Assembly (NCBI GenBank): GCA_018221135.1
Contig: JAAOYB010000050.1
Location: forward strand, 527 to 64,526
DNA from: Candidatus Woesearchaeota archaeon
GTDB lineage: Archaea > Nanobdellota > Nanobdellia > Woesearchaeales > BM511
Direction: 5' to 3'
DNA length: 64,000 bases
In this document: positions 1-64,000 of the stretch, piece after piece
How positions within the stretch are numbered: the first letter of the stretch is position 1
Layout of the letters: each line of letters starts with the position of its first letter
Notes under the pieces: generated by a model
The model's database searches: none
What the model saw: the letters and a program-made list of their open reading frames with translations, nothing else
Told to the model about the DNA's origin: nothing
Made by a program: the position numbers and the translations under genes

Positions 1-41
1 TGAGTAAAGTTTATTAATAAATAACTAAACAGTTTTTCTTA

Positions 42-284
42 ATGGTTAACCAAAGAGACACCTTAAAACGCCTTAATGAAGACAGAGAAGAAGAAGATAA
101 ATTAGTAAGCGATATTTATGGGTATCTTCAAGACTCATTAAATTACATAACTGATATGACTAGTAAAGAAAAAGAAATCGTGCACGAATACCTCGACACA
201 CTGATTAGTGACAGTATGAGGCACAGCAGCATGTTTAGCATGCTTATACAAGACGTGATGAATCATGGAGAAGATAACTACTAA
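42..284 (+). CDS. hypothetical small helical protein (possible N-terminal half of a ferritin-like four-helix protein; contains E-x-x-H)
   Basis: ORF track; 'EIVHEYL' E-x-x-H helix; overlaps the next ORF, which is in the +1 frame. Confidence 0.3.
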   Translation: MVNQRDTLKRLNEDREEEDKLVSDIYGYLQDSLNYITDMTSKEKEIVHEYLDTLISDSMRHSSMFSMLIQDVMNHGEDNY

Positions 285-480
285 AGCAGAACTCATTGAG
301 CGTTTAAAAGACGCCAAAGCCGTAGAGGAAAAAGTAAAAAAGAAGTATAGCGAAGACGCATCTGCTTTTACCAATTTTGATATTGTTAATAAGATTAGAG
401 AGATAAGAAACGATGAGATAAAACACATCGGGATGCTTACTGAACTTATCAAAATGCTCTCAAAACCGGATTCTAAGTAA
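265..480 (+). CDS. hypothetical small helical protein (possible C-terminal half of a ferritin-like protein; 'DEIKHIGML' E-x-x-H)
   Basis: ORF track; second E-x-x-H helix pair; +1 frame relative to 42..284. Confidence 0.3.
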   Translation: MEKITTKAELIERLKDAKAVEEKVKKKYSEDASAFTNFDIVNKIREIRNDEIKHIGMLTELIKMLSKPDSK

Positions 481-524
481 GAACCATCATTTTTTTATAT
501 TAAAAAAACATTTTGTATTAGTCT

Positions 525-656
525 ATGAAGATAATTGTTTGCCCGATTTGCACGTCAAAAAGCGTTGAATTAGTAGGTGATGGCGTTATTCGGTGCTCTG
601 TTTGCGGGTACTTAGGAGATTTGAGTGGTAAAGGATTATTCAAAAAAACCAAATAA
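525..656 (+). CDS. small zinc-ribbon protein (43 aa, CPIC...CSVC)
   Basis: Manual translation MKIIVCPICTSKSVELVGDGVIRCSVCGYLGDLSGKGLFKKTK; two CxxC pairs; below the ORF-track size cutoff. Confidence 0.3.
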   Translation: MKIIVCPICTSKSVELVGDGVIRCSVCGYLGDLSGKGLFKKTK

Positions 657-731
657 TCAAAAGTTTTCACTAAAGAATGGTTATTTAATAGAAAGATTTA
701 AAAGAAATAAAAAAACTCCTTAAGAATTAAG

Positions 732-2099
732 ATGGTAAAGAAACTGCTAGTCTTTGGGTTAATGTTGATATTATTCTCAACGTTCATCGTCTCTGATTCG
801 CACCTCAACTTAATTGAGAGTTACGAATTTGATTTCGAAGAAGAAAACATTACTTTAACAGTTGATAACACAAACAGTGTTGAAGATGTCACAACAATTA
901 CTTTCTCTTTTAGCGCAATGCCTGGATTATATAATATTAGTAGCGCTTTAGGAGATGTCTCAAATCAAGAAGAAGTACTTTTTGATGATTATCAAAACAG
1001 CTTCGTCGTAGAATACCAAGGCGTTCTACCTGGACAAAACGACTTAGTTGTTAAGATAACAAATGATCAAGGAGCTTTAGTTGCGTTCAAAAAATTTGAT
1101 GTCTTAGTAGAAACTGATATTGAAGTAAGCTATGATAAGCTAAGCGTAATAGTTGATGAAGACAAATTCTACGTTGTTCTTGACATAAACACCAATTTCG
1201 ATTTTAGTACTACAAGCCTTGAAATAATTAGTGGTAACGGCGTAGTGTACCAAAACATTGATTACAGCGTTACAAACGAAGGAAAACACCTATTCACATT
1301 CATGCCTTTAGAGAACTCAAAATACACTATTTTCAGTCTTAGCGTTGATGATTTTGTTCTCGAAGGAAAAACTGAGGAGTTCGGACCTTACGAGTTTGGT
1401 TTAATCACTGGTTTTAGCGAAGAAAAAACAGAAGAAGGCCTAATGATTAGCTTCGTTAATAAATGCGATGATGATTGCTTAGTTGAAGTTTTTGTTTTCA
1501 GCACGTCAAACGAGTACGTGTACAACACGACAAGCTTTGATGGAGACGCAGTCTTAATACCAAGCGAAACCATTACGGCTTCGATGATTAGTGCTCCCTA
1601 CAAAATCGTGTTCGTAACAAGTGAAGACTTAGTTTATGAGTACTTAACTCAAGAATATGACTACGCTAGCTTCGAAGAAGAAATAGTCGAAGAAGTCATC
1701 GTTGAAGAAGTAGTCGATGAACAAACAACCACTAGTAATGGCGGTGGCAGTATCGATGTCAATATCAGCATCGTAGAAGAAACTAATGAGACAACTACTG
1801 AAGAAGTCATCGTTGAAGAAGTAGCTGATGATGAAGTTCTTATTGACATAGAAGAAGTCAACATCACAGAAGACGTAGTGATAAGCCCTGAAGACTTCCA
1901 ACTCGACAAAGACTTAGAAAGTAATAAGACAAGCGTCTTTACTAACCTAGCGACGGGTTTTGCCAATATTAAAATCCCTGGAGTAGGCGGTCTTAGCAAG
2001 GAATTAGCAGGATTATTTGCTTTATTAGTAGTCATAGTCGGCGTCTTAATCTTTGTTTATATCAGGCAACAAAAAAAGTTTTCTATGTACGAAATGTAG
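732..2099 (+). CDS. secreted/cell-surface protein with acidic EEV/VEE repeats and C-terminal transmembrane anchor
   Basis: N-terminal signal-like hydrophobic segment; repeated 'EEVIVEEV' motifs; C-terminal TM 'LAGLFALLVVIVGVLIFVYI' followed by basic RQQKK. Confidence 0.55.
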   Translation: MVKKLLVFGLMLILFSTFIVSDSHLNLIESYEFDFEEENITLTVDNTNSVEDVTTITFSFSAMPGLYNISSALGDVSNQEEVLFDDYQNSFVVEYQGVLPGQNDLVVKITNDQGALVAFKKFDVLVETDIEVSYDKLSVIVDEDKFYVVLDINTNFDFSTTSLEIISGNGVVYQNIDYSVTNEGKHLFTFMPLENSKYTIFSLSVDDFVLEGKTEEFGPYEFGLITGFSEEKTEEGLMISFVNKCDDDCLVEVFVFSTSNEYVYNTTSFDGDAVLIPSETITASMISAPYKIVFVTSEDLVYEYLTQEYDYASFEEEIVEEVIVEEVVDEQTTTSNGGGSIDVNISIVEETNETTTEEVIVEEVADDEVLIDIEEVNITEDVVISPEDFQLDKDLESNKTSVFTNLATGFANIKIPGVGGLSKELAGLFALLVVIVGVLIFVYIRQQKKFSMYEM

Positions 2100-2140
2100 G
2101 AAAAGCTTTAATAAAAACCTTTTTTTTCTTATTATTTATT

Positions 2141-3142
2141 ATGAAAAAAATAGATGAGAATCTGCTTCCTTTTGAAAAGATAAAAAGAGAGGTCTTCACC
2201 AAAAAAGATGTGGTGACTAATCCTAAGTACGGCAAGAAGCCTGAGAAGAGAAGCGTTGATGAACTTCTTGATTTTGGAATAATCAACATTGACAAACCAG
2301 CTGGGCCGACCAGTCATCAAGTAAGCGCGTACGTAAAAGACATCATCGGAATAAAAAAAGCTGGTCACAGCGGAACACTTGATCCTAACGTGACAGGCTC
2401 TTTGCCAGTAGCGCTTGGTAGAGGCACAAGAGTATTAGAAGCTTTGCTTACCAGCGGAAAAGAATACGTTTGTTTAATGCACGTTCACAAAGAAATCCCA
2501 AATTCTAAGATAAAAGAAGTCATGAATAGTTTTTTGGGCAAGATAAAACAGCTTCCCCCTGTTAAGAGCGCTGTTAAGCGTGATTGGAGATACAGAAAAA
2601 TATATTACTTAGAAATCTTGGAAATAGAAGGACAAGACGTGCTTTTTAGGGTGGGCACCCAAGCAGGGACTTATATTAGGAAACTCGTTCATGACATAGG
2701 AGTCGAACTTGGTTGCGGCGCGCACATGGCCGAGCTTAGACGCTCAAAAACCGGTCCTTTTAGAGAAGACACTCTTTGTAGTTTGCAAGAACTAAGCGAC
2801 ACATTACATTTCTATAAAGAAAACGGCGAAGAAGAAGGTATTAGGCGTTGCGTTCTCCCAATAGAGTTCGGCGTTGACCACCTACCTAAAGTCTGGGTTC
2901 TAGACACCACAGTCAACACACTATGCCACGGAGTTAATCTCAAAGTGCCAGGGATAGCGAAAGTTGAGTCTGAGATCCAAATCGATGAAGACGTAGCCAT
3001 CATGACACTAAAAGACGAATTAGTAGGTGTTGGGAAGCTTAAGATGCTTCCAAAAAACATAATCTCTAAAGATAAAGGTGTAGCTGTACAAACCAAAAAA
3101 GTGTTTATGGAACCCGGGACGTACCCAAAAATCGAGAAGTAA
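2141..3142 (+). CDS. cbf5: tRNA/rRNA pseudouridine synthase Cbf5 (H/ACA RNP catalytic subunit, TruB family with PUA domain)
   Basis: TruB motifs 'IDKPAGPTSH' and 'HSGTLDP'; length and C-terminal PUA-like region typical of archaeal Cbf5. Confidence 0.9.
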   Translation: MKKIDENLLPFEKIKREVFTKKDVVTNPKYGKKPEKRSVDELLDFGIINIDKPAGPTSHQVSAYVKDIIGIKKAGHSGTLDPNVTGSLPVALGRGTRVLEALLTSGKEYVCLMHVHKEIPNSKIKEVMNSFLGKIKQLPPVKSAVKRDWRYRKIYYLEILEIEGQDVLFRVGTQAGTYIRKLVHDIGVELGCGAHMAELRRSKTGPFREDTLCSLQELSDTLHFYKENGEEEGIRRCVLPIEFGVDHLPKVWVLDTTVNTLCHGVNLKVPGIAKVESEIQIDEDVAIMTLKDELVGVGKLKMLPKNIISKDKGVAVQTKKVFMEPGTYPKIEK

Positions 3143-3155
3143 CCCTTCTATTTTT

Positions 3156-3449
3156 TTATTCGTCATCTACTGTGAATAACGTGCTATCTTTTACCTTGAA
3201 AAGTTTTATCCTGGCTCCTGCGTCTAGCCATCCATGAGCGTAGTTAAGAGCCGCGAACGCGGTGACGATTTCTCCTTTTTCTTCAAAGTGTTTGGCGTCG
3301 TCAAAGTAGCGCTGCGCCATGTCCAAGAAATCAACGGCTTCGTCCGTCCTTGTATTATCGAATCCTTTTTCTAAGACCATATCAAGAGCTTTTTTAGTAA
3401 CAGAGAAATATTTAGCGAGCTTTTCTTTTGAGACGACGTCTTTTCTCAT
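3156..3449 (-). CDS. small conserved archaeal protein (DUF357-like)
   Basis: 97 aa, 'AFAALNYAHGWLDAG' core; a 4-nt overlap with the upstream ORF suggests co-transcription. Confidence 0.45.
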   Translation of the reverse strand: MRKDVVSKEKLAKYFSVTKKALDMVLEKGFDNTRTDEAVDFLDMAQRYFDDAKHFEEKGEIVTAFAALNYAHGWLDAGARIKLFKVKDSTLFTVDDE

Positions 3450-3922
3450 ACTTCTAAAGTTTTTATCTTATCCTTTATTAACCTTATTTTTTCTTCAACG
3501 CGAAAAAGCAACGCTTTATCTTGATTTGGACTGCTCTTTAAACCGCTATGTTTTTCTTCTAAACTTCTTAGTACTTGTTTTGCTTCTAAAACAACATCCT
3601 TTTTGTTGCCACCAATATTTTTGATACTCATGTTTAACTCGTCATGCCTCTCTTTTTTTTTCTCCTCGAAGAACTCCTGGCTTTTCTTATCTCTTAATTC
3701 CTTGTTCTGATCCGCTCTTTTTCTTAGTTTGTGCTTGATTCGTATTATTTCTCTCTCAAGATTCGTGCCACCCCCGATTTTGTGATTTGCACGTATCAAG
3801 AACTTAATCATCTTTTTTAGCGCGGAAACACTGAGTTTCTGAGAAGAAGGAACCCTCTTTTCTTTTTGGGCTATAGCTGGATTACCGTGATTAACAAGTT
3901 TATTATTTGATTCATCAACCAT
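3446..3922 (-). CDS. hypothetical highly basic coiled-coil protein
   Basis: K/R/E-rich heptad-like sequence; ATGA overlap with 3156..3449. Confidence 0.5.
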   Translation of the reverse strand: MVDESNNKLVNHGNPAIAQKEKRVPSSQKLSVSALKKMIKFLIRANHKIGGGTNLEREIIRIKHKLRKRADQNKELRDKKSQEFFEEKKKERHDELNMSIKNIGGNKKDVVLEAKQVLRSLEEKHSGLKSSPNQDKALLFRVEEKIRLIKDKIKTLEV

Positions 3923-3964
3923 TTTATTGTATGATAACCCCCTAAAAAAGTGATATGAAAATAA

Positions 3965-4543
3965 TTATTTTCGCCCGAATAATCCTTTCTTTTTCTCACC
4001 ACCCTCCATTGAAGGCATCTGGTTTGCGGGTAAAGGCTTAAACCCACCGCTCTCAGGCGGAGGCATCTGAGGAGGACCGCTAGGTGGAACTCCTAAGTCT
4101 TGTGGGGGGTTTGCTAAGTAATCCGGGACTTGCGGATTCGTCATCCCAAGATTTGAAGGAGGAGGTCCTTGCACATTTGAAACACCCATTTGTGAAGAAG
4201 TATTCTTTTGCATCTCATTCTTTACTTCTTTTACCATATCAGCAACTGCGACTATCCCTTTTGCTATCTTCTCGTTTTGCTTGCCTAATTCTTCAACTCT
4301 ATCAAGCATGGGACCAAGTTTCTCGCTTACAAGCGCGGAGTCATGCTCTTCTTGTTTTAATTCCTCTGTAGCGGTGTTAAACAAGTTAACAAGGCTTGAA
4401 AGACTATCATTTAAGTCTTTTAGGTTTCTTAGCATTTCCTGACCTTCTTTTGATTGCCCGAAAGGATTGTTTTTTATGTTATCCACGTCCTTTTTTAACT
4501 TAGAGAAATCGTTTTCTGGAACTATGGCGTAATCATTACTCAT
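3965..4543 (-). CDS. hypothetical protein, N-terminal coiled coil and Pro/Gly-rich C-terminal region
   Basis: ORF track; 'GPPPSNLGMTNPQVPDYLANPPQDLGVPPSGPPQMPPPESGG' low-complexity tail. Confidence 0.45.
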   Translation of the reverse strand: MSNDYAIVPENDFSKLKKDVDNIKNNPFGQSKEGQEMLRNLKDLNDSLSSLVNLFNTATEELKQEEHDSALVSEKLGPMLDRVEELGKQNEKIAKGIVAVADMVKEVKNEMQKNTSSQMGVSNVQGPPPSNLGMTNPQVPDYLANPPQDLGVPPSGPPQMPPPESGGFKPLPANQMPSMEGGEKKKGLFGRK

Positions 4544-4714
4544 TTTTTTGTCAACCTCTCATAATTACAAATACTTCTACTACAAACTTTTATTAGTAGA
4601 GAACTTTAAATAATTTTCTATTAATCAAAAAACAACTTTTAAATATTATTTACAAAAAATATTTAAAGAAAACAAATAAAATAAAAAATTAATATAAGTT
4701 TTGGGTGAGAAGAA

Positions 4715-6616
4715 TTGGTTTTTATACAAAAAGCGCTTTACATAGATGCTAATAATAAGAGTTCTAAAACAAAAAAAATAGATGCTCCAGAAATCATGGG
4801 CCCAGTCGATTTTGGGGTTAGAGAATACGAAAAAGACAAATCAGTTTTTTGCTTTGGAACCGGGATTCTTTCAGGAAGCATAATCCCAGGTACTAGGCGT
4901 TTGGTGTTCACAGGTCTTAGCCCATTATGGAAAAATTTCTATATCAGTACTATGGGCGGCGCTGCTTACGTCTTTCATCGTTTGGGCATAAACTATGTGA
5001 GTATAAAAGGAAAAACTCCCAATCTTAGCGTCTTAGAAATAAACAGGAAAAAAGGAAAATTAAGCGTTTCTTTCCACGACATAAGCCCTGATAAGATATG
5101 GGAGGGTTACAAAAAAGAAATCGGTGTTTACGCGCTCCAACAATACATATATGATAATTACGCAAAGAATTTCAAAGATGATTGCAGGATACTAATAACT
5201 GGTCCTGCGTCTCAAAGAACTAATTACGGCGCCATCGCTAGCGCTCCTATCGGACGTGACGGCGTGATAAGCCACGTTGATTGCTGGGCTGGCAGAGGCG
5301 GGTTTGGAAGCAAATTATTACAAGACCACAATGTTGTAGGCATCATTTACGGAGGAGACTTCGAAGAAGACAAATCCTCACCGCTAAAAGACGTTAAACT
5401 AATAGATTCAGTCTTCGAAGAAGGCATGGGTAAGAGGATGATGGCAGCTGATATGGACGCAACCACTAAGTATCGCTACGACCCTAGTTTTAAGAGCGGA
5501 GGAACCCTCGGCGTTAATTTTAGCAGGCTTAAGAGTTGGATGTTTAGTTTTAATTACGGCTCGGTTAAGTTCTCAGAAGGGCAACGCTTAGAATTATGGG
5601 AAGAATTCATACAAAACCATTACTTAAAACAATTCAACGAAGAAACAATACAGACAAAACAACAAAAGCATTGCGGGGAGCCTTGCCCCGCGGTTTGCAA
5701 GAAGATGAATGATAAATACAAAAAAGATTACGAGCCATACGAAGCGCTCGGACCTAACATGGGCGTTTTTGACCAGCGAGCCGCTGAGAAGCTTAATCGC
5801 TTTGCTGACGCGATGGGTTTTGACGCTATACAAATAGGAAGCGTTATTAGCTTCGTAGCCGAAGCGATAAACCAAGCATTAATACCTAAAGAAGACTTAG
5901 GTCTTAGTATCACTCCTAATTTCTCAAAAGAAAACTTTGACGTATTAACAGATAGTATGAACAACGCCGACTTCGGAGTGGAACTCATCAAAAAAATAGT
6001 TTATGACCATGAATGTGTTAGTCTTAGAAAAGGCTTGCGAGTCGCTGCAAAAGAATTAGACCAAAAATACCCCGGGGTTCTCAACCTAGCGGTTTACAAC
6101 GCTTTCGGAGAGGATGGCTGCATAGTTCCTAACCAGTACTGGGTTCCAGGAATGTTCAGCCCCATGCCTATAATGGGTAAGTACTTTGAGTATTACGGAG
6201 CTAATTATTTACCGCCAAGAGAGCTTGGCAAAAAAAACGTTGAGCGTATGATCCTCGAATTATATAGTGATAACGGAGGGATTTGCAGGTTTCACCGAGA
6301 ATGGGTTGAGAAATTATTAGAGCCATTAGTAAAAAAAGTATTAAAAGTAGATGTTGCGTATCGAATCAAAGATTATCATAGCCATCATAAAAGATTAGCT
6401 CAACTCATCAACCTAGGTAACAAGCCCGTTTTTTGGGAGACTGAGCGCGTAGTTGACATAATAAAGGCTTACTTAGAAAAAGTCTACGAATGCGAAGAAG
6501 AACACAAAGAAGAAGTACGAGCTTGGGTTGAGAAGTTCGAAGCTGATAAGTGGGAAGCAGCCAAGTTGTACTGGGAAGAATTAAAAGATGGTATGAACGA
6601 AGCATTCAGCGACTAA
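4715..6616 (+). CDS. aldehyde:ferredoxin oxidoreductase (AOR) family protein, tungsten/molybdopterin type
   Basis: AOR N-domain-like 'GRGGFGSKLLQD'; central 'CGEPCPAVCKK ... EPYEALGPNMGVFD' resembles the AOR 4Fe-4S Cys motif followed by GPEYE...G.N.G..D; ~630 aa. Confidence 0.55.
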   Translation: MVFIQKALYIDANNKSSKTKKIDAPEIMGPVDFGVREYEKDKSVFCFGTGILSGSIIPGTRRLVFTGLSPLWKNFYISTMGGAAYVFHRLGINYVSIKGKTPNLSVLEINRKKGKLSVSFHDISPDKIWEGYKKEIGVYALQQYIYDNYAKNFKDDCRILITGPASQRTNYGAIASAPIGRDGVISHVDCWAGRGGFGSKLLQDHNVVGIIYGGDFEEDKSSPLKDVKLIDSVFEEGMGKRMMAADMDATTKYRYDPSFKSGGTLGVNFSRLKSWMFSFNYGSVKFSEGQRLELWEEFIQNHYLKQFNEETIQTKQQKHCGEPCPAVCKKMNDKYKKDYEPYEALGPNMGVFDQRAAEKLNRFADAMGFDAIQIGSVISFVAEAINQALIPKEDLGLSITPNFSKENFDVLTDSMNNADFGVELIKKIVYDHECVSLRKGLRVAAKELDQKYPGVLNLAVYNAFGEDGCIVPNQYWVPGMFSPMPIMGKYFEYYGANYLPPRELGKKNVERMILELYSDNGGICRFHREWVEKLLEPLVKKVLKVDVAYRIKDYHSHHKRLAQLINLGNKPVFWETERVVDIIKAYLEKVYECEEEHKEEVRAWVEKFEADKWEAAKLYWEELKDGMNEAFSD

Positions 6617-6618
6617 TC

Positions 6619-8022
6619 TTATTCATTGTTTAGTTTTCTTATCTTGTGCCCCAACCAAATAATTGCTACTATATTAGCGGTTGCTCCGCCTATCACCATT
6701 GACCAAGCAACGCTTAGATACCCAAAGCCTAGTACGAAAACAAATATGTAACCAAGAGGTATCGCGACTAACACCGTTCTTACCAAGTTTATTATAAGTC
6801 CTGGCAAACCATACCCCATTCCTTGCATCGCGCGACTAATAATCATGCCAACAGCCATTAAAGGAAAAGTCAAGGTGTCTATCCTAAGATAAGGAGCTCC
6901 TAAGCTTAGGAGGTTTTGGTCTGGTGTGAATATTCTAAGAAACAGTTTAGGAAACAAAAAGAAAACAACACCTATCAGCGTTGTGAAAAGAACTGCTCTG
7001 CTAATAGCAAACCACACAATGCTTTTTAACAAGTCGTAGCGTTTAGCTCCAAAAAACATACCCACTAGTGTAAGTGTTCCTATACTAAAAGCGACTATTG
7101 GCATTATAGCTACGCTCTCAAGGCGAAAAGCCATACCTGCCGCGGCTACGTAATCAACCCCGAAATGGGAGAGGTACCTATTCAAAAATATTATGTATAA
7201 ACTCATCAAAAGCATCATAACCGTTGCCGGCGCTCCTACTGTGAACATCTCCTTTATTATTTTTGGACTAAAACTAAAACTCTTAGTTGTTAGTTTCAGA
7301 TAAGACTTCTTCCTAAGAGTGTATATGTATATTACTAAGCCGATAAAAAAACTGATGACTGTTGCCATAGCGGCGCCTCTAACACCAAAACCCAAGTAGT
7401 ATATGAATATTGGGTCGAGTATGATGTTTATGACAAGGCTCGTTATTTGTATCTTCATAGGAGTCTTGGTGTCTCCTTGAGAGATAAAAAAGTGATTTAT
7501 CATAAATGAGGGGAACATAAAAAATACGCCGATGAGTATTATCCTCATGTACCCTACTGATAATGGAAGGACTTCTTTTGTGGCTCCAAACAAATTAAAC
7601 ATTGGCTCCATAACCAGGTTCCCTACTAAGAAAATTATTAGTGCTAAGCCAATACTAATAAATAATCCGTGAATCGCCGTGTTCTCTGCGTCATCTTTTT
7701 TCTTTGCGCCTAAAAACCTGCTGATAAGGCTTCCCATACCAGCTCCGAGACCGCTGTTAAGAGCGATTAAAATAAAGAATAATGGGAAGCTAAATGTTAG
7801 AGCTGCAATTGCTTCTGCGCCGAGTCTTCCAACAAAAGCCGTGTCTACTATGTTGTACGCGGTTTGGACCATCATCGCGATGATTATTGGAAGCGCGATT
7901 GTGAACAAAGCTTTTTTTGGATTCTTAATGAACTCATCAACTCTGTTCTTCTCAGTCATCCTATGAAGTTTTGGCAGATGCCTTATAAGTTTTTGGTTTA
8001 AGCCAAAGCTTTTTAAATTCAT
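6619..8022 (-). CDS. MATE/MOP-superfamily efflux transporter
   Basis: 12-TM-like hydrophobic profile; N-terminal MATE signature 'ALPIIIAMMVQTAYNIVDTAFVGRLGAEAIAAL'. Confidence 0.65.
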   Translation of the reverse strand: MNLKSFGLNQKLIRHLPKLHRMTEKNRVDEFIKNPKKALFTIALPIIIAMMVQTAYNIVDTAFVGRLGAEAIAALTFSFPLFFILIALNSGLGAGMGSLISRFLGAKKKDDAENTAIHGLFISIGLALIIFLVGNLVMEPMFNLFGATKEVLPLSVGYMRIILIGVFFMFPSFMINHFFISQGDTKTPMKIQITSLVINIILDPIFIYYLGFGVRGAAMATVISFFIGLVIYIYTLRKKSYLKLTTKSFSFSPKIIKEMFTVGAPATVMMLLMSLYIIFLNRYLSHFGVDYVAAAGMAFRLESVAIMPIVAFSIGTLTLVGMFFGAKRYDLLKSIVWFAISRAVLFTTLIGVVFFLFPKLFLRIFTPDQNLLSLGAPYLRIDTLTFPLMAVGMIISRAMQGMGYGLPGLIINLVRTVLVAIPLGYIFVFVLGFGYLSVAWSMVIGGATANIVAIIWLGHKIRKLNNE

Positions 8023-8043
8023 TATTATTTTCTTTTATTTTAT

Positions 8044-8547
8044 ATGAAGAACAAAATAGCGGGTTACATAATAATTGGGATAGCACTCCTTTTTGGCTTG
8101 ATGATTTGGATGTTTAACAACGCCTTATCAACTATTGTGAGCGTTGCTTGCACTCACGGCCCAGATTGCCCTATGTGGAGAACTATCAATGTGCAAACCA
8201 GTATTGGTTTGGCAATAATGATTTTCATAATCTTAATAGGTGTTTACTTAATCTTTTTTGGCTTCGAAGAAAAAATCGTGACAAAGACGAGAACGGTTCA
8301 CAGACAAGTCAACCCGAATAAGCCAAGCAAAAAAAACTACGAGAAAATTATGAACAAATTAAGCGTTGACCAAAAAAAAGTTCTTGAAAAAATTATTTCT
8401 TCGCAAGGCAGCATGTTCCAATCAGAGATTGTTAGTTCAACAAAGCTTAGCAAAGTAAAAGTTACACGCATCCTTGACCGCTTAGAAGGACTGGGCTTAG
8501 TTGATAGGAAGCGGCGCGGCATGACTAACATAGTTATTCTTAAGTGA
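8044..8547 (+). CDS. membrane-anchored winged-helix (MarR/TrmB-like) transcription regulator with extracytoplasmic Cys/His/Met loop
   Basis: Two N-terminal TM helices flanking 'CTHGPDCPMW'; C-terminal wHTH 'LSVDQKKVLEKII...VTRILDRLEGLGLVDRKRRG'. Confidence 0.55.
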   Translation: MKNKIAGYIIIGIALLFGLMIWMFNNALSTIVSVACTHGPDCPMWRTINVQTSIGLAIMIFIILIGVYLIFFGFEEKIVTKTRTVHRQVNPNKPSKKNYEKIMNKLSVDQKKVLEKIISSQGSMFQSEIVSSTKLSKVKVTRILDRLEGLGLVDRKRRGMTNIVILK

Positions 8548-8646
8548 AACTAGTTTCACAACATCTTTTATAAGGCGTTTCTAATTAACAAATTTCTATA
8601 ACAAGCATAATTGTTAAAAATTACGTTTGGGTGGTGATGTGAAAAA

Positions 8647-8856
8647 ATGGTTGTTACAAAACTAAAAACACAAAGCATGCATTGCGTTAGTTGTGAAGCA
8701 ATGATAAAAGACGCGCTCATGGATTTAAAAGGAGTGTACAGTGCTAAGGCCAATCATAAGAGGGGATTGATCAAAGTTAATTATGATGATTCAATAATAG
8801 AAAAAGAAAACCTCAAAAAAACTATAGAAAAAGCAGGTTATAAAATAAGAGAATAA
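8647..8856 (+). CDS. copZ: copper chaperone CopZ (heavy-metal-associated domain protein)
   Basis: 69 aa HMA fold with 'MHCVSCE' MxCxxC motif. Confidence 0.8.
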   Translation: MVVTKLKTQSMHCVSCEAMIKDALMDLKGVYSAKANHKRGLIKVNYDDSIIEKENLKKTIEKAGYKIRE

Positions 8857-8861
8857 AAAAA

Positions 8862-10346
8862 ATGGTTTACGAAAAAGAAACAATAAAAGTAAAAGGTATG
8901 ACTTGTACTAGTTGCGAAGACATAATAAAAAAAGAAGTAACAAAAAATAAAGGCGTAAAAAGTTTTGAGATTGATTACGCAACCCAGATAGGCCTAGTAA
9001 GTTTTGACCCAGAAAAAACAAGTATGAAAAAAATACTGGGAATAATTGAAGAAGCTGGTTACAACCCAAAGATTATAGGGGGGAAAGCTGAAAAAGATTT
9101 TAGTGGTTCCTATGCTATTAACAAAAAAGTAGTAGGGTACGCTATAGGAATAGTTGGGTTTTTATTAATCGCGTATTTCGTTTTTGGAATAGTTGATACA
9201 GTAAGGCTTCCTCAAATAAGCCAGAACATGGGTTACGGCTTGTTATTATTAGTGGGGTTACTCACTGGTTTTCATTGTGTTAGTATGTGTGGAGGATTCG
9301 TTCTCGGATACACCACAAAGAACTCTAAAGAAGGAAAAAGCAATTATAATGATCATTTCATGTACGGAGCAGGGAAAACAATATCGTACACAATAATAGG
9401 GGCGGGGTTTGGATTACTGGGTTCAATATTTGCTTTCACACCTCTCATGAGAGGAGTAGCAGGCATCTTAGCAGGATTATTTTTAATAATTTTTGGTCTT
9501 AACATGCTCGGATTCTTATCGCCTCTTAGACGTCTCAGACTAAGAACACCAAAGTTCGTATCACGTTTTGTTCGAACCGAATCCACTAAGCACAAAAGCC
9601 CACTTGTTATTGGTTTGCTTAACGGATTAATGATTGCGTGCGGACCACTCCAAGCAATTTATATCATGGCCGCAGGAACCGGGAGCGCGTTAGAAGGCGC
9701 AAAAGTGTTGTTCTTATTCGGTTTAGGAACATTGCCTGTCATGCTCGGTTTTGGTTTCTTAGCGAGTTTTCTGAGCAACAAAGCCACCAATAAAATACTA
9801 AAAGCGAGCGGTTTTGTAGTCATACTACTTGGTGTCATAATGGTTAATAGAGGCTTGGCTCTTAGCGGTACCGGATTTGATACTAACACCTTAGTTGCTA
9901 ACGTATTAGCTAGTAACGACGCATCTTTAACAGATGAAGGAAGCGCTTTAGAATTCGAAGATGGTTACCAAATTATTAGGATGACTGTTAATAGGTATGG
10001 TTGGGAACCAGACAAATTCGTACTAAAAAAAGGTGTTCCTACCAAGTGGATTATTGATGGCGTAGAGATTAATGGTTGTAACAACGCAATCCAAGTACCA
10101 AAATACAACTTAAAATTCGACGTTGAGTACGGCGAGCAAGTAATTGAGTTCACACCAACAAAAGAAGGAGTGATTAGTTGGAGTTGTTGGATGGGCATGA
10201 TACCTGGAGTCTTCGTTGTAAAAGAAGATATTGATTTAAGCGATGCTTCCGCGGTGCAAGGCGCTCTTGAAGAAGTAGTCGTCCCAAGCGGGGGAAGCTG
10301 TGGCGGCGGAGGCGGCGGTGGTTGTGGCTGCGGAGGAGGAAGATGA
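8862..10346 (+). CDS. HMA domain / DsbD_2 (TauE-like) membrane permease / cupredoxin-like domain fusion with C-terminal Gly-Cys-rich tail
   Basis: N-terminal 'GMTCTSCE' HMA; TM core with 'GFHCVSMCGGFVLGY' and 'ACGPLQAIYIMAAG'; C-terminal beta-rich 'WSCWMGMIPGVFVV' cupredoxin_1-like; tail 'SCGGGGGGGCGCGGG'. Confidence 0.65.
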   Translation: MVYEKETIKVKGMTCTSCEDIIKKEVTKNKGVKSFEIDYATQIGLVSFDPEKTSMKKILGIIEEAGYNPKIIGGKAEKDFSGSYAINKKVVGYAIGIVGFLLIAYFVFGIVDTVRLPQISQNMGYGLLLLVGLLTGFHCVSMCGGFVLGYTTKNSKEGKSNYNDHFMYGAGKTISYTIIGAGFGLLGSIFAFTPLMRGVAGILAGLFLIIFGLNMLGFLSPLRRLRLRTPKFVSRFVRTESTKHKSPLVIGLLNGLMIACGPLQAIYIMAAGTGSALEGAKVLFLFGLGTLPVMLGFGFLASFLSNKATNKILKASGFVVILLGVIMVNRGLALSGTGFDTNTLVANVLASNDASLTDEGSALEFEDGYQIIRMTVNRYGWEPDKFVLKKGVPTKWIIDGVEINGCNNAIQVPKYNLKFDVEYGEQVIEFTPTKEGVISWSCWMGMIPGVFVVKEDIDLSDASAVQGALEEVVVPSGGSCGGGGGGGCGCGGGR

Positions 10347-10807
10347 GAAAAGAACTCCTTTTTTTAATTATTATAAGCGCGTCCTTAATTATTACTGGGT
10401 GCACATCAAGTAACAGCGATGGTCTAAGCGGAAAAGTAGCCAGTGACTTAGGAAGCTCAGGAGATGGTTTTGTTAGTATTCCTCTAAGCGACTTATCAAG
10501 TACTTCTAAGTTCTACGAATACGAAGTCGGAGGAGTTAAAGTAAAGTACTTCGCTGTTCTTGGAAGCGACGGAGCGCCAAGAACTGCTTTTGATGCTTGC
10601 GATGTGTGCGGAGGAAGCAAAGGATACCAACAAATAGGAAGCGATATTCGATGCAGAAACTGCGGAAGAGTGTTCAGCATTGACGGCTTAGGAAGCAAAA
10701 ATAAAGGTTATGGTTGTTGGCCTAGTTACTTACCACACCAAGTAGTAGGTGATGACGTCTTATTAAACATAAACGATATAAAAGCAGGCAGTTACAGATT
10801 CGCCTAA
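10343..10807 (+). CDS. Cys-rich lipoprotein (zinc-ribbon-like 'CDVCGG...CRNCG' metal-binding domain)
   Basis: Start ATG overlaps upstream stop (ATGA); lipobox-like 'LIITGC'; four Cys in two CxxC pairs. Confidence 0.5.
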   Translation: MRKELLFLIIISASLIITGCTSSNSDGLSGKVASDLGSSGDGFVSIPLSDLSSTSKFYEYEVGGVKVKYFAVLGSDGAPRTAFDACDVCGGSKGYQQIGSDIRCRNCGRVFSIDGLGSKNKGYGCWPSYLPHQVVGDDVLLNINDIKAGSYRFA

Positions 10808-10946
10808 AAAAAAGATATTGATATGAGGTAAAAAAATAAAATGGTAAAAGATGATGAGTACCTAAAAATAAACAAAGTGGTTTTGTGGCAAGGCGCTACA
10901 GCAATATTAGGAATTCTTTTGATAATCTCAGTTTACACCGGGGGTT

Positions 10947-11624
10947 TTGGAGGAAAAAATGATTCTGCTTCTTGGTAGAGTAGTTGATGATCAAAAAAAC
11001 TTAGAAGCGGCTAAGCCGGCTCAGCCAAGCCAGCCTAGCCCTTCGCCCATCCCTACTCCAAGTCCCAGCGCGGCTCCTACTCCGAGTCCGAATCTTTATA
11101 TGAAGACATTAATCGATGACGACGCAGTAAAAGGGGATCCTAACGCGGTGGTGACTATTGTTGAGTGGAGCGATTTTGAATGCCCGTTCTGTGCTAGGTT
11201 TTATTCAGAGACGCTAGGACAAATACTTAGTGAGTACGTCGATACTGGCAAAGTTAAGTTTGTGTATAGGGATTACCCTCTTAGTTTCCATCCTCAAGCT
11301 CAAAAAGCCGCTGAGGCTGCGGAGTGCGCAGGTGAACAAGATAAGTATTTTGAGATGCATGACTTATTATTTGAGAAAGGCGTAAAAGGAGGCGTTGCTA
11401 GTTTTAAGCAGTTCGCGTCTGACATAGGTCTTGACACAGCGAAGTTTAATACTTGTCTGGATACTGGTGCTATGGCGTCTGAAGTAGCTAAGGATATGAG
11501 AGATGGTCAAAGCCTTGGTATTCGAGGAACACCCGGCTTCATCATTAATGGTCAACTAGTTAGCGGGGCTCAGCCTTTCAGCGCGTTTAAACAAGTAATC
11601 GATGCCAAACTAGCACAAGGATAA
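10947..11624 (+). CDS. DsbA-family thiol:disulfide oxidoreductase (thioredoxin fold, 'CPFC'); N-terminal TM anchor appears to lie in another frame (10841..10978)
   Basis: 'WSDFECPFCARFY' active site; Pro/Ser-rich linker; upstream 45-aa TM-containing ORF 10841..10978 in -1 frame joined across an A6 run. Confidence 0.7.
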   Translation: MEEKMILLLGRVVDDQKNLEAAKPAQPSQPSPSPIPTPSPSAAPTPSPNLYMKTLIDDDAVKGDPNAVVTIVEWSDFECPFCARFYSETLGQILSEYVDTGKVKFVYRDYPLSFHPQAQKAAEAAECAGEQDKYFEMHDLLFEKGVKGGVASFKQFASDIGLDTAKFNTCLDTGAMASEVAKDMRDGQSLGIRGTPGFIINGQLVSGAQPFSAFKQVIDAKLAQG

Positions 11625-11631
11625 AAAAAAC

Positions 11632-11666
11632 TTTTTGTTTTTTTTTCTCTTATTTTTTTGATTTTG
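11632..11666 (+). terminator. oligo-T tract after dsbA-like gene, putative terminator
   Basis: T-rich 35-nt run following stop at 11624. Confidence 0.3.
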
Positions 11667-11693
11667 CAGGAAGTTTCAGATTCACTTAAACGT

Positions 11694-11710
11694 AACATTT
11701 AAATATTTGA
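11694..11710 (+). promoter_or_regulatory. putative archaeal TATA box / palindromic operator 'ATTTAAATATTT' upstream of arsR (leaderless arrangement)
   Basis: TATA-like palindrome ~25 nt upstream of ATG 11728. Confidence 0.35.
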
Positions 11711-11727
11711 ACAACTATTCAACTATT

Positions 11728-12072
11728 ATGGATGTGGAAACAATAAAAAAAATTAAGCAGTTTTTTACTGCGCTATCAGATGAAACTCGTCTAAAAATTT
11801 TATTAGAGCTTATAAAAAGTCCAAAGAATGTAAATGAGATTCATAAAGCAATTCCAAACATAACTCTTTCAGCTGTTTCACATCAACTAAAACAAATGAA
11901 AGATATAGACATAATTTTTTATGAAAGAAAAGGAAGAGAAAAAATTTATTCTTTATCTGAAAAATTTTGTTGGTGTATACTTCGTGATGCTACAAATCAT
12001 TTTAAAAGAGGCGGAAAAAACTGTCCTCATTGCATAGAAATGCAAAAAGAGCATATTAAAAAAAGTAAATGA
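11728..12072 (+). CDS. ArsR/SmtB-family metal-responsive transcriptional regulator
   Basis: HTH 'LSDETRLKILLELIKSPKNVNEI...LSAVSHQLKQMKD'; C-terminal 'CPHC'; ATG at 11728 preferred over track TTG at 11707; gene is markedly more AT-rich than its neighbours. Confidence 0.75.
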   Translation: MDVETIKKIKQFFTALSDETRLKILLELIKSPKNVNEIHKAIPNITLSAVSHQLKQMKDIDIIFYERKGREKIYSLSEKFCWCILRDATNHFKRGGKNCPHCIEMQKEHIKKSK

Positions 12073-12088
12073 GTGTTGAGGTTTTCAA

Positions 12089-14293
12089 ATGAGTAAAAAA
12101 AGTGTTAATATTAAGGGTATGCACTGCGCTAGTTGCGTTTTTAGAGTAGAAAAAGCTATTAAGACAGTTGAAGGAGTCAGCAATGCTAATGTTAACTTAG
12201 CAACTCACAAAGCAAGTTTTGATCTAAGCGATGAAGCTAACCTTGAAAAAGTGGCGGTTGCTATCAAAAAATCTGGGTACGACGCGCAAATAGCGCAAGA
12301 AGCAAAAACAAATGATGATTCTGAAAAATTAGAAAGAGAAAAAGAAATCAACACACTTAAGACAAAAACTTATACTGCTTTGCTATTAAGTATTCCTCTT
12401 CTTTACTTCGCCATGGGAGCTCACGTCGGCCTACCAACTTTTTTTAGTGGTAAAACCATGGCGTTAGTACAATTCTTGATAACTACTCCTATAATACTTG
12501 TTGGTTACGAGTTTTACACTAAAGGTTTTATGAGCGTATATAAAGCCAAGACTGCTAATATGGACACCTTAGTAGCGGTTGGCACTGGAAGCGCGTATGT
12601 TTACAGCGTGGCCTCTAGTATCATCGGAAATTATGACAGCTTGTTTTTTGAAACCGCTGGAATCCTTATAGCATTCATACTCCTAGGCAGGTATTTAGAG
12701 GCTAACGCCAAGGGTAAGACTAGTGAAAGCATCAAGAAATTGATGGGTTTAAAAGCCAAGACAGCCATTGTTATCAGGGGCAAAAAAGAGTTAGAAATCC
12801 CAATTGATGAAGTAGTAGTAGGAGACATCGTACTTGTAAAACCAGGTCAAAAAATCCCTGTTGACGGCGTAGTCATAAACGGTCACTCATCAGTTGATGA
12901 ATCCATGATTAGTGGAGAGAGCATCCCTGTTGAGAAAACTAAAGGCGACAAAGTAGTTGGGGCAACGATTAACAAAACAGGGAGTTTTAAGTTTAAAGCA
13001 ACTGGGGTTGGAAGCGACACAGTCCTAGCTCAGATAATAAAATTAGTAGAAGAAGCACAAGGAAGCAAAGCCCCCATTCAAAAACTTGCTGATGTCATAG
13101 CAGCTTATTTTGTGCCAGTAGTTATTAGCATAGCAATTATTAGTAGCGGAATATATTTTTTTGTTAACGGATTCGCTTTTGCTCTCTCAATATTCGTGGC
13201 TGTCTTAATCATTGCGTGTCCGTGTGCTTTAGGTCTTGCTACGCCAACAGCGATAATCGTTGGCACAGGACTAGGAGCAGAGAACGGAGTGCTTTTTAAG
13301 AGCGCTGAGAGCCTTCAAGAAACAAGAAAGATAAGCGCTTTAGTCTTTGACAAAACAGGCACTATCACAAAAGGAGAACCAGAAGTAACAGACGTGATTA
13401 ATTTTAATAAGTTTAGTGATAGAGAAGTCTTAAGATTCGCAGGCATAGCTGAGAAGAACTCCGAGCACCCTTTAGCCGACGCGGTTCTAAAAGCTACTAA
13501 GAAGAAAAAAATAAGTGTTGTCAGCCCATCTAGTTTTAATAGCATCACAGGAAAAGGCGTGGTTGCCAACCTAAAAAAAGACAAGATAATCATAGGTAAA
13601 ATCTCCTTATTAAAAGAGCACTCAATAAGCACTAAAAAAGCAGAAGACTCTGTTTCAAAACTTGAAAGCCAAGGAAAAACTGTTATCTTAGTAGGCAAGA
13701 ACAAAGAATTAATTGGGGTGATAGGAGTAGCAGATACTTTAAAACCTCATAGCAAAGAAGCAATACAAACAATTAACTCTTTAGGAATCGATACTTTCAT
13801 GATAACAGGAGATAATAATAAGACCGCTAACGCAATCGCTAAACAAGTAGGCATCAAAAATGTAATCGCTGAGGTGATGCCAAACCAGAAAGCCTCCGAG
13901 ATTAGAGGTCTTCAAGAAAGCTATCTAAGCGTTGGGATGGTAGGTGACGGGATCAACGACGCCCCTGCATTATCCCAATCAGACGTGGGCTTCGCAGTTG
14001 GTAGCGGGACAGACGTAGCAATTGAATCTGGAGACGTCGTATTAGTAAGAGATGACCTTCGAAGCGTGCTTACCAGCATCGAATTATCAAAGTATACTTT
14101 TAGAAAAATAAAACAGAACTTGTTCTGGGCGTTTTTTTATAACGTGCTTGGAATCCCCTTAGCAGCAGGTGTTCTTTACCCTTTCACCGGGTTTTTATTA
14201 AATCCCATCATCGCTGGTGGAGCCATGGCGTTTAGCAGTGTGAGCGTTGTTAGTAACACATTACTTATGAAGAATTACAAAGCCAAGTTTTAA
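12089..14293 (+). CDS. copA: copper-translocating P1B-type ATPase CopA
   Basis: N-terminal HMA 'GMHCASCV'; 'CPC' in TM6 '[11 protein letters not shown]'; 'DKTGTIT'; 'GDGINDAP'; 734 aa. Confidence 0.92.
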
Positions 14294-14296
14294 AGG

Positions 14297-15826
14297 TTGT
14301 TTTTATCGAGGAAAAAGTTTATAAAGGCAAAAACACATATTTTTCTCTTAATGCCTGCTAGTAAAAAAAAAGAGGAATTATTTAAAGAACTAAGCTACAA
14401 AGGCTACCACCCGAAAGGAGAAGCTCCTGATGAGGAATTATGGGAGTTTCAAAGCCTCGTAGACGCAGGACCCTCAGGGTACCCTCAACCAATCAGGCAC
14501 TACGAGCTTCTCATTGAGAGACAAGGGGAGAACTTAGAGAGCGCTTATTACTTCTTATATCAACTAATCGGCGTCGATATAGGTCATAGAATAGAAAAAA
14601 TAATTGATACTTACGCTGCGAGTCAAGCTTCTTCCCAATTCGGAAACCTCCAAGCAAGGCTTAGCATGCAGCAAGGCCAGATAAGCCAATACTTAAAAGG
14701 CATCAGCGACATGGTAAAAGGATTGTTTCAGCTTGTTCGAGAACTTCGAATAATCGAGGAGAGATTGCAGTTTTACTTTGACACCTACGATGATGAGAGC
14801 GGAAACAAAGACTCAAGCGAAATCGTCCTAAAAGGCTTGTGGGTTGACCAAGTAGAAGGAGGAGCCAAGAATCCCTCGAGCGTGTATGGATTAGCAGCTA
14901 ATGTCGGCTTTACAATACTGCCTGACTTATTTTTTAGGATAAGAGTAAAAAACGCTAAGCGCATAGACGAAAGAGTTGATGAGTTAAAGTTCAACGAGAA
15001 AGTAAAAGAGATCCTTAAAAGAAAACTAAGACAATACCATGAGTGGAAAAAAAGAACTTTTAGCGAGTTAAAAACAAGAAAGCAATTCTTAATAAAATAT
15101 TTGCGTCAACATTACGAATCAATACAACTCTATATTAGTTGGATAAAACCATATCTTAGAAACGTCAAAAACTTACAAATGGCTAAGAAGTTAGAGAGTA
15201 ACAACGAACTCATCAGTAGTTTTGAGAGTAACATCTCAGAAATAGAATTCTTAGGAATAAAAAAAGGGAAAGGGGGTTATAACAGCGTAGCTGTTGTTAA
15301 CATGCTCCACAGAAGCCGCCCCGAACTTAATTATCACGCTCAAGAATACCAAAACAAAGGCCCCACCCACACAGGTAAGCTACGACTCAACATCCGGGGT
15401 TATGCTTGGACTGATAAACAAATCGAGGATTACAAAGAATACAAGCTTAACGAAGACTTAGAATTATTAAGCACTGTTGATGAAAGCATCCAAGCAGCTA
15501 TGGACGCACTTGGAGACGACTTAAAAAAGTATTTGAAAACAAAAGGAGAAGAAATAGACAAACCCATTACTTCTAAGAAGAAAAAAGTTAGGCAGCCAGG
15601 AGCAGCGGATCCTTTCCTTAGCGTGTTTAAGGGCTTCGCCGAGCTTGGGAGAAGTTTTTTCCCCGCCAAACCAAAAAGTGATGGGAGCGGTGAGAAGAAA
15701 CCAACCAAAAAGGATGTGTGGCAGAGTAAAAAAGACATTGTTGGTTCTGTTAAGACCGCTGAGGTAGTGACTTGGCTCGCGTTTAAGAATTTCAAAAAAG
15801 GCAATGGCATGCTTACGTGGTGGTAA
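14297..15826 (+). CDS. large hypothetical protein with no recognisable domain (start uncertain; TTG at 14297 or ATG at 14351)
   Basis: Long ORF 4 nt after copA stop and 3 nt before next ORF; real amino-acid composition; no motifs recognised. Confidence 0.45.
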   Translation: MFLSRKKFIKAKTHIFLLMPASKKKEELFKELSYKGYHPKGEAPDEELWEFQSLVDAGPSGYPQPIRHYELLIERQGENLESAYYFLYQLIGVDIGHRIEKIIDTYAASQASSQFGNLQARLSMQQGQISQYLKGISDMVKGLFQLVRELRIIEERLQFYFDTYDDESGNKDSSEIVLKGLWVDQVEGGAKNPSSVYGLAANVGFTILPDLFFRIRVKNAKRIDERVDELKFNEKVKEILKRKLRQYHEWKKRTFSELKTRKQFLIKYLRQHYESIQLYISWIKPYLRNVKNLQMAKKLESNNELISSFESNISEIEFLGIKKGKGGYNSVAVVNMLHRSRPELNYHAQEYQNKGPTHTGKLRLNIRGYAWTDKQIEDYKEYKLNEDLELLSTVDESIQAAMDALGDDLKKYLKTKGEEIDKPITSKKKKVRQPGAADPFLSVFKGFAELGRSFFPAKPKSDGSGEKKPTKKDVWQSKKDIVGSVKTAEVVTWLAFKNFKKGNGMLTWW

Positions 15827-15829
15827 GAA

Positions 15830-17761
15830 ATGGCTGGTGAATATCATAGCGTTATGGACAAAGAATTCGCGCCTAACATCCAAGAAATAGGCGCTAGTAC
15901 TAATCCTTTCCAACACCAAACCGAAGCTCTAAAAGCAAGGATTTTTCATGGTGCTAACAAAGTCGAATTTTCTTTTTTTGGACAAGGAAAAACCAATAAG
16001 GAACAACCCGGCCCCGAAACGTTTGGAAGTCGTGAGAGAGAAGACATGAAAGCCATGGCTGAGTTTAACAAAGTCCAAACCAGCACTCACGCAACAGTTG
16101 GTATTAATGGTCTTAGCGGTTTTAATTTCCAAAACAACAGTTTTAGCAGCGAACAACAACAACAAAGCCTGGACGAATTAAAAAAAGCCATTGATTTCGC
16201 CTCAGAAGCAAGCACTGGCGGAGCCGTTGTTTTCCACACAGGCGAAGGCCCCAGAAGTATGTGGAGTACGTTTAACAAAGAATTCCAACTTCATGACAAA
16301 GAAGAAAAAGAAGAAGTACATTACTTAGTTGACAAAGACGACAAAAGAATTATCGGCGCTGTTAAAGAAGACGCGTACATCTTTGAGCCCCAACAAAAAA
16401 TCGGTAAAGACGGCGATAAAGAGTGGGTTACAAAAACTGATGGGACTTGCGAAATAGACGAATTAACCGGAGGGAAAATCCCTGTTTATGAACAGACAAA
16501 ACAAGGAGACATCGATGTTAAAAAAATAACTTTTAAGGAATGGCGTCAAAGAGAAGAAGAAAAAATGGGAAAAAGTGGTTTGAATCCTCACACTTTTGAT
16601 AATAGAAAGAAGATAACCAAAGATTTTTTTAAGGAACAACAAGAAGCCCAGATCCAGTATCAACTAGGGCAATCCAGGATTTATATTGATCATTATAAAA
16701 AGGGTTTAAAGCAAAGAGAGAAACTAAAAGAAGCCCTAGAGCATTACAAGAAAATGAAAGGTGCTATGAGCGATGAAGACTGGAAGAATAAACATACAAT
16801 GTGGGACCCTGAGACTAGGAGTTTTGAGGGCTTAACACTACCTGACTACACAGATCCTATCAAACACCTAGAAAACAAGATAAAAGATAATGTTAGAGAG
16901 ATAGGGTACGGGCGAGAAATCGCTCTTGGGGGTATCAGAGCTGCAAAAGAAGCTTATGAAAAAGTAAAAAACGCTGAGTTCATAGAAGAATTCGCTCTTG
17001 AACAAGCAAGTAATCAAATGGCGGAAGCCGCGGTTTACGCCCATGAAAAAACCAAGCAAAGAATAGCTAAAGGAGACACGTCCTTAGAGAAGAACCCTTT
17101 GTTTATAAGCCCTGAAGGTTGGAGACCAGAAGATTTCGGAAGCCACCCTGAGGAGCTCAGAAAACTAATAAATAATGCAAGGAAGAAAACCAGTGATACT
17201 TTAGTCAAACAAAAAGGGTACTCAGAGACTAAAGCTGAAAAAGTAGCAGAGCAAAGTATTAAAGCAACCATCGATATAGGTCACATGAATACTTGGCGCA
17301 AGTTCTTTGTAAAAAAAAGCGGTGAGAGCGACGAAGCGTATCATAAGCGTTTTGATAATTGGCTTATTAGAGAAACTGATAAATTAGCTAAAGAAGGCCT
17401 CATCGGTCACGTTCACCTAAGCGATAACTACGGATATAACGATGAACACTTAGCTATCGGTGATGGTAACGCTCCGATTAAGGATTTCATGGCTGTTATG
17501 AGAAAAAACGGAGTTGACGATTTCATAGTTGAAGCAGGCAGTTTTAACCCTATGAGCGCGCTTCCCGATGCTTGGGAGCATTTGGGAAGCCCTGTTTACA
17601 GGGTCGGAACCCCAACCGCTGGGACACCAGGGGATAGTTGGGGTTATTTTCATCAAGGTTACTTCGGAGGAACTGAAGGTCCTCGCTTCGTCGTTGGCGA
17701 TTACTCTCCAAGCGATGATTATAAGGGTTCACCATTTTATACCGGGACTCCTTTAGAGTAA
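15830..17761 (+). CDS. xylose-isomerase-like TIM-barrel (AP-endonuclease-2 fold) protein with ~300-aa charged K/E-rich insertion
   Basis: 'AIDFASEASTGGAVVFHTGE' and C-terminal 'GHVHLSDNYGYNDEHLAIGDGNAPIKDFMAVMRKNGVDDFIVEAG' match the XI-like barrel signature; central coiled-coil-like insert. Confidence 0.5.
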   Translation: MAGEYHSVMDKEFAPNIQEIGASTNPFQHQTEALKARIFHGANKVEFSFFGQGKTNKEQPGPETFGSREREDMKAMAEFNKVQTSTHATVGINGLSGFNFQNNSFSSEQQQQSLDELKKAIDFASEASTGGAVVFHTGEGPRSMWSTFNKEFQLHDKEEKEEVHYLVDKDDKRIIGAVKEDAYIFEPQQKIGKDGDKEWVTKTDGTCEIDELTGGKIPVYEQTKQGDIDVKKITFKEWRQREEEKMGKSGLNPHTFDNRKKITKDFFKEQQEAQIQYQLGQSRIYIDHYKKGLKQREKLKEALEHYKKMKGAMSDEDWKNKHTMWDPETRSFEGLTLPDYTDPIKHLENKIKDNVREIGYGREIALGGIRAAKEAYEKVKNAEFIEEFALEQASNQMAEAAVYAHEKTKQRIAKGDTSLEKNPLFISPEGWRPEDFGSHPEELRKLINNARKKTSDTLVKQKGYSETKAEKVAEQSIKATIDIGHMNTWRKFFVKKSGESDEAYHKRFDNWLIRETDKLAKEGLIGHVHLSDNYGYNDEHLAIGDGNAPIKDFMAVMRKNGVDDFIVEAGSFNPMSALPDAWEHLGSPVYRVGTPTAGTPGDSWGYFHQGYFGGTEGPRFVVGDYSPSDDYKGSPFYTGTPLE

Positions 17762-17771
17762 AGTAATAAGT

Positions 17772-17781
17772 TTTATATAAA
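17772..17781 (+). promoter_or_regulatory. putative TATA box 'TTTTATATAA'
   Basis: AT-rich box ~50 nt upstream of 17829 start. Confidence 0.3.
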
Positions 17782-17828
17782 ACAAAACAAAAAAATGTTT
17801 TTGTACATAAATTAGAGGTTGACTAGAA

Positions 17829-18656
17829 TTGATAAGCGATATTGATAAGCGCGAGAATCCTAATAAAAAGAATTATCCTAAAGAAGAAATCGACGTCGCG
17901 TATAAGTTTAGTTCTAAGATTTATAAGGAGATGGGTGATTACATAAAAGCAATCGTGCTTTTTGGCAGCACTGCGCGCAAGACTAAGACAAAAGGCGACA
18001 TTGACATCCTCATAGTATTAGATGATGTAAGCATTGTTCTTAGCCCAGAACTGATGGAGGCGTACAAAGTCATCAGCCAAAAAATAATAGGGGAGATTAG
18101 TCGACGGCTTCACGTAACAACTCTTAAGTACAGCACTTTTTTTGAGTTATCAAAAGCAGGGGATCCTATAGCCATTAATATTTTGCGAGACGGCGTACCA
18201 CTATTAGACACCGGTTTTTTTGAGCCATATCAATCTTTGCTGTCTCAGGGGCGCATCAGGCCTACTAGGGAGAGCGTCATGGTTTACCATAACAAAGCTA
18301 GCAACACTGTTGAGAACAGCAAGAGACACTTATTAAGCGCTGTTATGGATTTGTACTGGGCTGTTGTTGACTCTGCGCACGCCGCTCTTATGAGCGTTGG
18401 AGAAATCCCTCCTAGCCCTATGCACATCGCTGACTTAGTCGAAGAAAAATTTGTTAAGCCAGGACACCTCGATAAGAAATACGCTAGTATTGTCAGAAAT
18501 TTTTATAAGTTATCTAAGATGATTACTTATCGTGAGCTTCGAGAAGTAAAGGGTTCTGAGTACGATAACCATTTAAGAGACGCTTTGGAATTCTTAGAAA
18601 AAATGGATGAGTTCGTCCTTGACAAAAAAAAGAAGAGCGCTAGTAAGAAAAAATAA
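17829..18656 (+). CDS. minimal nucleotidyltransferase (Pol-beta superfamily) fused to HEPN-like domain
   Basis: 'LFGSTARKTKTKGDIDILIVLDD' NTase motif; C-terminal helical 'LLSAVMDLYWAVVDSAHAALM'; TTG start. Confidence 0.6.
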   Translation: MISDIDKRENPNKKNYPKEEIDVAYKFSSKIYKEMGDYIKAIVLFGSTARKTKTKGDIDILIVLDDVSIVLSPELMEAYKVISQKIIGEISRRLHVTTLKYSTFFELSKAGDPIAINILRDGVPLLDTGFFEPYQSLLSQGRIRPTRESVMVYHNKASNTVENSKRHLLSAVMDLYWAVVDSAHAALMSVGEIPPSPMHIADLVEEKFVKPGHLDKKYASIVRNFYKLSKMITYRELREVKGSEYDNHLRDALEFLEKMDEFVLDKKKKSASKKK

Positions 18657-18658
18657 TT

Positions 18659-19066
18659 TTAGTGTTTAGTGCTTCCTTGTTTTATGTTTGGTACTTCTTT
18701 TCTTACTACTAAGTCTATGAAGTAATCAGTTATGCTAAAACAGTCTTTTGTTCTTTGCGTTAATTGCGGATTCTCGTCGTAGAACAATAAGTTGTTTTGG
18801 TAGTCAAATAGCCTATAACCTTTTGTTGGGCTTATCTCAAGTATTAGTTCTTCGCACATTATCTCGAAATCTTTTTTTTCTCTTGCTAAAATATCTTCTA
18901 AGAGTAAAGGGAGTAATTCTTTTGAGTGCAAGTAGTATTTGTGAAAAATCTCTGGACTCAGAATCATCTCATTCCTATCACTATTAACCTCGCTCCAAAC
19001 ATGGTGGTCATAGAAGAGCACCCTATAATTATGTAAGTTTAACTCATAATCTAATCGCATAATCAT
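18659..19066 (-). CDS. hypothetical protein (AT-rich island)
   Basis: ORF track; low GC relative to flanks. Confidence 0.4.
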   Translation of the reverse strand: MIMRLDYELNLHNYRVLFYDHHVWSEVNSDRNEMILSPEIFHKYYLHSKELLPLLLEDILAREKKDFEIMCEELILEISPTKGYRLFDYQNNLLFYDENPQLTQRTKDCFSITDYFIDLVVRKEVPNIKQGSTKH

Positions 19067-19079
19067 AAATAAAAAGTTC

Positions 19080-20552
19080 TTATTCTTTTTTTGGCCTAGG
19101 AAGCTTACGAAGATTATTTTTTATTGTTTGTTCTAACTTAGTTATTGGTTTTGCTGCTGTTTCTTTAAGTAGCTTTTCCATGTTAACATCCACTCTACTG
19201 CTATTAATAAATGAATGTTCAATCAATTCACTTGCTTGTTCTTGATCAAAACTAGTAATATAAATTGATAGTGCTGCTAGCCTTGCTTTATCTTTTTGAC
19301 TAATTTCTCTAAAAAGAGTGCTTCTAAGATTATGATATCCTGATTCTATACTAAAATTTCTTGAAGTATGTCTTAATTTTTGTAATTCACTCCACTTATA
19401 ATTTTTTAGTTCTGAAAAAATTAGAGGTATTTGTTCAGGTTCAATTTCAGATAAGCTAAGCATGCTTGTTGCTAAACCTTCAATTGTAAGAATATTGAAT
19501 AATTCCGGATTGGATAATGAGTATGCTAGTAGTCTTTCTCCTTCTGGACCAAAGTGTCCTGTTAATTCTAAGAGTTTTGGTATGCCTTGTGCGTAAAGAA
19601 TGCTTTTTGAGGCTCCTTGGTTAATCATGGCCTCGCTTATCTCTCTGCACATCTTTATATCGTAGCCATACTCTTTTAGTTTGGCAAATACTTCTTTTGC
19701 ACCTTTCATTAATGTCTTGTGAAGAGTAAGTGCTTCTCCCCGCATAAAATGTTCATCAGTTTTTTCTATGCTATCAGCTAAGGAGTACCCAAGATTTATA
19801 TGGTAAAAACTAGCTAGGCTTTTGAAGGCGCCAATAACTTCTTTTTTTGATTGAGTAGTGCTTTTTAGAATCGTCCATTTAGTGTCTTTTGTCAAGCTTA
19901 ACAAGTACTCTGCTGCGGTGTCACTAATTCTATGAACCCCTAATAAATAATCTTTTGGAGACATATCACTTCTAATAAATTGGCGATGATACTCATTTAC
20001 TAATCCTCCCAAATCTTTTAATAATGCGACTTCGCTTGTTTTTTGTTCCCCTATTTGTTCTGAGCGTAGATAATCAAAGAGTCCTCTTCCAAGGACTAGG
20101 CTTGCTTCTGAGATTATTCTTCCTATAGCTTTTTGTTCGGGTGTGTAATTACTAGATGAAAAAAGGTTTCTGAGATGTCCATCAAAATCACCGGCTGCAA
20201 ATATTTCTATTGCGAAAGCCCCTCCTTCCTCACTAAGCAATTTGCCTTCCAAATCTGGGTTTGTGTGTGTTATTTCGTGAAGAAGCGCGGCGTAGTCTCC
20301 TGGTCTAAAATAGATGTCCCCTGTGCTTAGGTCTGCTCTTCCAAAAAAAGTTGAGCCACCAATGTTTCTTAGTTTTTCTCCTACTTCTACTACTTTTCCT
20401 TTGAAGTCTTCTTTGTTTGGAAATAAATCTTCTATACCTAAGTAATTTAGCCAAGAATAAACGTTTCTAATATATTCTTCTCCTACGCTTTTAACATAGA
20501 AGTTCTGGCCGATGACGTTGTTATCAAATCGTTTCTTTACTATTCCCCCCAT
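19080..20552 (-). CDS. hypothetical 490-aa protein with HExxH zincin-like motif ('LLHEITHT')
   Basis: Single HExxH; no other recognised domain; AT-rich. Confidence 0.45.
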   Translation of the reverse strand: MGGIVKKRFDNNVIGQNFYVKSVGEEYIRNVYSWLNYLGIEDLFPNKEDFKGKVVEVGEKLRNIGGSTFFGRADLSTGDIYFRPGDYAALLHEITHTNPDLEGKLLSEEGGAFAIEIFAAGDFDGHLRNLFSSSNYTPEQKAIGRIISEASLVLGRGLFDYLRSEQIGEQKTSEVALLKDLGGLVNEYHRQFIRSDMSPKDYLLGVHRISDTAAEYLLSLTKDTKWTILKSTTQSKKEVIGAFKSLASFYHINLGYSLADSIEKTDEHFMRGEALTLHKTLMKGAKEVFAKLKEYGYDIKMCREISEAMINQGASKSILYAQGIPKLLELTGHFGPEGERLLAYSLSNPELFNILTIEGLATSMLSLSEIEPEQIPLIFSELKNYKWSELQKLRHTSRNFSIESGYHNLRSTLFREISQKDKARLAALSIYITSFDQEQASELIEHSFINSSRVDVNMEKLLKETAAKPITKLEQTIKNNLRKLPRPKKE

Positions 20553-20631
20553 AACATAGCGTAGTTATGAATTAATATTTAAAATATGTGGAAAATTACT
20601 ATAAGATAGTAGTAAGTTTTATAACTTTGTT

Positions 20632-21075
20632 GTGGATACTTCTTTTTTTATGAAAGAAGGAGAAGTCAAATATTATTTGGATTTTCTTATTTATGGAGAG
20701 CCCTTTAAAGGTGTTATTCATTTAATCCCTGACGTGCCAGCGGCGTGGGAAACCCTAAGAAAAAACAGAGGTTTCGAAGGTAAAAATTTTACTTATGTTA
20801 GAAGAGAAGCGTTTCTTAACCCGAATAAGTTTGTTAGTGATTACAAAGAAAACCTCTCGTTTAGCGGTTTAGATGTTAAAAGTATTTTCTATTTTTTTTC
20901 TCCACCCATGGCCTCCATAGAAGTGCTTGTTGAAGATGAGGATGTTCTTCGTGAAAACCTTGACTTTGTAGATTATTACGGAGCTAAGACGAGGAGTTTA
21001 GAAGACGTTTTCGAAGCTGCTCTTAGACAATCACTAACTAATACTTTCAAAGAACACACACAAAGAAATTTTTAA
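20632..21075 (+). CDS. hypothetical protein
   Basis: ORF track only. Confidence 0.35.
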   Translation: MDTSFFMKEGEVKYYLDFLIYGEPFKGVIHLIPDVPAAWETLRKNRGFEGKNFTYVRREAFLNPNKFVSDYKENLSFSGLDVKSIFYFFSPPMASIEVLVEDEDVLRENLDFVDYYGAKTRSLEDVFEAALRQSLTNTFKEHTQRNF

Positions 21076-21085
21076 TAAAATAATT

Positions 21086-21667
21086 TTAGTGCAGGTATTG
21101 GATTAGGTTTTCTTCTGACTTCTTTTCTTTTCTTGTTTCTTCATCGAGTCCTGAGCTTAACTTCTTTGGGTTTACTGCGTTGTTATCATGAACGAATTTC
21201 GCTGCTGCTATCATTGCGTCGCTCCAAATAGCTTCGTTTTCGATTTTTCCTGTTTCCAGATTTCTTCTTGATATCCTGAATTGCTTATCCGATTTCGAGT
21301 AATATATTATGTTATCAATCGCGTCATAAATTCTTATACCGCCCGAAGAAAACGGTCTTGGCAAGTATAATGAATAGTGTTCTGTGTCTATGCTTAGGTC
21401 TCGTCCTCCAACCCGATTTCTTATCCTGTTTACTAAGAAGGGAAAAATCTTTGATTCATCATTTCTAAACAATTCGCTATTCACGCGCATCCTAGCCTCA
21501 AAAATATTCTTATTACCCTCCCATACGTGCAGCCTTAATAAGTCAAAGAAATCAGGGGTTAGAACTTTGTCATATATTGATTTCCCACTATAAAGAGCGA
21601 CTTTAAAAATATTAACCCAATAAGTTTCATCAGGGAAGTCCTTAAGTGATTCTTCTAAGCGCCCCAT
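21086..21667 (-). CDS. hypothetical protein
   Basis: ORF track only. Confidence 0.4.
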   Translation of the reverse strand: MGRLEESLKDFPDETYWVNIFKVALYSGKSIYDKVLTPDFFDLLRLHVWEGNKNIFEARMRVNSELFRNDESKIFPFLVNRIRNRVGGRDLSIDTEHYSLYLPRPFSSGGIRIYDAIDNIIYYSKSDKQFRISRRNLETGKIENEAIWSDAMIAAAKFVHDNNAVNPKKLSSGLDEETRKEKKSEENLIQYLH

Positions 21668-21807
21668 TAAAAAAGAGAAAGACGTTATTATTTATTAACT
21701 TAATTCTTGGGTGTCTAATACTTCTCTTGGTTGCAGGCTAAGAAGTTCTAAATCATTAATATTTGCTGGTTTGGTGTCTCCTTTGTATTGCTGAGCAAAA
21801 AAAGGCT

Positions 21808-22377
21808 TCAAGCTTTTTTTATTAATTCATAGAACTTTTTTAGTTTTTCTCGACTAGTCTCTAAGTTCTTATTTCCAATTTTTAATAGTAATTCAAAGTA
21901 TTCTTTTGACACCATGATTTTGTCATCGTAATATACCGGCGCAGTTATTTGGTTTGTTCCAAGGATCTCCATCATTATCCTCTTATTAGCACTTATTATC
22001 CCACCCCTCTTAAAACCAGCTTCTCTAGCCTTGTTTATGAGTTTGTTAGCGGAGTCTAGGTTCCTTGCGCAGAGGTGTATTATGAAGCTTTCCTGCTTGA
22101 AAAAAGCTGGGTGAGAAGAGAAATTCAATTCTTCTAAGTTTAGTTCTTTTACTGCTTCGTGGCTTGTGAACAACCACTTCGCCTCGTTCTTCTTACCGTT
22201 TATAGGGAGTTCTATTATTACTATCCTACCCGCACAGCTACTAGTAGTATAATAATCACGAAGGTTGTTTATCTCGTCTACTACGTACTTGATTTGGTCG
22301 TCAACTGATCCTTTCCTACTATTATCATGTTTGTACAACGCGTCTAAATATTTCTTTTTTTCTTTATCAAAAACCAT
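21808..22377 (-). CDS. tRNA wybutosine/wyosine biosynthesis methyltransferase Taw3 (TYW3 family)
   Basis: ~190 aa with 'YTTSSCAGRI' resembling the TYW3 'SSC[SA]GRI' signature. Confidence 0.55.
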   Translation of the reverse strand: MVFDKEKKKYLDALYKHDNSRKGSVDDQIKYVVDEINNLRDYYTTSSCAGRIVIIELPINGKKNEAKWLFTSHEAVKELNLEELNFSSHPAFFKQESFIIHLCARNLDSANKLINKAREAGFKRGGIISANKRIMMEILGTNQITAPVYYDDKIMVSKEYFELLLKIGNKNLETSREKLKKFYELIKKA

Positions 22378-22440
22378 TCTTCTTAATAATTATGGAACTA
22401 AGTGTTTATTTAAAAAAGTATAAGAAAAAAAAGAAAAATT

Positions 22441-23796
22441 TTAGTAGTGTTCTTTTTTGTTGTTAATTGCGTTTAAGAGCATTAGTACTCCACCGATTAA
22501 CACGATGTTTGCCAGTACTAATACCAGGATTATCTCTAGTCCTTCACCACTAAAAAGACTTGTTTTTTGGCTTTTTTGCGTTGCGAAAACCGCGCCTGTT
22601 GGAATACTAGGAGTACTTATTGGTGTATCAATGATTATAGTTGAGGAATCATCATCGTCACCAGTTGTTGGTGGCGTGCTTGACTTGCAACTAATAACTT
22701 CAAGAGTTACGATGTCAGTGTCGCTCTTATCACTTGTGCTGCCACTGTAGTATGAGTTTACGTTGAATAAGTAGTTTCCTTCTGGGATGTCCTCAGGAAC
22801 GCTTAGTCTGAAACTTACTCTTTTGGTGTCTGATTCATCGATTACTATGTTTCTTAAGTACTCAGTTATTTCCCAGTCAGGATCGTCTGCTTTGATTAAT
22901 ACCATTGCTTCTTCTAAATCCCTGCTACCACTGTTTTTTATCTCTACGTTAAGAGTTGTTCTCCTATCACAACTGATAACACTTGGGGTGAAGCTTAGTT
23001 CTCTTATTAGTACTTCTCTTGATTTGACTTCTACGTCGATGTCGAATGTGAATGTGTATTCGTGGTATGTTCCTTCATCATCGTATCCGAACACCATGAT
23101 TTCTACTTCTTCTCTTCCTTCATCTTGGTCTTCTTCGATTATAAAAGTTAATTCTACTTTTTCGTCTTCTCCACTGTCAACGTCTACTTCGTCGTCTTCG
23201 TCAGCGTCTAAGCCATCGCTTGTCACTACTACTTCGATGTCTTCGATGTCGATGTTTGAGCTTCTTGAAAACTTGTTTTCTACTTCGATTTCGAGAGTTA
23301 CGCTATCTCCTCTTTTTGCTTCTATTCTCTCTCCTTCTTTTACGTCTTCTGTGTCTCCTTCTACGTCGATGTTAACATCTGATATTTGTAGTCTTGACTC
23401 GATAACTAAGTTCACATCGCTGCTTGCTTGTACTGCGCTGCTTGTTGAGTTCTCACCAGATACTATGATTTCTCCTATTTTGTGACTGTCAAAATTTGTT
23501 GATTCGCTTGTTGGGATTGTTATTTGGAATCTGTAAGTAGCTGTTTCGCTTGGGTCAAGTTCTGTGTCACTCAAGTCAGTTATGGTTGTAAAATCAAAGT
23601 CTGAGAATCCTGTTGTGGTAACATCCAGGTTGCTAATAGTATCGCTTCCTGTGTTTGTTATCGTAATCGTTGCGCTTAGTGTGTCCTTTATCATTCCTTC
23701 TAGGTTTGTTTGAGTCACGCTTAAGCTGCTGGCTGTTGCGCTTATACTTAGAATTATTAAGATTAGTAGTGTTGTTATGATTTTTGTTGTTTTCAT
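22441..23796 (-). CDS. secreted acidic cell-surface protein with C-terminal TM anchor
   Basis: Signal peptide 'LLILIILSISATASS'; D/E-rich repeats; C-terminal TM 'ILVLVLANIVLIGGVLMLL' followed by a short basic tail. Confidence 0.55.
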   Translation of the reverse strand: MKTTKIITTLLILIILSISATASSLSVTQTNLEGMIKDTLSATITITNTGSDTISNLDVTTTGFSDFDFTTITDLSDTELDPSETATYRFQITIPTSESTNFDSHKIGEIIVSGENSTSSAVQASSDVNLVIESRLQISDVNIDVEGDTEDVKEGERIEAKRGDSVTLEIEVENKFSRSSNIDIEDIEVVVTSDGLDADEDDEVDVDSGEDEKVELTFIIEEDQDEGREEVEIMVFGYDDEGTYHEYTFTFDIDVEVKSREVLIRELSFTPSVISCDRRTTLNVEIKNSGSRDLEEAMVLIKADDPDWEITEYLRNIVIDESDTKRVSFRLSVPEDIPEGNYLFNVNSYYSGSTSDKSDTDIVTLEVISCKSSTPPTTGDDDDSSTIIIDTPISTPSIPTGAVFATQKSQKTSLFSGEGLEIILVLVLANIVLIGGVLMLLNAINNKKEHY

Positions 23797-23972
23797 AATT
23801 GTTGTCCCCCGACGGAAAAAAATATTTAGTAGTTATTGGTGAGTAGTTAATAAACTCGTTTTATTTATAAACATTATTATAATACAAAATATATTTTAAA
23901 GTATTTAATATACTCGGTAAATAAAGGGTTACAAAACCCAAAAATATTCCTATAAGAATAAAACTTTCAAAA

Positions 23973-23984
23973 GAATATATAAAC
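23973..23984 (+). promoter_or_regulatory. putative TATA box upstream of metK
   Basis: 'ATATATAAA' ~55 nt upstream of ATG; 'GGAGGG' RBS-like 8 nt upstream of ATG. Confidence 0.3.
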
Positions 23985-24036
23985 CAATCATTCCTACATA
24001 AAAACAAAACAAAAATTTTTTGGAGGGAAAAACTTA

Positions 24037-25209
24037 ATGGTTGAAAAAATATTTTTTACAAGTGAAAGCGTCACAGAAGGACACCCAGACAAAGTCTGCG
24101 ACCAAATCTCAGACGCAATACTAGACGCAGTGTACGCCGAAGACCCAAACGCGAGAGTCGCAATCGAGACCCTAGTAAAAACAGGTTTCGTAATAGTCGC
24201 AGGAGAATTAACGACAACAGCGTATATCGAAATCCAAAACGTTGTACGAGACACCCTAAAAGAAATAGGTTACGACTCAGGCAAAGCTGGTTTTAACGGA
24301 GAAACTTGCGGAGTTCTATTAGCTATTAGCGAACAAAGCCCTGATATTAGCCAAGGAGTAAGCGAAGGAGAAGCACAAGGCAAAGAAGGAGCAGAACAAG
24401 GAGCAGGAGACCAAGGAATGATGTTTGGATACGCGACAAACGAAACCCCTGAACTCATGCCGCTACCTATAACACTAGCTCAAAAACTAACTATGAAACT
24501 TGCAGAGATAAGAAAAAAAGGTGAATTAAATTATCTTATGCCTGATGGTAAAAGCCAAGTAACCGTCGAGTATGATGATGGAAAACCAACCAGGGTAGAC
24601 GCTGTTGTTATCTCAACGCACCACGCAGAAAACGTAACTCAAGAACAAATAAGAGAAGACGTAATAGCAAAGATAATCAAACCAGTATGTGGTGATTACT
24701 TAGATTCGAACACCAAAATCTTTGTTAACCCAACAGGAAAATTCGTTGTTGGAGGACCAGTAGCAGACGCTGGAGTCACAGGTAGAAAAATCATTGTTGA
24801 CACCTATGGCGGGATGGGGCGTCACGGCGGAGGAGCGTTCTCAGGAAAAGACCCTTCAAAAGTAGATAGGAGCGCTGCTTACATGACTAGGTACATCGCA
24901 AAGAACATAGTCGCGGCAGGCCTTGCTGATAGGTGCGAAGTTCAACTAAGCTACGCTATCGGAGTCGCTGAGCCTGTAAGCGTATTAGTTGACACGTTTG
25001 GAACCGGCAAAATAAGTGAATCAGAGCTTAGCAAGTTAATCAGGGGAAACTTCGGATTAAAACCTGCAGAGATCATCGAAGCGCTTAATCTTAGACGACC
25101 AATCTATAAGAAAACAGCTTCGTACGGGCACTTTGGTCGCGAAGGAAACGAGTTTACTTGGGAGAAAACCGATAAAGTAGAAGCATTAAAAAACGCAGCT
25201 TCCAAATAA
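24037..25209 (+). CDS. metK: S-adenosylmethionine synthetase, bacterial/eukaryal MetK type
   Basis: '[24 protein letters not shown]', '[12 protein letters not shown]', '[19 protein letters not shown]' canonical MetK motifs. Confidence 0.92.
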
Positions 25210-25214
25210 GAATT

Positions 25215-25247
25215 CTTTTATTTTTTTCTTCTTTCTTCTTTTTTTTA
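25215..25247 (+). terminator. oligo-T tract, putative archaeal intrinsic terminator after metK
   Basis: T-rich 33-nt run immediately after stop. Confidence 0.35.
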
Positions 25248-25285
25248 GATAGTTTTAAAAAACAAACCCCCCTTCTAATAAAAGT

Positions 25286-25963
25286 GTGATTGACGCTAAA
25301 GAAATCATTGCAAAAACATTCAAGATAGAATTAATCATTAACGTATTTGTAAAACTAAGCATTATTGGCGTTTTAATACCCAGTATTTTTAGAGGTCAAT
25401 GGCTTCTTGTTTTCTTATCAAGTCTTTTCTTGCTTATCTCTTTTATCCCAACAATTGTTCAAAAAAAATTCAACATTTTCTTGCCTGCTGAGTTCGGCAT
25501 AATAATAAGTTTGTTCCTATATGCGACTTTCATATTAGGCGAACTTCAAAAATACTACTTAAAGTATTGGTGGTGGGACATATTCCTACACAGCTTCAGC
25601 GCGTTTATCTTGGGTCTTATCGGCTTTACTATCATGTACGCGTTTCATTACGTTGAAAAAATAAGTATTAGTCCTTGGCTATCCGCGCTTTTTAGCTTTA
25701 ACTTCGCAATCGCCATAGGAGTAATATGGGAGATTTTCGAGTTCGTAATGGACCAAGCACTTGGCTTAAACATGCAAAGAAGCGGCGTTGTTGATACAAT
25801 GACTGACTTAATCGTTGACTCCTTAGGAGCATTATTAGCAGCCGTCATCGGCTTTTTTTATCTTAAGGGCGGAGACAGCCACATTGTTAAGAGAATAGTT
25901 GAGCGATTCGTCAGGATTAATTTTAAGAATAAAAGAAGAACTAGCAATGACGAACTATTTTAA
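25286..25963 (+). CDS. hypothetical polytopic membrane protein
   Basis: 5-6 predicted TM helices; 'IWEIFEFVMD' motif. Confidence 0.5.
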   Translation: MIDAKEIIAKTFKIELIINVFVKLSIIGVLIPSIFRGQWLLVFLSSLFLLISFIPTIVQKKFNIFLPAEFGIIISLFLYATFILGELQKYYLKYWWWDIFLHSFSAFILGLIGFTIMYAFHYVEKISISPWLSALFSFNFAIAIGVIWEIFEFVMDQALGLNMQRSGVVDTMTDLIVDSLGALLAAVIGFFYLKGGDSHIVKRIVERFVRINFKNKRRTSNDELF

Positions 25964-26491
25964 CTTACTCTTCGTGGCTTTTTCTGAGATAATCGCGCTA
26001 TTCCCGCTTGGGTCTTCAAGTGTTATTTTAATGCTTTCTTGACCCCACATTATCTTCTGAATTTTTTTTAGCATGTTCTTTGCTCGTTTACGTTCATCTT
26101 TTTCTTCTGCGTTGTCTCGAGCGTTTTCTAATTGCACCTTGGCTCTGTTTAGGATTCCTTCAATATTAGTTATGTAACCATTACTCGCTGGTCCTGGCTC
26201 GATAGTCATGATCCGCGGGATTTTTATGGTTGCCTCACTGCTTTTAACTACTCTGATGTGCATGTCTTCTTCAGTGCTTAATTCTATTGTCCATTTAGTT
26301 GGCTCCCCTGCTTTCTCAGCTTCTATGTCTGCTTTGTGATAATTGCAATTACTGCAGCTCATACTAAATAAGTAGACTAAGCCAAAGTATGGCACTTCGC
26401 GTTCTGACTCCATCAAAGTCATGGTTTTCTTGTTGCACATAGGACATGGCTGCCCGCTTATAGTCATCGGTGCTTCTTCTTGTTTTGCCAT
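25955..26491 (-). CDS. ZPR1-type zinc-finger protein (archaeal ZPR1-related)
   Basis: 'CPMCNKKT...CSNCNY' C4 zinc ribbon followed by ZPR1-like beta domain; start taken at internal Met 'MAKQEE'. Confidence 0.5.
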   Translation of the reverse strand: MAKQEEAPMTISGQPCPMCNKKTMTLMESEREVPYFGLVYLFSMSCSNCNYHKADIEAEKAGEPTKWTIELSTEEDMHIRVVKSSEATIKIPRIMTIEPGPASNGYITNIEGILNRAKVQLENARDNAEEKDERKRAKNMLKKIQKIMWGQESIKITLEDPSGNSAIISEKATKSKLK

Positions 26492-26567
26492 ACTAATTTT
26501 TATGTGAAGAACTAGTTTTATAAAGATTTCTAAAAACAAAAATATAGAAATAAAAAATTATGTTTCT

Positions 26568-26777
26568 TTACTCTAATTCTACGCCGTACTCTTTTAATAG
26601 TTCTTTTATTTGGTTTGAGTATTCTTCTTCTTTGAACACGCCTTTTTTGATTAATAAATCTATTAGCGCGTCTACTTTGTCGTGTGCTCCTAGTGCTAGT
26701 TCCTCTGCTCCTAATACTTCGTGTTCACAGTTATCATCACATACATGGTTTTCTCCCATTTTAACATTTTCCTCCAA
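26568..26777 (-). CDS. small hypothetical protein
   Basis: Real amino-acid composition versus the Ser-rich opposite-strand ORF; RBS-like GGAGG upstream. Confidence 0.35.
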   Translation of the reverse strand: MEENVKMGENHVCDDNCEHEVLGAEELALGAHDKVDALIDLLIKKGVFKEEEYSNQIKELLKEYGVELE

Positions 26778-26926
26778 CTAATTTTTTGTTATTTGGGTTT
26801 GGTGTTTCTTATTTAAGCTTATCGAAAAAGAATAAAAAAGTTTTTGGAGGGAGTTCGTGTTTAGTATTTAAATTTTTTTAATAATTCTTTTAAATAAAGC
26901 AGTGTTTCCTATGAGTTAAGATAAAT

Positions 26927-27496
26927 ATGGAAGTAATAACTAAAGACGAATTCGCGCTTCAAAAAGAAGCGTTTATGAGCCGAGTAGAAGAAGGAGAACT
27001 ATTCATTTACCCAACCGACACTATCTACGGACTTGGATGCGACGCTACAAACGAAGTCGCCGTGTACAAATTAAGAAACGCCAAGAAAATACCTATGAGG
27101 CCTTTAAGTGTCATAGCACCTAGCAAAGAATGGATAATCGAGAACTTCGAGATAAATGATGAAGCAAAGCAATGGCTTAATAAACTCCCTGGACCATACA
27201 CTTTAATCCTAAAAATAAAGAATAAATCAGCGGTTAGCCATAACATCTCAGACACTGACAGCGTCGGTGTGAGAATGCCTGACCATATCATAACCGAATT
27301 CGTACAAGACCTAGGAATCCCTATCGTGACAACAAGTGCTAATATTACTAACAAGAGTTTCATGACTAACATAGACTACTTGGATGAAGAACTAAAAAAC
27401 AACGTTGGTTTCTTCATAGATGAAGGCGAGATAAGCGGGAGTCCTTCAAACATCATATTCTTAGATAAAAAAGAGGTAACAATTCGAAAAAGATGA
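26927..27496 (+). CDS. L-threonylcarbamoyladenylate synthase (TsaC/Sua5/YrdC domain)
   Basis: 'YPTDTIYGLGCDA', 'SVGVRMPDH', 'IVTTSAN' YrdC motifs. Confidence 0.85.
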   Translation: MEVITKDEFALQKEAFMSRVEEGELFIYPTDTIYGLGCDATNEVAVYKLRNAKKIPMRPLSVIAPSKEWIIENFEINDEAKQWLNKLPGPYTLILKIKNKSAVSHNISDTDSVGVRMPDHIITEFVQDLGIPIVTTSANITNKSFMTNIDYLDEELKNNVGFFIDEGEISGSPSNIIFLDKKEVTIRKR

Positions 27497-28095
27497 AGAT
27501 CTTAGCAGCAGGGGACTTACACGGAGACAGCATAGCAGCGCATAAACTAGCACGAAAAGCTCTCAAAGAAAAAGTCGACCTAGTAATACTCTCAGGGGAC
27601 TTAACAAACAACGACGAAGACTACGAGAACATCCTTGGAGAATTCAAAAAAGTAAACAAAAAAGTCTTGTTCATACCAGGAAACCATGATAGTTTCTCAA
27701 CAGCTGATTTCTTAGAAGACGCTTACGAATTCAAAAACATCCACAAAAAAGGAGTAAGATACAATGACATCGGATTCTTCGGGTGCGGAGGAAGCAATAT
27801 TGGGTTGTTCAGGCTAAGCGAAAAAGACATATTTGACTACTTGGATGCCTCGCACAAAAAAGTTGCTTATCTCCCTAGAAAAGTCATGGTCACACACAAC
27901 CACCCAACAGGCACATTAATGGAGCGCTTCAGCGATTTTGTCAAAGGAAGCAGCGGCGTTAGAGAAGCTGTTCTTAAACTAAAACCAGACTTCTTGATTT
28001 GCAGTCACGTCCACGAAGCTGAGGGCATCGAAGAAAAAATTGGGAAAACAAAAGTTTTAAATGTGGGCAAGAAAGGTAAAGTCATTGAACTTTAA
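27493..28095 (+). CDS. calcineurin-like metallophosphoesterase
   Basis: 'AAGDLHGD', 'LSGDLTN', 'GNHD' motifs; ATGA overlap with tsaC. Confidence 0.7.
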   Translation: MKILAAGDLHGDSIAAHKLARKALKEKVDLVILSGDLTNNDEDYENILGEFKKVNKKVLFIPGNHDSFSTADFLEDAYEFKNIHKKGVRYNDIGFFGCGGSNIGLFRLSEKDIFDYLDASHKKVAYLPRKVMVTHNHPTGTLMERFSDFVKGSSGVREAVLKLKPDFLICSHVHEAEGIEEKIGKTKVLNVGKKGKVIEL

Positions 28096-28667
28096 TGAGA
28101 CTTACAGCAATCCTTACAGCAGCCACTCTTAGTCTTGGTGTTTCTTCTTTAACTACGCAAAAAGCGTTTGCCAAAGAAGATATCTATAAAACAGTGAATG
28201 TCTACAACATATCAGAAGTAGACGCCATGTTAAACATGGTCATCCCTGAAGCAAGATTATATGAGCTTTCATTTAAATGGGGAGGCTACAATAGAGATTT
28301 TGAAAACCTAAACAACCAAGAAGTATACAATAAATTCTTAGGTCTCGGAGTAATATTAACGCAAAGGTTTAGAAAAATTAATGAAGATTACAGAGATAGC
28401 AAAAGAGTCTTTAATTCTATAAATGGAGTCAAACCAAAAGAAGTAGTTACTTACTTAGAAGGGTGGTTCAAAAAATATGGTGTTTTACTCTATGAGTTTG
28501 GAGAAACAATTCAAGAAATCGAGCGATTAAATAAAGAAAAGACCCATAATATTTCTATTGAAGAACTAATCATAGGAAGAAACCAGTTTGAAAAAAGGTT
28601 AAGACTAGATAATAAATACATTAACGACCTACTTAGTGAATTAGAAAACACGCTCACACCAAAATAA
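28095..28667 (+). CDS. hypothetical secreted protein
   Basis: N-terminal signal peptide 'LTAILTAATLSLGVSSL'. Confidence 0.4.
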   Translation: MRLTAILTAATLSLGVSSLTTQKAFAKEDIYKTVNVYNISEVDAMLNMVIPEARLYELSFKWGGYNRDFENLNNQEVYNKFLGLGVILTQRFRKINEDYRDSKRVFNSINGVKPKEVVTYLEGWFKKYGVLLYEFGETIQEIERLNKEKTHNISIEELIIGRNQFEKRLRLDNKYINDLLSELENTLTPK

Positions 28668-28677
28668 TCAAAGATAT

Positions 28678-30108
28678 TCATCCCTTAATAACACCTAAGG
28701 GTCGTACTCTTGCGACTAGTTCTGCGATTCCTGCTTTATCACTGACTCTTACTACTTCGTCAATATCTTTGTACGCGCCGGGTGCTTCTTCAACAATTCC
28801 TTTCTTGCTTGCGCTTCGAATCAAGATATTATTTTTTTCTAACTCGCTAATGACTTGTTCAGAACTATATTTTTTCATGGCAGCGAATCGTCCCATGCTT
28901 CTACCAGCTCCGTGAGCAGTGCTGCCAAAGCTTAGTTCCATAGCTTTCTCTGCGCCTTTAAGTAAGTAACTAGCCGTTCCCATACTCCCAGGCAAAATAA
29001 CTGGTTGACCAACTCCTACATAGTTTTTTGGTAATTCCGTTCTTCCTGGAGGAAAAGCTCTAGTAGCTCCTTTTCTATGAACAATAAGTTCTTTTTCTAC
29101 GCCGTCAACAATGTGTTTTTCTAGTTTTGCAATGTTGTGCGCTACGTCGTAGATAGTTCTTAACTCAGTTTTTTCTCCGAAGACTTCTTTGAAGCCTTGT
29201 CTTACGAAATGCGCGATTACGTGACGATTAGCCCACGCGTAGTTCGCGCTTCCAATCATCGCGCTATAATAATCCTGACCTAATCTTGAGTTAAACGGGG
29301 CGTATATCAAGTCTTTTTCAGGAAGGGACTCTATTATTTTTGGGTATTCATCTTCGAATTTCCTGATGTAATCACTGCAAACCTGGTGACCCAAACCTCG
29401 ACTACCACAATGTATCATGATTACTACTTGGCCTTTTTTGTTAATACCAAATGTTTTAGCTGTTTCTTCGTCGTATATCTCGTCTACTACTTGTACTTCA
29501 AGAAAATGGTTTCCTGCGCCGAGAGTTCCTAGTTGACGCCTCCCCCTACCTTTTGCTTTCATACTAACAGTTTTTGGATCACAACCCTTCATAGAGCCTT
29601 CTTCTTCGGCGTGGGTGACGTCTTCTTGTGTTCCGTATCCTTTCTTCGCTGCGAACTTACTCCCATTAACTAATACGTCGTCGAGTTCATCATCTGTTAA
29701 TCTTATTTTTGATTCGCTACCAACCCCACAAGGAACTAACTCGAATAATTTATCAAGTAATATTTTCATCTTCGGCGTGACTTCTTCCTTATTTAGGTTG
29801 GTTGCTAGCATCCTAACACCGCAGTTAATATCAAATCCTATACCTCCCGGCGTTATTATACCCTTTTCTTTGTCGAACGCGGCGACGCCTCCTATTGGAA
29901 ATCCATATCCTTTGTGCGCGTCGCTCATCATGAAACTTGCTTTTTGAATTCCCTCAAAACTACTTGCTACGTTTATTCCTTGCTGCAACGCTCCGTCATC
30001 CTCGATGGCTTTTATTAGTTTGTCACTAGCAAAGATTTTCACGGGTACTTTCATATTCCCCGTTTTGGGGATTTCGTACAAGTAATCATTAATTTTCTTG
30101 GCTTTCAT
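28678..30108 (-). CDS. rtcB: RNA-splicing ligase RtcB
   Basis: 476 aa; characteristic RtcB motifs 'GAGNHF', 'HCGSRGLG', 'TAHGAGR'. Confidence 0.93.
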   Translation of the reverse strand: MKAKKINDYLYEIPKTGNMKVPVKIFASDKLIKAIEDDGALQQGINVASSFEGIQKASFMMSDAHKGYGFPIGGVAAFDKEKGIITPGGIGFDINCGVRMLATNLNKEEVTPKMKILLDKLFELVPCGVGSESKIRLTDDELDDVLVNGSKFAAKKGYGTQEDVTHAEEEGSMKGCDPKTVSMKAKGRGRRQLGTLGAGNHFLEVQVVDEIYDEETAKTFGINKKGQVVIMIHCGSRGLGHQVCSDYIRKFEDEYPKIIESLPEKDLIYAPFNSRLGQDYYSAMIGSANYAWANRHVIAHFVRQGFKEVFGEKTELRTIYDVAHNIAKLEKHIVDGVEKELIVHRKGATRAFPPGRTELPKNYVGVGQPVILPGSMGTASYLLKGAEKAMELSFGSTAHGAGRSMGRFAAMKKYSSEQVISELEKNNILIRSASKKGIVEEAPGAYKDIDEVVRVSDKAGIAELVARVRPLGVIKG

Positions 30109-30515
30109 AAGTCCATCACCATGACTACATAGTTCTTTGTGTATTCAAAATCGTTGTACGTAACTGCTTTTATGTGACCTCTAATCTCGTACCCTTGATA
30201 TTTGTCGCCTGTCACCGTTGCTTTTAAGGTGTTTTCTTCTATAACTACCTTCTTTACTTTTGCAAGTACGAAACCTTCAACGTCATGCAAATAGAGTAAT
30301 TCATCTAAGAAGTCATATAGTAACCCCCTAAGATTTTTTGCTTTGATCTCTAATGTGTGCATCTCGACTTCTCGTATCTTCTCTGTGTTTATCACGATGT
30401 TAAACATTGCCAGAGCAGCGTTCTCAAATCTTTCCTCGTCGGTTTTCCCATATGCTTTGAACTTCGCATCAGCTGTGTGCTCCAAGTACTCAAAACGCTT
30501 TTTTTTCCTCACCAT
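30105..30515 (-). CDS. archease (RtcB cofactor)
   Basis: 'YLEHTADAKF' archease signature; 4-nt overlap with rtcB start. Confidence 0.85.
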   Translation of the reverse strand: MVRKKKRFEYLEHTADAKFKAYGKTDEERFENAALAMFNIVINTEKIREVEMHTLEIKAKNLRGLLYDFLDELLYLHDVEGFVLAKVKKVVIEENTLKATVTGDKYQGYEIRGHIKAVTYNDFEYTKNYVVMVMDL

Positions 30516-30587
30516 AATAAAAGTAAGATAACAAATTAGTATTTAAAAAGAGTAGTTTTTTTAAGTAAGAAAAACAGTTAGTTTCAA

Positions 30588-31106
30588 ATGAAATTTTTTT
30601 TGAGCTTGACAATAGTGTTATCATTACTCTTTGTTGGTTGCTCAAAAAATTATGAGGTAATAGAAATGAGTGATTTCAAAATTACGAGTCCATCTTTTAA
30701 TAATAATGAATTAATACCCAAAAAGTATTCGTGCGATGGAGAAGACGTAAACCCAGAACTAATAATAAGCGGCACCCCAGAAGACACGACTAGCTTAGTC
30801 TTAATAGTAAACGACCCCGACGCACCGATGGGGACGTGGGTTCACTTCGTTGTCTGGAATATTAAGCCAACAGAAAGCATAGAAGAAGACAGCGTTCCAG
30901 GAGTAGTGGGACTAAACGATTTTGGGCGGCGCAGCTGGGGAGGTCCTTGCCCGCCAAGCGGGACACACAGATACTACTTCAAACTATACGCATTAAGCGA
31001 AGAATTAAGCATAGATGTTAACTCACAAAAAAAAGATGTGGAGAAAGCCATGCAAGGATTAATCATAGCAAAAACTGAGCTTGTAGGTTTGTATGAAAAG
31101 AGTTAG
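30588..31106 (+). CDS. PEBP/YbhB-family lipoprotein (phosphatidylethanolamine-binding protein-like)
   Basis: 'DPDAP', 'GPCPPSGTHRYYFKLYAL' PEBP motifs; lipobox 'FVGCS'. Confidence 0.7.
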   Translation: MKFFLSLTIVLSLLFVGCSKNYEVIEMSDFKITSPSFNNNELIPKKYSCDGEDVNPELIISGTPEDTTSLVLIVNDPDAPMGTWVHFVVWNIKPTESIEEDSVPGVVGLNDFGRRSWGGPCPPSGTHRYYFKLYALSEELSIDVNSQKKDVEKAMQGLIIAKTELVGLYEKS

Positions 31107-32206
31107 AGCTTGGTTATCTCGATTGGAAAAGCATCTTTTGTAGGGTATTCTTCTACTATGTAAACATGCCACTTCTTATCTTTTAATGCTTCTGCGTACT
31201 TAATCGCGATTTTTGAAGAAGTCAAAACCCTCCCAAAATCTTTATCCAAATAAACTTTTTTTTCTTTTACGCCTAAACTTATTAGAAAATCGCTTATCTC
31301 ATCAATTTTTTGCAAGGTGTCCTTTGAAGGTTTTTGATGAATGACAAAAGGCTTGTGATAAATCGCTGCTCTTACAATCATGCCTTCCTTGGTGAGTTTA
31401 TCAAAGCTTTTCTTAATGCTTTTACCTCTTTTTTTTATTCTGTTGGCTAATTGGTATTTGTCTTTTAGAGTCGCAGTGCAATAATGAATGTTCTTAACTC
31501 CTAGTTTCGCGGCGTGTCTCATTATGTGATACGCGGTGTTTTGGCTTCCTTTAACAGCGTAGGATAATTCGTTTTTTGCTTCGTAATCCCTGCCAAGCGT
31601 GCTGAAACTATTATCTGCTAGTTCTAACTCATTAATGTTTAAGTAATCAATCCACTCAGCGGTTGTCTCAATTAACTTTTTTATCTGTGAATACTTTTTT
31701 GGAATAGCGGGTATTTCGAGTGTGACTTTCCATTTATATTTAGAGGCTATGCCGATTTTCTCCCATTCCCTTTCCTTGTTTAGGTCTGGGTGGAAGCGTA
31801 TCTCATCTAAGCCTGCATTAAAAAGCTTTGTTAGTTTCTCATCATCTATTAAGCTAAGAGTAGTGTATAAGTGTACGTGGAATCTTCTCCCAAAAGTTTT
31901 CTTTAGTAATTTTATGAACTTAGTGGTCCTAGCAAAAGAAACAAGCGGGTCCCCGCCGGTTATCCCAACTCCTCGTGATTTGCAAAGCTTTATTTCTTTT
32001 ATTACTTCTCGCTCGTTTCTTGTTTCCCACTCATTGATGAATGTGACATCACTGTTTTTCTTATCATCACTAAGCGGGCAGTAGTTGCATCGCCTTGGGC
32101 AAAGACCTGTAATGAAAAAAACGCTTTTTTTTCCTTTTGCGCATTGCTTGCAAGCTTTAGAAACCCTGCCTATCTTATAGGATTCATGCTTTGTTTTCTT
32201 AATCAT
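31103..32206 (-). CDS. radical SAM protein (PflA-like activase family, COG2108-like)
   Basis: 'CPRRCNYC' CX3CX2C, 'GGDPL' SAM-binding motif. Confidence 0.65.
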   Translation of the reverse strand: MIKKTKHESYKIGRVSKACKQCAKGKKSVFFITGLCPRRCNYCPLSDDKKNSDVTFINEWETRNEREVIKEIKLCKSRGVGITGGDPLVSFARTTKFIKLLKKTFGRRFHVHLYTTLSLIDDEKLTKLFNAGLDEIRFHPDLNKEREWEKIGIASKYKWKVTLEIPAIPKKYSQIKKLIETTAEWIDYLNINELELADNSFSTLGRDYEAKNELSYAVKGSQNTAYHIMRHAAKLGVKNIHYCTATLKDKYQLANRIKKRGKSIKKSFDKLTKEGMIVRAAIYHKPFVIHQKPSKDTLQKIDEISDFLISLGVKEKKVYLDKDFGRVLTSSKIAIKYAEALKDKKWHVYIVEEYPTKDAFPIEITKL

Positions 32207-32261
32207 AACAAAGAAAAGGAACTGTTTCTTTGTTTATAACATTAACCCTCTTTTAATTTTT

Positions 32262-33485
32262 TTATATGAGAACTCTTTTCTGTGATAACTTATTTATCAG
32301 GTAGGGTTTTAGTTCTCTAAAAATTTGGGCTTGTCTAAGAATGAGTCTTTCTGCTTCTTCACAACCCAGATTTATGGTTTGGTTGATGAAACTAAGACTC
32401 CTACCAAAATATAACGGTTTTAGTAACTCAACTATTCTTAGCTTATCATCTTCTTCTGTGCTCATACTGAAACTTGCTAAGAAGTCATATACTATCATAG
32501 CCCATTGAGACTCGCTAATACTAATCTCTTTTTCTATGAACATTTTTTGTAGTTCTTCAAATAAATCAGGGCTTAATATTTGTTGTATTCCAAGTTTGTA
32601 ATCAGTAAACAGAGTTGTCGCGTTTTTCTCCATGGCTTCTAAGTCTATTCCTATGTCTTCTAAGCTAAGCTCTTTTGGCGTGCTCATTTGTATTCCGTAA
32701 CGCTGGGTTTCTTCGGTGACGGTGCTTTTCTCCCAATCTTCTTGGTTTCGAAGTAGGTTCTCAAACAAGGTGTCTATTACTTGCAAGAACATCGGTCCGA
32801 GTTTCGGCGCGCTTGGCTTATGGTCTTTTGAGCCAAGCCCTGTTTGGCAAACCTTAAAATCCGCTATTAATGCGTGTAGGGTCATGAAGTTGTCTATTCC
32901 GTACATGTGCGTTGATTCCTTCCATTCTTGACTCAGCCAATGACTGGCTAGTTTTGTTGAGAAAGCAAAGTCTCCTCCTATTGGTTGTCTGATGTTTTTT
33001 CCAAGAAGACTAAACACAAGAGGGTATACTAAGTGGTTAGTGATTGTCCCGTCATATTTGTGACGCAGGTATAATGGGCTTACAAAATCGTATTCTCGCT
33101 CCATTACTTGGCCGCCTAGGTGCTTAATCCACTCTGGGGTTATGCTTGTGAGATCCGCGTCTACGACGATTACTCCTTTAGCGCCTAGTTTCTGTGTTAA
33201 TAAAAATAAGTTGTAGAAGTTTCTTCCTTTTCCCTTTAGGCCGGGGGGGGTTGAGACGTAATATTTTTGGTTATTCGTAGGGGTTTCTAAAAAGACTCGT
33301 CTCGTGCCATCAGGGCTGTCATTATCACAGTTTACTATTAAGGTTTTATGATTAGGAAAATATTTTGTTAGTCCTTTATCTACTTGTTCTACGACGTATC
33401 TTATAGAATCAGCTTCGCAATAACTCGGTATTCCTACTATTAAGTCTGCCCCCAATCCCTGTAGTTTTTTTTGTTCTTGTGTCAC
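32262..33485 (-). CDS. GT-A fold glycosyltransferase (family 2-like), soluble
   Basis: 'IVGIPSY', DXD 'VDADL'; no TM helices; ~400 aa. Confidence 0.5.
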   Translation of the reverse strand: MTQEQKKLQGLGADLIVGIPSYCEADSIRYVVEQVDKGLTKYFPNHKTLIVNCDNDSPDGTRRVFLETPTNNQKYYVSTPPGLKGKGRNFYNLFLLTQKLGAKGVIVVDADLTSITPEWIKHLGGQVMEREYDFVSPLYLRHKYDGTITNHLVYPLVFSLLGKNIRQPIGGDFAFSTKLASHWLSQEWKESTHMYGIDNFMTLHALIADFKVCQTGLGSKDHKPSAPKLGPMFLQVIDTLFENLLRNQEDWEKSTVTEETQRYGIQMSTPKELSLEDIGIDLEAMEKNATTLFTDYKLGIQQILSPDLFEELQKMFIEKEISISESQWAMIVYDFLASFSMSTEEDDKLRIVELLKPLYFGRSLSFINQTINLGCEEAERLILRQAQIFRELKPYLINKLSQKRVLI

Positions 33486-33595
33486 TTAGCGCCTCTAAGT
33501 AATAAAAAAAACTTTGAACTTTGTAATAAGGTAGTAGTTATGGTTTTATTGCCTTATATACTTTTCTAATACTTTTCTAAAAAAAATGAGAATTC

Positions 33596-33883
33596 TTAGT
33601 AGGGTATTATTTTTAGGTCTTCGGAGTCTTCTTTTTCTTCTTCGTTTACTTCTTCTTGGTTTAGGTCTCCGACTGTTATGTCTGGGTCGCTAAACATATC
33701 ATTACTAGGAGGTGAGTCATTACTTGTCTCGTCTGAGAACATATCGCTGAAATTAGAAGGTGTGGGCGTGTTTGACTCTGCTACTTCTAAACTACTAGTG
33801 TCTCCTATAATGTTTCTTAGTAGTTTAATTACTTCTCTTATGTGTTCTTGACTGTCTTTTTCTGTGTCGATTCGAATCTCCAT
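33596..33883 (-). CDS. hypothetical acidic protein
   Basis: ORF track; D/E/S-rich. Confidence 0.35.
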   Translation of the reverse strand: MEIRIDTEKDSQEHIREVIKLLRNIIGDTSSLEVAESNTPTPSNFSDMFSDETSNDSPPSNDMFSDPDITVGDLNQEEVNEEEKEDSEDLKIIPY

Positions 33884-34014
33884 AATACTATAAGTGTTTT
33901 TGAGAATTTATATACTTTTTTGTTAATAAGGGGGGAAAATGATAAGTTTTATAAAAAAACAAAAAAAACTTCTCAAAAACAATAATTTTTAAAAAATATT
34001 TTAGGTGAGGATTT

Positions 34015-34437
34015 ATGAGTATTATAGGTTTTAATTTTACAAAAATAAGTGTTGAGAAGAAAAAGCCAAAAGCGGGCGGGAAAGTTGAGATCTCCAATAA
34101 TGTAATGATAAAAAACGTTGAGGAATCAGATCTTAAGCTAAGCTCAAAAGAACAAATAGCTGTTAGGTACGAGTTCGAGTTTGAGACTAAGTACCAACCA
34201 GAGTACGGACACATCAATCTTAGCGGTAACTTGATAAGTCTTGAGAAAAAAGACGCTGCAAGAAAAGCTATTAAGGAATGGTCTAAGACTAAGAAGATGA
34301 ATCCTGAGATGATGAAGAGTATTCTAAACACTCTTCTTGCTAAGTGCCACGTCCAAGCACTAGTCTTATCAAGGGATGTTAATCTGCCAAGCCCTGTGCC
34401 GCTTCCAAAAGTTAATGTTAAAGAAGACAAAAAATAA
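34015..34437 (+). CDS. hypothetical protein
   Basis: Balanced composition versus the low-complexity antisense ORF; followed by an oligo-T tract. Confidence 0.4.
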   Translation: MSIIGFNFTKISVEKKKPKAGGKVEISNNVMIKNVEESDLKLSSKEQIAVRYEFEFETKYQPEYGHINLSGNLISLEKKDAARKAIKEWSKTKKMNPEMMKSILNTLLAKCHVQALVLSRDVNLPSPVPLPKVNVKEDKK

Positions 34438-34441
34438 TTGT

Positions 34442-34469
34442 TTTTTCTTCTTTTCTTCTCTTTTTTTCA
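34442..34469 (+). terminator. oligo-T tract, putative terminator
   Basis: T/C-rich 28 nt directly after stop. Confidence 0.3.
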
Positions 34470-34573
34470 AAACTTTTATCAATAAAGAGCGTATTCTTTA
34501 AAACAAAAATTTAAAAATAAGCGTGTTATCGCTTTTTGACAATAACAAATAATGGAGGGGTTTTCATCAAATT

Positions 34574-37099
34574 ATGAGTTCGGAACCAGAGATCAAATTA
34601 AAAGTTGTTGAAGCAATACAAGACGACTTGTACAAAGGAATCATCAGGATAGACACTAATTACATGCACCAAATAGGTGTACGACCCGGTGACGTAGTCG
34701 AAATAATGGGTGACCGCAAAACAGTGGGTGTTGTTGAGAGAGCTTACCCTGGAGATATAGGTCTTAACATCATCAGAATGGATGGTTTGATGAGGCGAAA
34801 CGCCAAGACCGGTATCGGAGAGTTCGTAAAGATAAAAAAAGCCAGTTTTAAGCTTGCAAAAAAAGTTGTTATCGCCCCTGCAAAAAAAGGTATCGTGATA
34901 AAAGCTAGCCCCGAGATTTTTAAGCAAGGACTCTTAGGCAGACCCGTCGTAAAAGATGATCTTATTAGTCTTGGTGGTCCTAGACGTAAGAGAAGTTTTA
35001 ATGACAGCCCAATATTTGATGATGTTTTTAACATGCTTGATGAAAGCTTGATGAGCTTCGGCCTTGGCGACTTAAAATTTGTTGTTGTTGACACAACCCC
35101 TAAAGAAGCCGTTGTCATCGATGAAGAAACAGAAGTCACTTTTAACCCTGAAGCCGTAGAGTTAAAAGAACAAAAAACCATGGAGGTCACCTATGAAGAT
35201 ATTGGTGGCTTGGATGAAGAAGTAAAAAAAGTTCGTGAAATGGTAGAACTACCACTTAAACGCCCCGAGATTTTTGAAAGGTTAGGTATCGAGCCTCCAA
35301 AAGGAGTATTACTGCACGGACCTCCGGGCACGGGAAAAACGCTTCTTGCTAAAGCAGTAGCTAATGAAACTGATAGTAATTTCTCGTTGATTAACGGCCC
35401 TGAGATTATGAGCAAGTACTACGGGCAGTCCGAGGAGAACTTGAGAAAGAAGTTTGAGGACGCTGAGAAAAACGCTCCTAGCATCATTTTCATTGACGAA
35501 ATCGACGCTATCGCTTCTAAAAGAGAAGAGAGCAAAGGAGAAGTAGAAAGACGAGTCGTAGCTCAGCTCTTAGCTTTGATGGATGGCTTAAAGACTCGCG
35601 GAAAAGTAGTGGTGATGGCAGCAAGTAATATTCCTAACGCGCTTGACCCTGCTCTTAGGAGACCTGGCAGGTTTGATAGAGAAATCGAGTTAGGCGTACC
35701 CTCAAAAACTGGCAGAAGAAAAGTTTTGCAGATTCATACTAGGAGGATGCCTCTTTATAGTTATGATGATAGCTTAGTTGAGCTTCGAGGTGAAGACCCA
35801 AAACTTGTCAGTGATGACTTGGCTGAGTTCTTGTATTATTTGTTTAGAAATAATAGAGATAAAACGAGTTTTAGTGTTAAGATAGTTGAGATCAATCTTC
35901 AAAAATATTTAAAAGATCGCCCAGAAAAAAACAAGGCTGCTAGTAGTTTTGATGAGAAAGAAATCAAGAAAATTCTTGACAGAATCACTCATAACAAGAG
36001 CGTGGTCGCCCTTGACGAGATCGCTAGTATTACTCATGGCTTCGTAGGAGCAGACTTAGCTGCTCTTAGCAAAGAAGCCGCGATGATTTTACTTAGGAGG
36101 ATTCAGCCAGAACTTAAGCTTCACGAAAAAGAAGAAGAACCCATCCCTCAAGAAATACTAGACAAAATTAAGATTACTCAAAAAGATTTTATTGATGCGC
36201 TCAAAGTTGTTAGGCCAAGCGCTTTAAGAGAAGTCCTAGTAGAAATCCCTAATGTTAAGTGGGCTGATATAGGAGGCTTAGAAAACGTGCATCAAGAACT
36301 AATCGAAGCAGTGGAATGGCCGCTTAAGAACCCACAAATTTTTAGTCGTCTTGGAATAACGCCGCCAAAAGGAGTATTATTATACGGGCCTCCAGGCACG
36401 GGCAAGACCTTGCTTGCTAAAGCGGTTGCTAATGAATCCGAAGCTAACTTTATTAGTGTTAAGGGCCCAGAAATGCTTAGTAAGTGGGTGGGTGAGAGTG
36501 AAAAAGCTGTTCGCGAAATCTTCAACAAGGCAAGGCAAGCCAGCCCTACTATCATCTTCTTTGATGAGCTTGACGCAATTGCTCCTAGGCGAGGAGCTAG
36601 TAGTGATAGCAACGTTACTGCGCGAGTCGTCAATCAATTACTCACCGAGATGGATGGTCTTGAAGCTTTGCATGACATCGTTGTCATAGCTGCTACTAAC
36701 CGACCTGACATAGTAGACACAGCTTTGCTTCGACCTGGTCGATTTGACAGAATTGTTTTGGTTGGCGCTCCTAATGAGAAGGCTAGACACCAAATCTTTA
36801 AGGTTCACACACAAAACATGAAGATATCTAAAGACGTTGACATTATTGACTTATCTAAGAAGACTGAGGGATACGCAGGCGCTGATATTGAGAGTGTTTG
36901 CAGAGAAGCCGCTATCTTAGCGCTTAGAGATAACATTAATGTAAAAGAGGTTAGCGATAAGTACTTCGATGATGCTTTAAAGAAAGTACGACCTAGTATT
37001 AGTAAGGATGTCGAAAACATCTACGAGTCTTTAAAAGACCAATTCAGTAGCGCTAAGGCAAAAGAAATGAAAGAAGAAAAACCCTCATACTACGGATAA
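34574..37099 (+). CDS. cdc48: Cdc48/VCP-like AAA+ ATPase (two AAA domains)
   Basis: Two Walker A 'GPPGTGKT', two Walker B 'IIFIDEIDA'/'IIFFDELDA', N-terminal double-psi barrel region. Confidence 0.93.
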
Positions 37100-37100
37100 A

Positions 37101-37853
37101 ATGGCTTCTCTCCTAGCAATTACTCGTTTCTTAAACAAATTACTCGACATAAGAAATATTCCTGATAATAGTAGGAATGGCATGCAAGTAAATTGCAGAA
37201 ACGATGTGAAAAGAATTGGCTTCTGCGTGGATGCTAGCTTAGAAGTCTTTGAGTTAGCCAAAAAAAAGAAGTGTGATTTGATAATCGCTCACCATGGTAT
37301 TTTGTGGAAGCCACAACGATACAAGAAAAATCTTGAGAAAAGAATTAGTTACTTGAAAAAAAACAAGATAAGCCTTTACGGAGCGCACCTCCCATTAGAT
37401 AAGCATGACAAGTATGGTAATAATATATTATTAGCTAATTTTCTTGGTTTAAAAAACATAAAAGAATTCGGAAAGTATAACAGAGTCGCGGTTGGTTTCA
37501 TGGGTGTTTTCCCAAAGCCAATCAGCCTAGTTAGTATTAAGCGCTTACTTGATAAAAAACTAAGAACAAATAGTTACATCAAAAAAAACAATGACAAATT
37601 AGTAAAAACCATCGGCATTATTAGTGGAGGAGGAAACTCTGTTATTGAAGAAGCTATTGATAAAAGACTTGATTGTTTCTTAACTGGTGATAAGCTTCAC
37701 CAAGTTTATGGTTATGCAAAGGAATCAAAATTAAACGTGGTAAGCGCTGGTCATTACGCTACTGAGACTGTTGGTGTTAAGGCTTTGATGCCCTTATTAA
37801 AAGAGCGTTTCGGTGTCGAAACCGTTTTTTTAGACGCGCCAACTAATTTGTGA
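37101..37853 (+). CDS. Nif3-family dinuclear metal-centre protein
   Basis: 'IIAHHGILWKP', 'SAGHYATE' Nif3 motifs. Confidence 0.75.
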   Translation: MASLLAITRFLNKLLDIRNIPDNSRNGMQVNCRNDVKRIGFCVDASLEVFELAKKKKCDLIIAHHGILWKPQRYKKNLEKRISYLKKNKISLYGAHLPLDKHDKYGNNILLANFLGLKNIKEFGKYNRVAVGFMGVFPKPISLVSIKRLLDKKLRTNSYIKKNNDKLVKTIGIISGGGNSVIEEAIDKRLDCFLTGDKLHQVYGYAKESKLNVVSAGHYATETVGVKALMPLLKERFGVETVFLDAPTNL

Positions 37854-37866
37854 GGAGGAGAAAAAA

Positions 37867-38334
37867 ATGGTTTTAAAAAAGTTAAGTGAAGAGTTTGAGA
37901 AAACAAGAAAAGAGTTAGGCTTCAAATCAAGCCTTGACGAACTAAACCAAGTTTTTTTTATCAAGGACTACATAGAAAAGGAGGGTTTTGTAAGTCAAGA
38001 CTTCTCGCGGCAGCTCTGCTCAAGAATAGTAGACACTTACAATCAATGGTACGGCTACTTACACACTTTAGTAGTTCCGAATCCTCACAGCATGTTTAAC
38101 ATGACAGAAAGCCAATTCTTTGGTGATGAAGAAAAAGAAAAAATAATGTTGTTAATGGATGAGTTAATGAATCACTCAAGCAAAAACACCATAATCGGAC
38201 TTGAAAAAAACAAAAAAGAAGAAGCAATCTTCATCGACGACTCACTTAGCTTATGGGATAAGAAGATAAAACCAGAGTTATTAAAATTATTAAAAAAAAT
38301 TGCTAAGGGTTGGGAAAACAAAAAAAACTCGTAA
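37867..38334 (+). CDS. hypothetical protein
   Basis: ORF track. Confidence 0.4.
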   Translation: MVLKKLSEEFEKTRKELGFKSSLDELNQVFFIKDYIEKEGFVSQDFSRQLCSRIVDTYNQWYGYLHTLVVPNPHSMFNMTESQFFGDEEKEKIMLLMDELMNHSSKNTIIGLEKNKKEEAIFIDDSLSLWDKKIKPELLKLLKKIAKGWENKKNS

Positions 38335-38368
38335 CATTTTTATACTTATAAAAAAAGTTTTTTGTTAT

Positions 38369-39172
38369 ATGCTTAAGAGAATAAATATTTTGATAATCTT
38401 GTTTTCTTTCATACTAGCTATATACGTTGGTTTCTTCCCCAGCTTAGTACTGAACCTAAGATTCGTTTACTTACTACTAATAATTCTAGGTAGCTTCGCT
38501 GGGCTCTTCAACGTCTTTGGTGAGAAGAACAAAGAGTTCTTAATAGCAAACGTCGCTTTTATTATAAGTGCCACAGCGATTAATAACATCTTAGAAAATT
38601 ATTTCTTGCTAAACTACTTATCACACACTCTTAACAATCTAGTCTTATTCTTAGCACCAGCGACTATCGTCGTTGCTTTCAAACCTATCTTGGAGTTTCT
38701 TAGTGACTCAAAATTAATCTTTGACATAAAAGATGATAAAAAGAAAAAAGGGTACACTCCTTGGGACATAGTTATACTTTACACCGTCGCCATAGTATTA
38801 ATAACTCTCGTGATAGAATTGTTCTTTGACGTCTCAGATTTCGAAGGAGTACTAAACACGATAAACTGGATAATCTTTGTTATCTTCTTACTTGACCTTG
38901 GTGTTTTGTATCAAAGAAGTAAAGGAATAAAAGATTTCGCTAAGAGTTATTGGCTTGACGTAATAGCAACGGTTCCCTTAGGACAAGTGTTTAAGTTGGC
39001 TAAGTTCTTTAGGTTCGTAAGAATTGTAAAAATATTATCTAAGACAGGAAAAGCTTCTAAGATTATTAAAGCTGAGAGGCTCACAAAATTCAGCGAGTTA
39101 CTCAAATTCTTTTCTAATAAGAGCGGGCTTGAACCTTTCGAGAAAGACGAAGCTGTTAAGAAGAAAAAATAG
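38369..39172 (+). CDS. membrane protein with C-terminal voltage-sensor-like S1-S4 domain (S4 'FRFVRIVKIL') and no pore domain
   Basis: 8 predicted TM; S3-S4-like 'YWLDVIATVPLGQVFKLAKFFRFVRIVKILSK' with basic residues every third position; ATG 38369 preferred over TTG 38300. Confidence 0.5.
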   Translation: MLKRINILIILFSFILAIYVGFFPSLVLNLRFVYLLLIILGSFAGLFNVFGEKNKEFLIANVAFIISATAINNILENYFLLNYLSHTLNNLVLFLAPATIVVAFKPILEFLSDSKLIFDIKDDKKKKGYTPWDIVILYTVAIVLITLVIELFFDVSDFEGVLNTINWIIFVIFLLDLGVLYQRSKGIKDFAKSYWLDVIATVPLGQVFKLAKFFRFVRIVKILSKTGKASKIIKAERLTKFSELLKFFSNKSGLEPFEKDEAVKKKK

Positions 39173-39238
39173 GTTGGTTTTTTCTTTGTCCAAAAGGTAT
39201 ATAAATAAATAAAAAGGTATTTTCTTAAACACAATAAA

Positions 39239-40540
39239 ATGGTTAAGCAAAGCTATAGCGCAGGGGACATAGTAAAAGTAACTACAACTGATGAAGTAGT
39301 TGAAGGTATGATACTCCCAAGACCTGATATTCTAGAAGGAGACTTTCTTGTCTTAAAACTAAGCTCTGGCTACAACATCGGAATCGATGAAAAAAAGATA
39401 AAAAAAGTAGAAGTAACCAAAAAATATTCTGCACCAAATCAAAAAAAGAAGAAATTATCTTATAAAAAAGGGTTGAGTAATGTTAGCGTTATAAGCGCGG
39501 GGGGCACGATTAGTAGCAAAGTTGATTACAGAACTGGTGGAACCGTGGCGGATTACACAGCAGAAGACTTTGTTGAGATGATGCCAGAACTAGAAAACTT
39601 GGCCAATATCAAAGCGATAAAAAGCCTCAATATTATGAGTGAGGACATGAATAATACTCACTGGGAAAAAATCGCAAAAGATATACAAAAAGAGTTAAAC
39701 TCAGACGCTGATGGTGTGGTTTTATCTCAAGGTACAGATACATTGCAGTACTCAGCAGCTGCTTTGTCATTCTTCTTTCATGACGTGAAAAAACCAATTA
39801 TTATAACGGCTTCGCAAAGAAGCATTGATAGAGGTAGCAGTGATGCTTACCAAAACTTGGTTTGCGCTATTAACGCAGCAGCGAACCTAAACGGAGCAGG
39901 AGTGTATGTTTGTATGCACGCTAATTCAAGTGATGATTATTGCTACTTGATAAAAGCTTCAAAAGTTAGGAAGATGCATACTAGTAGGAGAGACGCTTTT
40001 AGACCTATAAACACTTCTGCTTCGGCAGAGGTTTACATGGATAAAAAAATAAAGGTTGTAAAAAGTGATTTTAACAAGCGAGATAATAAAAGTAAAACAA
40101 AGCTTCATTTGTTTTTCGAAGAAAAAATAGGTTTTATACAAGCAAACCCACTTATTGATTCTAAACTCATTGATTTCTTTGTTGAAAATAAGTACAAAGG
40201 ATTAGTTATCAGCGGGACCGGTCTTGGGCACATACCCTTAGAGGGTAAAAATAGTGTTAGGAAAAGTCTTGAGAACGCTAGGAAAAAAGGTTTAGTAGTG
40301 GTTATTGCTTCTCAGTGCCTTTATGGAAGAGTCAATCCTTATGTTTATAGTAACGCAAGAGAGCTCTTATTTAATTTTGATCTCATCTACGCAGAGGATA
40401 TGTTGCCAGAAACCGCTTTTGTTAAACTAGGATGGGTTCTTGGACAAACTAAGGATTACAATAAAGTTAAAGAGTTAATGCTAACAAGCATCGCTGGCGA
40501 GATTAATAAGAACCTTGATGATGAGAGCTTTCTATACTAA
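39239..40540 (+). CDS. gatD: Glu-tRNA(Gln) amidotransferase subunit D (asparaginase-like)
   Basis: Asparaginase-fold motifs 'GGTISS', 'HGTDTL'; adjacent to gatE. Confidence 0.9.
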   Translation: MVKQSYSAGDIVKVTTTDEVVEGMILPRPDILEGDFLVLKLSSGYNIGIDEKKIKKVEVTKKYSAPNQKKKKLSYKKGLSNVSVISAGGTISSKVDYRTGGTVADYTAEDFVEMMPELENLANIKAIKSLNIMSEDMNNTHWEKIAKDIQKELNSDADGVVLSQGTDTLQYSAAALSFFFHDVKKPIIITASQRSIDRGSSDAYQNLVCAINAAANLNGAGVYVCMHANSSDDYCYLIKASKVRKMHTSRRDAFRPINTSASAEVYMDKKIKVVKSDFNKRDNKSKTKLHLFFEEKIGFIQANPLIDSKLIDFFVENKYKGLVISGTGLGHIPLEGKNSVRKSLENARKKGLVVVIASQCLYGRVNPYVYSNARELLFNFDLIYAEDMLPETAFVKLGWVLGQTKDYNKVKELMLTSIAGEINKNLDDESFLY

Positions 40541-40546
40541 AAAAAA

Positions 40547-42328
40547 ATGGATTATAAGAAGTTAGGTTTGAAGTGCGGGATTGAAATCCATCAACAACTA
40601 GACACCAAGAAATTATTCTGTGATTGTAACAGCGTCATAGTTGATGGAAAACCAGACTTTGAAGTTGAGCGAGAACTACGAGCAGTTATTGGGGAAACCG
40701 GGGAGATAGACCAAGCCGCGCTTCACGAACAAAAAAAGCAAAAAAGATATGTTTATCATGGTTTCAAAGGCAGCTCCTGTCTTGTTGAGCTCGATGAAGA
40801 ACCACCTCATATCATGAATAAAGTTGCTTTAGAAATCACGTTGCAAGCAAGCCTGTTGCTTAATGCTAGGATAGTTGACGAAGTTCAAGTCATGAGAAAA
40901 ACAGTTGTTGATGGCAGTAACACCGCTGGTTTTCAAAGAACCGCGCTAGTCGCAAGAAACGGTTTTGTAGAAACAAGCAATGGCAAAGTCAAGATTCCTA
41001 ACATCTCAATCGAAGAAGACGCTTGCAAGATTGTTAAGCGAACAAAAGATCACGACATTTATAATTTGTCAAGACTCGGAATACCCTTAATAGAGATAGG
41101 GACAGACCCTGATATCAAGACTCCGTTGCAAGCAAGGGAAACCGCTGAGAAGCTTGGGATGATTCTTAGAAGCACCAGCAAAGTGAAACGTGGATTAGGA
41201 ACTATTAGACAAGACGTAAACGTCTCAATTAAGGGCGGTGTCAGAGTTGAGATAAAAGGAGCTCAGGACCTTAGAGGAATCCCAAAACTAGTAGATAACG
41301 AAGTACTAAGACAACAAAACTTGCTAGGATTCCCAAAGAATGTTAAGACAGGAGAAATAATTAATTTATCAAAAACGCTAACAAAAACTAAAAGCAAGAT
41401 ATTAAGAAGCAGCCTTGATAATAAAGGTGGGGTATTTGGGTTAAGAATTATTGGTTTTGGTGGTAAGCTAAAAGAACACATCAATCCTGGCAAGAGGCTA
41501 GGAGCGGAACTAAGCGATTTTGCTAAGGCAACAGCTGGAGTCGGCGGATTATTCCACTCAGATGAACTCCCTAATTATGGTATTACTCAAAAAGAAGTAG
41601 GAAACATAAACAAAGCTCTTAAACTAAAAAACGGTGATGCGTTCGTACTCGTAGCGGATAACAAAAGCGTTGCTAATAAAGCTTTGGAGATGGTACGCCA
41701 CAGATTGAAGAATCCTTTGGTAAAAGAAGTTAGGCGCGCTAATGAAGACGCCACAACCACTTATCTTCGTCCCATGCCTGGCGCGGCGCGTATGTATCCA
41801 GAAACAGACACCGTCCCAATAATTACTGATATCAAAAAAATAAAATTACCAGAAATAATAGAGGACAAAATAAAGAGGTACGAGAAGAATTACAAATTAT
41901 CTAATGATTTAGCAACGCTTATTGTAAAAAGCGGGTTTGAGTTTGAGAAAATAGTCAAGAAATACAAAGAAATTCAACCATTATTCTTAGCAGACACCTT
42001 GATAAACGCTCCTAAAGAGATAAAGAAGCGCTACGATAAAGATTTAGAAATAGAAGAACACCTAGATGAAGTGTTCTCAAAACTAAACAATGATGAAATC
42101 CCTAAAGGCGCAGTTTTCGAAATCCTAGTGGAATTGGCTTCTAACAAAAAAGTTGATTACTCCAAGTACAAAGGAGTAAGCGACGACGAAATCCTAAAAG
42201 TCCTAAAAAAAGTTGTAAACAAAAATAGAGGGGCTCCGATGGGCGCGTTGATGGGAGAAGCCATGAAGCTCTTAAGAGGCAAGGCTGATGGTAAAAAAAT
42301 AAGTGAGTTACTAAGAAAACTAGTTTGA
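40547..42328 (+). CDS. gatE: Glu-tRNA(Gln) amidotransferase subunit E
   Basis: GatB/E fold; ~590 aa with C-terminal YqeY-like domain; archaeal-specific partner of GatD. Confidence 0.9.
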   Translation: MDYKKLGLKCGIEIHQQLDTKKLFCDCNSVIVDGKPDFEVERELRAVIGETGEIDQAALHEQKKQKRYVYHGFKGSSCLVELDEEPPHIMNKVALEITLQASLLLNARIVDEVQVMRKTVVDGSNTAGFQRTALVARNGFVETSNGKVKIPNISIEEDACKIVKRTKDHDIYNLSRLGIPLIEIGTDPDIKTPLQARETAEKLGMILRSTSKVKRGLGTIRQDVNVSIKGGVRVEIKGAQDLRGIPKLVDNEVLRQQNLLGFPKNVKTGEIINLSKTLTKTKSKILRSSLDNKGGVFGLRIIGFGGKLKEHINPGKRLGAELSDFAKATAGVGGLFHSDELPNYGITQKEVGNINKALKLKNGDAFVLVADNKSVANKALEMVRHRLKNPLVKEVRRANEDATTTYLRPMPGAARMYPETDTVPIITDIKKIKLPEIIEDKIKRYEKNYKLSNDLATLIVKSGFEFEKIVKKYKEIQPLFLADTLINAPKEIKKRYDKDLEIEEHLDEVFSKLNNDEIPKGAVFEILVELASNKKVDYSKYKGVSDDEILKVLKKVVNKNRGAPMGALMGEAMKLLRGKADGKKISELLRKLV

Positions 42329-43414
42329 TTAATCTTCTTGGTTTCTTTTCAAGAACCAAAATAAGCTTTTCTTTTTTGTCATGTCTTTTAACTTGAAACT
42401 CTTATAGAACAACAAACTCATCCCTATTAGGCTCACCAGTATATCTCTTGAACGAATCAAGAAACTCAATGCTAGACTCTTAGAAATACTTATGTTTAAG
42501 AACCTAAAAATACTTGCTTGGCTCAACTCCAAAGACCCAAGAGCCGCCGGAATAGGAATAATATAAGCGAATCCAACAACGGTGATTATCAAGAATAACT
42601 CTGTGATGCTCGCATTGTACCCCAGCATTAAAAGCGCAGTTTTGAATTCTAAGAACATCAAAGCCCACAAAACAAAACTGATAAGAATGCTTGTTCTGAA
42701 TTCTTTTTTGTTCTTAGTAAAAAATCCGAATACGTTGTCTCGCACACTTCTTATTTCTCTCAAATACTTTTTTAGGAACACTACTCTTTTTAGTTTTTTT
42801 AAGAATTCATCAAAGCCTCTCCGCCTATTAGAGATTTTCATGTAAAGCCGAATCAAGAAAAACGCGCTTATAACTAGTGCTATTCCTAGTAGTGTGAATC
42901 CTCCGTAGCTCATCTTATAACTAAATAATACTAATAATAATCCTAGCATTGCAAAAAAGGAGTTCATACTAATCTCTATGCTCTTATCAATTAATACCGT
43001 GCTTATAGCCGTGGTGAAAGGGACATTGTATCTTTTTAGAAGTATTGCTCTTACTGGCTCGCCTCCTATGTGCGCTGCGGGGGTGAAATAATTAATTCCG
43101 TACCCTATTATTCTGTAAGCCCATAACTTCCTAAACGGGATGTCGTAACCTGTAGTCTTGATTATTATCTTCCAGCGAACTACTAAAAATAATTGTATTG
43201 TTAAGCTGATTAGGATGTATAATAAGAATAGTCGAAGACTCGTGTACGCGAAGTTAGAGAATACGTCAATGACGCCTTTGTAATAATATAACAAAGAGAG
43301 TACTAGTACACCCATAGTTATTGATAAGAGTATGAACCATTTGTCTTTGTTAAGCCTAAAGAAGAGTTTTTTTATTGGTTCTTCTTTTTTCCTCATAATA
43401 AAAGGAATCCTCAT
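42329..43414 (-). CDS. polytopic membrane protein (UPF0104/flippase-like, MprF TM-domain family)
   Basis: ~8 TM; architecture reminiscent of TIGR00374. Confidence 0.4.
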   Translation of the reverse strand: MRIPFIMRKKEEPIKKLFFRLNKDKWFILLSITMGVLVLSLLYYYKGVIDVFSNFAYTSLRLFLLYILISLTIQLFLVVRWKIIIKTTGYDIPFRKLWAYRIIGYGINYFTPAAHIGGEPVRAILLKRYNVPFTTAISTVLIDKSIEISMNSFFAMLGLLLVLFSYKMSYGGFTLLGIALVISAFFLIRLYMKISNRRRGFDEFLKKLKRVVFLKKYLREIRSVRDNVFGFFTKNKKEFRTSILISFVLWALMFLEFKTALLMLGYNASITELFLIITVVGFAYIIPIPAALGSLELSQASIFRFLNISISKSLALSFLIRSRDILVSLIGMSLLFYKSFKLKDMTKKKSLFWFLKRNQED

Positions 43415-43504
43415 AATACACTATTATTTTTTTGGTGCCTTAAATAATTTTTTAATTTTTTTATAGTTAAATATATAAAATGATTTCTTCATAAATAAAG
43501 GGTA

Positions 43505-44449
43505 ATGAGAGGTTTTGACATTGTTTGTGTTGGTAGCGCTACTAGCGACGTCTTTTGTGATACTAATTGCGAAGTTGTAAATATTAAGAAAAAAGGGGTG
43601 AGTGAAGAAGTCTTAGCTTATCCTGTAGGCTCAAAAATATTGATTAATGACATCTCTTTTGAGATCGGCGGCGGCGGGACTAACACGGCCGTGGCGGCGT
43701 CGAGGCTTGGGCTTAGAGCTGCGTATCTTGGTAACATCGGAGAAGATGATAACGGCAAAAAAGTGTTGAGTTTATTAAGAAAAGAAAAGGTTAGTTTTGT
43801 TGGCACCAAAACTGATGATATGACTAATATGAGCGTTGTTCTTGATAGCGTAGAAGATGACAGAACAATCCTTGTGTATAAGGGTGCGAGTAATAAGTTA
43901 AGATTTGATAAAGTTAATAAGACTCGGCTTAAGGCTAAGTGGTTTTATCTTTGCGCCATGGTTGGCGACGCTTATGTGGAGCTTGAAAAAATTGCTTTGT
44001 TTGCTAAGAGCAAAGGATCAAAGATAGCTTTTAATCCTAGTAGTTACTTAGCGCTGAAAGGCGGCGAGTATTTGAAGAAAGTTTTGAAGATAACAGATTT
44101 CTTAATTCTTAACAAAGAAGAAGCCGAGTTATTAGTAGGAAAGAACGAGAGTTGTGAAGCGCTAGCTAGGAAGCTCTCAATTATTGGTCCTACTAACGTT
44201 GCTATCACCGAGGGTAAGAAACCTATCACTGTTCTCTATCAGGGTAAAATAGATGTTTTTAAGCCTAACCTGATTAAGAGCAAAGAAACCACGGGGGCAG
44301 GCGACGCGTTTGGAAGCACGCTGATAAGCAGTCTTATACTAAATAAGGATATAGAAGCCTCGGTTAAAGCAGCGATTAGTAATAGTGAGAACGTGATTCA
44401 AAGCTTAGGAGCAAAGAACGGCTTATTAACAAGAAAAGACTTATTCTGA
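43505..44449 (+). CDS. PfkB-family carbohydrate kinase (ribokinase-like)
   Basis: 'GGGGTNTAVAASRLG' and 'TGAGDAFGSTLI' PfkB signatures. Confidence 0.8.
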   Translation: MRGFDIVCVGSATSDVFCDTNCEVVNIKKKGVSEEVLAYPVGSKILINDISFEIGGGGTNTAVAASRLGLRAAYLGNIGEDDNGKKVLSLLRKEKVSFVGTKTDDMTNMSVVLDSVEDDRTILVYKGASNKLRFDKVNKTRLKAKWFYLCAMVGDAYVELEKIALFAKSKGSKIAFNPSSYLALKGGEYLKKVLKITDFLILNKEEAELLVGKNESCEALARKLSIIGPTNVAITEGKKPITVLYQGKIDVFKPNLIKSKETTGAGDAFGSTLISSLILNKDIEASVKAAISNSENVIQSLGAKNGLLTRKDLF

Positions 44450-44702
44450 ATTTTTTTTTGAGCGAAACCTTTTTATACCAATTGAAGACTTCCTATTCAT
44501 TAAAGTGATGCAGTACGACAGAAGCATTATAAGGCCGAGACTACATAAGAAAACGGTGAAACACGATCATCATAACATGATAATCACAGAGAACTTAACA
44601 TATCTTTTCAGAATGTTTCTGATAAGCATGGTCTTTGTTGTATTAATCCTTTCTTTCTCAACGTAAGGCTTATAAATAATTGAGAATAAATCATTAAGTG
44701 TT

Positions 44703-45626
44703 ATGGGACTAACTAGTAATCTTTCTCTGCAAAGAAAAGCACAAACTAAGAAGTACGCGGTGGGGGCTTTTAACATAAGTAACATCGAAATCTTACAAAG
44801 CGTATTAAGCGTTGCGACCAGACTTAAGAGCCCTGTAATTATAAGCACGACGCCAAGCGCGATAAGCTACGCAGGACTACAAAACATTTCTTGTGTCGTG
44901 AGAAACGAAGCGAAGAAAAGCGGTGTTCCTGTTAGTCTTCACTTAGACCATGGGAAAAGCTTTGATGATGTTAAGATGTGTGTAGACGCGGGTTATAGTA
45001 GTGTCATGATCGACGCGTCTGATAAGAGTTTTCTGCAAAACATTAAGTTAACAAAAAAAGTTGTGAGTCTTGCTCATAAAAAAGGTGTTAGTGTCGAGTC
45101 AGAACTAGGAGTTCTTTGCGGCGTAGAAGACAACGTGAACGCCTCAGAGAATGTTTGCACAGTCCCAGCGCAAGCAAAGGAATTCGTAGAGCGAACAGGG
45201 ACAGACACCTTAGCTGTCGCGATTGGTACTAGTCACGGCGCTTATAAGTTCAAAGCGACTCCTAAGCTTCGTTTTGATATCTTAAAAGAGATAAGAAGCC
45301 TCGTTAAAACACCATTAGTTCTTCACGGAGCCAGCGGGGTACCAAGCAACCTATTAACAAAACTCAAAAGTGTGGGTGTTGGGCTTGGCAAAGCCAAGGG
45401 CGTACCAGATGCACAGATAAGAAAAGCCATTTTGGAAGGCGTCACTAAGGTTAACATCGACACAGATATTAGATTAGCGTTTACTTATGGTGTTAAGAAG
45501 TTTTTAGGTGATAACAAAAAAGTTTTTGATCCAAGAAAGATTCTTGGAAACGCAAAAAAAGAAATGGAGAAGATAGTAGAACAAAAAATGTTGCTTTTTG
45601 GTTCGAAAAACCAAGCAACAAACTAA
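44703..45626 (+). CDS. fba: class II (metal-dependent) fructose/tagatose-bisphosphate aldolase
   Basis: 'YAVGAFN', 'HLDHG', 'SVMIDAS', 'GTSHGAYK', 'LVLHGASG' motifs. Confidence 0.85.
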   Translation: MGLTSNLSLQRKAQTKKYAVGAFNISNIEILQSVLSVATRLKSPVIISTTPSAISYAGLQNISCVVRNEAKKSGVPVSLHLDHGKSFDDVKMCVDAGYSSVMIDASDKSFLQNIKLTKKVVSLAHKKGVSVESELGVLCGVEDNVNASENVCTVPAQAKEFVERTGTDTLAVAIGTSHGAYKFKATPKLRFDILKEIRSLVKTPLVLHGASGVPSNLLTKLKSVGVGLGKAKGVPDAQIRKAILEGVTKVNIDTDIRLAFTYGVKKFLGDNKKVFDPRKILGNAKKEMEKIVEQKMLLFGSKNQATN

Positions 45627-45657
45627 AAATGTTTATGTGGTTGGGAGGAATAATTTT

Positions 45658-47649
45658 ATGAGTCACACTTTACTTTTTTCAAATATCGACGAAGAGAACA
45701 GGGCTTTTGTTGGGGAGAAAGCGTATAATCTTAGCCTTGCTAAAAAATACGTCGAGGTCCCTAACGGATTTGTCATCACCTCTGAGGCTATGAAGTATTT
45801 CTTAGAGCATAATAATTTGGTTGAGACGATAAAGACCTATCTTGATAGTTTGATGAGTGAGAACGAGAACATAATGGCGGTTGTTAACGCTGTTCAAAAA
45901 AGTGTTATCCAAGCAAAAATCCCTGATGATTTGGGTGATGAGATAAGAGAATTATATGAAGGCTTAGCTTATGATAAGGAGGACAGCCCTGAGAATTTAT
46001 TAAAGCCTAAAGAGGGAGAAGAAGTCTTGGTTTGCGCTCGTCACGGTGATTGGAGTGAGCAAAACGACAATGTTTATTTGCTTAACGTTCGAGGTGAGAG
46101 TAAGCTTTTCGATGCTGTTAAGGTGTTGTTTGCTAGTAATTTTATTAGTACTAAAATAATTAATAGTAAGAAAGAAGGCTTGGATGTTTTCAAAAACGCT
46201 GCTCAGCCAGTCATAATTCAAAAAATGATTAATGTTCATAGAAGTGGTGTTAGTAGTAGTTTTAACATCAAGAACAATAAGATGCATCAAGTAACCATCG
46301 CTGCTCATTTTGGTCTTGGAATCGCAAAAGATGATGAGAAACTGGGTTTTGATGAGTACGTTCTTAACGAAGACTTTGACATCTTAGACTCTAAGGTTGG
46401 TGAGCAAGCGTACGCTTATGAAAAAGATTTGGATAGCGACGCCACTGTCAAGTATGATTTAAAGGATAATAGTAAAAAAGAAAAAATCAGTGCGTCTCAT
46501 GCTAATATGATTGGGAGAACCACTAAGAAACTCGCTAGGATTCTTGAATCCGCCGTTGTTTTGGAATGGGGGTTCTACAAAAATTTTTTGTACATCTTTG
46601 ATGTTAAGCCAGTAATTGTAGAAGAGGATTCTGATCAGCAAAGAATAGATGAATACGAGGAAGAAGTAGAAAGTAGTACTCAAGAAGAAGGTGTGTTAAG
46701 AGAAGAAGAATCTGAAACGTTTGAGAGACGCGACGAGGAAGAAGTAGGAGTAGTTGATGAGAGCATCACTGTTAGTGACTACCAAGATAGCGACCTTGAT
46801 GAGGACTTGGAGATTCTTAGAGACTTAGAAAAAGAAAACCTTGTCTATGATGATGAAACCAGCAAGAAACCAGCAGCAGCAGAAAAAGGTAGTTTTTTTG
46901 ATGTTGATTCATTTGTTGGCACAGAAGACGAAAACGAAACAGAAACCACACAAGAAGAAAATGTTAAAAATGATGAGGGTTTTGCTTATGACTTCTTAGA
47001 AGGAGACCTCCCTGATGATAGGATAACTGTTGTTGACGAAGAAGAAAGTTCTGAAGAATTAGGACAAGACGAAGACAAAGGCGACGATGACGATGAAGGA
47101 GACGCTGATTTGCTTGTTGATGGCGATGATAATTTTTTTGAGAGCGCTTCTGAAAAAATAATTGAGAAAGACGCCCAAGAAGAAGAGGGAGTGAAGGGTG
47201 ACGATGACGTTTTTCTTAGTGGTTTAGAAGTAGAAGACGATGGAGACTTTATTTTTTCAAAAGAAGAAGAAAGTGGAGGAGAAAATGTAGAAGAATCTTC
47301 GTTTCTTGATGAAAGCGTAAGCCCTGTTGATACGGATTTACTAAAAAAAAGTGAAGAAGAAGAAAATGATTTTATTAGTTTAGGCGAAGAAGAAAGTATT
47401 AGCGAGTTTGACAACCGGATTTTTAGTGCTCTAAGAAGCAAGTACTCCGAATTATTTGAGAGGAGCCCTCCTAGTGACTTTGCTTATTTGTTAGAAGAAT
47501 TAAAAACAAGAATCCGGGTTCCTTTTGAAGAAGATATTAAGAGGGTTTATGAGATAAAGCAAAGCTACGACTCCGACTCGGATAGTGTTAATCTTTCGGA
47601 CTTAGAGTTTTCTAGAGACACAACTAGTAGGTTCTTAGAAGAATTCTAA
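45658..47649 (+). CDS. PEP-synthase/PPDK N-terminal (ATP-grasp nucleotide-binding) domain protein with ~350-aa hyper-acidic C-terminal tail
   Basis: 'FVGEKAYNLSL...GFVITSEAM' and 'VCARHGDWSEQNDNVYLLNVRGE...VIIQKMINVHRSGV' match PPDK_N; no phosphohistidine or PEP-utilising domains; tail >40% D/E; ATG 45658 with GGAGG RBS preferred. Confidence 0.6.
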   Translation: MSHTLLFSNIDEENRAFVGEKAYNLSLAKKYVEVPNGFVITSEAMKYFLEHNNLVETIKTYLDSLMSENENIMAVVNAVQKSVIQAKIPDDLGDEIRELYEGLAYDKEDSPENLLKPKEGEEVLVCARHGDWSEQNDNVYLLNVRGESKLFDAVKVLFASNFISTKIINSKKEGLDVFKNAAQPVIIQKMINVHRSGVSSSFNIKNNKMHQVTIAAHFGLGIAKDDEKLGFDEYVLNEDFDILDSKVGEQAYAYEKDLDSDATVKYDLKDNSKKEKISASHANMIGRTTKKLARILESAVVLEWGFYKNFLYIFDVKPVIVEEDSDQQRIDEYEEEVESSTQEEGVLREEESETFERRDEEEVGVVDESITVSDYQDSDLDEDLEILRDLEKENLVYDDETSKKPAAAEKGSFFDVDSFVGTEDENETETTQEENVKNDEGFAYDFLEGDLPDDRITVVDEEESSEELGQDEDKGDDDDEGDADLLVDGDDNFFESASEKIIEKDAQEEEGVKGDDDVFLSGLEVEDDGDFIFSKEEESGGENVEESSFLDESVSPVDTDLLKKSEEEENDFISLGEEESISEFDNRIFSALRSKYSELFERSPPSDFAYLLEELKTRIRVPFEEDIKRVYEIKQSYDSDSDSVNLSDLEFSRDTTSRFLEEF

Positions 47650-47652
47650 AAA

Positions 47653-48591
47653 TTATTTTTTGAGTACCAATACTTTTTTTGATAATGATTTGTGAAGGTA
47701 TACTTCGAACTCGTTTTTGACTTTCCAAGGACCTATTAATTTTTTGTAATCCAAAAAATTTGGGAGTCCAACAATCATCGTCTTAGATAAAGAGTAGTAC
47801 TTGTTGAAGAATTCTAAAAAAAGTGTGTTTAGTTCTTGGCTTGCCTTACTGTTCCTCGCGTATGGGAGGTCGCTTACTACTAAGCTAAACCTTTTTTTGT
47901 TATCAAGTGCGCTTTTGTTGATTAACTCGTACTTTCTTATTTTGTAATAGTCTAAGTTTATCTTGCTTCTGTTAATCATTATCTTATCAATATCAAAGCC
48001 GACTGGCTTGTATCCTAGTAGTCCTGATTCTAAGAGGATGCCTCCGCTTCCACAAAAAGGGTCGCATAATACTCCTTTTGTTTCTCCGCCTAGGTTTATC
48101 ATCGCGCGTGCAATCCGTGGGCTTAGACTCGTGGGGTGAGGCTCGGGTTTAAGATGGCTTTTCCTATTCTTCCATGACGTACTAATCTTTTTTTCTAAGA
48201 CGCAAATAAAGGCTTTTTCTTCTCGAATAAATACTTGTATTAGCGTGTCTGGTCTTCTTAGGTCCACAACTGGTTTTTTTAGGTTTCTGTAAATATTTGC
48301 TGCGTGGCTTCTCTCACTTTTTTTGTCATCGCTTCTAAAAGCATAACTACCACTTATTACTTTCTCCCAATTAACTTTTCTTAGTTCTTCTTCTAATAAC
48401 TCTTTTTTTGTTATGTTTATGACTTCGTAGATTTCTTTTGTTAGGCTGAGTCTCTCAGCGTAACTTTTTTTTGTTTTGAAGACTAGTATGTCACCTATTA
48501 ACTCGTGTTTTTTTGGTTTGTATAACGCTAAGACTTCTTGTTTTGAGAAGCTTACATCTTCTTTTATTAACAAAAATAGTTTATAACTCAT
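47653..48591 (-). CDS. tRNA (guanine-N2) methyltransferase, Trm11/TrmG10 family (THUMP + class I MTase)
   Basis: 'DPFCGSGGILLE' SAM-binding, 'SDLPY' catalytic motif. Confidence 0.65.
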   Translation of the reverse strand: MSYKLFLLIKEDVSFSKQEVLALYKPKKHELIGDILVFKTKKSYAERLSLTKEIYEVINITKKELLEEELRKVNWEKVISGSYAFRSDDKKSERSHAANIYRNLKKPVVDLRRPDTLIQVFIREEKAFICVLEKKISTSWKNRKSHLKPEPHPTSLSPRIARAMINLGGETKGVLCDPFCGSGGILLESGLLGYKPVGFDIDKIMINRSKINLDYYKIRKYELINKSALDNKKRFSLVVSDLPYARNSKASQELNTLFLEFFNKYYSLSKTMIVGLPNFLDYKKLIGPWKVKNEFEVYLHKSLSKKVLVLKK

Positions 48592-48636
48592 TTTCCATTA
48601 ATTATTTAAAGCATTATATATAAAAAAGGTATTATT

Positions 48637-48954
48637 ATGAAACGGGGTAAGGGGCGCCCTAGGGGTAGCGGGATTCGTGACAACATCATAGAGATTCTTT
48701 ACTTTTTAAAAAAAGGTTATGGTTACGAGATTCACAAAATTTACTCCGCGGTTTTTGGCAAGGTTACTCAGAGAAGCATTTATTACAACTTACAAAAAGG
48801 CCTCAGCATAGGCGAATTCGAATTAGTTGAGGTAAAAAAAGAAAAAGGAGATTATAGTTGGGGAGAAACCACGACAAAGAACATTTACAAACTCGGCAAG
48901 AACAGCAACCCAAGAATAGATGTTCGTGTCAAAAAATATTTAGAAAAAAAGTAA
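48637..48954 (+). CDS. winged-helix DNA-binding protein (PadR-like)
   Basis: 'GYGYEIHK...YYNLQKGLSIGEFELVEV' wHTH-like. Confidence 0.4.
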   Translation: MKRGKGRPRGSGIRDNIIEILYFLKKGYGYEIHKIYSAVFGKVTQRSIYYNLQKGLSIGEFELVEVKKEKGDYSWGETTTKNIYKLGKNSNPRIDVRVKKYLEKK

Positions 48955-48962
48955 TTCTTTTT

Positions 48963-49988
48963 TTATTTTTTCCAGAGCTTTGTTAACTTCTGATCATTAG
49001 TCTTCTTTTTTCCTAGAACTGGGTGTTTTGATAAGTCAGGGCTGTGCTTACTCGCCAACGTTTTTTTGCCTAGTGCTTCAGCCATCGCTCTAACATGGTG
49101 TGGGGCTCCGCCACAACACACCCCTACGTAGTTTATGCCCAGTTTCTTGGCTTTTTTTGCGAACCTGGCCATTTCAAAGCGAGTAGCGACGAAAGGATCT
49201 AGTCCTAAGGGAAAGACTTTCTTCTTTTTTTCTTCTAAGCCAAGCATGTTCTGATGTGTCTTATTGGTTCTGTAAGCTACTGGGAGGGCGGCTATGTAGC
49301 CTTTGCAAGTTTTTCTTATCTTCTTTAACAACGGCATCATAGTCATCGGTCCTTTTGCGCAGTTCAACCCCACGACTAACGCTCCGTCTTCTTCTAGTTT
49401 CTTGCAAGCTTCTTCTAATGGGACTCCATCAAAAGTCTTATTTGATAACGCTGAGAATGTTATCACCGCGGGTAAGCCATATGATTTTATGACTTCCAAC
49501 GCTATTTTTGCCTCTGCGTAGTACCCAAGAGTTTCGGCTATGACATAATCGACTCCTAACTGCTTAGCCCAGCTTACTTGCTCAGAATAAATCCCTTTAA
49601 TTTTTTTTGTTGACTCCTCTGCTTTTTCTGAGTTGTAAGCCCACGTATTAGAAATGTTCCCAGCAACTAACGCGTTGAAAACATCGGCTTGTTTTTTTGC
49701 TATCCTTATCGCTTCTTTGTTTAGTTTCTCTGTGCTACTTGATTGTTTTACGCTGCTCATCTTTTTTTTATCAGCGTAATAAGTAAGCGCCACTACGACG
49801 TCTGAGCCGCAAAGCAAGAACTCCTTTGTAAGCTCAGCTACTGCGTCTGGGTGTTCTAAGACTACTTGTGGGACGTAAGAACCAGCTGTTACGTACCCTC
49901 TTCTTTCAAGCTCGAAAACGTATCCTTCAGCGCATAGAACAACTCCTTTTCTTAAGTGCTCTAACAACCCATTTTTTTGTTTTGCCAC
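48963..49988 (-). CDS. homocysteine S-methyltransferase family protein
   Basis: Pfam S-methyl_trans-like 'GLNCAKGP', 'VGVCCGGAPHH' Zn-binding Cys motifs. Confidence 0.7.
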   Translation of the reverse strand: MAKQKNGLLEHLRKGVVLCAEGYVFELERRGYVTAGSYVPQVVLEHPDAVAELTKEFLLCGSDVVVALTYYADKKKMSSVKQSSSTEKLNKEAIRIAKKQADVFNALVAGNISNTWAYNSEKAEESTKKIKGIYSEQVSWAKQLGVDYVIAETLGYYAEAKIALEVIKSYGLPAVITFSALSNKTFDGVPLEEACKKLEEDGALVVGLNCAKGPMTMMPLLKKIRKTCKGYIAALPVAYRTNKTHQNMLGLEEKKKKVFPLGLDPFVATRFEMARFAKKAKKLGINYVGVCCGGAPHHVRAMAEALGKKTLASKHSPDLSKHPVLGKKKTNDQKLTKLWKK

Positions 49989-50025
49989 AAAACTCTTTTG
50001 TGGACTTATTCTTATTTAAGTTATT

Positions 50026-50721
50026 CTATTTCTTGATTTTTTTGAAGAAGCCGATAAGAGCTATTAATTCCCTCTTACTCGGTGTTGCTCTCATAATTAT
50101 TTTTTTTAACGTCTTATAAGCAGTGTTCTTCTTAGTCGGAGTCACAAAACTCAACCGGGTAAGAGCGTTATTTATTTCTTTATCCAAAACTTTTTTTTCC
50201 TCGATAACAGGAGGTTTTATGTGGCTTGTTATCGTTGTGTCAAGAAATGCTTTGCTAGCCTCGTACAATATTATCGTCACGGCGTGGCTTATGTTCATAA
50301 CCGCGTAATCCTTGCTTGTAGGGATGCTAATCAAAAAATCGCATTGCTTGATCTCGCTGTTTGTGAGTCCGTGTTCTTCCCTGCCAAATACTAATGCTAA
50401 TTTCTTGTTCTTAACGCGTTTAAAAACTTTGTTTGACTCGTGACTTGATAAAGGCGTTCTTGGAATATTATAATCACTTCCCAGTTTGCCTGTTGTTCCT
50501 ATGACTACGTCATAGCTTTCTAAGAAATCAATGTTTTTCTCTACTACCGCGTTTTCAAGGATTTCTTTTGAGTGCTTAGCGCGTCTAAACGCGTCGTCAA
50601 CTAAGTGATCTCCTACAGGGTTTACTAAGACTAATTTTTCAAACCCAAAATTCTTCATCGCCCTACATACCGCTCCGATGTTCCCTTGGTTTTTAGGCTC
50701 AATTAGAACTACGCTTAACAT
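50026..50721 (-). CDS. SpoU/TrmH-family RNA 2'-O-methyltransferase (TrmJ-like)
   Basis: 'VVLIEPKNQGNIGAVCRAMKNFGFEKLVLVNP' SPOUT N-terminal motif. Confidence 0.7.
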   Translation of the reverse strand: MLSVVLIEPKNQGNIGAVCRAMKNFGFEKLVLVNPVGDHLVDDAFRRAKHSKEILENAVVEKNIDFLESYDVVIGTTGKLGSDYNIPRTPLSSHESNKVFKRVKNKKLALVFGREEHGLTNSEIKQCDFLISIPTSKDYAVMNISHAVTIILYEASKAFLDTTITSHIKPPVIEEKKVLDKEINNALTRLSFVTPTKKNTAYKTLKKIIMRATPSKRELIALIGFFKKIKK

Positions 50722-50775
50722 AATAAAAGAAAAATAAAGAGTGCTTATATAAAAAAGTAATGCAACCCAAAAAAA

Positions 50776-51963
50776 TTAGAATCCTAAGATTTTTTTAAGA
50801 ATCGGTGAGAATATCAACACTAATAATATGAGTAGGGTGGCGTAGCTTATCTTTGCCCATATAAAATCTGCTTTTTTGTCCTCTCCAATTACTTTTCGAG
50901 TAGCTGTTTGAAGCATCCTACCACCATCAACTGGGCCGAGAGGTAATAGGTTAGCCAAGCCAATACCTAAGCTTAAGACATAAATCCAAAAAAATTGTTC
51001 TCCCAACATTTTCAGAAAGCCATAAAAGAATCTGAAAAAGAAGTTATCACTTTTTAATTCAACTTTAGTCATTATCCCACTAACACCAAGATACCCCCTA
51101 GAAGAGTCGTCTGGGTTAGTGCTTAGCGCCAAATCAAATTTGTCTCCTTGATTTGTGATTAGAGTAATTGATTCATTAGGCCTATACCTTCCTAACTCAG
51201 CCATAAAACTATCTGAGTCAAGGACTTCAACATCGTTAAAACCAGTTATTATCACGCTATTATTAAGACTCGCCACGCTAGCCGGGGTGTCGTTTAAGAT
51301 GTTAGTAAAATAAACACCTGAACTAACACTCATAGCACCACTTAAAGGATTAAGGACGAACATCACCGCTAATAATACGAGAGCCGCGGTTAAGACATTA
51401 CTAAAAGGCCCCGCTGCGAAGATACTATATTGTACCACATCACTTTTTGTTTTCAATTGCTCCTCATCAGGTTCTACAAAAGCCCCGATTAATGGTCCAA
51501 AAAAAACTATTCCTGTATTCTTAATTCTTAAGCCGTGAGCCGCTGCTACTATTCCATGGCTGAACTCATGAATTGTTACTACTGTAAATAATCCTATGAT
51601 ACCATACCATAAAGGAATGAAGAAATCAAAGCCAGGAATCCTAACACCCGGTATTACTGGTTGAACCGCTGGGGGAGCGCTAGGATTAATCAGCAATTCC
51701 CACAAAGCGTGTAACATGACAAAACTAATAGTTACCATGCCAACAAAACCGATACCGATACCGATGTATCCAAGTATTTTTACTAGTTCTTTGTTCTTAT
51801 TAGCGAAACTATGAATTTTTTTGACACCAAAACTAGTTCTGTACAAAGCTATTATCTTTGCTTGTATCTCAAATTTTCTTCGATTAGCATAAATTATTAA
51901 GATGACAGCTGCGTAGAAAATAATAACTGATTTGTATGTACCTAAAAAAGAAGCTAAACTCAT
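50776..51963 (-). CDS. site-2 protease (S2P/RseP-family zinc metalloprotease with PDZ domain)
   Basis: 'HEFSHG' HExxH in TM helix; 'LANLLPLGPVDGG' LDG motif. Confidence 0.8.
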   Translation of the reverse strand: MSLASFLGTYKSVIIFYAAVILIIYANRRKFEIQAKIIALYRTSFGVKKIHSFANKNKELVKILGYIGIGIGFVGMVTISFVMLHALWELLINPSAPPAVQPVIPGVRIPGFDFFIPLWYGIIGLFTVVTIHEFSHGIVAAAHGLRIKNTGIVFFGPLIGAFVEPDEEQLKTKSDVVQYSIFAAGPFSNVLTAALVLLAVMFVLNPLSGAMSVSSGVYFTNILNDTPASVASLNNSVIITGFNDVEVLDSDSFMAELGRYRPNESITLITNQGDKFDLALSTNPDDSSRGYLGVSGIMTKVELKSDNFFFRFFYGFLKMLGEQFFWIYVLSLGIGLANLLPLGPVDGGRMLQTATRKVIGEDKKADFIWAKISYATLLILLVLIFSPILKKILGF

Positions 51964-52121
51964 TTTTTACGAACAGTCCTCAGCGATTTAGAGTTGCAAC
52001 TTCTGCACTTTACTTTTCCTGATAAGACTTTCATATTTGGAGCTCGAACTTTGTTTTTGCACTTTCTGCAAATAAAAACGTTTTTAAAAATCCGAGTCTC
52101 TGCTTCTGGGAACTTAGCCAT
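51960..52121 (-). CDS. rpl40e: 50S ribosomal protein L40e
   Basis: 'MAKFPEAETRIF...CRKCKNKV...CRSCNS' matches L40e; the track's N-terminal extension (to 52169) overlaps aIF5A and is rejected. Confidence 0.75.
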   Translation of the reverse strand: MAKFPEAETRIFKNVFICRKCKNKVRAPNMKVLSGKVKCRSCNSKSLRTVRKK

Positions 52122-52123
52122 TT

Positions 52124-52522
52124 TTATTCTTTTATTTGTTTCATAACTTTGTCTTTTAAGATAATCCAATAAACAACTGTTGAGCCCTCAACGCACGAAT
52201 CTTTTAGTTCATCTGGTATTTCCAAATCAAAAGTCTCATAAGTCTCGGAGTCCATTACGTTAGCATCATTTCCAGCGATGCTTAGTACTTGAGCGTTTCT
52301 CTTATCAATTATTGGGACTTCGATGTTATCATGACCAGGCATTGTTATAACTCTTGTTTTACCATCAAGAATCCCTGATGCACTAAGACGTACTTTTGCA
52401 TGGCCATGCTTTCCTGGCCTACTAGTCTGAGTGTCTTTAACAATGCATGCTACTCCATCGATTACTACCCAGTTTCCTTTCTTTAAGCCGCCAACACTTG
52501 ATAACTTTATTTCTCCTTCCAT
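52124..52522 (-). CDS. eif5a: translation initiation factor 5A (aIF5A, hypusine-containing)
   Basis: Hypusination loop 'SRPGKHGHAK'; 132 aa. Confidence 0.9.
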   Translation of the reverse strand: MEGEIKLSSVGGLKKGNWVVIDGVACIVKDTQTSRPGKHGHAKVRLSASGILDGKTRVITMPGHDNIEVPIIDKRNAQVLSIAGNDANVMDSETYETFDLEIPDELKDSCVEGSTVVYWIILKDKVMKQIKE

Positions 52523-52594
52523 TTATGATATCACTCTATCTTAAAAGTTTATAAAAACCTATTTTTTGAAGGGATAATGTTTTATTTAAATAGT

Positions 52595-52996
52595 TTATGG
52601 TTTCCAATAGTACAGTTTTATGACGCCATCATCTAAGCTATTTGTTATGTTGCCTGTGATATACACGCTGTCCAAAAAAACTGTTTTCTTAGGTAAGCTT
52701 GGTCGTTCCCTGTTGCAAATAACAAAATCGTAATCCTCAAGTAAAGGCTTTGTGAGATTAACTAGGAGGGTGTTATTAGTTTTGTACTCACAATTATCAA
52801 CTAATGTAAAGATGTTGTTTCTAAACTCATCATCACCTAATAATTTTATTAGTGTCTGCTTGTTTTCTTCGTTCTTATTTGTGAGTTGAGGATTATAAGT
52901 ACTAGCTAAGAAACTAAAAGTTATGATCACAGCGATTAATGCTTCTAAACTCCTAAGATACGCAACTTTATTCATTTTCCTCATTTTTTTTACCAT
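52595..52996 (-). CDS. small pilin-like protein (possible class III/type IV prepilin signal)
   Basis: Basic N-terminus then hydrophobic 'LEALIAVIITFSFLA'; NxT/S sequons; 7-nt overlap with upstream pilin-like gene. Confidence 0.4.
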   Translation of the reverse strand: MVKKMRKMNKVAYLRSLEALIAVIITFSFLASTYNPQLTNKNEENKQTLIKLLGDDEFRNNIFTLVDNCEYKTNNTLLVNLTKPLLEDYDFVICNRERPSLPKKTVFLDSVYITGNITNSLDDGVIKLYYWKP

Positions 52997-54255
52997 ACCG
53001 TGACGTGAAGAGTCATCCTTTCTTGGTTTAAGTATTTGTCTTGTACTTTTACTATTTCATCTTTTGAATAAACAATTGTGTTCGGGTCGTAATAATATCC
53101 ACCTATACTAAGAAGCGTGTTATTTCTTCTTGTCTGCGTGTCTTTAATCGTGGTGTTATACAACCTTATCGCAAAGTTCTCATTGACGTTTGCAGAAGTT
53201 TTAATGCTTTGTTCTGTTAAGTTCCCCGCTCCTAATAGCATTATTTCATACTTAGTAATAGGGACTCCGAAAACCGTTTCGTATTCGGAGATGGTTTGAT
53301 TGGAAAAAATTGTTTGGTATTGCATGTTTTGGTTAATAAAAGTAAAACTAAGAAGTGCTTCGTAGTCTTCATAACAAATATTGATATCTACTTCTTTGTT
53401 AAAAACTATGCTCATAGACTCATTGTTCTCGTCGCTTAACATTATTTCTTTGTTATTGCTAACAACACATTTTTGTTGTGAGACATCTAATGAGTCGTAG
53501 TTGTCGTTGTCTATAAAGTAATCCGTGAAGCCCACCGCTTCGAAACTTATCGTCATGTTATGATTGTTTTGCGCGTCGTTTCTCTTGATTTTCGTCTTGT
53601 AATTATCACTTTCTAACACTATCTTAGTAGTAGAGGTAAAAGGTTGGAATTCTTCTACTAAATCTAAGAATACGTCTTTGTTAACACTCTCAAAGTTAAG
53701 ATTGCCGAGTTGTTCGCCTTCTTGAAAATACGCGAAATCTTTTATTCTTAGAACTTCACCGTAATAAACTTCGTCTATGGTATTACCATATTTTATTAGG
53801 AGTTTTGAATTAGGATTAACTATGTTATTCTCTTCGATTATTCCAAGAGCATTAGTATTGTTAGAAGGGTATGTTTGGTCTGATGAGACTAAGTAATAAA
53901 TCTTTGCGCCGCTTACTAAGTCGTCTAGTACGTAGAGTGTTTCGTCTAGGATTACGTATGGCTTACTAGTTTTTAAATACGTTTTTTCTCCTTCTAAAAA
54001 AGATATGTTTACCTCTAATAATTGTTTGTTCATTGATTGATTGCTAAAAACAAAGAAAGGTGTTGTTATTACTTCTTGGCTTAGTTCTTCTACTAATGAC
54101 GCTCTTATCTTCTCATACGATGGCACTAAGAGATTTGGCTCGATAATACTTGGTTTTACGTACATAAAAAACCATGCTAAGTACAATAAGAATATTGCTA
54201 GACTAACAGCCCAATCTACTTGTGAGAAGCCCCTCTTTTTTTTAAGCATGAACAA
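52990..54255 (-). CDS. large type IV pilin-like protein with class III signal peptide
   Basis: 'KKKRG|FSQVDWAVSLAIFLLYLAWFF' prepilin-peptidase-type site; many N-glycosylation sequons. Confidence 0.5.
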   Translation of the reverse strand: MFMLKKKRGFSQVDWAVSLAIFLLYLAWFFMYVKPSIIEPNLLVPSYEKIRASLVEELSQEVITTPFFVFSNQSMNKQLLEVNISFLEGEKTYLKTSKPYVILDETLYVLDDLVSGAKIYYLVSSDQTYPSNNTNALGIIEENNIVNPNSKLLIKYGNTIDEVYYGEVLRIKDFAYFQEGEQLGNLNFESVNKDVFLDLVEEFQPFTSTTKIVLESDNYKTKIKRNDAQNNHNMTISFEAVGFTDYFIDNDNYDSLDVSQQKCVVSNNKEIMLSDENNESMSIVFNKEVDINICYEDYEALLSFTFINQNMQYQTIFSNQTISEYETVFGVPITKYEIMLLGAGNLTEQSIKTSANVNENFAIRLYNTTIKDTQTRRNNTLLSIGGYYYDPNTIVYSKDEIVKVQDKYLNQERMTLHVTVW

Positions 54256-54285
54256 ACATGGTTTTTGGGGTATTAAAAGTTTTTG

Positions 54286-54963
54286 TTATTCTATACTTGT
54301 ACCAATAAAACTCTTGTTTTCAAGTATTCTCTCAAGGTTATCTAAGTTTTTTCCGTGCGCTACTATGACTCTTAACTTGTTCTTTTGAGATTCAATCACT
54401 GCTTTGGAATCTATTGGGGCGTGTAGTCCTGGTTTCCAATCACCTCCTACGTTTCTTCGAAGATCATCCCACCCTATTTTTTTTATTGGTTTTGCATCTT
54501 TGTGTTTTTTTGGGTCTTTATCATAGATATATTCTACGTTTGTTAAGATTATGAGTTTTTTTTCTTGGAATTGTTCTGCTATGAGGCACGAGACGTAATC
54601 AGTACTCCAACCTGGTTTGTACCCCGCAACAACTATTATTTCTTGGTTTTTAGGCAGTGGTTTTGTGGGGTCAGTTATTATGTGCTTATAACTTTTTTTT
54701 TCAAATTTTAGTTTTAGTAAGTTCGCGTTTAGCTCTGTTGCGTGTATCCCTATCCAGTCTATGACTTCTTTTGGGGGGTTGCTTATCTTAGTTATCGCGT
54801 CTTGATATTTTCTTGCGATGTACCCCCCACCTACTACTATAACAAACTTTTTTTGTTTTTTGGTCTGCCTTATTATTAGGTCTTTGAACTTTTTTAGAAA
54901 ATCGATGTCGAATTCTTGTGGCGCGAAGATGCTTCCGCCAAGTTTTAAAATAATTGTCTCCAT
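54286..54963 (-). CDS. pyrH: uridylate (UMP) kinase, archaeal type
   Basis: Amino-acid-kinase fold 'LKLGGS', 'VVGGG', 'IGIHATELNANLL', 'TNVEYIYDKDPKK'. Confidence 0.75.
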   Translation of the reverse strand: METIILKLGGSIFAPQEFDIDFLKKFKDLIIRQTKKQKKFVIVVGGGYIARKYQDAITKISNPPKEVIDWIGIHATELNANLLKLKFEKKSYKHIITDPTKPLPKNQEIIVVAGYKPGWSTDYVSCLIAEQFQEKKLIILTNVEYIYDKDPKKHKDAKPIKKIGWDDLRRNVGGDWKPGLHAPIDSKAVIESQKNKLRVIVAHGKNLDNLERILENKSFIGTSIE

Positions 54964-55002
54964 AAACTAAAAAAATAGGTGGGGTCTTATTAATAAATTT
55001 TT

Positions 55003-55779
55003 TTATTCGAATAACTTCTTGTAGTTTAAGTATATGTTGTTCTCAACTTCTCTTGCATCCATTCCTTTTATCTCAGCGATTTTCTTGATAGTCTCAGCAA
55101 CATATGCTGGTTCGTTTAACTTATCTTGGTACGGGCTCAGGTAAGGAGCGTCTGTCTCAGTTAATAACCTTGTTATTGGTACCATCTCAACAAGTCTTTG
55201 GAAGTGATCGCTTTTAACAATGTTTGTTGGCACACTAAAAAAATAATTTTTTTCAACGCCGCTTCGTATCAAGTGTTTTCTGCCACTAAAACAATGCAAC
55301 ACTATTTTTTTGTGTTTGTAATCTTCTAAGAATTCGAGGAGTTCACGCTCCGCTTTTCTACTGTGCAAAATGATTGGTTTATCTTGTTTTATAGCTAATC
55401 GCATAATCTTTGATAAGATCTCTTTTTGCATCTTGACATCTTTGCCGTTGTATAAGTCAAGGCCGACTTCTCCAAAACTAATAAAGTCGTTTGGGTGAGA
55501 GTTCATAAACTCGATTTCTTCATCGATATCAAAAGGTTTCAACTCAAAGCCTTCGACGTCGCATTCGCGATCCAAGGCGTCAGGGGGGTAAATCCCTAGA
55601 GAAGCCTTAACAATATCGTGTTTTCTTGCTAACTCCAAGCTTATACGATTAGTTTCTTTATTAATTCCATTAGTAACAACTGCGACGACCCCTGCTTTTT
55701 TAGCTCTACTAATAATAGCGTCGATATCTTTATAGATTGCGTGGTGATCGAGGTGTGCGTGTATATCAACTAGTACCAT
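55003..55779 (-). CDS. tatD: TatD-family metal-dependent hydrolase/DNase
   Basis: 'VDIHAHLD' start and TatD His/Glu/Asp motifs. Confidence 0.85.
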   Translation of the reverse strand: MVLVDIHAHLDHHAIYKDIDAIISRAKKAGVVAVVTNGINKETNRISLELARKHDIVKASLGIYPPDALDRECDVEGFELKPFDIDEEIEFMNSHPNDFISFGEVGLDLYNGKDVKMQKEILSKIMRLAIKQDKPIILHSRKAERELLEFLEDYKHKKIVLHCFSGRKHLIRSGVEKNYFFSVPTNIVKSDHFQRLVEMVPITRLLTETDAPYLSPYQDKLNEPAYVAETIKKIAEIKGMDAREVENNIYLNYKKLFE

Positions 55780-55802
55780 TATAAGATATGGGAGAACCTC
55801 TT

Positions 55803-56897
55803 CTATTTTTTAATCTTTTTTATTTGTTCAAAAACGTCTTCGACTTCGTCATCGCTTATCTTGTCGAGTTTCTCAAAAATCTGCTTTTTTTGTGCTACTC
55901 CGCTTCTTTGCTCCTCAAGATTTTTTCTAAGCTGATTTTTTAATTCTCGTCTTTTATGAAGGTAATCCAGGACTTCTTTTCTTGTTTTCCTCTCTTGGAG
56001 AACACTTAATTCTTCTCCTTTTACCTCCTTGTCAAAGTAGTCAAAGAAATCTTTTACTTCGTTCTCCCTTTTTTGTTGGCCGAGTTTTCGAAGAAGTGAC
56101 TCCGGGCTCCCTCTTGTTTCTTTTGCATAGAACGGGATGTTTTTCTTAGAACTTTTTTCTTCTTCCTTTACTTTTTGTTCTTGTGCCACCTTTTGTTCTT
56201 CTTCTATTTTTTCTTGGGTTTTCTTTTTGAATTTGCTGTTTGGGCCAAGCAAAGAAAAATAAGCTTTTTCAAATATGCTTATCGTGTTTTGATAAGTTTT
56301 TTCTAAGAACTGGTTTATTTTGTTCAAGTCAACCCCTTTTAGGTTTATCTTAAAACCGACTTTTTTTTGTGGTGTTTTTATTTCTTCTTGCATGAGTTCT
56401 TCTTTTTCTTGTTCTTGATTTTGCATGATTTCTTGTTTCTTTTTTGTTTCTTGCATTATTTCCTTGTCTTTTTTTCTGCTAACCAAGAAATACACGAATA
56501 AGAGAACTGCTAATAAGACGCTAAGAACAGGTATTAAGATGTTTATAGAAGTCTGAAAATTAATCGGGCTATACTTATTATTTGGGTTTGTCCCAAGCTC
56601 GTTTTCTTTTTTATCATTGTATCCGTCCCCATCACTGTCTGGATTGGTCGGGTTTGTGCCAAGAGTTGCTTCTTGAAGGTCTAATAAGCCATCATTATCA
56701 GTATCGAGTTGGGAATTGCTAAGTTGGGGGTTGAGACCGTTTTCTTTTTCGTATTCGTCGCTTAATCCGTCGTTGTCAAAGTCGTATTTATACTTGTCTT
56801 TCTCATCTGGTATCCCATCACGATCACTATCTAAACCTAGTGCTACACTTGAGAACAAAAATACTAATATTAGTAATATGCCGACCTCTTTTTTCAT
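55803..56897 (-). CDS. membrane protein with extracellular thrombospondin-type-3-like Ca-binding repeats and cytoplasmic K/E-rich coiled coil
   Basis: Signal peptide; repeated 'D.D.DG..D' ('DSDRDGIPD', 'DFDNDGLSD', 'DTDNDGLLD', 'DSDGDGYND'); single TM; charged tail. Confidence 0.5.
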
Positions 56898-56937
56898 AAC
56901 AAAGAAAATAAGTGTTTTTTTATGTATAAAAAGGTTT

Positions 56938-57867
56938 CTAGAACTTCTTTTCTAATTCTAGTCTTAGTTCTTCTGCTATTAAGTCTCCTTTAAAATAATC
57001 AACTTTTGCGCAAATACTTAGTTTATCCGCTAGTGCCCTAGCTGCTTTCCCCCTATTTTTCCGAAGCGTTTTTTGTATTATCGGATGATTTATTATCACT
57101 CCGTGCTTTGGGGGTTTAGCCTTGGTTTTTAAGTGCCTAAAAAGTGCGGTTTCCGCGCCTAGTGTCTGAACCGTTGAGGCAGGCATTAAAGAGAGTTGCC
57201 TTATCCCTCCTGCTAAGCTTATTAGTTTGCTTCCAATCATCGCACCTGCGAGAATTAATAGATTCGGCGTGGTTTTCTTCATTAATTCTTTAATGTAGGA
57301 TTCTTTGGCTTTTCTTTCTTCGTATAGTTTTTGAGTTGTTCTTGCCAGTCTTAGTATTTGTTCTACGTCTTTTTTATCCAAGTTTGCTCCCATTGATTCT
57401 TTTGTTTTCAATTCTTTTAGCAGTGTTTTCTTGTCTTTTTTTAGAATCGCGGATACAAAACCTTCGTTATCACCTATTTTCTTAGATACTTCTGGTGCGT
57501 AGAGCGAGTACCACTCCCTTATCCTCTTTGCTAAGGTATTGCTTATTTTTTCTAGTTCTTCTATTAACGAGACGCTTTGGATGATGAGAGTGTCTACTCC
57601 TACTGCTTCACTAATCTTTTTCTTAGTGGTTTTCTCGTCTGTTTCTTTGAAGCTCTTGGCGTCTTCTTTGAAGCTTTGTAGTATTAAGCTTAGCTCTTTA
57701 GCGCTGGGTGTTTCTCCTTTTAAGCTCTGCTTAACACTACTTATTCCTTTTTCTAAGACTTGTTCTTTTTGTTTACTAGAAAAGAGTTTTTTTTCTACTA
57801 GGACTGCTTTGTTTTTCTTTATTTCAAAAACGTATTCTCCTAGTGAATTAACAAAGTAAAGCTTCAT
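56938..57867 (-). CDS. nop5: box C/D snoRNP protein Nop5 (Nop56/58 homologue)
   Basis: NOP domain '[26 protein letters not shown]...[19 protein letters not shown]'. Confidence 0.8.
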
Positions 57868-57918
57868 AGTTTAGAGTGAAACAAGAAATTTATTTATAAA
57901 GTTATTTAATCGTGCTAC

Positions 57919-58620
57919 TTAATCACGAATATTAAGGTGGTCTAAGCTTCTAAGATTATTTATTAATTCATCAAAGTATTCCTTGCCGTAAAAGATTAGG
58001 ACTCCATCTATCTCTGTTCCATTTTGATATCTCTTATTAAAGTATCTTATATCTCCGTTTTTGTACAAATTCATTCCTGAAGGAAGTGAACTATCAACAT
58101 CTCTAAGTACTAATGCCTCTGCGAGTTTTCCTCTAATAACTGATAGTTTCTCTTCTGATTCACTATTTGTTATTAATTCGTGAAGCTCATCACTATTAGC
58201 ATCTAATAATATTTTTTCGAGTCTTTGTCTTTTTCCTCTGTTAACACTGCTAACTAGTTCTTCTTTTTCTTCTTCTGTGAAATTATTAATTATTCCCTGA
58301 GGAGTTGATGAATAAAAAATCTCTGCGTCTATCCCGTTTTTTCTCCCTCCTAAGTAAAGGGTTTGTTCTGAATCGTAGTGAACGACTATTCTGTAAACAT
58401 CAGGGATCCAAGTTATCCCTTTTTCTTCTCTGTAAACATCACCCCAATACTTTAAGAACAACTCTTTTTTGTCTGCTGCTTGCCTCTTTTTCTTGCTTGG
58501 TTTACAACCTACTTCTATGAATCCTATGTCTAAGAAGTCTCCATTTAGTTTTAGTGGTATGCCTTTGATAGGTGACCCAGGGAGTTCAAAGAAAACTTTT
58601 GTTTCCAAATCTGAGCCCAT
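57919..58620 (-). CDS. hypothetical protein
   Basis: ORF track. Confidence 0.4.
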   Translation of the reverse strand: MGSDLETKVFFELPGSPIKGIPLKLNGDFLDIGFIEVGCKPSKKKRQAADKKELFLKYWGDVYREEKGITWIPDVYRIVVHYDSEQTLYLGGRKNGIDAEIFYSSTPQGIINNFTEEEKEELVSSVNRGKRQRLEKILLDANSDELHELITNSESEEKLSVIRGKLAEALVLRDVDSSLPSGMNLYKNGDIRYFNKRYQNGTEIDGVLIFYGKEYFDELINNLRSLDHLNIRD

Positions 58621-58678
58621 CTAATTAGCAGAACATTGGTTTAGACATTTATAAAAATTGTTGTGGTGTAATGCACTA

Positions 58679-58690
58679 ATTATATAAATA
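58679..58690 (+). promoter_or_regulatory. putative TATA box 'TTATATAAATAG' upstream of aRF1
   Basis: ~27-35 nt upstream of ATG, leaderless-like spacing. Confidence 0.35.
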
Positions 58691-58714
58691 GCTCACGACT
58701 CCTAAGGGTTTGTT

Positions 58715-59836
58715 ATGAGTGATAAAAGCAAAGAAATTCAGATGAACGCAAAACAGCGACATAAACTTAAAAGTTTCATTAAAGAACTTGAGAATTTTAA
58801 GGGAAGACACACCGAGCTTGTCAGCGTGTACGTACCCTCAGGCTACGACATGAATAAGATAATCTCTCACCTAAGTGACGAGCAAGGAACAGCGACGAAT
58901 ATTAAAAGTAAACACACCAAGGATAATGTCATTGCGGCTCTGGAGAAGATGATTCAACACCTAAGACTATATGATCGAACGCCTCCTCATGGAGTAGTCG
59001 TCTTTGCGGGTAACGTCAGTGAACGTGAAGGCCAACAAGATTATCAAGTTTGGAGTTTGGAGCCCCCTGTGGCTATGAATCAACGTCTTTACAGGTGTGA
59101 TAAGGCGTTCGTACTCGACCCGCTTCGAGACTTAGCCGAAGACAAAAATCTTTACGGATTAGTTGTCATGGATAAAAGAGAAGGAAACGTCGCTTTACTT
59201 AAGGGCAAAGTTATTATTCCTCTTACTAACACTACAAGCGCTGTTCCTGGAAAGACAAGGGCGGGTGGGCAGTCAGCTCAGCGTTACGAGAGGATTAGAG
59301 AAGGCGCCGCTGTGGAGTTCTATAAAAGAATAGCTGATTACATGAATACTAACTTCTTAGATGTGTTAAGCGATTTAAAAGGAATCATTATTGGTGGGCC
59401 TGGGCATACCAAAAACGAGTTTGTTGATGGAGATTACATCAATGACCAATTAAAGCGTAAAATTATTGGTTTGCAAGACTTGAGTTACACCGGCGATTTT
59501 GGGTTGCAAGAACTCCTTGAGAAAAGCAGTGATTTATTATCTGAAGAGGATGTAATAGAAGAAAAGAAGTTGATGGGAGATTTCTTTGAGAAATTATCTA
59601 AACACGAAAACATGGTCTCCTATGGTAAAGATCAAGTAAAGAGAGTTACTGAGATGGGAGCAGTTGAGAAATTATTATTAAGTGAGAGCTTAGCTGATAG
59701 CCTCATAGAAGAATTTGAAGGATTAGCAGAGCCGCTTGGCTCGAAAACTTTTATTATTAGTGTTGATACTAGAGAAGGAGTACAATTAAGAGATATGGGT
59801 GGCGTAGCAGCCATTCTAAGGTACCCAGTTGAGTAG
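58715..59836 (+). CDS. prf1: peptide chain release factor aRF1
   Basis: 'TATNIKSK' NIKS motif and 'GGQSAQR' GGQ motif. Confidence 0.92.
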   Translation: MSDKSKEIQMNAKQRHKLKSFIKELENFKGRHTELVSVYVPSGYDMNKIISHLSDEQGTATNIKSKHTKDNVIAALEKMIQHLRLYDRTPPHGVVVFAGNVSEREGQQDYQVWSLEPPVAMNQRLYRCDKAFVLDPLRDLAEDKNLYGLVVMDKREGNVALLKGKVIIPLTNTTSAVPGKTRAGGQSAQRYERIREGAAVEFYKRIADYMNTNFLDVLSDLKGIIIGGPGHTKNEFVDGDYINDQLKRKIIGLQDLSYTGDFGLQELLEKSSDLLSEEDVIEEKKLMGDFFEKLSKHENMVSYGKDQVKRVTEMGAVEKLLLSESLADSLIEEFEGLAEPLGSKTFIISVDTREGVQLRDMGGVAAILRYPVE

Positions 59837-59888
59837 ATTGTTACTATCATAAAATTTATATATTTTAAAGCCCCTACTATTTGGGATT

Positions 59889-60362
59889 ATGGAACACGTG
59901 GGACCATTAGTTAGGGAAGGATTGAATATTACTTCTTTTAGTGAGGATTCATTAGAAACTATTTTGTCAAATCCTCCTAACGAATTTAGTGCTGTGTACA
60001 TGTTTGGTAATAAAAAAGAAATAGCTGAATATGTTGGTCAGAGTGAAAGAAAACTAAAAGCTATTAATACTGCGGGAATAACTCAATCAGGTATTGCTAT
60101 TGGCTTAGTTGTTACTGCTTATCTAACAAGCATGATTTCTCTTTTAGCTACTGGGGTCGTATTGGGGCTTGGCCCTAGTATAAGATATCGTAATTTTAAG
60201 AAGTCAGAAAGAGATGGTTCTCAGATTAAGATAGATTCAAAATATGATTTTACCTATAGTGTTTCTCCGTTTGCAGAACCTGGCGTTTTTGGTAGCATAA
60301 GACAAAAACATAATAATTTTTTTGATAAAGATAATGATAAAGACCCTGATGCTTTTGCGTAA
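59889..60362 (+). CDS. hypothetical membrane protein
   Basis: ORF track; central hydrophobic segments. Confidence 0.35.
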   Translation: MEHVGPLVREGLNITSFSEDSLETILSNPPNEFSAVYMFGNKKEIAEYVGQSERKLKAINTAGITQSGIAIGLVVTAYLTSMISLLATGVVLGLGPSIRYRNFKKSERDGSQIKIDSKYDFTYSVSPFAEPGVFGSIRQKHNNFFDKDNDKDPDAFA

Positions 60363-60398
60363 AAAAGCTTATAACAAAGTTTTCCTTTCTCTTTTTTC

Positions 60399-61031
60399 AT
60401 GGAATATATGAGGCGTGATTGGTTTTACAACGCAATAACTTTTCTTACAGGCGCAACAGCTACTAGTTATTTTAGGGTAGAGTACGAAGGCTTTGAAAAA
60501 ATTCCAAGAAAAGGCGCCGCGATAGTATTAGCTAAGCATCATAGCAACATCGACATAGTATTAGAAGCAGACAGCGTTGCTCTTCTTAATAATAGGTATT
60601 GTAATTGGGTTATGAAAGCAAGCCTTCCAAAAGTCTTGGAGTGGGGAGGGGGTGTGAGGATTAACAGGCCAGGAAAAGAAATCAGCAAAGATCTTAGCGA
60701 AGAACAAAAAAGTTTGTTAATAGAAGAAAATGAGAAAGCTTTCAAATACCTTACAGACTTACTTGATAACCGCGAATTAATAGTTAGTCACCCTGAAGGA
60801 AGCCGTTATTTTGGTAAGATGGGCCCTGTTAAAACAGGTGTTGTTAAGCACTTAAGAAATCACAGCGAAGAAAAAGGTTACGACGTACCCGTGTTTCCTC
60901 TGGGGATTAGTTATAGTTCGAAGAAGCCTTTTGCAAAAGTGGTGCTTCGAGTTGGTGAGCCAATAAGTATTCACCAAGAAGGCTTAATTGAAGTTGTTAA
61001 AGAAGAAATAACTAGGCTTAGCGGTTTCTAA
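60399..61031 (+). CDS. PlsC/LPLAT-family acyltransferase (1-acyl-sn-glycerol-3-phosphate acyltransferase-like)
   Basis: 'AKHHSNIDIV' HX4D motif and 'SHPEGSRY' block III. Confidence 0.65.
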   Translation: MEYMRRDWFYNAITFLTGATATSYFRVEYEGFEKIPRKGAAIVLAKHHSNIDIVLEADSVALLNNRYCNWVMKASLPKVLEWGGGVRINRPGKEISKDLSEEQKSLLIEENEKAFKYLTDLLDNRELIVSHPEGSRYFGKMGPVKTGVVKHLRNHSEEKGYDVPVFPLGISYSSKKPFAKVVLRVGEPISIHQEGLIEVVKEEITRLSGF

Positions 61032-61103
61032 AACCCTTCTTTTTAGTAAGTTTTAAGTACTTAACACTCCATAAATAGGTTTTAAAAGGGTTTTTTGTAA
61101 AAG

Positions 61104-61553
61104 ATGGTGCGATCACATAGTAGGATATTGCCAAATTATGAAAAGTACTTAGCAGCCACTACCTCATTAGTTTATGATATGCAAAAAAAACTTGTTTCTA
61201 GCTTAAAAGTTAGTGGTTTGTTAACAAAGAGTAGAGGAACATATCCACCCCAACAACAAGATGTTACTTTAGTCTTTTCTACTACAGAGTCTCCAACTGT
61301 TAGTGCTAATGGAAAACATAACAGTATTTGTGATATGATAGGCGTACTAAGCCAAGCCTTACCAGAAATATATAATGGTAATGGAGACTATTCCGGGATT
61401 ACTAGTAGGTCTTCTAAGTACAAAGAAATGTTAAAACAAAAAATTGCTCCTGTGCACGTAAAAGAATTACTTCTTTTTGTAGAAGAAACTATTAGGCGGC
61501 TTAGACTAGGCGAATACGAAGAAGATGCTGGTTTGGCTAGGATATTAAATTAA
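61104..61553 (+). CDS. hypothetical protein
   Basis: ORF track. Confidence 0.35.
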   Translation: MVRSHSRILPNYEKYLAATTSLVYDMQKKLVSSLKVSGLLTKSRGTYPPQQQDVTLVFSTTESPTVSANGKHNSICDMIGVLSQALPEIYNGNGDYSGITSRSSKYKEMLKQKIAPVHVKELLLFVEETIRRLRLGEYEEDAGLARILN

Positions 61554-61586
61554 TTATATAAATAGTAATAGTAACTCGTTTTCTTT

Positions 61587-62252
61587 ATGGGCAGAAGCGT
61601 TTCTTTTATAGTAAAAGCGTATGAGGACTTAATTGGTGAAGAGCCTAGTATTAATTTTCTGGTTCGTTACAGTAAAGCTTTTCAGCCGTACAACGCAAAC
61701 GTCAAGTATACTAGTAAAGAAATGACTTTTAGTCTTAGTCACTTATGGAAGCAAGCTTCACAAGAGATAAAAATAGGATTAATACAATCATTGATGATAA
61801 AGGTTTTCAAACCAGAAAAGAAAAAAACTCTTAATACTGACTTGTATCATTTATTTATCAAAAACGCTCATATAGGCGAAGTAGAAAAAGTAGTTGACCC
61901 AATACTAAAAGTCTCTTTTGATAGGCTTAATAATCTGTATTTTAATGGGATGCTTGACTCTCCTAACATTAAGTGGGGGGAGAAGAGTTTCAGCCAATTA
62001 GGTCGATACGCGTACGCCAGTGACACAATAACTATTAGTCAAGTACTAAGAAAAGACCAAGTATTATTAGAGTACGTCTTGTATCATGAAATGCTTCACA
62101 AAAAACTAAAGTATAAACACAACAAGACTCGTAGTTTTCATCACACCAAAGAATTCAAAGATAAAGAGAAATTATTCTACGAAAAAGACGTTGAAGAGAA
62201 ACTAAAAGCCTTCCTGAGAAAAGAAAGAGTCAAAAACTTCTTCGGATTCTAG
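61587..62252 (+). CDS. SprT-like/DUF45-type zinc metallopeptidase-fold protein
   Basis: 'LYHEMLHKK' HExxH plus downstream 'HHTKEF'. Confidence 0.45.
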   Translation: MGRSVSFIVKAYEDLIGEEPSINFLVRYSKAFQPYNANVKYTSKEMTFSLSHLWKQASQEIKIGLIQSLMIKVFKPEKKKTLNTDLYHLFIKNAHIGEVEKVVDPILKVSFDRLNNLYFNGMLDSPNIKWGEKSFSQLGRYAYASDTITISQVLRKDQVLLEYVLYHEMLHKKLKYKHNKTRSFHHTKEFKDKEKLFYEKDVEEKLKAFLRKERVKNFFGF

Positions 62253-62299
62253 AATAATAAAAAGTTTTATATAGGAGTCTAGAACACTATTTTCTTTAT

Positions 62300-62926
62300 A
62301 TGATTAAGAAGATTTTTAGTAAATTCTTTGGTGGGATATTTCGCAAAAGAAAAGCTTTCAAGCTAGGATTATACGGTCCTCCAAACGGTGGGAAGACAAC
62401 TCTTGCTAACAAGATTTGTCAAGATTGGTTAGGTGAAGAGATGGGTAAAGTCTCAAACGTAGCGCACGAAACTAGAGAGATTCAGATAAAAGAACAAATC
62501 GTTCTAAAAAATAAGGGAAAAGAATTAACATTTAACTTAGTAGACACCCCTGGTATCGCTACAAAAATTGATTACGAGGACTTCTTAAAATTTGGGCTTA
62601 AAGAAAAAGAAGCAAAAGAACGAGCTAAAGAAGCCACTAAAGGAATAATTGACAGTATTAAGTGGCTTGATGACATGGACGCAGTAGTCGTGGTCTTAGA
62701 CGCGACAAAAGACCCGTACACCCAAGTAAACATCACAATTATTGGGAACCTACAAGCAAGAGACATACCAGTTCTTATTATTGGTAACAAAACCGACCTT
62801 AAAAAAGCCGATATTAAAAAAGTCGAATCAGCTTTTCCTCAATACAAAGTAATTGGGATAAGCGCAAAAAAAGGAGATAACGTTGATAAGTTTTATGATG
62901 AATTATTTAAGGTATCAAAAAAATAA
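62300..62926 (+). CDS. small GTPase (archaeal COG2229-like) with N-terminal amphipathic helix
   Basis: G1 'GPPNGGKTT', G3 'DTPG', G4 'NKTD', G5 'SAK'. Confidence 0.7.
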   Translation: MIKKIFSKFFGGIFRKRKAFKLGLYGPPNGGKTTLANKICQDWLGEEMGKVSNVAHETREIQIKEQIVLKNKGKELTFNLVDTPGIATKIDYEDFLKFGLKEKEAKERAKEATKGIIDSIKWLDDMDAVVVVLDATKDPYTQVNITIIGNLQARDIPVLIIGNKTDLKKADIKKVESAFPQYKVIGISAKKGDNVDKFYDELFKVSKK

Positions 62927-62950
62927 ATAAGAAAAAGAGGAAATTATAAG

Positions 62951-63349
62951 ATGTTAACACTTCAATTCGTGCCGTATTCAAGCATCGCTGATCTAAGCAG
63001 TATTGGAAGGATTAAAAAGCTTCTTAAGATGGCTAAAGAAGACAAGATAGTCTTATTAGAGGGTCGTCTTAGAAAAGAAGAAGAAGCAGAGCTTATCAAA
63101 ACCACAATGGAAGAAATCGATGATGAGTTTAAAGGTATAGAATTAGCTGTTATTGATCCTGAGACTAGCAACCAAAAAGGCTTAGACAAATTCAGAGCAA
63201 TCCTTGCAAAGACTCTTCTTGGAGACCGTCAAGGCATGACCATTATTGGCCCTGCGAGTATTATTAAAGAAATAAAACTTGACCCTAACAAAATCCAGTT
63301 ATTCACTCAAGAAGCACAGAAAAAAATAACTAAGAAAAAAAAGAAATAA
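62951..63349 (+). CDS. conserved archaeal protein co-occurring with the GTPase (DUF2073-like)
   Basis: Position in the GTPase triad; ~130 aa. Confidence 0.4.
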   Translation: MLTLQFVPYSSIADLSSIGRIKKLLKMAKEDKIVLLEGRLRKEEEAELIKTTMEEIDDEFKGIELAVIDPETSNQKGLDKFRAILAKTLLGDRQGMTIIGPASIIKEIKLDPNKIQLFTQEAQKKITKKKKK

Positions 63350-63402
63350 AAACCTTTTTTTAGATAGTTTTTTATAATCTCTTAATTTATTTTGTTCTTA
63401 AT

Positions 63403-63777
63403 ATGCCTCACCAATGCGTTAGATGTAACACGTTCTATGATGATGGAGCTCAAGAAATACTAAAAGGTTGTAGTTGTGGTGCTAAACTCTTCTTTTATGT
63501 TAAAAAAGAAAAGATGCAAAAAGCGCTCGATATGGTTGAGCAATTAACCAAGGAAGAGAAGTCTCAGATGGAACACGACGTCTTTGACATAATTGGTGAA
63601 AAAGAAAAAGAAGAAAAACCTGTAGTTCTTGATTTCGAAGCAGTAAACGTAGTAAAACCTGGGAAGTACGAAATTGATATAGTTAAAGTCATGAAACAAG
63701 ACCCGCTCATCTACAGAGTCGGAGAAGGAAAATATATGATTGACTTAAAAGAAGCCTTCAAAGACAAAAAAGAATAA
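63403..63777 (+). CDS. zinc-ribbon protein (DUF2072-like), third member of the GTPase triad
   Basis: 'CVRCN...CSCG' N-terminal Zn ribbon; ~124 aa. Confidence 0.45.
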   Translation: MPHQCVRCNTFYDDGAQEILKGCSCGAKLFFYVKKEKMQKALDMVEQLTKEEKSQMEHDVFDIIGEKEKEEKPVVLDFEAVNVVKPGKYEIDIVKVMKQDPLIYRVGEGKYMIDLKEAFKDKKE

Positions 63778-63999
63778 TTAAAACCAGTCAAAAATACTAT
63801 CTTCTTTTTTCTTTCGTGTTGTCTTTTTCTTGGTTGTTTTCTTTTTAGTAGGTTTTTTCTTTGAAACTGTAACCGTAACCATCTTATAGATAGGTTCTCC
63901 AAAAATAGTTTCACCTACTTTTCTTTTCACTTTTTTTGGTTTAGATGCTTCTTTTTTCTCTTTTAATTTACCATATTTTTCTGGATATGTTTGCTTTAA
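63778..63999 (-). CDS. partial (3' end) Lys-rich hypothetical protein; gene continues beyond window end
   Basis: Manual translation of minus strand: ...GETIFGEPIYKMVTVTVSKKKPTKKKTTKKK...DSIFDWF*; convergent with 63403..63777. Confidence 0.3.
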   Translation of the reverse strand, partial: LKQTYPEKYGKLKEKKEASKPKKVKRKVGETIFGEPIYKMVTVTVSKKKPTKKKTTKKKTTRKKKEDSIFDWF

Positions 64000-64000
64000 A

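Follow-up and report, generated by a model that had tools for sequence, protein, structure and literature searches.

The 167-aa product of an open reading frame at positions 8,044 to 8,547 of the window (the whole 64,000-nucleotide stretch of archaeal DNA analysed here) is very probably a membrane-tethered, one-component regulator that binds a palindrome and an accompanying half-site and controls the adjacent operon. In the whole chain that we favour, the protein would also sense Cu(I) or Ag(I) directly on the extracytoplasmic side and pass the signal to its operator; we give this complete reading a probability of about 60%.

Architecture, topology and conservation of the regulator

The open reading frame is real. 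Its translated product is a 100% match to an NCBI entry named ‘MarR family transcriptional regulator [Candidatus Woesearchaeota archaeon]’, and its homologues are far more numerous than expected by chance. The protein can be divided as follows (TM, transmembrane; AF2, AlphaFold2).

8044..8547, + strand: regulator coding sequence, 167 aa, ATG start; TM hairpin followed by a C-terminal winged helix
8056..8115, + strand: TM helix 1, residues 5-24 (hydropathy; AF2 helix 2-35; G7, F24 and N25 invariant)
8116..8202, + strand: predicted extracytoplasmic loop and helical stalk, residues 25-53 (29 residues), with low K/R density relative to both flanks
8149..8178, + strand: hairpin-tip motif C36-T-H38-G39-P-D-C42-P-M44-W45, candidate sensor site (homologue conservation)
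8203..8265, + strand: TM helix 2, residues 54-74 (hydropathy, AF2)
8266..8340, + strand: basic cytoplasmic linker, residues 75-99, modelled with low confidence; E75, E76, T80, Q88, K96 and Y99 conserved
8341..8544, + strand: minimal winged helix-turn-helix, residues 100-167 (Pfam DUF7343/MarR, AF2); the protein stops right behind the wing

Hydropathy analysis locates two hydrophobic stretches at about residues 5-24 and 54-74. The AF2 model, built on an alignment of 75 homologues, has a mean pLDDT of 82 and consists of a helix (2-35), a turn (36-42, CTHGPDC), a second helix (43-72), a linker (~75-99) and a winged helix (100-166) of three helices and two strands that closes the protein. Both long helices run past their hydrophobic cores by about 11 residues toward the tip, and the cysteine motif is modelled as the tip of a helical hairpin. 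The linker between TM helix 2 and the winged helix has a pLDDT of only ~50-60 and is predicted to be flexible. The earlier note on this DNA had described two N-terminal TM helices bracketing a short CTHGPDCPMW loop; the helices are borne out by hydropathy and AF2, and the loop spans 29 residues, longer than the ten that it quoted.

The C-terminal domain matches Pfam DUF7343 (PF24034) with 40.2 bits (cut-off 27.6, E 3e-10), residues 109-166 covering positions 4-61 of the 62-position profile, and the MarR core (PF01047) with 30.7 bits (cut-off 24.6) over residues 117-157 only. No family-level name emerged from the NCBIfam scan, in which the winged-helix matches to Lrs14, Sta1 and Csa3 were all sub-threshold. 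The cytoplasmic part contains no cysteine and, in the alignment, no conserved histidine, which leaves the hairpin-tip loop as the only obvious ligand site.

The distribution of basic residues gives the topology. In 115 divergent full-length representatives of the family, K/R per residue drops from 0.24 at the N-terminus to 0.05 within the loop and is back at 0.25 behind TM helix 2. The 75 close homologues carry on average 2 K/R in the four-residue N-terminus, 1.2 in the 29-residue loop and 5.8 in the 21 residues past TM helix 2, with 1.3 D/E in the loop. This bias fits the positive-inside rule, and the loop is therefore predicted to be extracytoplasmic and the winged helix cytoplasmic, in agreement with the earlier note, which had taken the cysteine loop to lie outside the cytoplasm and a cytoplasmic winged-helix domain to follow the TM helices. 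The TM segments and the DNA-binding domain on the cytoplasmic side together point to a membrane-tethered one-component DNA-binding protein, a reading that the same note had proposed and that is well supported. A cleaved signal peptide in place of TM helix 1 was considered and is unlikely, given the 20-residue hydrophobic core and the conserved G7, G18, F24 and N25; the loop would lie outside the cell either way.

The family is large. Homologues were found at E<=1e-3 in at least 910 clusters (90% identity), and 596 representatives of 50%-identity clusters match the regulator at E<=1e-10. The best 120 of the at least 910 homologues are 162-207 aa long, mostly 166-172 aa, share 55-66% identity over 85-100% of the query and all carry PF24034. 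At least 517 species-level GTDB genomes encode relatives, and the 80 records listed of these bear mostly DPANN labels (Woese-, Pace-, Nano-, Aenigmat-, Micr-, Parv-, Iain- and Alti-archaeota), with a minority labelled Methanosarcinales, Thermococci, Methanobacteriota or plain ‘archaeon’.

Conservation is concentrated at the tip of the hairpin. C36, G39, C42 and M44 are invariant in all 75 aligned homologues, and H38 (72/75), W45 (73/75) and G46 (69/75) are nearly so; Glu replaces H38 in one small subclade. The loop conservation anticipated by the earlier note is thus present, with H38 and W45 both above 95%, and by these alignments the CTHGPDCPMW-type loop is a signature of the family. Farther out, at least two cysteines are retained in the inter-TM loop of 114 of the 115 divergent representatives, spaced 3-8 residues apart. 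The residues behind the second cysteine vary among the 115 (P-H in 25, P-M in 24, P-Y in 10, L-H in 7 and P-F in 7), and distant members keep the cysteine pair and lose the His/Met (CPH, CPY, CPF and CLH variants).

Could the hairpin be no more than an anchor? Closed by a structural disulfide or a tight turn, it might merely tether the DNA-binding domain, with the signal coming from a partner (a membrane HMA protein, or CopA by coupling of sensing to the transporter) or from proteolytic release of that domain. The predicted flexibility of the linker would suit such an arrangement, as would the nearly constant co-encoding of an HMA-containing membrane protein or CopA, and there are precedents in the co-sensing by CadC and LysP and in the regulated intramembrane proteolysis of tethered factors. 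However, conservation at the tip equals that of the DNA-binding helix and goes beyond the needs of a tether; the partner membrane proteins differ between loci while the tip motif stays constant; and a conserved protease gene was not seen in the loci. We consider a pure anchor improbable.

A conserved palindrome beside the regulator gene

The end of the regulator gene overlaps a palindrome that we recognise here as a new and highly conserved operator, TGAAACTAGTTTCA. Its first three bases are the stop codon of the regulator, and it lies directly upstream of the TATA box of the next gene; the promoter that the earlier note had named after copZ thus bears the operator. The regulatory elements of the window are listed below.

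8010..8017, + strand: predicted TATA box (TTTTTAAA) of the regulator’s own promoter, centred ~30 nt before the ATG
8545..8558, no strand: palindromic operator O1, TGAAACTAGTTTCA; first three bases are the TGA stop codon of the regulator
8566..8573, + strand: TATA box (TTTTATAA) of the operon promoter, in the conserved tTtATAAgg block of the 80-site alignment
8577..8582, + strand: third operator half-site, GTTTCT (consensus GTTTCA), past the TATA box and ahead of the predicted transcription start

The copy at 8545-8558 is the sole match in the window even with two mismatches allowed. Comparison of 80 loci shows how closely the element follows the regulator. With at most one mismatch, the palindrome is found downstream of the regulator gene in 67 of the 80 loci: it overlaps the stop codon in 20, lies within 60 nt of it without overlap in 24, is 61-1200 nt downstream, usually past one inserted gene, in 19, and is farther than 1200 nt away in 4. 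The 80 loci contain 72 sites in 1.17 Mb, compared with 0-1 in shuffled sequences. Eighty distinct sites give the consensus TGAAACTAGTTTCA-tacaat-NN-tTtATAAggt-GTTTCa, and in 75 of them the third half-site begins exactly 18 nt past the palindrome. If the downstream gene is leaderless, the palindrome spans roughly -53 to -40 and adjoins the BRE, with the TATA box at -30 to -23 and the third half-site at -21 to -16. The 14-mer that ends in the third half-site is a degenerate copy of the palindrome and overlaps the TATA box.

From this arrangement we infer that the regulator would bind both the palindrome and the half-site. Another possibility is that the palindrome belongs to a different factor, or is not regulatory at all, and that the regulator acts elsewhere or without binding DNA. 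Binding of the regulator to the site is itself a prediction, and the site is absent from 9 of the 80 loci in spite of adequate flanking sequence. Against this, the palindrome overlaps or closely abuts the regulator stop codon in 44 of the 80 loci, members of divergent subfamilies with the same winged-helix sequence are followed by it too, an ArsR-type gene is present in only a minority of the loci and no other regulator recurs among the called genes of the six homologue loci examined, and as RNA the 6-bp arms with their 2-nt spacer would make a poor hairpin. We regard this alternative as very improbable. An RNA hairpin or terminator was likewise rejected as the function of the palindrome, on the basis of the spacer of only 2 nt and the fixed spacing of the third half-site.

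The regulator gene itself appears to be transcribed from a separate promoter. A TTTAAA-type box lies ~25-32 nt 5' of the regulator ATG in most of the 80 loci, and with the TATA box of the window centred ~30 nt ahead of the ATG, the mRNA should have no leader or almost none. No operator was found upstream of the regulator gene in most of the 80 loci compared. Since the gene has its own TATA box and mostly lacks an upstream operator, the regulator looks constitutive and not autoregulated. A scan for sigma-70 promoters and intrinsic terminators gave counts at shuffle level and has no relevance to an archaeon; the TATA boxes of homologous loci were inspected instead.

The overlap of the operator with the regulator’s own stop codon would mean that a membrane-tethered factor is made beside its DNA target. 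If the regulator does sense metal directly, it and its operator would be the first pair of this kind to be defined whose conservation extends over the DPANN-labelled lineages recovered, and this would help to predict regulons in uncultured lineages.

Gene neighbourhood and the copper link

The genes behind the operator lie on the same strand and encode metal-handling and thiol-disulfide proteins.

8647..8856, + strand: HMA metallochaperone, CopZ-like, first gene past the operator (Pfam HMA, E 3e-14)
8862..10346, + strand: fusion of an HMA domain, a DsbD_2 membrane domain and a C-terminal region shared with related operon proteins, with a Cys/Gly-rich tail (…SCGGGGGGGCGCGGGR) (Pfam)
10322..10807, + strand: FtrD-like (PF10080) protein, probably a lipoprotein, with a likely ATG start at ~10343 (Pfam; recurs in 14 loci)
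10841..11624, + strand: DsbA-like thioredoxin-fold protein (Pfam)
11707..12072, + strand: ArsR/SmtB-type metalloregulator (NCBIfam HTH_metalloreg, 60 bits, cut-off 55)
12089..14293, + strand: P1B-1 (Cu+/Ag+) P-type ATPase, CopA-like (motifs HMA CxxC, CPC, YN, MxxSS and DKTGT)

The HMA-DsbD_2 fusion recurs in many loci. Compared with an intact homologue at locus L060, the DsbA-like gene is apparently split by a frameshift near an A-run at ~10955-10962, with the TM anchor in the open reading frame 10841-10978 and the remainder in 10947-11624. We take the CPC, YN and MxxSS motifs of the ATPase to be the established signature of Cu+/Ag+ P1B-1 pumps.

The link to copper, which the earlier note had drawn, is strong. 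In the contigs of six homologues that were examined, the regulator heads a same-strand cluster that ends in an HMA P-type ATPase in all six. In 53 of 62 GTDB species-level loci, counting loci that have at least 5 kb of downstream sequence or in which CopA is already present, a full-length CopA of P1B-1 type is encoded on the strand of the regulator, 0.7-8.4 kb downstream of it. In most loci the first gene past the operator is an HMA protein; otherwise it often encodes a Cys-rich or uncharacterised exported or membrane protein, with DUF411/CopG deeper in some operons.

These genes of the window probably form two transcription units. T-tracts (~11630-11660) and a separate TATA box lie between the DsbA-like gene and arsR, so the arsR-copA pair is probably a unit of its own under the ArsR-type regulator. 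In that case the direct targets of the membrane regulator in the window would be the genes for the HMA protein, the HMA-DsbD_2 fusion, the FtrD-like protein and the DsbA-like protein. An ArsR-type gene occurs in only a minority of the loci compared; in most, copA follows in the same cluster without one. This makes the membrane regulator the one regulator that is consistently present at the locus, and no other recurrent regulator gene was found among the called genes of the six homologue loci examined. The predicted control of a copper/thiol operon by the regulator is well supported. Mercury resistance was considered as the main reading in view of MerP/MerT-like matches and was rejected: none of the genes that were called or compared in the loci was a MerA, and the ATPase signature is that of Cu/Ag pumps.

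Beyond the core motif, divergent subfamilies have other loop types. They include C-x5-C-P-M-Y, C-x(3-8)-C-P-H and C-x6-C-P-Y, and with all of these the winged-helix sequence is nearly unchanged and the operator is identical. In metagenome loci with enough flanking sequence, copA linkage was seen in 6 of 15 loci with non-core loop types, compared with 10 of 13 loci with the core motif. Where copA is missing, the operator-proximal genes encode small Cys-rich peptides that have a TM anchor and follow the pattern …NCGxxTCGxxxGxCxCxK, proteins bearing CxYCCG…CGCxH motifs or HCPLC membrane proteins. Genes for DUF411 (CopG-like), DsbA-like and VKOR-like proteins are found farther along, or beside, the operons of divergent loop types. 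The common theme of these divergent-subfamily operons is exported, thiolate-rich proteins of soft-metal type together with thiol-disulfide enzymes.

The thiol-disulfide enzymes raise the question of what the cysteine pair reports. It may work as a redox switch that cycles between dithiol and disulfide and signals that the cell surface is under oxidative or disulfide stress, perhaps through copper-catalysed oxidation, with no stoichiometric metal binding; the regulator would then tune envelope thiol-repair genes, and copper export would ride along. Such a switch would account for the fact that only the cysteine pair is universal in the superfamily, with a spacing of 3-8 residues and M, H, Y or F after C-P, and a redox signal fits operons that often encode DsbD_2, DsbA-like, thioredoxin-like and VKOR-like proteins equally well. 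Cysteine oxidation is used in signalling by E. coli MarR and CadC and by Vibrio ToxR. However, the most constant content of the operons is the HMA and CopA genes (CopA in the 53 of 62 loci above), and the operons without copA start with metallothionein-like Cys-rich peptides or include DUF411/CopG. In addition, M44, W45 and H38 of the core clade look like soft-metal ligands, which a disulfide would not need. We therefore consider a redox switch unlikely, although less so than a pure anchor.

Proposed mechanism and comparison with known sensors

We then propose a mechanistic model in which direct sensing of metal outside the cell is coupled to the operator. The N-terminus would be cytoplasmic and the two long helices would form a TM hairpin, with the tip protruding on the outer face. 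The tip would present the C36/C42 pair flanked by H38, M44 and W45, and a basic linker of ~25 residues would join TM helix 2 to the cytoplasmic winged helix. Held by their TM hairpins in a dimer or a higher oligomer, the winged helices may bind TGAAACTAGTTTCA (8545-8558) abutting the BRE/TATA and, past the TATA box but ahead of the transcription start, the third half-site as well. The cysteine pair of the tip would take up a thiophilic metal, in all likelihood Cu(I) or Ag(I), and the bound metal would alter the packing or the oligomerisation of the helices, and this may in turn alter promoter occupancy.

Direct binding of Cu(I) or Ag(I) by the tip cysteines is what we infer from the composition of the site. 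Sensing of these metals is favoured because the tip is the only conserved candidate ligand site and because two thiolates with His, Met and Trp suit them. In CueR, Cu(I) is held between two loop cysteines, C112-x7-C120-P, at a helix end, and CusF uses His, Met and Trp. As for the direction of the response, the position of the palindrome upstream of the BRE is what one would expect of an archaeal activator, and that of the half-site, past the TATA box and ahead of the transcription start, what one would expect of a repressor. One half-site and the TATA-overlapping pseudo-palindrome occupy the core promoter, and for this reason it is tempting to speculate that the regulator represses and that metal relieves the repression, which is a guess.

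Besides the loss of His and Met in distant subfamilies and the weaker copA linkage of non-core loop types, several points count against this model. The flexible linker makes conformational signalling not obvious. One operator is common to all loop subtypes, and specificity between paralogues is not accounted for. With respect to copper, copA in the window has its own ArsR regulator and promoter.

Membrane-resident DNA-binding factors are known from bacteria, in the ToxR/CadC/TcpP-type and ChiS/TfoS regulators (PMC6320335, PMC11856585). They share with the regulator their place in the membrane and an extracytoplasmic sensing part; they work as dimers, and CadC and ToxR use periplasmic cysteines. 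The ToxR type starts with an OmpR-type winged helix, which is followed by one TM helix and then by a large periplasmic domain at the C-terminus. The regulator, by contrast, has the opposite order and begins with a two-TM hairpin; its putative sensor is no more than a loop of 29 residues, and its winged helix is of the MarR/DUF7343 kind, with no Pfam match to Trans_reg_C, the domain expected of a ToxR-like protein. The regulator is also archaeal and so, unlike its bacterial counterparts, acts on a TBP/TFB promoter. Archaeal TM-anchored transcription factors have been described as well, namely ArnR and ArnR1 of Sulfolobus acidocaldarius, which are cited in PMC13286277. In ArnR the HTH is N-terminal and the TM helices are C-terminal; it acts on archaellum genes, and it differs from the regulator in having neither a Cys-pair loop nor a metal context.

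Among soluble metal sensors, CueR invites comparison: the regulator has a C-x5-C-P loop at the hairpin tip and apparently controls the same kind of P1B-1 ATPase system. CueR, however, is a cytoplasmic protein that carries a MerR-type HTH at its N-terminus and activates by distorting DNA, and no relation between the two by sequence or fold was detected in Pfam or in PDB sequence and fold searches. The usual regulator beside archaeal copA and chaperone genes is CopR/CopT, with an Lrp/AsnC HTH and a TRASH domain (PMC5498576). CopR/CopT is soluble and binds metal through TRASH, whereas the regulator has neither an AsnC-type HTH nor TRASH in Pfam. Unlike its neighbour at 11707-12072, the regulator does not belong to ArsR/SmtB, having no HTH_5 or HTH_20 match and no cytoplasmic cysteine. 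More widely, none of CopY/BlaI/MecI, CsoR, MerR/CueR and Lrp-TRASH CopR matches it in Pfam or NCBIfam (E<=0.01) or in PDB sequence and fold searches.

The winged helix itself is of a familiar kind. Foldseek matched only MarR/ArsR winged helices, with MarR and OhrR proteins as the best hits, and in the PDB profile and Foldseek PDB searches the winged helix alone was matched, with none at E<=0.001. Neither of these PDB searches found a solved structure with the whole architecture. E. coli MarR responds to copper through cysteine oxidation. The regulator and MarR have the winged-helix core in common, but the N- and C-terminal dimerisation helices of MarR are absent from the AF2 model, and Foldseek aligned MarR proteins over only 60-96 columns with a TM-score of ~0.35. 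In place of the soluble MarR dimer fold (~140-160 aa with flanking helices), the regulator has a TM hairpin and a disordered linker, and nothing follows the wing.

The earlier note had judged this topology uncommon for copper regulators, and our searches agree: in the literature that was searched we found no membrane-integral copper regulator, no comparable membrane-integral regulator for another metal and no description of the regulator family (DUF7343) or of the operator. A 2024 review puts the number of structural families of one-component regulators with metal sensors among them at 12 or more, and the only ‘membrane-anchored’ mention found in it concerns the copper-binding lipoprotein CopL, which is not a regulator (PMC11672702). 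We tentatively suggest, at somewhat less than even odds, that the family forms a structural class of metal sensor that had so far gone unrecognised and that is widespread in the archaeal genomes recovered, most of which bear DPANN labels. Its members would be membrane-integral factors whose two-Cys tip binds Cu(I)/Ag(I) outside the cell, or other soft metals in the CPH/CPY/CLHE subfamilies, and whose TM hairpin relays the signal to the winged helix. If so, the shared operator (TGAAACTAGTTTCA and the half-site flanking the TATA box) could allow paralogues with different tips to integrate several extracellular signals at the same promoters.

In bacteria, extracytoplasmic copper sensing is carried out by two-component systems. 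The kinase systems CusS and CopS follow the same logic as that proposed here, in that Cu/Ag is sensed outside and export genes are induced. They require two proteins and a phosphorelay, whereas the regulator is a single polypeptide with no kinase or receiver domain in Pfam. If it senses metal directly, it would provide small-genome archaea with a one-polypeptide route to extracytoplasmic metal sensing, and a 167-aa protein with a 14-bp operator could also serve as a compact biosensor part.

Genes upstream of the regulator

The gene for the membrane-tethered winged-helix regulator is preceded in the window by a divergently transcribed MATE-family transporter gene, with a longer reading frame further upstream. 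The true start of the transporter is probably the internal methionine codon at ~7959, and translation from there would leave ~84 nt to accommodate two promoters, one for the transporter and one for the regulator.

4715-6616, + strand: 633-aa ORF
6619-8022, - strand: MATE-family transporter

Two of the compared loci with regulator homologues, L031 and L072, have genes for VKOR-like membrane proteins just upstream of the regulator, and in L072 a thioredoxin-like CPHC protein adjoins the VKOR-like protein. These assignments, made by sequence inspection only, add to the thiol-oxidoreductase theme of the islands.

L031, 8393-8890: VKOR-like region
L072, 9060-9425 and 9432-9959: VKOR-like protein and adjacent thioredoxin-like CPHC protein

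In L091 (1731-4001) and L092 (2045-5384), which both belong to the subfamily with the divergent C-x5-C-P-M-Y loop, the regulator is closely preceded by cysteine desulfurase, DUF1858 and NifU-like genes in the same orientation.

The apparently split DsbA-like gene and the start of arsR-copA

In the DsbA-like gene of the window (10841-11624), a frameshift close to the A-run at ~10955-10962 apparently divides the reading frame in two. Its TM anchor is encoded by ORF 10841-10978, whose product includes …VVLWQGATAILGILLIISVYTGGFGG and aligns to the N-terminus of the intact L060 homologue, while the remainder of the protein lies in a different frame (ORF 10947-11624). The split may reflect erroneous sequencing or a genuine disruption of the gene.

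Between 11625 and 11728 lie long T-tracts (T9 and T7) and then a TTTAAATA box, ~27 nt ahead of an in-frame ATG at 11728. This arrangement suggests a terminator and a separate, leaderless unit of arsR and the Cu+/Ag+ ATPase gene copA. For arsR the annotated start codon, a TTG at 11707, may have been placed too far upstream.

Cysteine-rich operon products

In loci without copA, the first gene downstream of the operator palindrome encodes a TM-anchored peptide of 64-87 aa. The metallothionein-like, Cys-rich C-terminus follows the pattern …C..C…C.A..NCG..TCG…G.C.C.K, and these peptides have no Pfam match.

TM-anchored Cys-rich peptide genes
L092, 6571-6780
L141, 8852-9046
L082, 10581-10826
L098, 522-785
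L087, 10536-10775

Cys/Gly-rich tails, such as SGGSCGGGGGGGCGCGGGR, SGGCGCGSSCGGGSCCSR and CCGGGGTCGSTGGCGCGSY, close operon proteins in the window (8862-10346), L013 (10558-11334) and L020 (10574-11515). In the proteins of 260-330 aa, an HMA or CC motif at the N-terminus is joined to a ‘GLxPHxGC’ membrane domain and, at the C-terminus, to an HMA-like ‘PCPGH’ domain. Most of this architecture lacks a Pfam model.

Operators at regulator genes

In L031 (~9950) and L072 (9951), an operator precedes the gene of the regulator. Two regulator paralogues are encoded in tandem in L034 (1055-1540 and 1600-2100), with the same operator between them and with different loop motifs, TCFIDGECVYEE versus CTEGLSCPMWK. 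In L031 and L034, the first gene to follow an operator is that of the regulator variant with Glu in place of His38.

Follow-up and report, generated by a model that had tools for sequence, protein, structure and literature searches.

The small protein CupA of Streptococcus pneumoniae (PDB 4F2E and 2MRY) is fixed by a single N-terminal anchor at the cytoplasmic face of the membrane and hands copper to the cupredoxin-fold domain (PDB 4F2F) of CopA (PMC7558416). Cys74, Cys111, Met113 and Met115 serve as ligands in its two-copper site, and the protein has been described as confined to a few streptococci (PMC7558416, PMC5646241). Members of the DsbD family (TC 5.A.1) carry electrons, and the family has been reported to take part in resistance to mercury and copper (PMC4608589). 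In DsbD, CcdA and ScsB, the membrane core (PF13386, PF02683) has a cysteine in TM1 and in TM4 of a 3+3 repeat. In the signature of the DsbD/CcdA family, the cysteine motifs of TM1 and TM4 are flanked by proline. In the Mer relay, Hg(II) is imported to be reduced, by way of MerP, MerT and two parts of MerA, its N-terminal HMA domain and its C-terminal Cys pair. The cytoplasmic protein SlyD of Escherichia coli has a C-terminal metal-binding tail rich in Cys, Gly and His, which ends in a GCGC-type motif.

Here we analyzed a gene in a window of 64,000 nucleotides (the whole stretch of DNA under study) from a Candidatus Woesearchaeota archaeon. Its predicted product appears to carry copper-binding modules on either side of the membrane, together with a flexible Cys-tipped tail.

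Domain architecture and membrane core

The features of the fusion gene and of its neighbours are listed in Table 1. In an alignment of 56 homologues (about 63% identity), C15, C18, H138, C139, M142, C143, G144, G145, C260, G261, P262, C406, C442, M444, M446 and C490 are invariant; judged by this alignment, the conserved motifs and the tail of the protein are more than chance.

Table 1. Positions in the window of the fusion gene, its parts and the surrounding genes
Feature	Coordinates	Strand	Details
Membrane-tethered winged-helix regulator, two TM	8044..8547	+	Pfam DUF7343 E 3.1e-10, MarR
CopZ-like single-domain HMA metallochaperone, 69 aa	8647..8856	+	Pfam HMA E 3.3e-14
Fusion protein, 494 aa	8862..10346	+	ATG to TGA; HMA, TM0, six-TM DsbD_2 core, CupA-type cupredoxin, linker helix, Gly/Cys tail
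N-terminal HMA domain	8880..9062	+	res 7-67; CxxC = C15, C18; PF00403; predicted cytoplasmic
Extra transmembrane helix TM0	9129..9197	+	res 90-112; hydropathy and model helix 88-113
DsbD_2 six-TM core	9243..9836	+	res 128-325; PF13386, PF02683; internal 3+3 repeat
TM1 motif HCVSMCGG	9273..9296	+	res 138-145; H138, C139, M142, C143, G144, G145 invariant
TM4 motif A-C260-G-P	9636..9647	+	C260-G-P invariant; at helix break
CupA-type cupredoxin domain	9945..10226	+	res 362-455; putative Cu(I) ligands C406, C442, M444, M446; predicted extracytoplasmic
C406 codon	10077..10079	+	putative Cu(I) ligand
CWMGM motif	10185..10199	+	res 442-446; C442, M444, M446
Conserved linker with short helix	10227..10295	+	helix res 462-471 (model), consensus VQKEL, ends P-x-GG
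Gly/Cys tail SCGGGGGGGCGCGGGR	10296..10343	+	res 479-494; disordered in model
FtrD-like four-Cys protein	10343..10807	+	PF10080 E 3.9e-21; lipobox-like LIITGC start, CxxC...CxxC
DsbA/Thioredoxin_4-like protein (CPFC)	10947..11624	+	PF13462 E 1.3e-38
ArsR/SmtB-type regulator	11707..12072	+	PF01022 E 7.3e-8; C-terminal CWC...CPHC
CopA, P1B-1 type Cu(I)/Ag(I) ATPase with N-terminal HMA	12089..14293	+	E1-E2_ATPase E 4e-59, Hydrolase, HMA

An earlier interpretation of the gene, made from the letters alone (the sequence-only reading), had placed an HMA domain with a CxxC motif at the N-terminus, and Pfam bears this out (PF00403, E 4.6e-15, 56.2 bits against a gathering score of 24.8). The metal loop, GMTCTSCE, is of the GMxCxxC type, and the structure model gives the beta-alpha-beta-beta-alpha-beta order of a ferredoxin-like fold with pLDDT of about 90. 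The NCBIfam models MerTP_fusion (55 bits, cut-off 180) and MerP (39 bits, cut-off 92.6) remained below their cut-offs and covered only this domain; together with the copper operon context described below, this led us to reject a mercury transporter.

The membrane core was correctly called DsbD_2-like, whereas the TauE part of the same proposal was not supported. DsbD_2 (PF13386) matched with E 1e-47 and 163.1 bits (gathering score 24.9) over profile positions 2-198 of 199, and DsbD_TM (PF02683) matched with E 4.9e-8, while TauE (PF01925) gave no match to the fusion protein at E <= 0.01 in Pfam. The core is an internal repeat of three helices (z 3.8), in which C143 of TM1 and C260 of TM4 are pseudo-symmetric partners; C260 lies at a helix break, which in the model separates helices 247-257 and 260-273. 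The TM1 motif HCVSMCGG, also pointed out in the sequence-only reading, was found in all 120 archaeal and all 118 bacterial relatives, and the TM4 triplet CGP is likewise invariant in these two sets. Thus, a conserved cysteine is present in each of TM1 and TM4 of a duplicated three-helix unit, as in DsbD and CcdA, but the proline-flanked signature of that family is absent: TM1 reads FHCVSMCGG, without proline, and TM4 reads ACGP. Unlike the DsbD, CcdA and ScsB proteins, the TM1 consensus HCxxMCGG adds an invariant His, Cys and Met, and the core is fused to HMA and cupredoxin domains rather than to thioredoxin or immunoglobulin-like redox domains. A metal site would account for the invariant His and Met beside the cysteines better than a redox pair alone. 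No solved relative of the core was found, the best being CcdA with a marginal E of 0.32, and the membrane part of the structure model has moderate confidence (pLDDT 65-85).

TM0 brings the number of transmembrane helices to seven, an odd number. The mean number of Lys and Arg residues per loop among the 56 homologues was 3.2, 4.8, 7.2 and 3.2 on one side of the membrane and 0.1, 0, 0 and 0.4 on the other; by the positive-inside rule, the HMA domain is predicted to be cytoplasmic and the cupredoxin domain and tail to be outside the cell.

CupA-type cupredoxin domain and Gly/Cys tail

The C-terminal domain had been proposed to be cupredoxin-like, which stands for the fold although the Pfam assignment does not. 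Cupredoxin_1 (PF13473) matched at only 16.5-16.8 bits (E 0.007-0.009), below its gathering score of 27, and searches of the PDB by sequence and fold were therefore needed; some homologues do carry a precomputed Cupredoxin_1 match. Among solved structures, the domain matched S. pneumoniae CupA by phmmer with E 2.8e-11, and CupA was also the closest cupredoxin fold in Foldseek (TM 0.87). C74, C111, M113 and M115 of CupA align with C406, C442, M444 and M446, all four invariant in homologues. The motif CWMGM, which had been noted for its lack of a His ligand, is thus exactly the CxMxM Cu(I) motif of CupA, and the two proteins share the four ligands in the order Cys...Cys-x-Met-x-Met.

Like CupA, the fusion protein is membrane-tethered and encoded next to copA. 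However, its cupredoxin domain follows seven transmembrane helices, is predicted to face outward and bears a Cys-tipped tail, and CopA of the window has an ordinary HMA domain where the CopA partner of CupA has a cupredoxin-fold domain. In contrast to the described confinement of CupA, the CupA-type domain has 2093 cluster representatives at E <= 1e-3. By eye, at least eight stand-alone relatives of the domain begin with lipoprotein-type signals, and therefore the subfamily probably often works outside the cell. Between the domain and the tail lies the conserved linker; a similar-looking linker, IKKEV..Y.P, was seen in bacterial relatives, compared by eye and not aligned.

The tail has pLDDT below 50 in the structure model. 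In addition to the invariant C490, C480 and C488 are at least 90% conserved in the 56 aligned homologues. All of the 120 best DPANN homologues have at least two Cys within the last 30 residues, and 119 of them have CxC within the last 15; the ending GGCCG(G) occurs in 107 of 118 bacterial relatives. Since such tails are carried by these 120 DPANN homologues and 107 bacterial relatives, a terminal Cys pair on a Gly-rich arm is, as far as sequence comparison can tell, family-wide. The Gly/Cys tail called very unusual in the sequence-only reading is therefore real and conserved but not unusual within its family, and the form found here represents a DPANN elaboration of a terminal Cys pair common to thousands of relatives. 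The tail coding sequence has 71% G+C in a window of 37% G+C, which suggests that the tail is kept by selection on the protein. Methanotroph relatives are without the tail. When the window and all loci were scanned, one other protein so tailed was found, in Methylobacter marinus, and thus the tail is not a general feature of secreted DPANN proteins there. The SlyD tail and metallothionein-like segments are likewise disordered, low-complexity sequences with Gly-spaced Cys at the extreme C-terminus. The present tail differs from that of SlyD in its predicted place outside the cell and in the absence of His in DPANN, although some bacterial relatives end in GGCH.

Operon context and extent of the family

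The gene order copZ-like, fusion gene, optional ftrD-like and then copA was found in most DPANN loci. Among 84 related loci, CopA is adjacent in 63, the CopZ-like gene is directly upstream in 38 and the winged-helix regulator is upstream in 41. The motifs CPC, N(x)6YN(x)4P and M(x)2SS were read from the CopA sequence of the window, and we take them to be those of the P1B-1 Cu(I) subtype; the CopZ-like product matched the NCBIfam CopZ models below cut-off. An adjacent P1B-1 ATPase gene and CopZ-like gene, conserved across relatives, mark the locus as a cop operon. The regulator at 8044..8547 has an inter-TM loop, CTHGPDCPMW, with a conserved motif C-[ST]-H-G-x-x-C-P-M-W, and is a candidate metal sensor for the operon. 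Of three bacterial genomes sampled, one had the fusion gene with CopA and ArsR, one (Thermospira) with CsoR, CopZ and CopA, and one (Hydrogenispora) with an FtrD-like gene and CopA.

As had been noted from the sequence, the stop codon of the fusion gene overlaps the start of a four-Cys, lipoprotein-like protein. The TGA stop and the ATG of the FtrD-like frame share the tetranucleotide ATGA (10343..10346), and the tail codons GGAGGAGGA precede this ATG in a Shine-Dalgarno-like manner. The FtrD-like gene neighbours the fusion gene in 23 of the 84 loci, as in Hydrogenispora; the structure search found no solved relative of its product. The DsbA-like gene, a neighbour in 9 of the 84 loci, matched the NCBIfam Rcas_1661 family with 158 bits, below cut-off, and has a likely membrane anchor upstream in another frame, a probable homopolymer frameshift.

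Like the fusion protein, P1B-type Cu(I) ATPases with their CopZ have a cytoplasmic CxxC HMA domain partnering CopZ and a membrane site in which Cys and Met abound, and they are encoded in the same operon. However, the fusion protein is without ATPase domains, has an unrelated membrane fold and has a copper domain predicted to face outward.

In the searches made, the family comprised more than 4,300 clusters of archaeal sequences and more than 7,400 of bacterial ones. The same architecture and tail were found in hundreds of independent assemblies from different phyla (45-66% identity), and also in bacterial genome assemblies attributed to named species. In the genome scan, the closest bacterial relatives were the methanotrophs Methylocystis, Methylotuvimicrobium and Methylobacter. 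Bacteria with a homologue include Thermospira aquatica and the cultured Ruminiclostridium cellobioparum and Methylotuvimicrobium buryatense (strain 5G). Homologues are named 'sulfite exporter TauE/SafE family protein' or 'urease accessory protein UreH domain-containing protein' by NCBI and JGI, and for this family these names are misleading. A literature search (DsbD_2/PF13386, UreH-like, TauE and copper, DUF2318/FtrD, methanotroph cupredoxin) found no study of the family.

Possible functions of the fusion protein

On the domains, conserved ligands, predicted topology and operon context described above, we propose that the fusion protein is a transmembrane Cu(I)-handling protein of the cop operon which acts as a thiolate relay, most likely outward; we would put the probability of this reading at roughly 0.4. 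Cu(I) would be traded between the cytoplasmic HMA CxxC and the CopZ-like chaperone, whose gene lies directly upstream, and may then pass by ligand exchange along soft-ligand (Cys, Met and His) sites. In the middle of the membrane, the pseudo-symmetric C143 and C260, together with H138, C139 and M142, would form the DsbD_2 site, and the outer CupA-type cupredoxin would hold a two-copper Cys2/Met2 site. The Gly-rich arm, with its Cys pair or cluster, may swing to load or unload the cupredoxin site. Such a protein would provide an ATP-independent efflux or hand-off route beside CopA. The direction of copper movement is taken solely from operon logic, and high-affinity thiolates outside the cell would trap exported copper, so that capture, buffering or uptake would suit them at least equally well. 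The relay resembles the Mer relay in having successive Cys pairs inside the membrane and at either face of it, a cytoplasmic HMA domain, and a flexible C-terminal Cys-pair arm which may hand metal to a buried site. However, homology to Mer proteins is limited to the HMA domain, the outer binder is a cupredoxin rather than an HMA domain, and the Mer system imports Hg(II) whereas the context here is copper export.

A possible but doubtful alternative is that the core carries reducing equivalents outward instead of metal, as in CcdA, DsbD and ScsB, and keeps the thiols of the CupA-type domain and of the Cys tail reduced; in this state they could bind Cu(I), convert Cu(II) to Cu(I) or repair thiols damaged by copper, and the FtrD-like and DsbA-like neighbours may also be served. 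Characterized DsbD-family proteins carry electrons and not metals, the core matches both DsbD_2 and DsbD_TM, and the C143/C260 pair, single invariant cysteines of TM1 and TM4 that are aligned by the repeat as in the DsbD family, lies at the position of the CcdA/DsbD redox cysteines. The S1 cysteines of CupA reduce Cu(II) in vitro and what re-reduces them is not known (PMC5646241); a fused DsbD-like domain would supply the reductant. A link to copper tolerance is also seen in the copper-induced Scs system, in which, according to a 2026 bioRxiv preprint and PMC3322552, DsbD-like ScsB is paired with thioredoxin-like partners; one such partner, ScsC, is reported to bind Cu(I) with subpicomolar affinity (PMC8900818). 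Some loci of the fusion family likewise have a thioredoxin-like neighbour, and the four-Cys FtrD-like proteins are more frequent still, but most loci are without a thioredoxin-like gene. Furthermore, the HCxxMCGG motif departs from the proline-flanked signature, disulfide exchange needs neither the invariant His138 nor Met142, the similarity to CcdA is marginal, and the known DsbD path, in which thioredoxin is the donor (PMC3322552), includes no step for a cytoplasmic HMA domain.

An unlikely possibility is uptake, in which the tail and the cupredoxin would capture scarce Cu(I), or another thiophilic metal such as Ag(I) or Hg(II), which would travel by way of the Cys/His/Met site in the membrane to the HMA domain and on to CopZ, mirroring MerP-MerT-NmerA or Ctr1-Atox1. 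The high-affinity capture sites outside and the HMA acceptor inside are consistent with it, as are the methanotroph relatives, since methanotrophs are copper-needing hosts with a high copper demand for methane monooxygenase. The sub-threshold matches to the MerTP and MerP models also point this way but are explained by the HMA domain alone. The operons contain the Cu(I) exporter CopA and, in Thermospira, also CsoR, a repressor that senses Cu(I); it would harm the cell to induce an importer when copper is in excess. DPANN archaea, moreover, have few known copper enzymes, and members of the LysE superfamily are mainly exporters (PMC4608589).

It is very improbable that the database names are right and that the protein is a TauE/SafE sulfite or sulfonate exporter or a UreH-like nickel permease. 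The names themselves speak for it, but we rejected both on the lack of a PF01925 match, on the two flanking domains, which bind metal in the manner of copper proteins and keep conserved Cu(I) ligands, and on the neighbours copZ, copA and CsoR/ArsR, with urease or sulfonate genes in none of the inspected loci. Although the window comes from a metagenome-assembled contig and a neighbouring gene has a probable frameshift, a tail read through a missed stop or a chimeric three-domain frame is a negligible prospect and was rejected, as tail and architecture are conserved across homologues in so many independent and named-species assemblies.

Extending the relay reading, we suggest, quite tentatively, that HMA-DsbD_2-cupredoxin proteins are an unrecognized class of ATP-independent Cu(I) translocators with a chain of thiolate, thioether and imidazole ligands and a swinging Cys-tipped outer arm. 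Whatever its function, the family is large, misnamed and consistently located in cop operons, and our searches brought up no experiments on its members. Far from being a peculiarity of streptococci, CupA-type copper sites are widely distributed and lie mostly outside the cytoplasm, and the DsbD-like core fused to one here offers a specific candidate for the reductant that resets them. If either copper or electrons are moved across the membrane, the protein would fill a gap on the fate of Cu(I) after its expulsion by CopA in organisms without a periplasm. The methanotroph relatives are candidates for genetic tests. If the proposed translocator class is true, it would belong to the regular equipment for copper homeostasis of DPANN archaea and Clostridia, and could bear on how copper enters or leaves methanotroph cells.

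Domain composition and conserved ligands of the fusion protein

The fusion gene is intact from ATG to TGA and encodes 494 amino acids; databases already contain an identical protein, annotated as hypothetical, from a metagenome-assembled genome of Candidatus Woesearchaeota. All of the motifs quoted in the sequence-only reading were found where it had placed them, as was the overlap of the stop codon with the next start (ATGA at 10343). The proposed HMA domain was recovered by Pfam (residues 7-67, E 4.6e-15). Of the proposed TauE/DsbD_2-like core, the DsbD_2 part was matched (residues 128-325, E 1e-47, 163 bits), together with a weaker DsbD_TM match still above threshold, but the Pfam search gave no match to TauE. 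Similarly, Cupredoxin_1 remained sub-threshold for the beta-rich domain (16.8 bits against 27), whereas a cupredoxin likeness was supported by solved structures, namely CupA, the membrane-anchored Cu(I) chaperone of Streptococcus pneumoniae (E 2.8e-11), and, at E 1.9e-4, CopA of the same species through its cupredoxin-fold metal-binding domain. In the alignment with CupA, 'GCNN' and 'SCWMGM' of the fusion protein correspond to 'PCLD' and 'ACGMNM', which contain Cys74, Cys111, Met113, and Met115; these residues form the high-affinity bis-thiolate S1 site and the Met-rich S2 site of CupA (PMC7558416, PMC5646241).

In an alignment of 56 homologues (approximately 63% identity), the invariant residues included C15 and C18 in HMA, H138, C139, M142, C143, G144, and G145 in TM1, C260, G261, and P262 in TM4, and C406, C442, M444, and M446 in the cupredoxin domain. 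The AlphaFold model built with these homologues as input had a mean pLDDT of 74.5 (HMA about 90, cupredoxin 87-95, membrane core 65-85, and tail below 50). Alignment of TM1-3 with TM4-6 revealed a modest but real repeat (z 3.8) that places C143 ('MCGG') opposite C260 ('ACGP'), and in the model C260 lies at a break of TM4 between helices 247-257 and 260-273.

Seven transmembrane helices are predicted, TM0 and the six of the core. The mean number of Lys plus Arg per loop in the 56 homologues was 3.2, 4.8, 7.2, and 3.2 on the HMA side and 0.1, 0, 0, and 0.4 on the opposite side, where the stretch preceding the cupredoxin also lies. Because of this asymmetry, and since no signal peptide was found ahead of HMA, HMA is predicted to be inside and the cupredoxin and tail outside. 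Independent support for an outward cupredoxin comes from its stand-alone relatives (2093 cluster representatives at E <= 1e-3), several of which have lipoprotein-type signals at the N-terminus (eight or more on visual inspection).

Distribution of the family and the Gly/Cys tail

More than 4,368 proteins matched the fusion protein at E <= 1e-5, and CxMxM, HCxxMCG, ACGP, and a Cys-bearing tail were kept in all of the 120 best matches. A species-level scan (one genome each) found at least 558 relatives, in DPANN lineages (Woese-, Nano-, Micr-, Alti-, Aenigm-, Nanohalo-, Iain-, and Undinarchaeota) and also in Ca. Methanoperedens and bacterial methanotrophs (Methylocystis, Methylotuvimicrobium buryatense 5G, Methylobacter marinus, and others). 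With a bacterial relative as the query, more than 7,410 proteins with HMA, DsbD_2, and Cupredoxin_1 were obtained at E <= 1e-20, including those of Clostridia (Ruminiclostridium cellobioparum and Hydrogenispora ethanolica) and Thermospira aquatica. Many of them contain two copies of CxMxM, suggesting that the cupredoxin domain has been duplicated; HCxxMCG and CGP were kept in 118/118 bacterial relatives inspected.

The tail had been considered very unusual, and its conservation had been left to be checked. Among the 56 homologues, C490 is invariant, and conservation of C480 and C488 is 90% or higher; 116 of the 120 best matches have three or more Cys within the final 30 residues, and 43 have the five-Cys form GSCGGSCGSSTCGAAxGGSCGCGG. 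Nearly all archaeal members of the species scan have the tail, the exceptions being Ca. Methanoperedens and one uncultured archaeon. The tail is not unique, in that 107/118 bacterial relatives end with a terminal Cys pair in GG(G/S)CCG(G), and most others with GGCH. The preceding linker, V-x-DD-x-x-(V/I)D...(I/V)(K/Q)KE(L/V)...P...GG, is alike by eye in bacteria and DPANN. Since a terminal Cys pair on a Gly-rich arm is conserved in both archaeal and bacterial relatives, it is a module common to the whole family, of which DPANN proteins have an expanded version. This conservation also rules out a read-through artefact.

The final tail codons (10328..10346, +), GGA GGA GGA AGA, make up a GGAGGAGGA run, separated by 5 nt from the FtrD-like ATG that follows. 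This looks like an embedded Shine-Dalgarno site, which suggests translational coupling of the two genes.

The methanotroph relatives are 42-54% identical (Methylocystis, M. buryatense 5G, Methylobacter, Methylomicrobium, Methylovulum, and other Methylococcaceae; loci L054, L057, L061, L063, L065, L067-L069, L071, L072, L074, L077-L082, and L084 of the related loci). Many lack HMA and have HCxxMCGP, and the Cys tail is absent in all. Several adjoin a CopA-like ATPase, which is mostly encoded in the opposite orientation, and they may be connected with the provision of copper for methane oxidation. In Methylobacter marinus A45 (L080), a 224-aa protein (5154..5828, -) with an N-terminal TM helix, encoded by the divergently oriented neighbour of the tailless homologue, ends with '...SSGCGSDGGCGGGCGGGD', the only other Cys/Gly tail found in the window and loci L001-L084.

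Gene neighbourhood

Features of the cop locus and of the fusion protein, with neighbour counts over 84 related loci
Feature	Position	Strand	Neighbour in
Membrane-tethered HTH regulator	8044..8547	+	41/84
CopZ-like HMA	8647..8856		38/84
Fusion protein	8862..10346	+	
HMA CxxC, GMTCTSC	C15, C18		
TM1, HCVSMCGG	residues 138-145		
Cupredoxin-like domain, CWMGM	residues 442-446		
C-terminal tail, SCGGGGGGGCGCGGGR	residues 479-494		
FtrD-like four-Cys protein, lipobox-like start	10343..10807		23/84
DsbA-like protein	10947..11624		9/84
ArsR-type regulator	11707..12072	+	10/84
CopA	12089..14293		63/84
ORF directly 3' of copA, 509 aa	14297..15826	+	
Next ORF, 643 aa	15830..17761	+	

In archaeal loci, CopA is nearly always immediately 3' of the fusion gene in the same orientation; several gammaproteobacterial methanotrophs have it 5' of the gene instead, mostly in the opposite orientation. 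The same operon logic as in archaea is seen in three bacterial loci: Ruminiclostridium (with ArsR and CopA), Thermospira (with CsoR, CopZ, and CopA), and Hydrogenispora (in the order FtrD-like, fusion, CopA). CopA of the window has CPC, N(x)6YN(x)4P, and M(x)2SS, the motifs of the P1B-1 Cu(I)/Ag(I) subtype.

The HTH regulator, found upstream in 41 of the 84 related loci, is a two-TM winged-helix protein (DUF7343/MarR). Its inter-TM loop has a conserved C-[ST]-H-G-x-x-C-P-M-W (here CTHGPDCPMW), and C-x(4-7)-C-x-H is retained in distant versions. Judged by eye, the HTH would lie inside and the loop outside, as would be expected if the protein sensed copper or another thiophilic metal outside the cell. 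The ArsR/SmtB-type regulator immediately 5' of copA, with a C-terminal 'CWC...CPHC' cluster, is a candidate second metal sensor. The DsbA-like gene has apparently lost its N-terminal membrane anchor through a frame change: an ORF from 10842 (10842..10960, +) encodes 'MVKDDEYLKINKVVLWQGATAILGILLIISVYTGGFGGKN...' in a different frame and terminates shortly past an A run (GGAGGAAAAAAT), reflecting either a homopolymer assembly error or a genuine frameshift. For the 509-aa ORF, the Pfam search gave nothing convincing beyond a weak DUF3800 hit below threshold.

Possible function in copper handling

Each module of the fusion protein is already known, and Pfam and NCBI catalogue the architecture as 'sulfite exporter TauE/SafE family protein', 'UreH domain-containing protein', or 'heavy metal transporter', names that are probably wrong. 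Our literature search found no study of the family. As far as we could find, the CupA-type nature of the C-terminal domain, in which all four ligands are present, the prediction that this domain faces outward, the common Cys-tipped arm, and the near-constant position between copZ and copA in DPANN archaea are new.

The domains, ligands, and operon point indirectly to copper as the substrate, and with the predicted topology the soft-ligand sites are cytoplasmic, in-membrane, and external. Our preferred reading, held with less than even confidence, is that Cu(I) is relayed by ligand exchange, in which CopZ would hand Cu(I) to the cytoplasmic HMA, and the ion would then pass to the H/C/M/C + C site in the membrane, the CupA-type two-copper site, and finally the Cys-tipped arm. 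The main alternative, which we consider somewhat doubtful, is that the core carries electrons like DsbD, CcdA, and ScsB, so that external thiols are kept reduced or the CupA-type site is enabled to reduce Cu(II). In fact, the C143/C260 arrangement resembles the TM1/TM4 cysteine geometry of DsbD-family carriers; beyond this pair, however, TM1 has three extra invariant soft ligands (H138, C139, and M142). In favor of electron transfer, the reductant that resets CupA is explicitly described as unidentified (PMC5646241), and copper-induced Scs systems combine a DsbD-like protein with a Cu(I)-binding thioredoxin-fold protein (PMC3322552, PMC8900818). Uptake resembling that by MerP/MerT or Ctr1 would fit the predicted outward-facing capture sites and the relatives in methanotrophs, but it conflicts with the operon logic and is improbable. 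As for the Cu(I) relay, its direction is most likely outward, because the operons in which the gene is found are those of copper efflux, and one of them includes CsoR, a repressor that senses Cu(I).

Follow-up and report, generated by a model that had tools for sequence, protein, structure and literature searches.

Comparison with orthologues shows that two neighboring open reading frames (ORFs) in this Woesearchaeota genome are the halves of a single ancestral gene, which encoded a type-II membrane-anchored DsbA-like oxidoreductase; the split between them is unique to the lineage. The explanation that we favor, with a probability of roughly 0.7, is a genuine and recent 1-nt frameshift in the anchored DsbA gene, with its function lost or reduced, which would make the locus a young pseudogene or a split gene. 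Both the protein family (DsbA-like, Thioredoxin_4) and the kind of defect (a lineage-specific frameshift) are known ones.

Anchor and thioredoxin domain lie in different reading frames

Coordinates refer to the whole stretch of DNA that was analyzed (the window, 64 kb), and the features discussed are collected in Table 1. The upstream ORF begins with ATG, ends at the TAG at 10976–10978 and encodes 45 residues (MVKDDEYLKINKVVLWQGATAILGILLIISVYTGGFGGKNDSASW*), which carry the NCBI label hypothetical protein GOV05_04835. Its most hydrophobic 19-residue Kyte-Doolittle window has a mean of 2.25 and covers residues 13–31. The DsbA ORF occupies the +1 frame relative to the anchor ORF, may start at TTG 10947 or ATG 10959, and ends at 11624. 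NCBI records the product from ATG 10959 as 'DsbA family protein [Candidatus Woesearchaeota archaeon]' (MBR9676308.1, 221 aa, on a 64,818-bp contig), and an exact look-up of the 225-aa version starting at TTG returned no record. Both fragments were annotated as CDSs by PGAP. The 221-aa product has no hydrophobic leader, its top 19-residue hydropathy window reaching a mean of only 0.18.

Removal of one A from the A6 run yields an uninterrupted ORF of 260 aa. An earlier reading of this DNA, made from the sequence only, had described the anchor ORF, a DsbA domain in the +1 frame, the position of the A6 run and the fusion of both halves by deletion of one A; the sequence, the Pfam matches and the 260-aa ORF confirm all four. 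No paralogous DsbA gene was found within the window.

Table 1. Features of the split DsbA locus and its gene neighborhood
Feature	Position	Strand	Basis or remark
MarR/DUF7343 regulator	8044–8547	same as DsbA gene	
HMA protein	8647–8856	same as DsbA gene	
HMA-DsbD_2 membrane protein	8862–10346	same as DsbA gene	
FtrD-like protein	10343–10807	same as DsbA gene	
Shine-Dalgarno-like GAGGT, 11 nt 5' of the anchor ORF ATG	10825–10829	+	read from sequence
5' gene fragment: cytoplasmic N-tail and transmembrane signal-anchor	10841–10978	+	ORF; matches N-terminal consensus of orthologues
Transmembrane helix VVLWQGATAILGILLIISV, residues 13–31	10877–10933	+	Kyte-Doolittle
GGAGG, potential ribosome-binding site, 5 nt 5' of ATG 10959	10949–10953	+	read from sequence; putative role
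Interval in which the frame must change from 0 to +1	10952–10976	+	frame analysis
A6 homopolymer, flanked by G and T	10954–10959	+	read from sequence
3' fragment: linker and thioredoxin-fold DsbA domain, 221-aa ORF without hydrophobic leader	10959–11624	+	annotation, Pfam, hydropathy
TT within TCTTGG, best-scoring position of the extra base; one T removed gives GGFGGKNDSASGRVVDDQKN...	10972–10973	+	linker composition, profile HMM
Pro/Ser/Ala/Gln-rich linker KPAQPSQPSPSPIPTPSPSAAPTPSPN	11013–11093	+	equivalent linker in orthologues
CPFC active-site motif (CXXC)	11181–11192	+	both Cys invariant in 87 orthologues
GTPGF loop with the conserved (cis-)Pro of thioredoxin-fold oxidoreductases	11526–11540	+	orthologue alignment
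ArsR regulator	11707–12072		next after DsbA
Copper-type P-type ATPase	12089–14293		after ArsR

The 3' fragment is a complete DsbA-like domain

The 3' ORF matched Thioredoxin_4 (PF13462; 1.3e-38, 133.2 bits, profile positions 5–165 of 165) and DSBA (PF01323; 1.4e-21, 77.6 bits, profile positions 1–190 of 191), exceeding the curated Pfam cut-offs of 23.2 and 25.6 bits, respectively. Besides this whole-domain profile match, it has the CXXC motif and the conserved Pro loop expected of the DsbA family. In the GTPGF loop, the G, T, P and F that are invariant among orthologues are all present, and its Pro presumably adopts the cis conformation. The remaining family trait, an extracytoplasmic location conferred by a signal peptide, lipobox or membrane anchor, is absent from the annotated 221-aa ORF. 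It is present in all orthologues, and here only in the hypothetical fused product.

Among solved structures the closest include the actinobacterial-type DsbA entries 4pwo and 4pwp, of which 4pwp was matched at 2.4e-24, and Bacillus subtilis BdbD (3eu3), matched at 6e-16. The gene thus resembles membrane-anchored proteins of the DsbA/BdbD type in its full-length Pfam matches, its CXXC motif (CPFC), its GTP loop and the ancestral order of anchor, low-complexity linker and domain. It differs from them in that anchor and domain lie in different frames, and the annotated protein carries neither an export nor an anchor signal. The active site also departs from that of Escherichia coli DsbA, which is CPHC.

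Orthologues carry the anchor in frame

A database search with the fused sequence retrieved about 100 proteins, mostly annotated as Woesearchaeota or Nanoarchaeota, with 57–68% identity over 96–100% of the query. These share the N-terminal anchor motif TISKxTLWKxxSAxLxxLLxISIFTGGFG in frame with the domain, and none of the roughly 100 is split. The 45-aa ORF agrees residue for residue with this motif at its near-invariant positions, the W, L, L, L, S, T, G and F all being present in the helix of the anchor ORF. Twelve closer relatives of the domain (66–78% identity) likewise have N-terminal transmembrane anchors without exception, of other sequence. The same was found among 38 archaeal loci taken from GTDB species representatives: every locus with its N-terminus on the contig has an anchor in frame, and no split was seen. 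Two of these loci (L023 and L037) are cut by contig ends, and in a third (L028) the anchor is in frame and the ATG start is absent.

Since all orthologues carry the anchor in frame, the two ORFs are parts of one ancestral gene with a lineage-specific split. The canonical membrane-anchored DsbA that had been proposed from the sequence (anchor, Pro/Ser linker and CPFC domain) is thereby borne out by orthologues with this very architecture, and the alternative of two genuinely independent ORFs finds no counterpart among them.

A profile HMM built from 87 orthologues gave the same picture, the fused versions reaching 407–411 bits where the annotated 221-aa protein reached 369.8. The anchor ORF therefore adds about 38–41 bits, as a real homologue does and a chance ORF does not. 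Across both fragments, the 41 positions that are invariant and the 52 that are near-invariant in the 87 orthologues are kept throughout (93/93). Such retention means that the break is very recent, or that the gene is really unbroken or continues to be expressed; it would be equally expected from a sequencing error or from a recoded gene that is still expressed. The databases searched hold no relative above 80% identity, so that the ancestral allele and the exact lesion are not directly demonstrable. When the 45-aa anchor was used by itself as a query for other anchor-only ORFs, it recovered only itself, the word index being too coarse for so short a query, and a literature search on DsbA in Woesearchaeota found nothing.

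The extra base probably lies downstream of the A6 run

Frame 0 is conserved through GGFG, which ends at 10951, and stops at TAG 10976, while frame +1 is open from 10926. Any 1-nt deletion from about 10949/10952 to 10976 fuses the two frames, and the A-run is therefore one candidate site, not the sole one. The composition of the linker was used to compare candidate sites. In 75 orthologues, the 14 residues after GGF are rich in Gly, Ser, Ala and Thr, with 1.9% Leu and 0.3% Met. By linker-composition log-odds, a repair that keeps frame 0 up to 10971 (GGFGGKNDSAS-GRVVDDQKN) scored +9.3 bits, and repair by deletion in the A-run (GGFGGK-MILLLGRVV) scored −3.3 bits. The resulting margin of 12.6 bits in favor of 10972/73 was matched in direction, more weakly, by the profile HMM (411.0 vs 407.4 bits, a margin of 3.6 bits). 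One orthologue linker reads GRGITGRVVQDAQP (P0107); another contains ..LKFVLV.. (P0104), and hydrophobic linkers are accordingly possible. Genome-wide codon usage over 10958–10976 did not separate the two frames (−1.3 vs −0.3 bits).

The site at 10972/73 lies outside any long homopolymer, and indels would be expected more often in homopolymers than at a TT dinucleotide. Weighing this prior against the protein evidence, we assign a lesion near 10972/73 a chance of about two-thirds and the A-run about one-third, a preference that is moderate and not decisive. The extra base would then sit somewhere in the permissive interval, in the linker just past the anchor, with TT 10972/73 the likelier place and the A6 run the alternative. 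The proposal that the A6 run itself is the lesion is not supported in that form, given where the linker evidence places the switch. Proximity of a homopolymer to a frame change does not by itself make it the lesion; here, comparison with orthologues points about 15 nt downstream of it.

A second assembly carries the same frameshift

A separate assembly covers the locus. Logan contig SRR15671255_249309 (3804 nt) is identical to window positions 8056–11859 apart from 2 SNPs, and encodes the same 45-aa and 221-aa ORFs. The SNPs, at 9056 and 9083 (T/C and G/A), both fall within the HMA-DsbD_2 gene and point either to strains that are close relatives or to differences in the consensus. Homopolymers elsewhere in the window provided a second line of evidence. 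The window has a coding density of 93.7% and 67 other intact ORFs. These contain 325 homopolymers of at least 6 nt, 137 of them 7–9 nt long, and not one is frameshifted. The agreement of the second assembly and the absence of any other broken run together make a homopolymer error in one A6 run improbable. A sequencing error in the A6 homopolymer is unlikely, and as one of the three causes first suggested for the split it is disfavored on these two counts.

More broadly, the organism's gene could be intact, with one base wrongly added to the consensus in the A6 run or nearby. Such an error would leave all 93 conserved positions intact, as in a functional gene, and the locus is known only from one MAG and one short-read assembly. 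The A6 run does fall within the permissive interval, and another MAG, with a broken FtrD-like gene in the same cluster, illustrates that broken genes do occur in such MAGs. We nevertheless regard an error as unlikely: the two assemblies agree at the site while differing at 2 SNPs elsewhere, homopolymers of at least 6 nt inside the intact ORFs of this 64 kb are uniformly unbroken, and the linker composition favors a TT dinucleotide, where errors are not especially likely. A systematic error would, however, be common to both assemblies if they had been built from one set of reads.

An exact 25-nt pattern scan of JGI metagenome contigs for the unshifted allele or for further samples gave 0 matches. 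Look-up of the neighboring FtrD-like protein returned only the same Logan contig, look-up of the ArsR protein returned no record, and a literature search on SRA run SRR15671255 found nothing.

Other ORF pairs in the window were also considered as broken genes. The pair at 44703/45598 was rejected, these being two complete and separate genes with a full-length FBA match and a PPDK_N match from profile position 3. The pair at 37867/38300 had no Pfam match and hence gave no sign of a split gene. Three sizeable ORFs are without a Pfam family at E ≤ 0.001, namely 14297–15826 (509 aa), 37867–38334 (155 aa) and 38300–39172 (290 aa). The window, with a GC content of 37.4%, has neither a tRNA gene nor any Rfam family at gathering threshold.

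Possible recoding at the A-run

Recoding could in principle restore some fused, anchored DsbA, either by a +1 slip of tRNA-Lys from AAA to AAA on GGAGG-A-AAA-AAU or by transcriptional slippage on the A-run, whether programmed or as adventitious suppression. The local sequence would allow it: frame +1 is already open, so a +1 slip anywhere in the A-run would give a complete anchored protein, and A AAA A lets tRNA-Lys re-pair in +1. An SD-like GGAGG stands immediately upstream, and the bacterial prfB +1 shift is stimulated by an upstream SD-like element. Retention of all conserved residues is consistent with recoding as well. The GGAGG, however, is explained by conserved Gly-Gly codons, and if the junction is at 10972/73 no slippery motif is present there. 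The putative recoding site is not conserved, with no split in the orthologues or in the 38 archaeal loci examined. The RNA fold of 10930–11060 does not stand out from chance (z = −1.55; 15 of 200 shuffled sequences folded equally well), and an A6 run is short for transcriptional slippage. We therefore consider recoding very improbable.

The frame-0 sequence A-AAA-AAT is the heptamer of −1 PRF in Saccharolobus solfataricus fucA1, an archaeal gene that lies in two ORFs and is expressed by that shift (PMC1616953). In both cases one ancestral gene is spread over two overlapping ORFs, and the overlap contains the identical heptamer. The downstream frame here is +1 and not −1, however; a −1 slip would read AAA AAA TGA and terminate at once, no significant stem-loop flanks the site, and no relative examined has the split. 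A fucA1-like −1 PRF was rejected on the basis of this stop, and read-through of the TAG was rejected because TGA TGA follows in frame within 4 codons. For cellular Archaea, −1 PRF is the only kind of frameshifting established so far (PMC8037382), and the sole +1 event mentioned in a review is that of a haloarchaeal virus (PMC8211752).

Programmed slippage, which the sequence-only reading had listed among the causes, thus goes unsupported in the absence of a split orthologue, of significant RNA structure and of an open −1 frame, and of the three causes a recent pseudogenizing frameshift fits best. The least probable reading of all is that the split is in use, with a low-frequency +1 shift on GGAGG-A-AAA-AAU supplying anchored DsbA alongside a 45-aa membrane peptide and a cytoplasmic DsbA domain from the internal SD-ATG. 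Were this so, the gene would provide the first example of +1 programmed frameshifting in a cellular archaeon, and only then would the site be of wider interest.

Predicted products of the split gene

Under the favored reading of a genuine frameshift, the ancestral product would have been a type-II membrane-anchored, extracytoplasmic DsbA-like thiol:disulfide oxidoreductase. Translation from ATG 10841 would now end at TAG 10976 and release a 45-aa anchor peptide. Any thioredoxin domain would then have to come from internal or coupled initiation at GGAGG-N5-ATG 10959, an element whose GGAGG is formed by the Gly-Gly codons of the conserved GGFGG motif and whose ATG sits 17 nt before the upstream TAG. 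Such a 221-aa product, with neither signal nor anchor, would stay in the cytoplasm, away from its substrates and its DsbD-type partner. As this product has no anchor, its extracytoplasmic function would be lost or greatly reduced; from this topology we infer loss of function of the DsbA gene.

The mutation could instead be real and tolerated, the anchorless DsbA-like domain, and perhaps the 45-aa membrane peptide too, being kept as working products, for example as a cytoplasmic thiol oxidoreductase. The perfect SD-like site at a spacing of 5 nt argues for this, and the short distance from the ATG to the upstream stop favors coupled re-initiation. The domain is undamaged, and its annotation by PGAP, like that of the anchor ORF, is as a CDS. 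Against these points, the arrangement occurs in no orthologue, the cytoplasm is not where DsbA-type proteins act, every relative is anchored, and the intactness of the domain is equally explained by a recent break. SD-like motifs, too, precede only about 18 of the 67 ORF starts in the window (about a quarter). A functional split is accordingly a doubtful alternative.

The DsbA gene closes a copper/thiol gene cluster

The DsbA gene is the last of a same-strand cluster (Table 1), and its ancestor would have been the final gene of a copper/thiol cluster found in DPANN. At least 16 DPANN loci share the set of HMA-DsbD_2, FtrD-like, DsbA and Cu-ATPase genes; their DsbA gene is intact, and the FtrD-like gene often stands immediately 5' of it. 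Members of the conserved cluster are HMA, HMA-DsbD_2, FtrD-like protein, anchored DsbA and Cu P-type ATPase, in some cases with MarR/DUF7343, at loci including L002, L011, L015, L022, L026, L029 and L030. The HMA-DsbD_2 membrane protein, encoded two genes 5' of DsbA in an arrangement kept in relatives, is a candidate redox partner. From this gene context, we predict a DsbA-type thiol:disulfide oxidoreductase activity with a DsbD-type partner.

The cluster at 8044–14293 resembles an Scs-like module for copper tolerance and thiol-disulfide exchange. The domain shows significant sequence similarity, at 1e-9 to 8e-8, to ScsC-type proteins described as 'suppression of copper sensitivity', 'copper resistance' or 'metal resistance' proteins (PDB 4gxz, 6nen and 6mhh). 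The neighborhood is alike in its DsbD-family membrane protein, HMA domains and Cu P-type ATPase, and is conserved in at least 16 DPANN loci. This similarity is weaker than that to DsbA/BdbD, and the partner here is an HMA-DsbD_2 fusion with an FtrD-like protein rather than ScsB. We infer that the cluster would form a copper-stress and thiol-disulfide module acting on the outer face of the membrane.

Two further observations concern genes of this cluster. The HMA-DsbD_2 protein has a C-terminal extension of about 160 aa without a Pfam match, which ends in the Gly/Cys tail SGGSCGGGGGGGCGCGGGR; the coding sequence of this tail overlaps the start of the FtrD-like gene. At L015 (JAAOYC010000029.1, Woesearchaeota DPANNHV_H2.bin.19, 3523–3950), the FtrD-like gene is split between two frames near 3840–3860, with sequences ..SIDGLGTKGTGAGQ.. 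and ..NKGYGCWPSYLPH... It lies directly 5' of that MAG's intact anchored DsbA, which makes it another gene of the conserved cluster that is broken, this time in a different MAG.

Implications

The split DsbA gene resembles the ordinary frameshift pseudogenes and split genes of prokaryotic genomes and MAGs: a single 1-nt change in a low-constraint linker, confined to one lineage, with both halves recognizable. It differs only in its very recent age and in a chance SD-ATG from which the 3' half may still be translated. The finding matters mainly for annotation: MBR9676308.1 and GOV05_04835 are the halves of one frameshifted gene, and their records should mark it as a disrupted CDS or pseudogene. 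In this Woesearchaeota population, the anchored oxidoreductase of a DPANN-wide copper/thiol module has probably only just been lost. If the break is real, it would add one minor instance of gene loss still under way in reduced genomes.

Follow-up and report, generated by a model that had tools for sequence, protein, structure and literature searches.

A conserved Woesearchaeota operon joins a protein of no detected family to a predicted endonuclease IV-type TIM barrel and a Pol-beta-type nucleotidyltransferase

Hypothetical proteins account for a large share of the gene content of DPANN archaea, and to our knowledge no conserved module specific to the Woesearchaeota has been assigned a function. 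Several described enzymes offer points of comparison for the locus reported here. Within the xylose-isomerase-like fold, epimerases and isomerases carry a single E-D-H-E metal site, which may be mononuclear or binuclear. Endonuclease IV (Nfo) is a trinuclear-zinc AP endonuclease and 3'-repair diesterase, in which Y72 and L73, located after the first His, insert into DNA. The paper describing the MJ1311 structure reportedly found neither the DNA-binding groove of endonuclease IV nor any known activity. This Methanocaldococcus jannaschii protein (PDB 3WQO, 'D-tagatose 3-epimerase-like protein', chain length 293) is a compact single-domain barrel, and has been listed as a predicted endonuclease IV homologue of that organism (PMC2770678). 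Enzymes of the MNT/Pol-beta type, such as MntA antitoxins and kanamycin nucleotidyltransferase, have in common with one gene of our locus an NTP_transf_2/Polbeta domain, a GS...DxD motif and a helical C-terminal domain. MNT-type nucleotidyltransferases also act on proteins and small molecules. At the level of gene content, 'Module 98' of the Pacearchaeota and Woesearchaeota groups 51 widespread families, mostly of unknown function (Castelle et al. 2021, PMC8204110). The distribution of ORF-A, the first gene of our locus, resembles that of these families; the text of PMC8204110 does not describe the operon and mentions neither a nucleotidyltransferase nor coiled-coil proteins, and no published description of it was found in the literature searched.

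The locus lies in a 64,000-nucleotide stretch (the window) of contig JAAOYB010000050.1 from a Candidatus Woesearchaeota archaeon, for which Rfam and tRNA scans of the whole length gave no match. Mechanical ORF calling on the + strand yielded 14297-15826 (TTG start, 509 aa; ORF-A) and 15830-17761 (ATG start, 643 aa; ORF-B). Both exist as listed in an earlier sequence-only reading and both are real genes, with homologues (more than 1,678 for ORF-A and about 65 for ORF-B) at E-values that reach 0. The TTG of the 509-aa ORF is probably not the genuine start. The copA stop codon is at 14291-14293 and the TTG ORF begins 3 nt past it; the true start is almost certainly ATG 14351, 57 nt past copA, which is backed by the NCBI record for the contig (P0066, 100% identity and coverage) and by the family alignment. 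The features of the locus are as follows.

14300..14304, + strand: oligo-T run of five T directly after the copA stop codon, read from the sequence
14310..14325, + strand: ORF-A promoter-like element, BRE-like stretch then TATA box
14351..15826, + strand: ORF-A, 491 aa when counted from its likely start codon, without a match to any known family or fold
15830..17761, + strand: ORF-B, 643 aa, predicted MJ1311/endonuclease IV-like TIM barrel with an insertion
15872..16249, + strand: N-terminal half of the ORF-B barrel, aa ~15-140, strands 1-4, with invariant H87 and H136 (the latter in VVFHTGE)
16250..17101, + strand: ORF-B insertion, aa ~141-424, between strand 4 and strand 5
17102..17599, + strand: C-terminal half of the ORF-B barrel, aa ~425-590, with E429, D482, H485, H529, D532, N533, D538, H540 and E568
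17600..17758, + strand: ORF-B C-terminal tail, aa 591-643, low-confidence in the model
17771..17782, + strand: TTTTATATAAAA, a TATA-like box in the gap separating ORF-B from the nucleotidyltransferase gene
17815-17819, + strand: GAGGT Shine-Dalgarno-like site, downstream of TTTTATATAAAA and ahead of the nucleotidyltransferase gene
17829..18656, + strand: nucleotidyltransferase gene, the third conserved gene, 275 aa, Pol-beta/MNT-type

As the pair lies directly behind copA on the same strand, with the TTG ORF almost touching the copA stop, it had been proposed to be co-transcribed with the copper ATPase and possibly linked to metal stress, A and B handling copper damage or homeostasis. Such a role would suit the predicted metalloenzyme nature of ORF-B and the His/Gly-rich N-termini of the A homologues L016 and L026. 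A scan for sigma-70 promoters and intrinsic terminators produced chance-level output, the method being inapplicable to archaea, and was replaced by an analysis of TATA-box position. TATA-like heptamers upstream of window genes peaked at -35 to -31 (29 of 58 matches). ORF-A has a purine-rich BRE-like stretch GGAAAAAG at 14310-14317, followed at 14318-14325 by a TATA box TTTATAAA at -33/-32; this canonical box begins 33 nt ahead of ATG 14351, implying that the mRNA is leaderless or nearly so. By the same analysis, boxes at the modal position precede arsR and ORF-A, and none precedes copA or ORF-B, the copA promoter being carried by arsR. The T-run behind copA may act as an archaeal oligo-T terminator between copA and ORF-A. 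Moreover, copA was absent from all 85 related loci, closest relatives included, in flanks of up to 8 kb (0/85); the closest relatives retain A, B and the nucleotidyltransferase with different genes upstream, and this genome is the only one whose neighbourhood includes the metal cluster (8862-14293). The recurrent neighbours are housekeeping rather than metal genes. Co-transcription with copA was not supported, and the metal-stress reading, which is largely refuted, was rejected; we regard it as hardly credible. Our preferred explanation includes that the A-B operon is unrelated to the adjacent arsR-copA unit. A's own promoter would drive both A and B: ORF-B starts 3 nt past the ORF-A stop and has no promoter of its own, which makes translational coupling to ORF-A probable, and in other loci the two genes likewise abut or overlap.

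The suggestion that A and B form a conserved module was borne out by their gene neighbourhoods: among 69 assessable related loci, 67 have B adjoining A in the same orientation, with B downstream of A in 66, and the nucleotidyltransferase gene follows B in 40 of 66. None of the three outcomes that the earlier reading had named as refuting it was obtained. The recurring order is A, a small K/E-rich protein (encoded by roughly half of the genomes, but not here), B, sometimes a small methyltransferase, and the nucleotidyltransferase. This order is kept in a divergent lineage, as A (460 aa), small protein, B (660 aa) and nucleotidyltransferase (280 aa), where B aligns with the window's ORF-B over less than half its length at 30-34% identity. 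Across the homologues and loci examined, sequence identity was 43-63%, and the genes were single-copy and syntenic amid housekeeping genes. Recurrent neighbours work on RNA, DNA or translation (RtcA, NFACT-R, YhbY, PheRS, Tyw3, eRF1, FEN1 and PolB), associations that may be due to chance, DPANN genomes being compact. Overall, the operon is present in at least 488 species-level genomes, and its proteins are as conserved as the adjoining housekeeping enzymes. We favour the view that A and B, in that order, open an operon of housekeeping type that is inherited vertically and confined to the Woesearchaeota lineage.

For the third gene, described beforehand as a nucleotidyltransferase-HEPN gene, only the nucleotidyltransferase part of the description was confirmed. 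The Pol-beta-type domain is evident (PF01909, E 5.8e-7; PF18765, E 8.9e-7), with a conserved catalytic GS...DID motif (G46, S47, D57-I-D59) and a conserved helical C-terminal domain, while HEPN gave no Pfam match at E <= 0.1 and no conserved Rx4-6H motif in 45 aligned sequences. Weak matches to MntA antitoxin, CBASS cyclase and PADLOC candidate-system models could point to a defence or toxin-antitoxin island with an MNT-type nucleotidyltransferase at its core, A and B then being effector or sensor. Unlike MntA-type enzymes, however, the gene here is highly conserved, syntenic and not mobile, and has neither a HepT/HEPN partner nor the HEPN catalytic motif; where A proteins of different genomes share just 55% identity, it shares 75%, and it is always linked to A and B, in housekeeping surroundings. 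As neither A nor B matched PADLOC or PHROGs, the defence-system and viral readings were rejected, and we consider a defence island extremely improbable.

ORF-A is a basic protein (pI 9.3) lacking a transmembrane segment. The claim that it has no recognisable domain held: no significant sequence or structure match to a known family was obtained in Pfam, NCBIfam, PADLOC, PHROGs or the PDB. Nop5-like, prefoldin-like, CapZ-like and ClyA/MFP-like architectures were considered and dropped, there being no significant match or a different topology. No informative domain fusion was found in longer homologues; one of these, with an ABC/zinc-ribbon match, looks like a chimeric fragment. L016 and L026, whose N-termini are mentioned above, are distant homologues. 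The predicted shape is elongated, with a beta-sheet base and two very long helices (aa 95-146 and 216-282), between which aa ~155-200 are highly conserved. Foldseek against the PDB returned weak matches of this helical hairpin, which splits the sheet, to the membrane-fusion adaptors EmrA and LipC and to PaxB, colicin Ia, Cyt1Aa, ESCRT-III and BAR proteins; the most conserved segment contains the most hydrophobic stretch of the protein, SVYGLAANVGFTILPDLFF, and the C-terminal helix has an aromatic end (...GMLTWW). Taken together, these features could suit a membrane or cell-architecture apparatus, possibly tied to DPANN symbiosis, with A as a membrane-active or filament-forming alpha-hairpin and B as a phosphodiesterase whose targets are lipid head groups or envelope polymers. 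The matches, however, span just ~100 residues of generic hairpin at Foldseek E >= 0.05, the hydrophobic segment is modelled with high confidence as packed helices, neither A nor B has a signal peptide or transmembrane segment, and the identity level among homologues is above that expected for host-interaction proteins, which makes this proposal quite improbable.

ORF-B is acidic (pI 5.8) and has no transmembrane segment. Databases label it 'sugar phosphate isomerase/epimerase'. The motifs on which a xylose-isomerase-like barrel had been proposed are present (VVFHTGE, aa 133-139; TIDIGHMN, 480-487; GHVHLSDN...DEHLAIGDG...IVEAG, 526-570), and the proposal of such a barrel split by a large insertion was upheld by the match to PF01261 (AP_endonuc_2; 56.6 bits, cutoff 31.1, E 4e-15), shared by 57 of 57 family members, and by the AlphaFold2 model, whose (beta/alpha)8 barrel superposes on solved members of the fold. 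The insertion is K/E-rich as described (K 14.8%, E 12.6%), although at about 285 rather than ~300 aa and predicted to be structured rather than a plain coiled coil: in the AlphaFold2 model a beta subdomain occupies 163-234, and long helices, three in number, run over 256-312, 343-380 and 385-413, mostly with pLDDT >85. It was present in all ORF-B homologues examined; a 431-aa homologue seemingly devoid of it (L039) was an artefact of a masked N-run. Pfam scans of the insertion alone and of the 57 B members detected nothing besides PF01261. The insertion, which is more variable than the barrel and lies at its catalytic face, probably serves as a cap and arm that binds substrate or partner. The tail, a candidate partner-docking peptide, is conserved in sequence, rich in aromatic residues, Gly and Pro, and ends in ...PFYxGxPLE. 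Compared with MJ1311 (~290 aa), ORF-B differs in its 643-aa length, with a 285-aa strand 4-5 insertion and a conserved 50-aa tail, and in belonging to a conserved operon with ORF-A and the nucleotidyltransferase.

The metal site was mapped against a presumed E. coli Nfo sequence and ligand numbering. Since local hhalign of the B core against Nfo paired no more than the C-terminal D-x-H...E segment, we used global pairwise alignment together with motif comparison. Six endonuclease IV ligands map by the former to H87, D482, H485, H529, D538 and H540 of ORF-B, and the remaining three by the latter to H136, E429 and E568; across 57 ORF-B sequences, all nine positions are invariant or at least 90% conserved. 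These residues at the nine trinuclear-site positions make phosphoester hydrolysis likelier than sugar isomerisation, and in our preferred explanation ORF-B is predicted to be a TIM-barrel enzyme that depends on metal and belongs with MJ1311 and endonuclease IV in type. It differs from endonuclease IV in having no conserved equivalents of Y72 and L73 and in its large, new putative cap insertion, and no NCBIfam endonuclease IV model matched it at E <= 10, whether or not the insertion was removed. Were ORF-B instead a sugar or sugar-phosphate isomerase or epimerase, the operon would belong to a sugar or metabolite pathway in which the nucleotidyltransferase activates or modifies a small molecule or glycan and A is a structural or regulatory partner. 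We judge this unlikely: relative to IolI, D-tagatose/D-allulose 3-epimerases and xylose isomerase, ORF-B keeps five further conserved ligands of endonuclease IV type (H87, H136, H485, D538 and H540) beyond E-D-H-E, it matches no epimerase or isomerase equivalog model (the best epimerase model, fructoselysine 3-epimerase, scored 15-17 bits, far under its cutoff of 305), and the Pol-beta-type nucleotidyltransferase does not have the sugar-1-phosphate nucleotidyltransferase fold.

Our best explanation, held with low confidence (about 40%), is that this Woesearchaeota housekeeping operon encodes an A-B-nucleotidyltransferase complex that would process nucleic-acid ends, either RNA or DNA. Gene order and coupling suggest a physical association of A with B, in which A probably binds B as a scaffold or substrate-binding subunit. 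ORF-B would take off a 3' or phosphodiester group that is damaged or blocking, the nucleotidyltransferase would then add nucleotides, and the methyltransferase of some genomes would modify the product. Domain searches recognised no nucleic-acid-binding domain in ORF-A or in the ORF-B insertion, and inspection by eye showed no PCNA-binding (PIP) motif at the C-terminus of any of the three proteins. A bolder and rather doubtful version is that these three proteins and the small K/E-rich one of many genomes constitute a previously unrecognised machine that defines the lineage of Woesearchaeota and relatives, combining a new-fold protein with a trinuclear-metal barrel of endonuclease IV type whose large cap redirects it to a new substrate, for example in RNA 3'-end healing and tailing, or in a DNA repair route that stands in for the canonical AP endonucleases in these reduced genomes.

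The operon has no bearing on copper biology, and the analysis amends the database label of ORF-B. It is relevant to the role of MJ1311-type barrels, a class structurally known but functionally orphan since 2014, and its pairing of a protein without relatives of known family with recognisable catalytic scaffolds (the endonuclease IV ligands and the nucleotidyltransferase) provides a concrete and cheap biochemical entry point. Its breadth across species-level genomes, with conservation on the housekeeping level, indicates that the operon probably has a central role in the lineage.

ORF-A and its downstream neighbour ORF-B, which a sequence-only reading had singled out as a pair of uncharacterised proteins behind the copper ATPase gene copA, form with a nucleotidyltransferase of the Pol-beta/MNT type a conserved operon served by a promoter of its own. 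The features concerned are as follows.

12089-14293, copA, P-type ATPase with an HMA domain (Pfam scan)
14300-14304, T5 run in the copA-ORF-A spacer, read from the sequence
14310-14325, GGAAAAAG then TTTATAAA, promoter-like box of ORF-A, read from the sequence
14351-15826 (+), ORF-A
15830-17761 (+), ORF-B
17829-18656 (+), nucleotidyltransferase, third gene of the operon

In a survey of 80 fetched loci carrying ORF-A homologues, 10 of whose contigs end too soon to judge ORF-B, ORF-B was found to adjoin ORF-A in 67 (66 of them downstream and on the same strand) and to be missing beside it in two. The pair is thus a conserved module, and the operon is more general than first thought. The nucleotidyltransferase is orthologous to the gene following ORF-B in 40 of the 66 loci, shares 75% identity with its counterpart in one related locus (L001) vs 55% for ORF-A, and is predicted from a conserved motif in the alignment to be catalytically intact. 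About half of the loci carry between ORF-A and ORF-B a small protein, K/E-rich and some 200 aa long, which is absent from the window and falls into two sequence clusters that hhalign shows to be homologous (97%); some have a small SAM-methyltransferase-like gene after ORF-B. The same order recurs in a divergent lineage: ORF-A (460 aa), small protein, ORF-B (660 aa) and nucleotidyltransferase (280 aa). The flanking genes vary and are of housekeeping type (Kef-type antiporter, NnrD, NFACT-R, YhbY, PheRS alpha and beta, RtcA, Tyw3, eRF1, FEN1, PolB). As a reading of the operon, a toxin-antitoxin or defence system is effectively excluded.

The window is part of a contig from a Candidatus Woesearchaeota archaeon, and NCBI holds entries for both proteins, on a contig of 64.8 kb, that match at 100% identity. 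The mechanical ORFs are those originally read, 14297-15826 with a TTG start (509 aa) and 15830-17761 with an ATG start (643 aa). The 509-aa ORF at the copA stop does exist, but it probably includes 18 codons too many, since the NCBI protein (491 aa) and the consensus of the family alignment both start at ATG 14351, probably the true start. The 57-nt spacer between copA and this ATG holds the T5 run and the box. The window has 64 ORFs that do not overlap and reach 100 aa or more; upstream of these, TATA-like heptamers begin at -35 to -31 from the start codon in 29 of 58 occurrences, a spacing that suggests leaderless or near-leaderless mRNAs for many genes of this organism. The box of ORF-A lies at -33/-32 and that of arsR (11728) at -30, while no TATA-like box was seen in the window upstream of copA; arsR-copA looks like one unit and ORF-A like the start of another, contrary to the co-transcription with copA proposed earlier. 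ORF-B likewise has no TATA-like box upstream and starts 3 nt after the ORF-A stop, which fits a bicistronic, translationally coupled message. In one clade (L006-L014, L019, L024-L026), the 5-45 nt ahead of the ORF-A homologue hold a near-palindromic motif, CTAT[AG]TTAGTATAGA, close to the start, and another, AAGTATATT-like element that precedes it by 20-25 nt; the motif, which the window lacks before ORF-A, may represent a conserved promoter or operator.

A link to copper or metal stress, suggested by the proximity of copA, is effectively excluded, as copA occurs in none of the 85 related loci whose flanks were fetched. Even the closest relatives have other genes upstream, a cupin and a hypothetical protein in archaeon D22 (L083), an HD protein and a polyprenyl synthase in L084, and the proximity is an accident of gene order in this genome. 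The metal and thiol-redox cluster at 8862-14293 (HMA-DsbD_2 fusion with a Gly/Cys-rich tail, FtrD-like protein, DsbA-like thioredoxin, ArsR, CopA) looks like a genome-specific insertion beside the conserved operon, because its genes lie near ORF-A in no related locus.

Downstream, four ORFs at 18659-21667 (135, 490, 147 and 193 aa) lie between the nucleotidyltransferase and Tyw3, in a stretch of lower GC content (0.35 vs 0.40); neither Pfam nor PHROGs matches them, and the related loci contain no homologue. This stretch also looks like an insertion, since in L001 Tyw3 and a CARDB-like protein directly follow the nucleotidyltransferase. The S-adenosylmethionine synthetase at 24037-25209 belongs to the bacterial/eukaryotic MetK type (Pfam S-AdoMet_synt_N/M/C), not the archaeal type, as in D22 (Pfam-confirmed) and probably L001 (66% identity, BLAST).

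ORF-A, described earlier as lacking a recognisable domain, indeed belongs to an uncharacterised family without detectable relatives: it has no match in NCBIfam, PADLOC or PHROGs, its profile finds nothing in the PDB at E <= 10, and the only Pfam signal, DUF3800, is sub-threshold and confined to 1 of 58 members. Judged from the sequences recovered, the family is lineage-restricted: a search of 1.84 billion representatives yields 703 clusters at 50% identity, and no fewer than 488 species genomes carry a member. The 80 loci are labelled Woesearchaeota, Nanoarchaeota, generic archaeon or Methanosarcinales; many records of the last kind ("uncultured Methanosarcinales archaeon"; L005, L009, L010, L013, L017, L023 and many others) carry the same Woesearchaeota-type cluster of ORF-A, ORF-B and nucleotidyltransferase with the same neighbours, and their labels are probably wrong. 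Two homologues (L016 2995-4824, L026 7629-9392) have His/Gly/Asp-rich N-terminal extensions (MSGHDDHGGGHDAGHGGGD...), and those of other clades K/E-rich ones. The AlphaFold2 model of ORF-A (pLDDT 80, pTM 0.60) comprises:

aa 28-90, N-terminal strands
aa 95-146, 52-residue helix
aa 153-210, short helices
aa 216-282, 67-residue helix
aa 294-354, three long strands
after aa 354, further helices, the last being the conserved C-terminal helix ...GMLTWW

Conservation is highest at about aa 100-280 and culminates at 161-180 (KGLWVDQVEGGAKNPSSVYG). Neither ORF-A nor ORF-B has a transmembrane segment; a membrane or architectural apparatus is a rival view of the operon.

ORF-B matches PF01261, the xylose-isomerase-like TIM barrel (E 4e-15), in two separated stretches, and in a search with a 57-homologue profile the one relative of solved structure is MJ1311 of Methanocaldococcus jannaschii (3WQO; E 3e-13), with which the family shares the motifs VVxHxG, DIGHxN and HVHxxDNxGYxDEHLxIGxG; the split barrel read from the sequence is thereby borne out. 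The insertion runs from about aa 141, directly behind strand 4 with its histidine (VVFH136TGE), to about aa 424, before strand 5 (ISPE429). It is K/E-rich, as described, but rather than a coiled coil it is predicted to be folded, with a beta subdomain (163-234) and helices (256-312, 343-380, 385-413; AlphaFold2). No Pfam match was obtained for the insertion, alone or in family members, and every homologue examined retains it at somewhat varying length; an apparently insertion-less homologue (L039 3365-4660, 431 aa) is an artefact of a masked N run, not a natural deletion. The model is of low confidence in the C-terminal tail of 50 residues, but the sequence there is conserved (end ...PFYxGxPLE). 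With high confidence, ORF-B is a barrel of the MJ1311/endonuclease-IV-like kind whose insertion forms a structured cap; the fold is known, and this architecture is a new variant of it.

Invariant or near-invariant residues in the 57-sequence alignment include H87, H136, E429, D482, H485, H529, D532, N533, D538, H540 and E568. They were compared with the metal ligands of E. coli endonuclease IV (Nfo), which we take to be H69, H109, E145, D179, H182, H216, D229, H231 and E261, using an Nfo sequence that has the expected residue at all nine positions. By global pairwise alignment H69, D179, H182, H216, D229 and H231 correspond to H87, D482, H485, H529, D538 and H540; hhalign independently aligned D229-x-H231...E261 with D538-x-H540...E568, and the remaining two were placed by motif (LNFH109PGS with VVFH136TGE; VIE145NT with the family consensus APE429N). 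Of such ligands, the sugar epimerases and isomerases with this fold employ just the E-D-H-E subset. The five further ligands point to a putative endonuclease-IV-type trinuclear centre and phosphoester chemistry; a sugar pathway is a rival reading. Consistent with such a centre, the study of the MJ1311 structure (3WQO) reportedly notes the same nine residues, but no DNA groove. MJ1311 has also been entered as the predicted endonuclease IV homologue of M. jannaschii (PMC2770678). ORF-B should not be filed as an Nfo orthologue, because no curated endonuclease IV model in NCBIfam matches it.

Overall, the structural and genomic description of the operon is held with high confidence. Translational coupling, strict synteny, opposite charge (pI 9.3, basic, for ORF-A vs 5.8, acidic, for ORF-B) and conserved terminal peptides suggest that the two proteins may form a complex, in which ORF-B would act as a phosphoesterase and which, with the nucleotidyltransferase, would process nucleic-acid ends; we give this mechanism a chance of roughly one in three. 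A literature search turned up no paper that describes the operon, and a bulk catalogue of Pacearchaeota/Woesearchaeota lineage-specific families of unknown function (PMC8204110) does not describe the module. No surprising mechanism has emerged so far, but the operon well merits structural and biochemical study.
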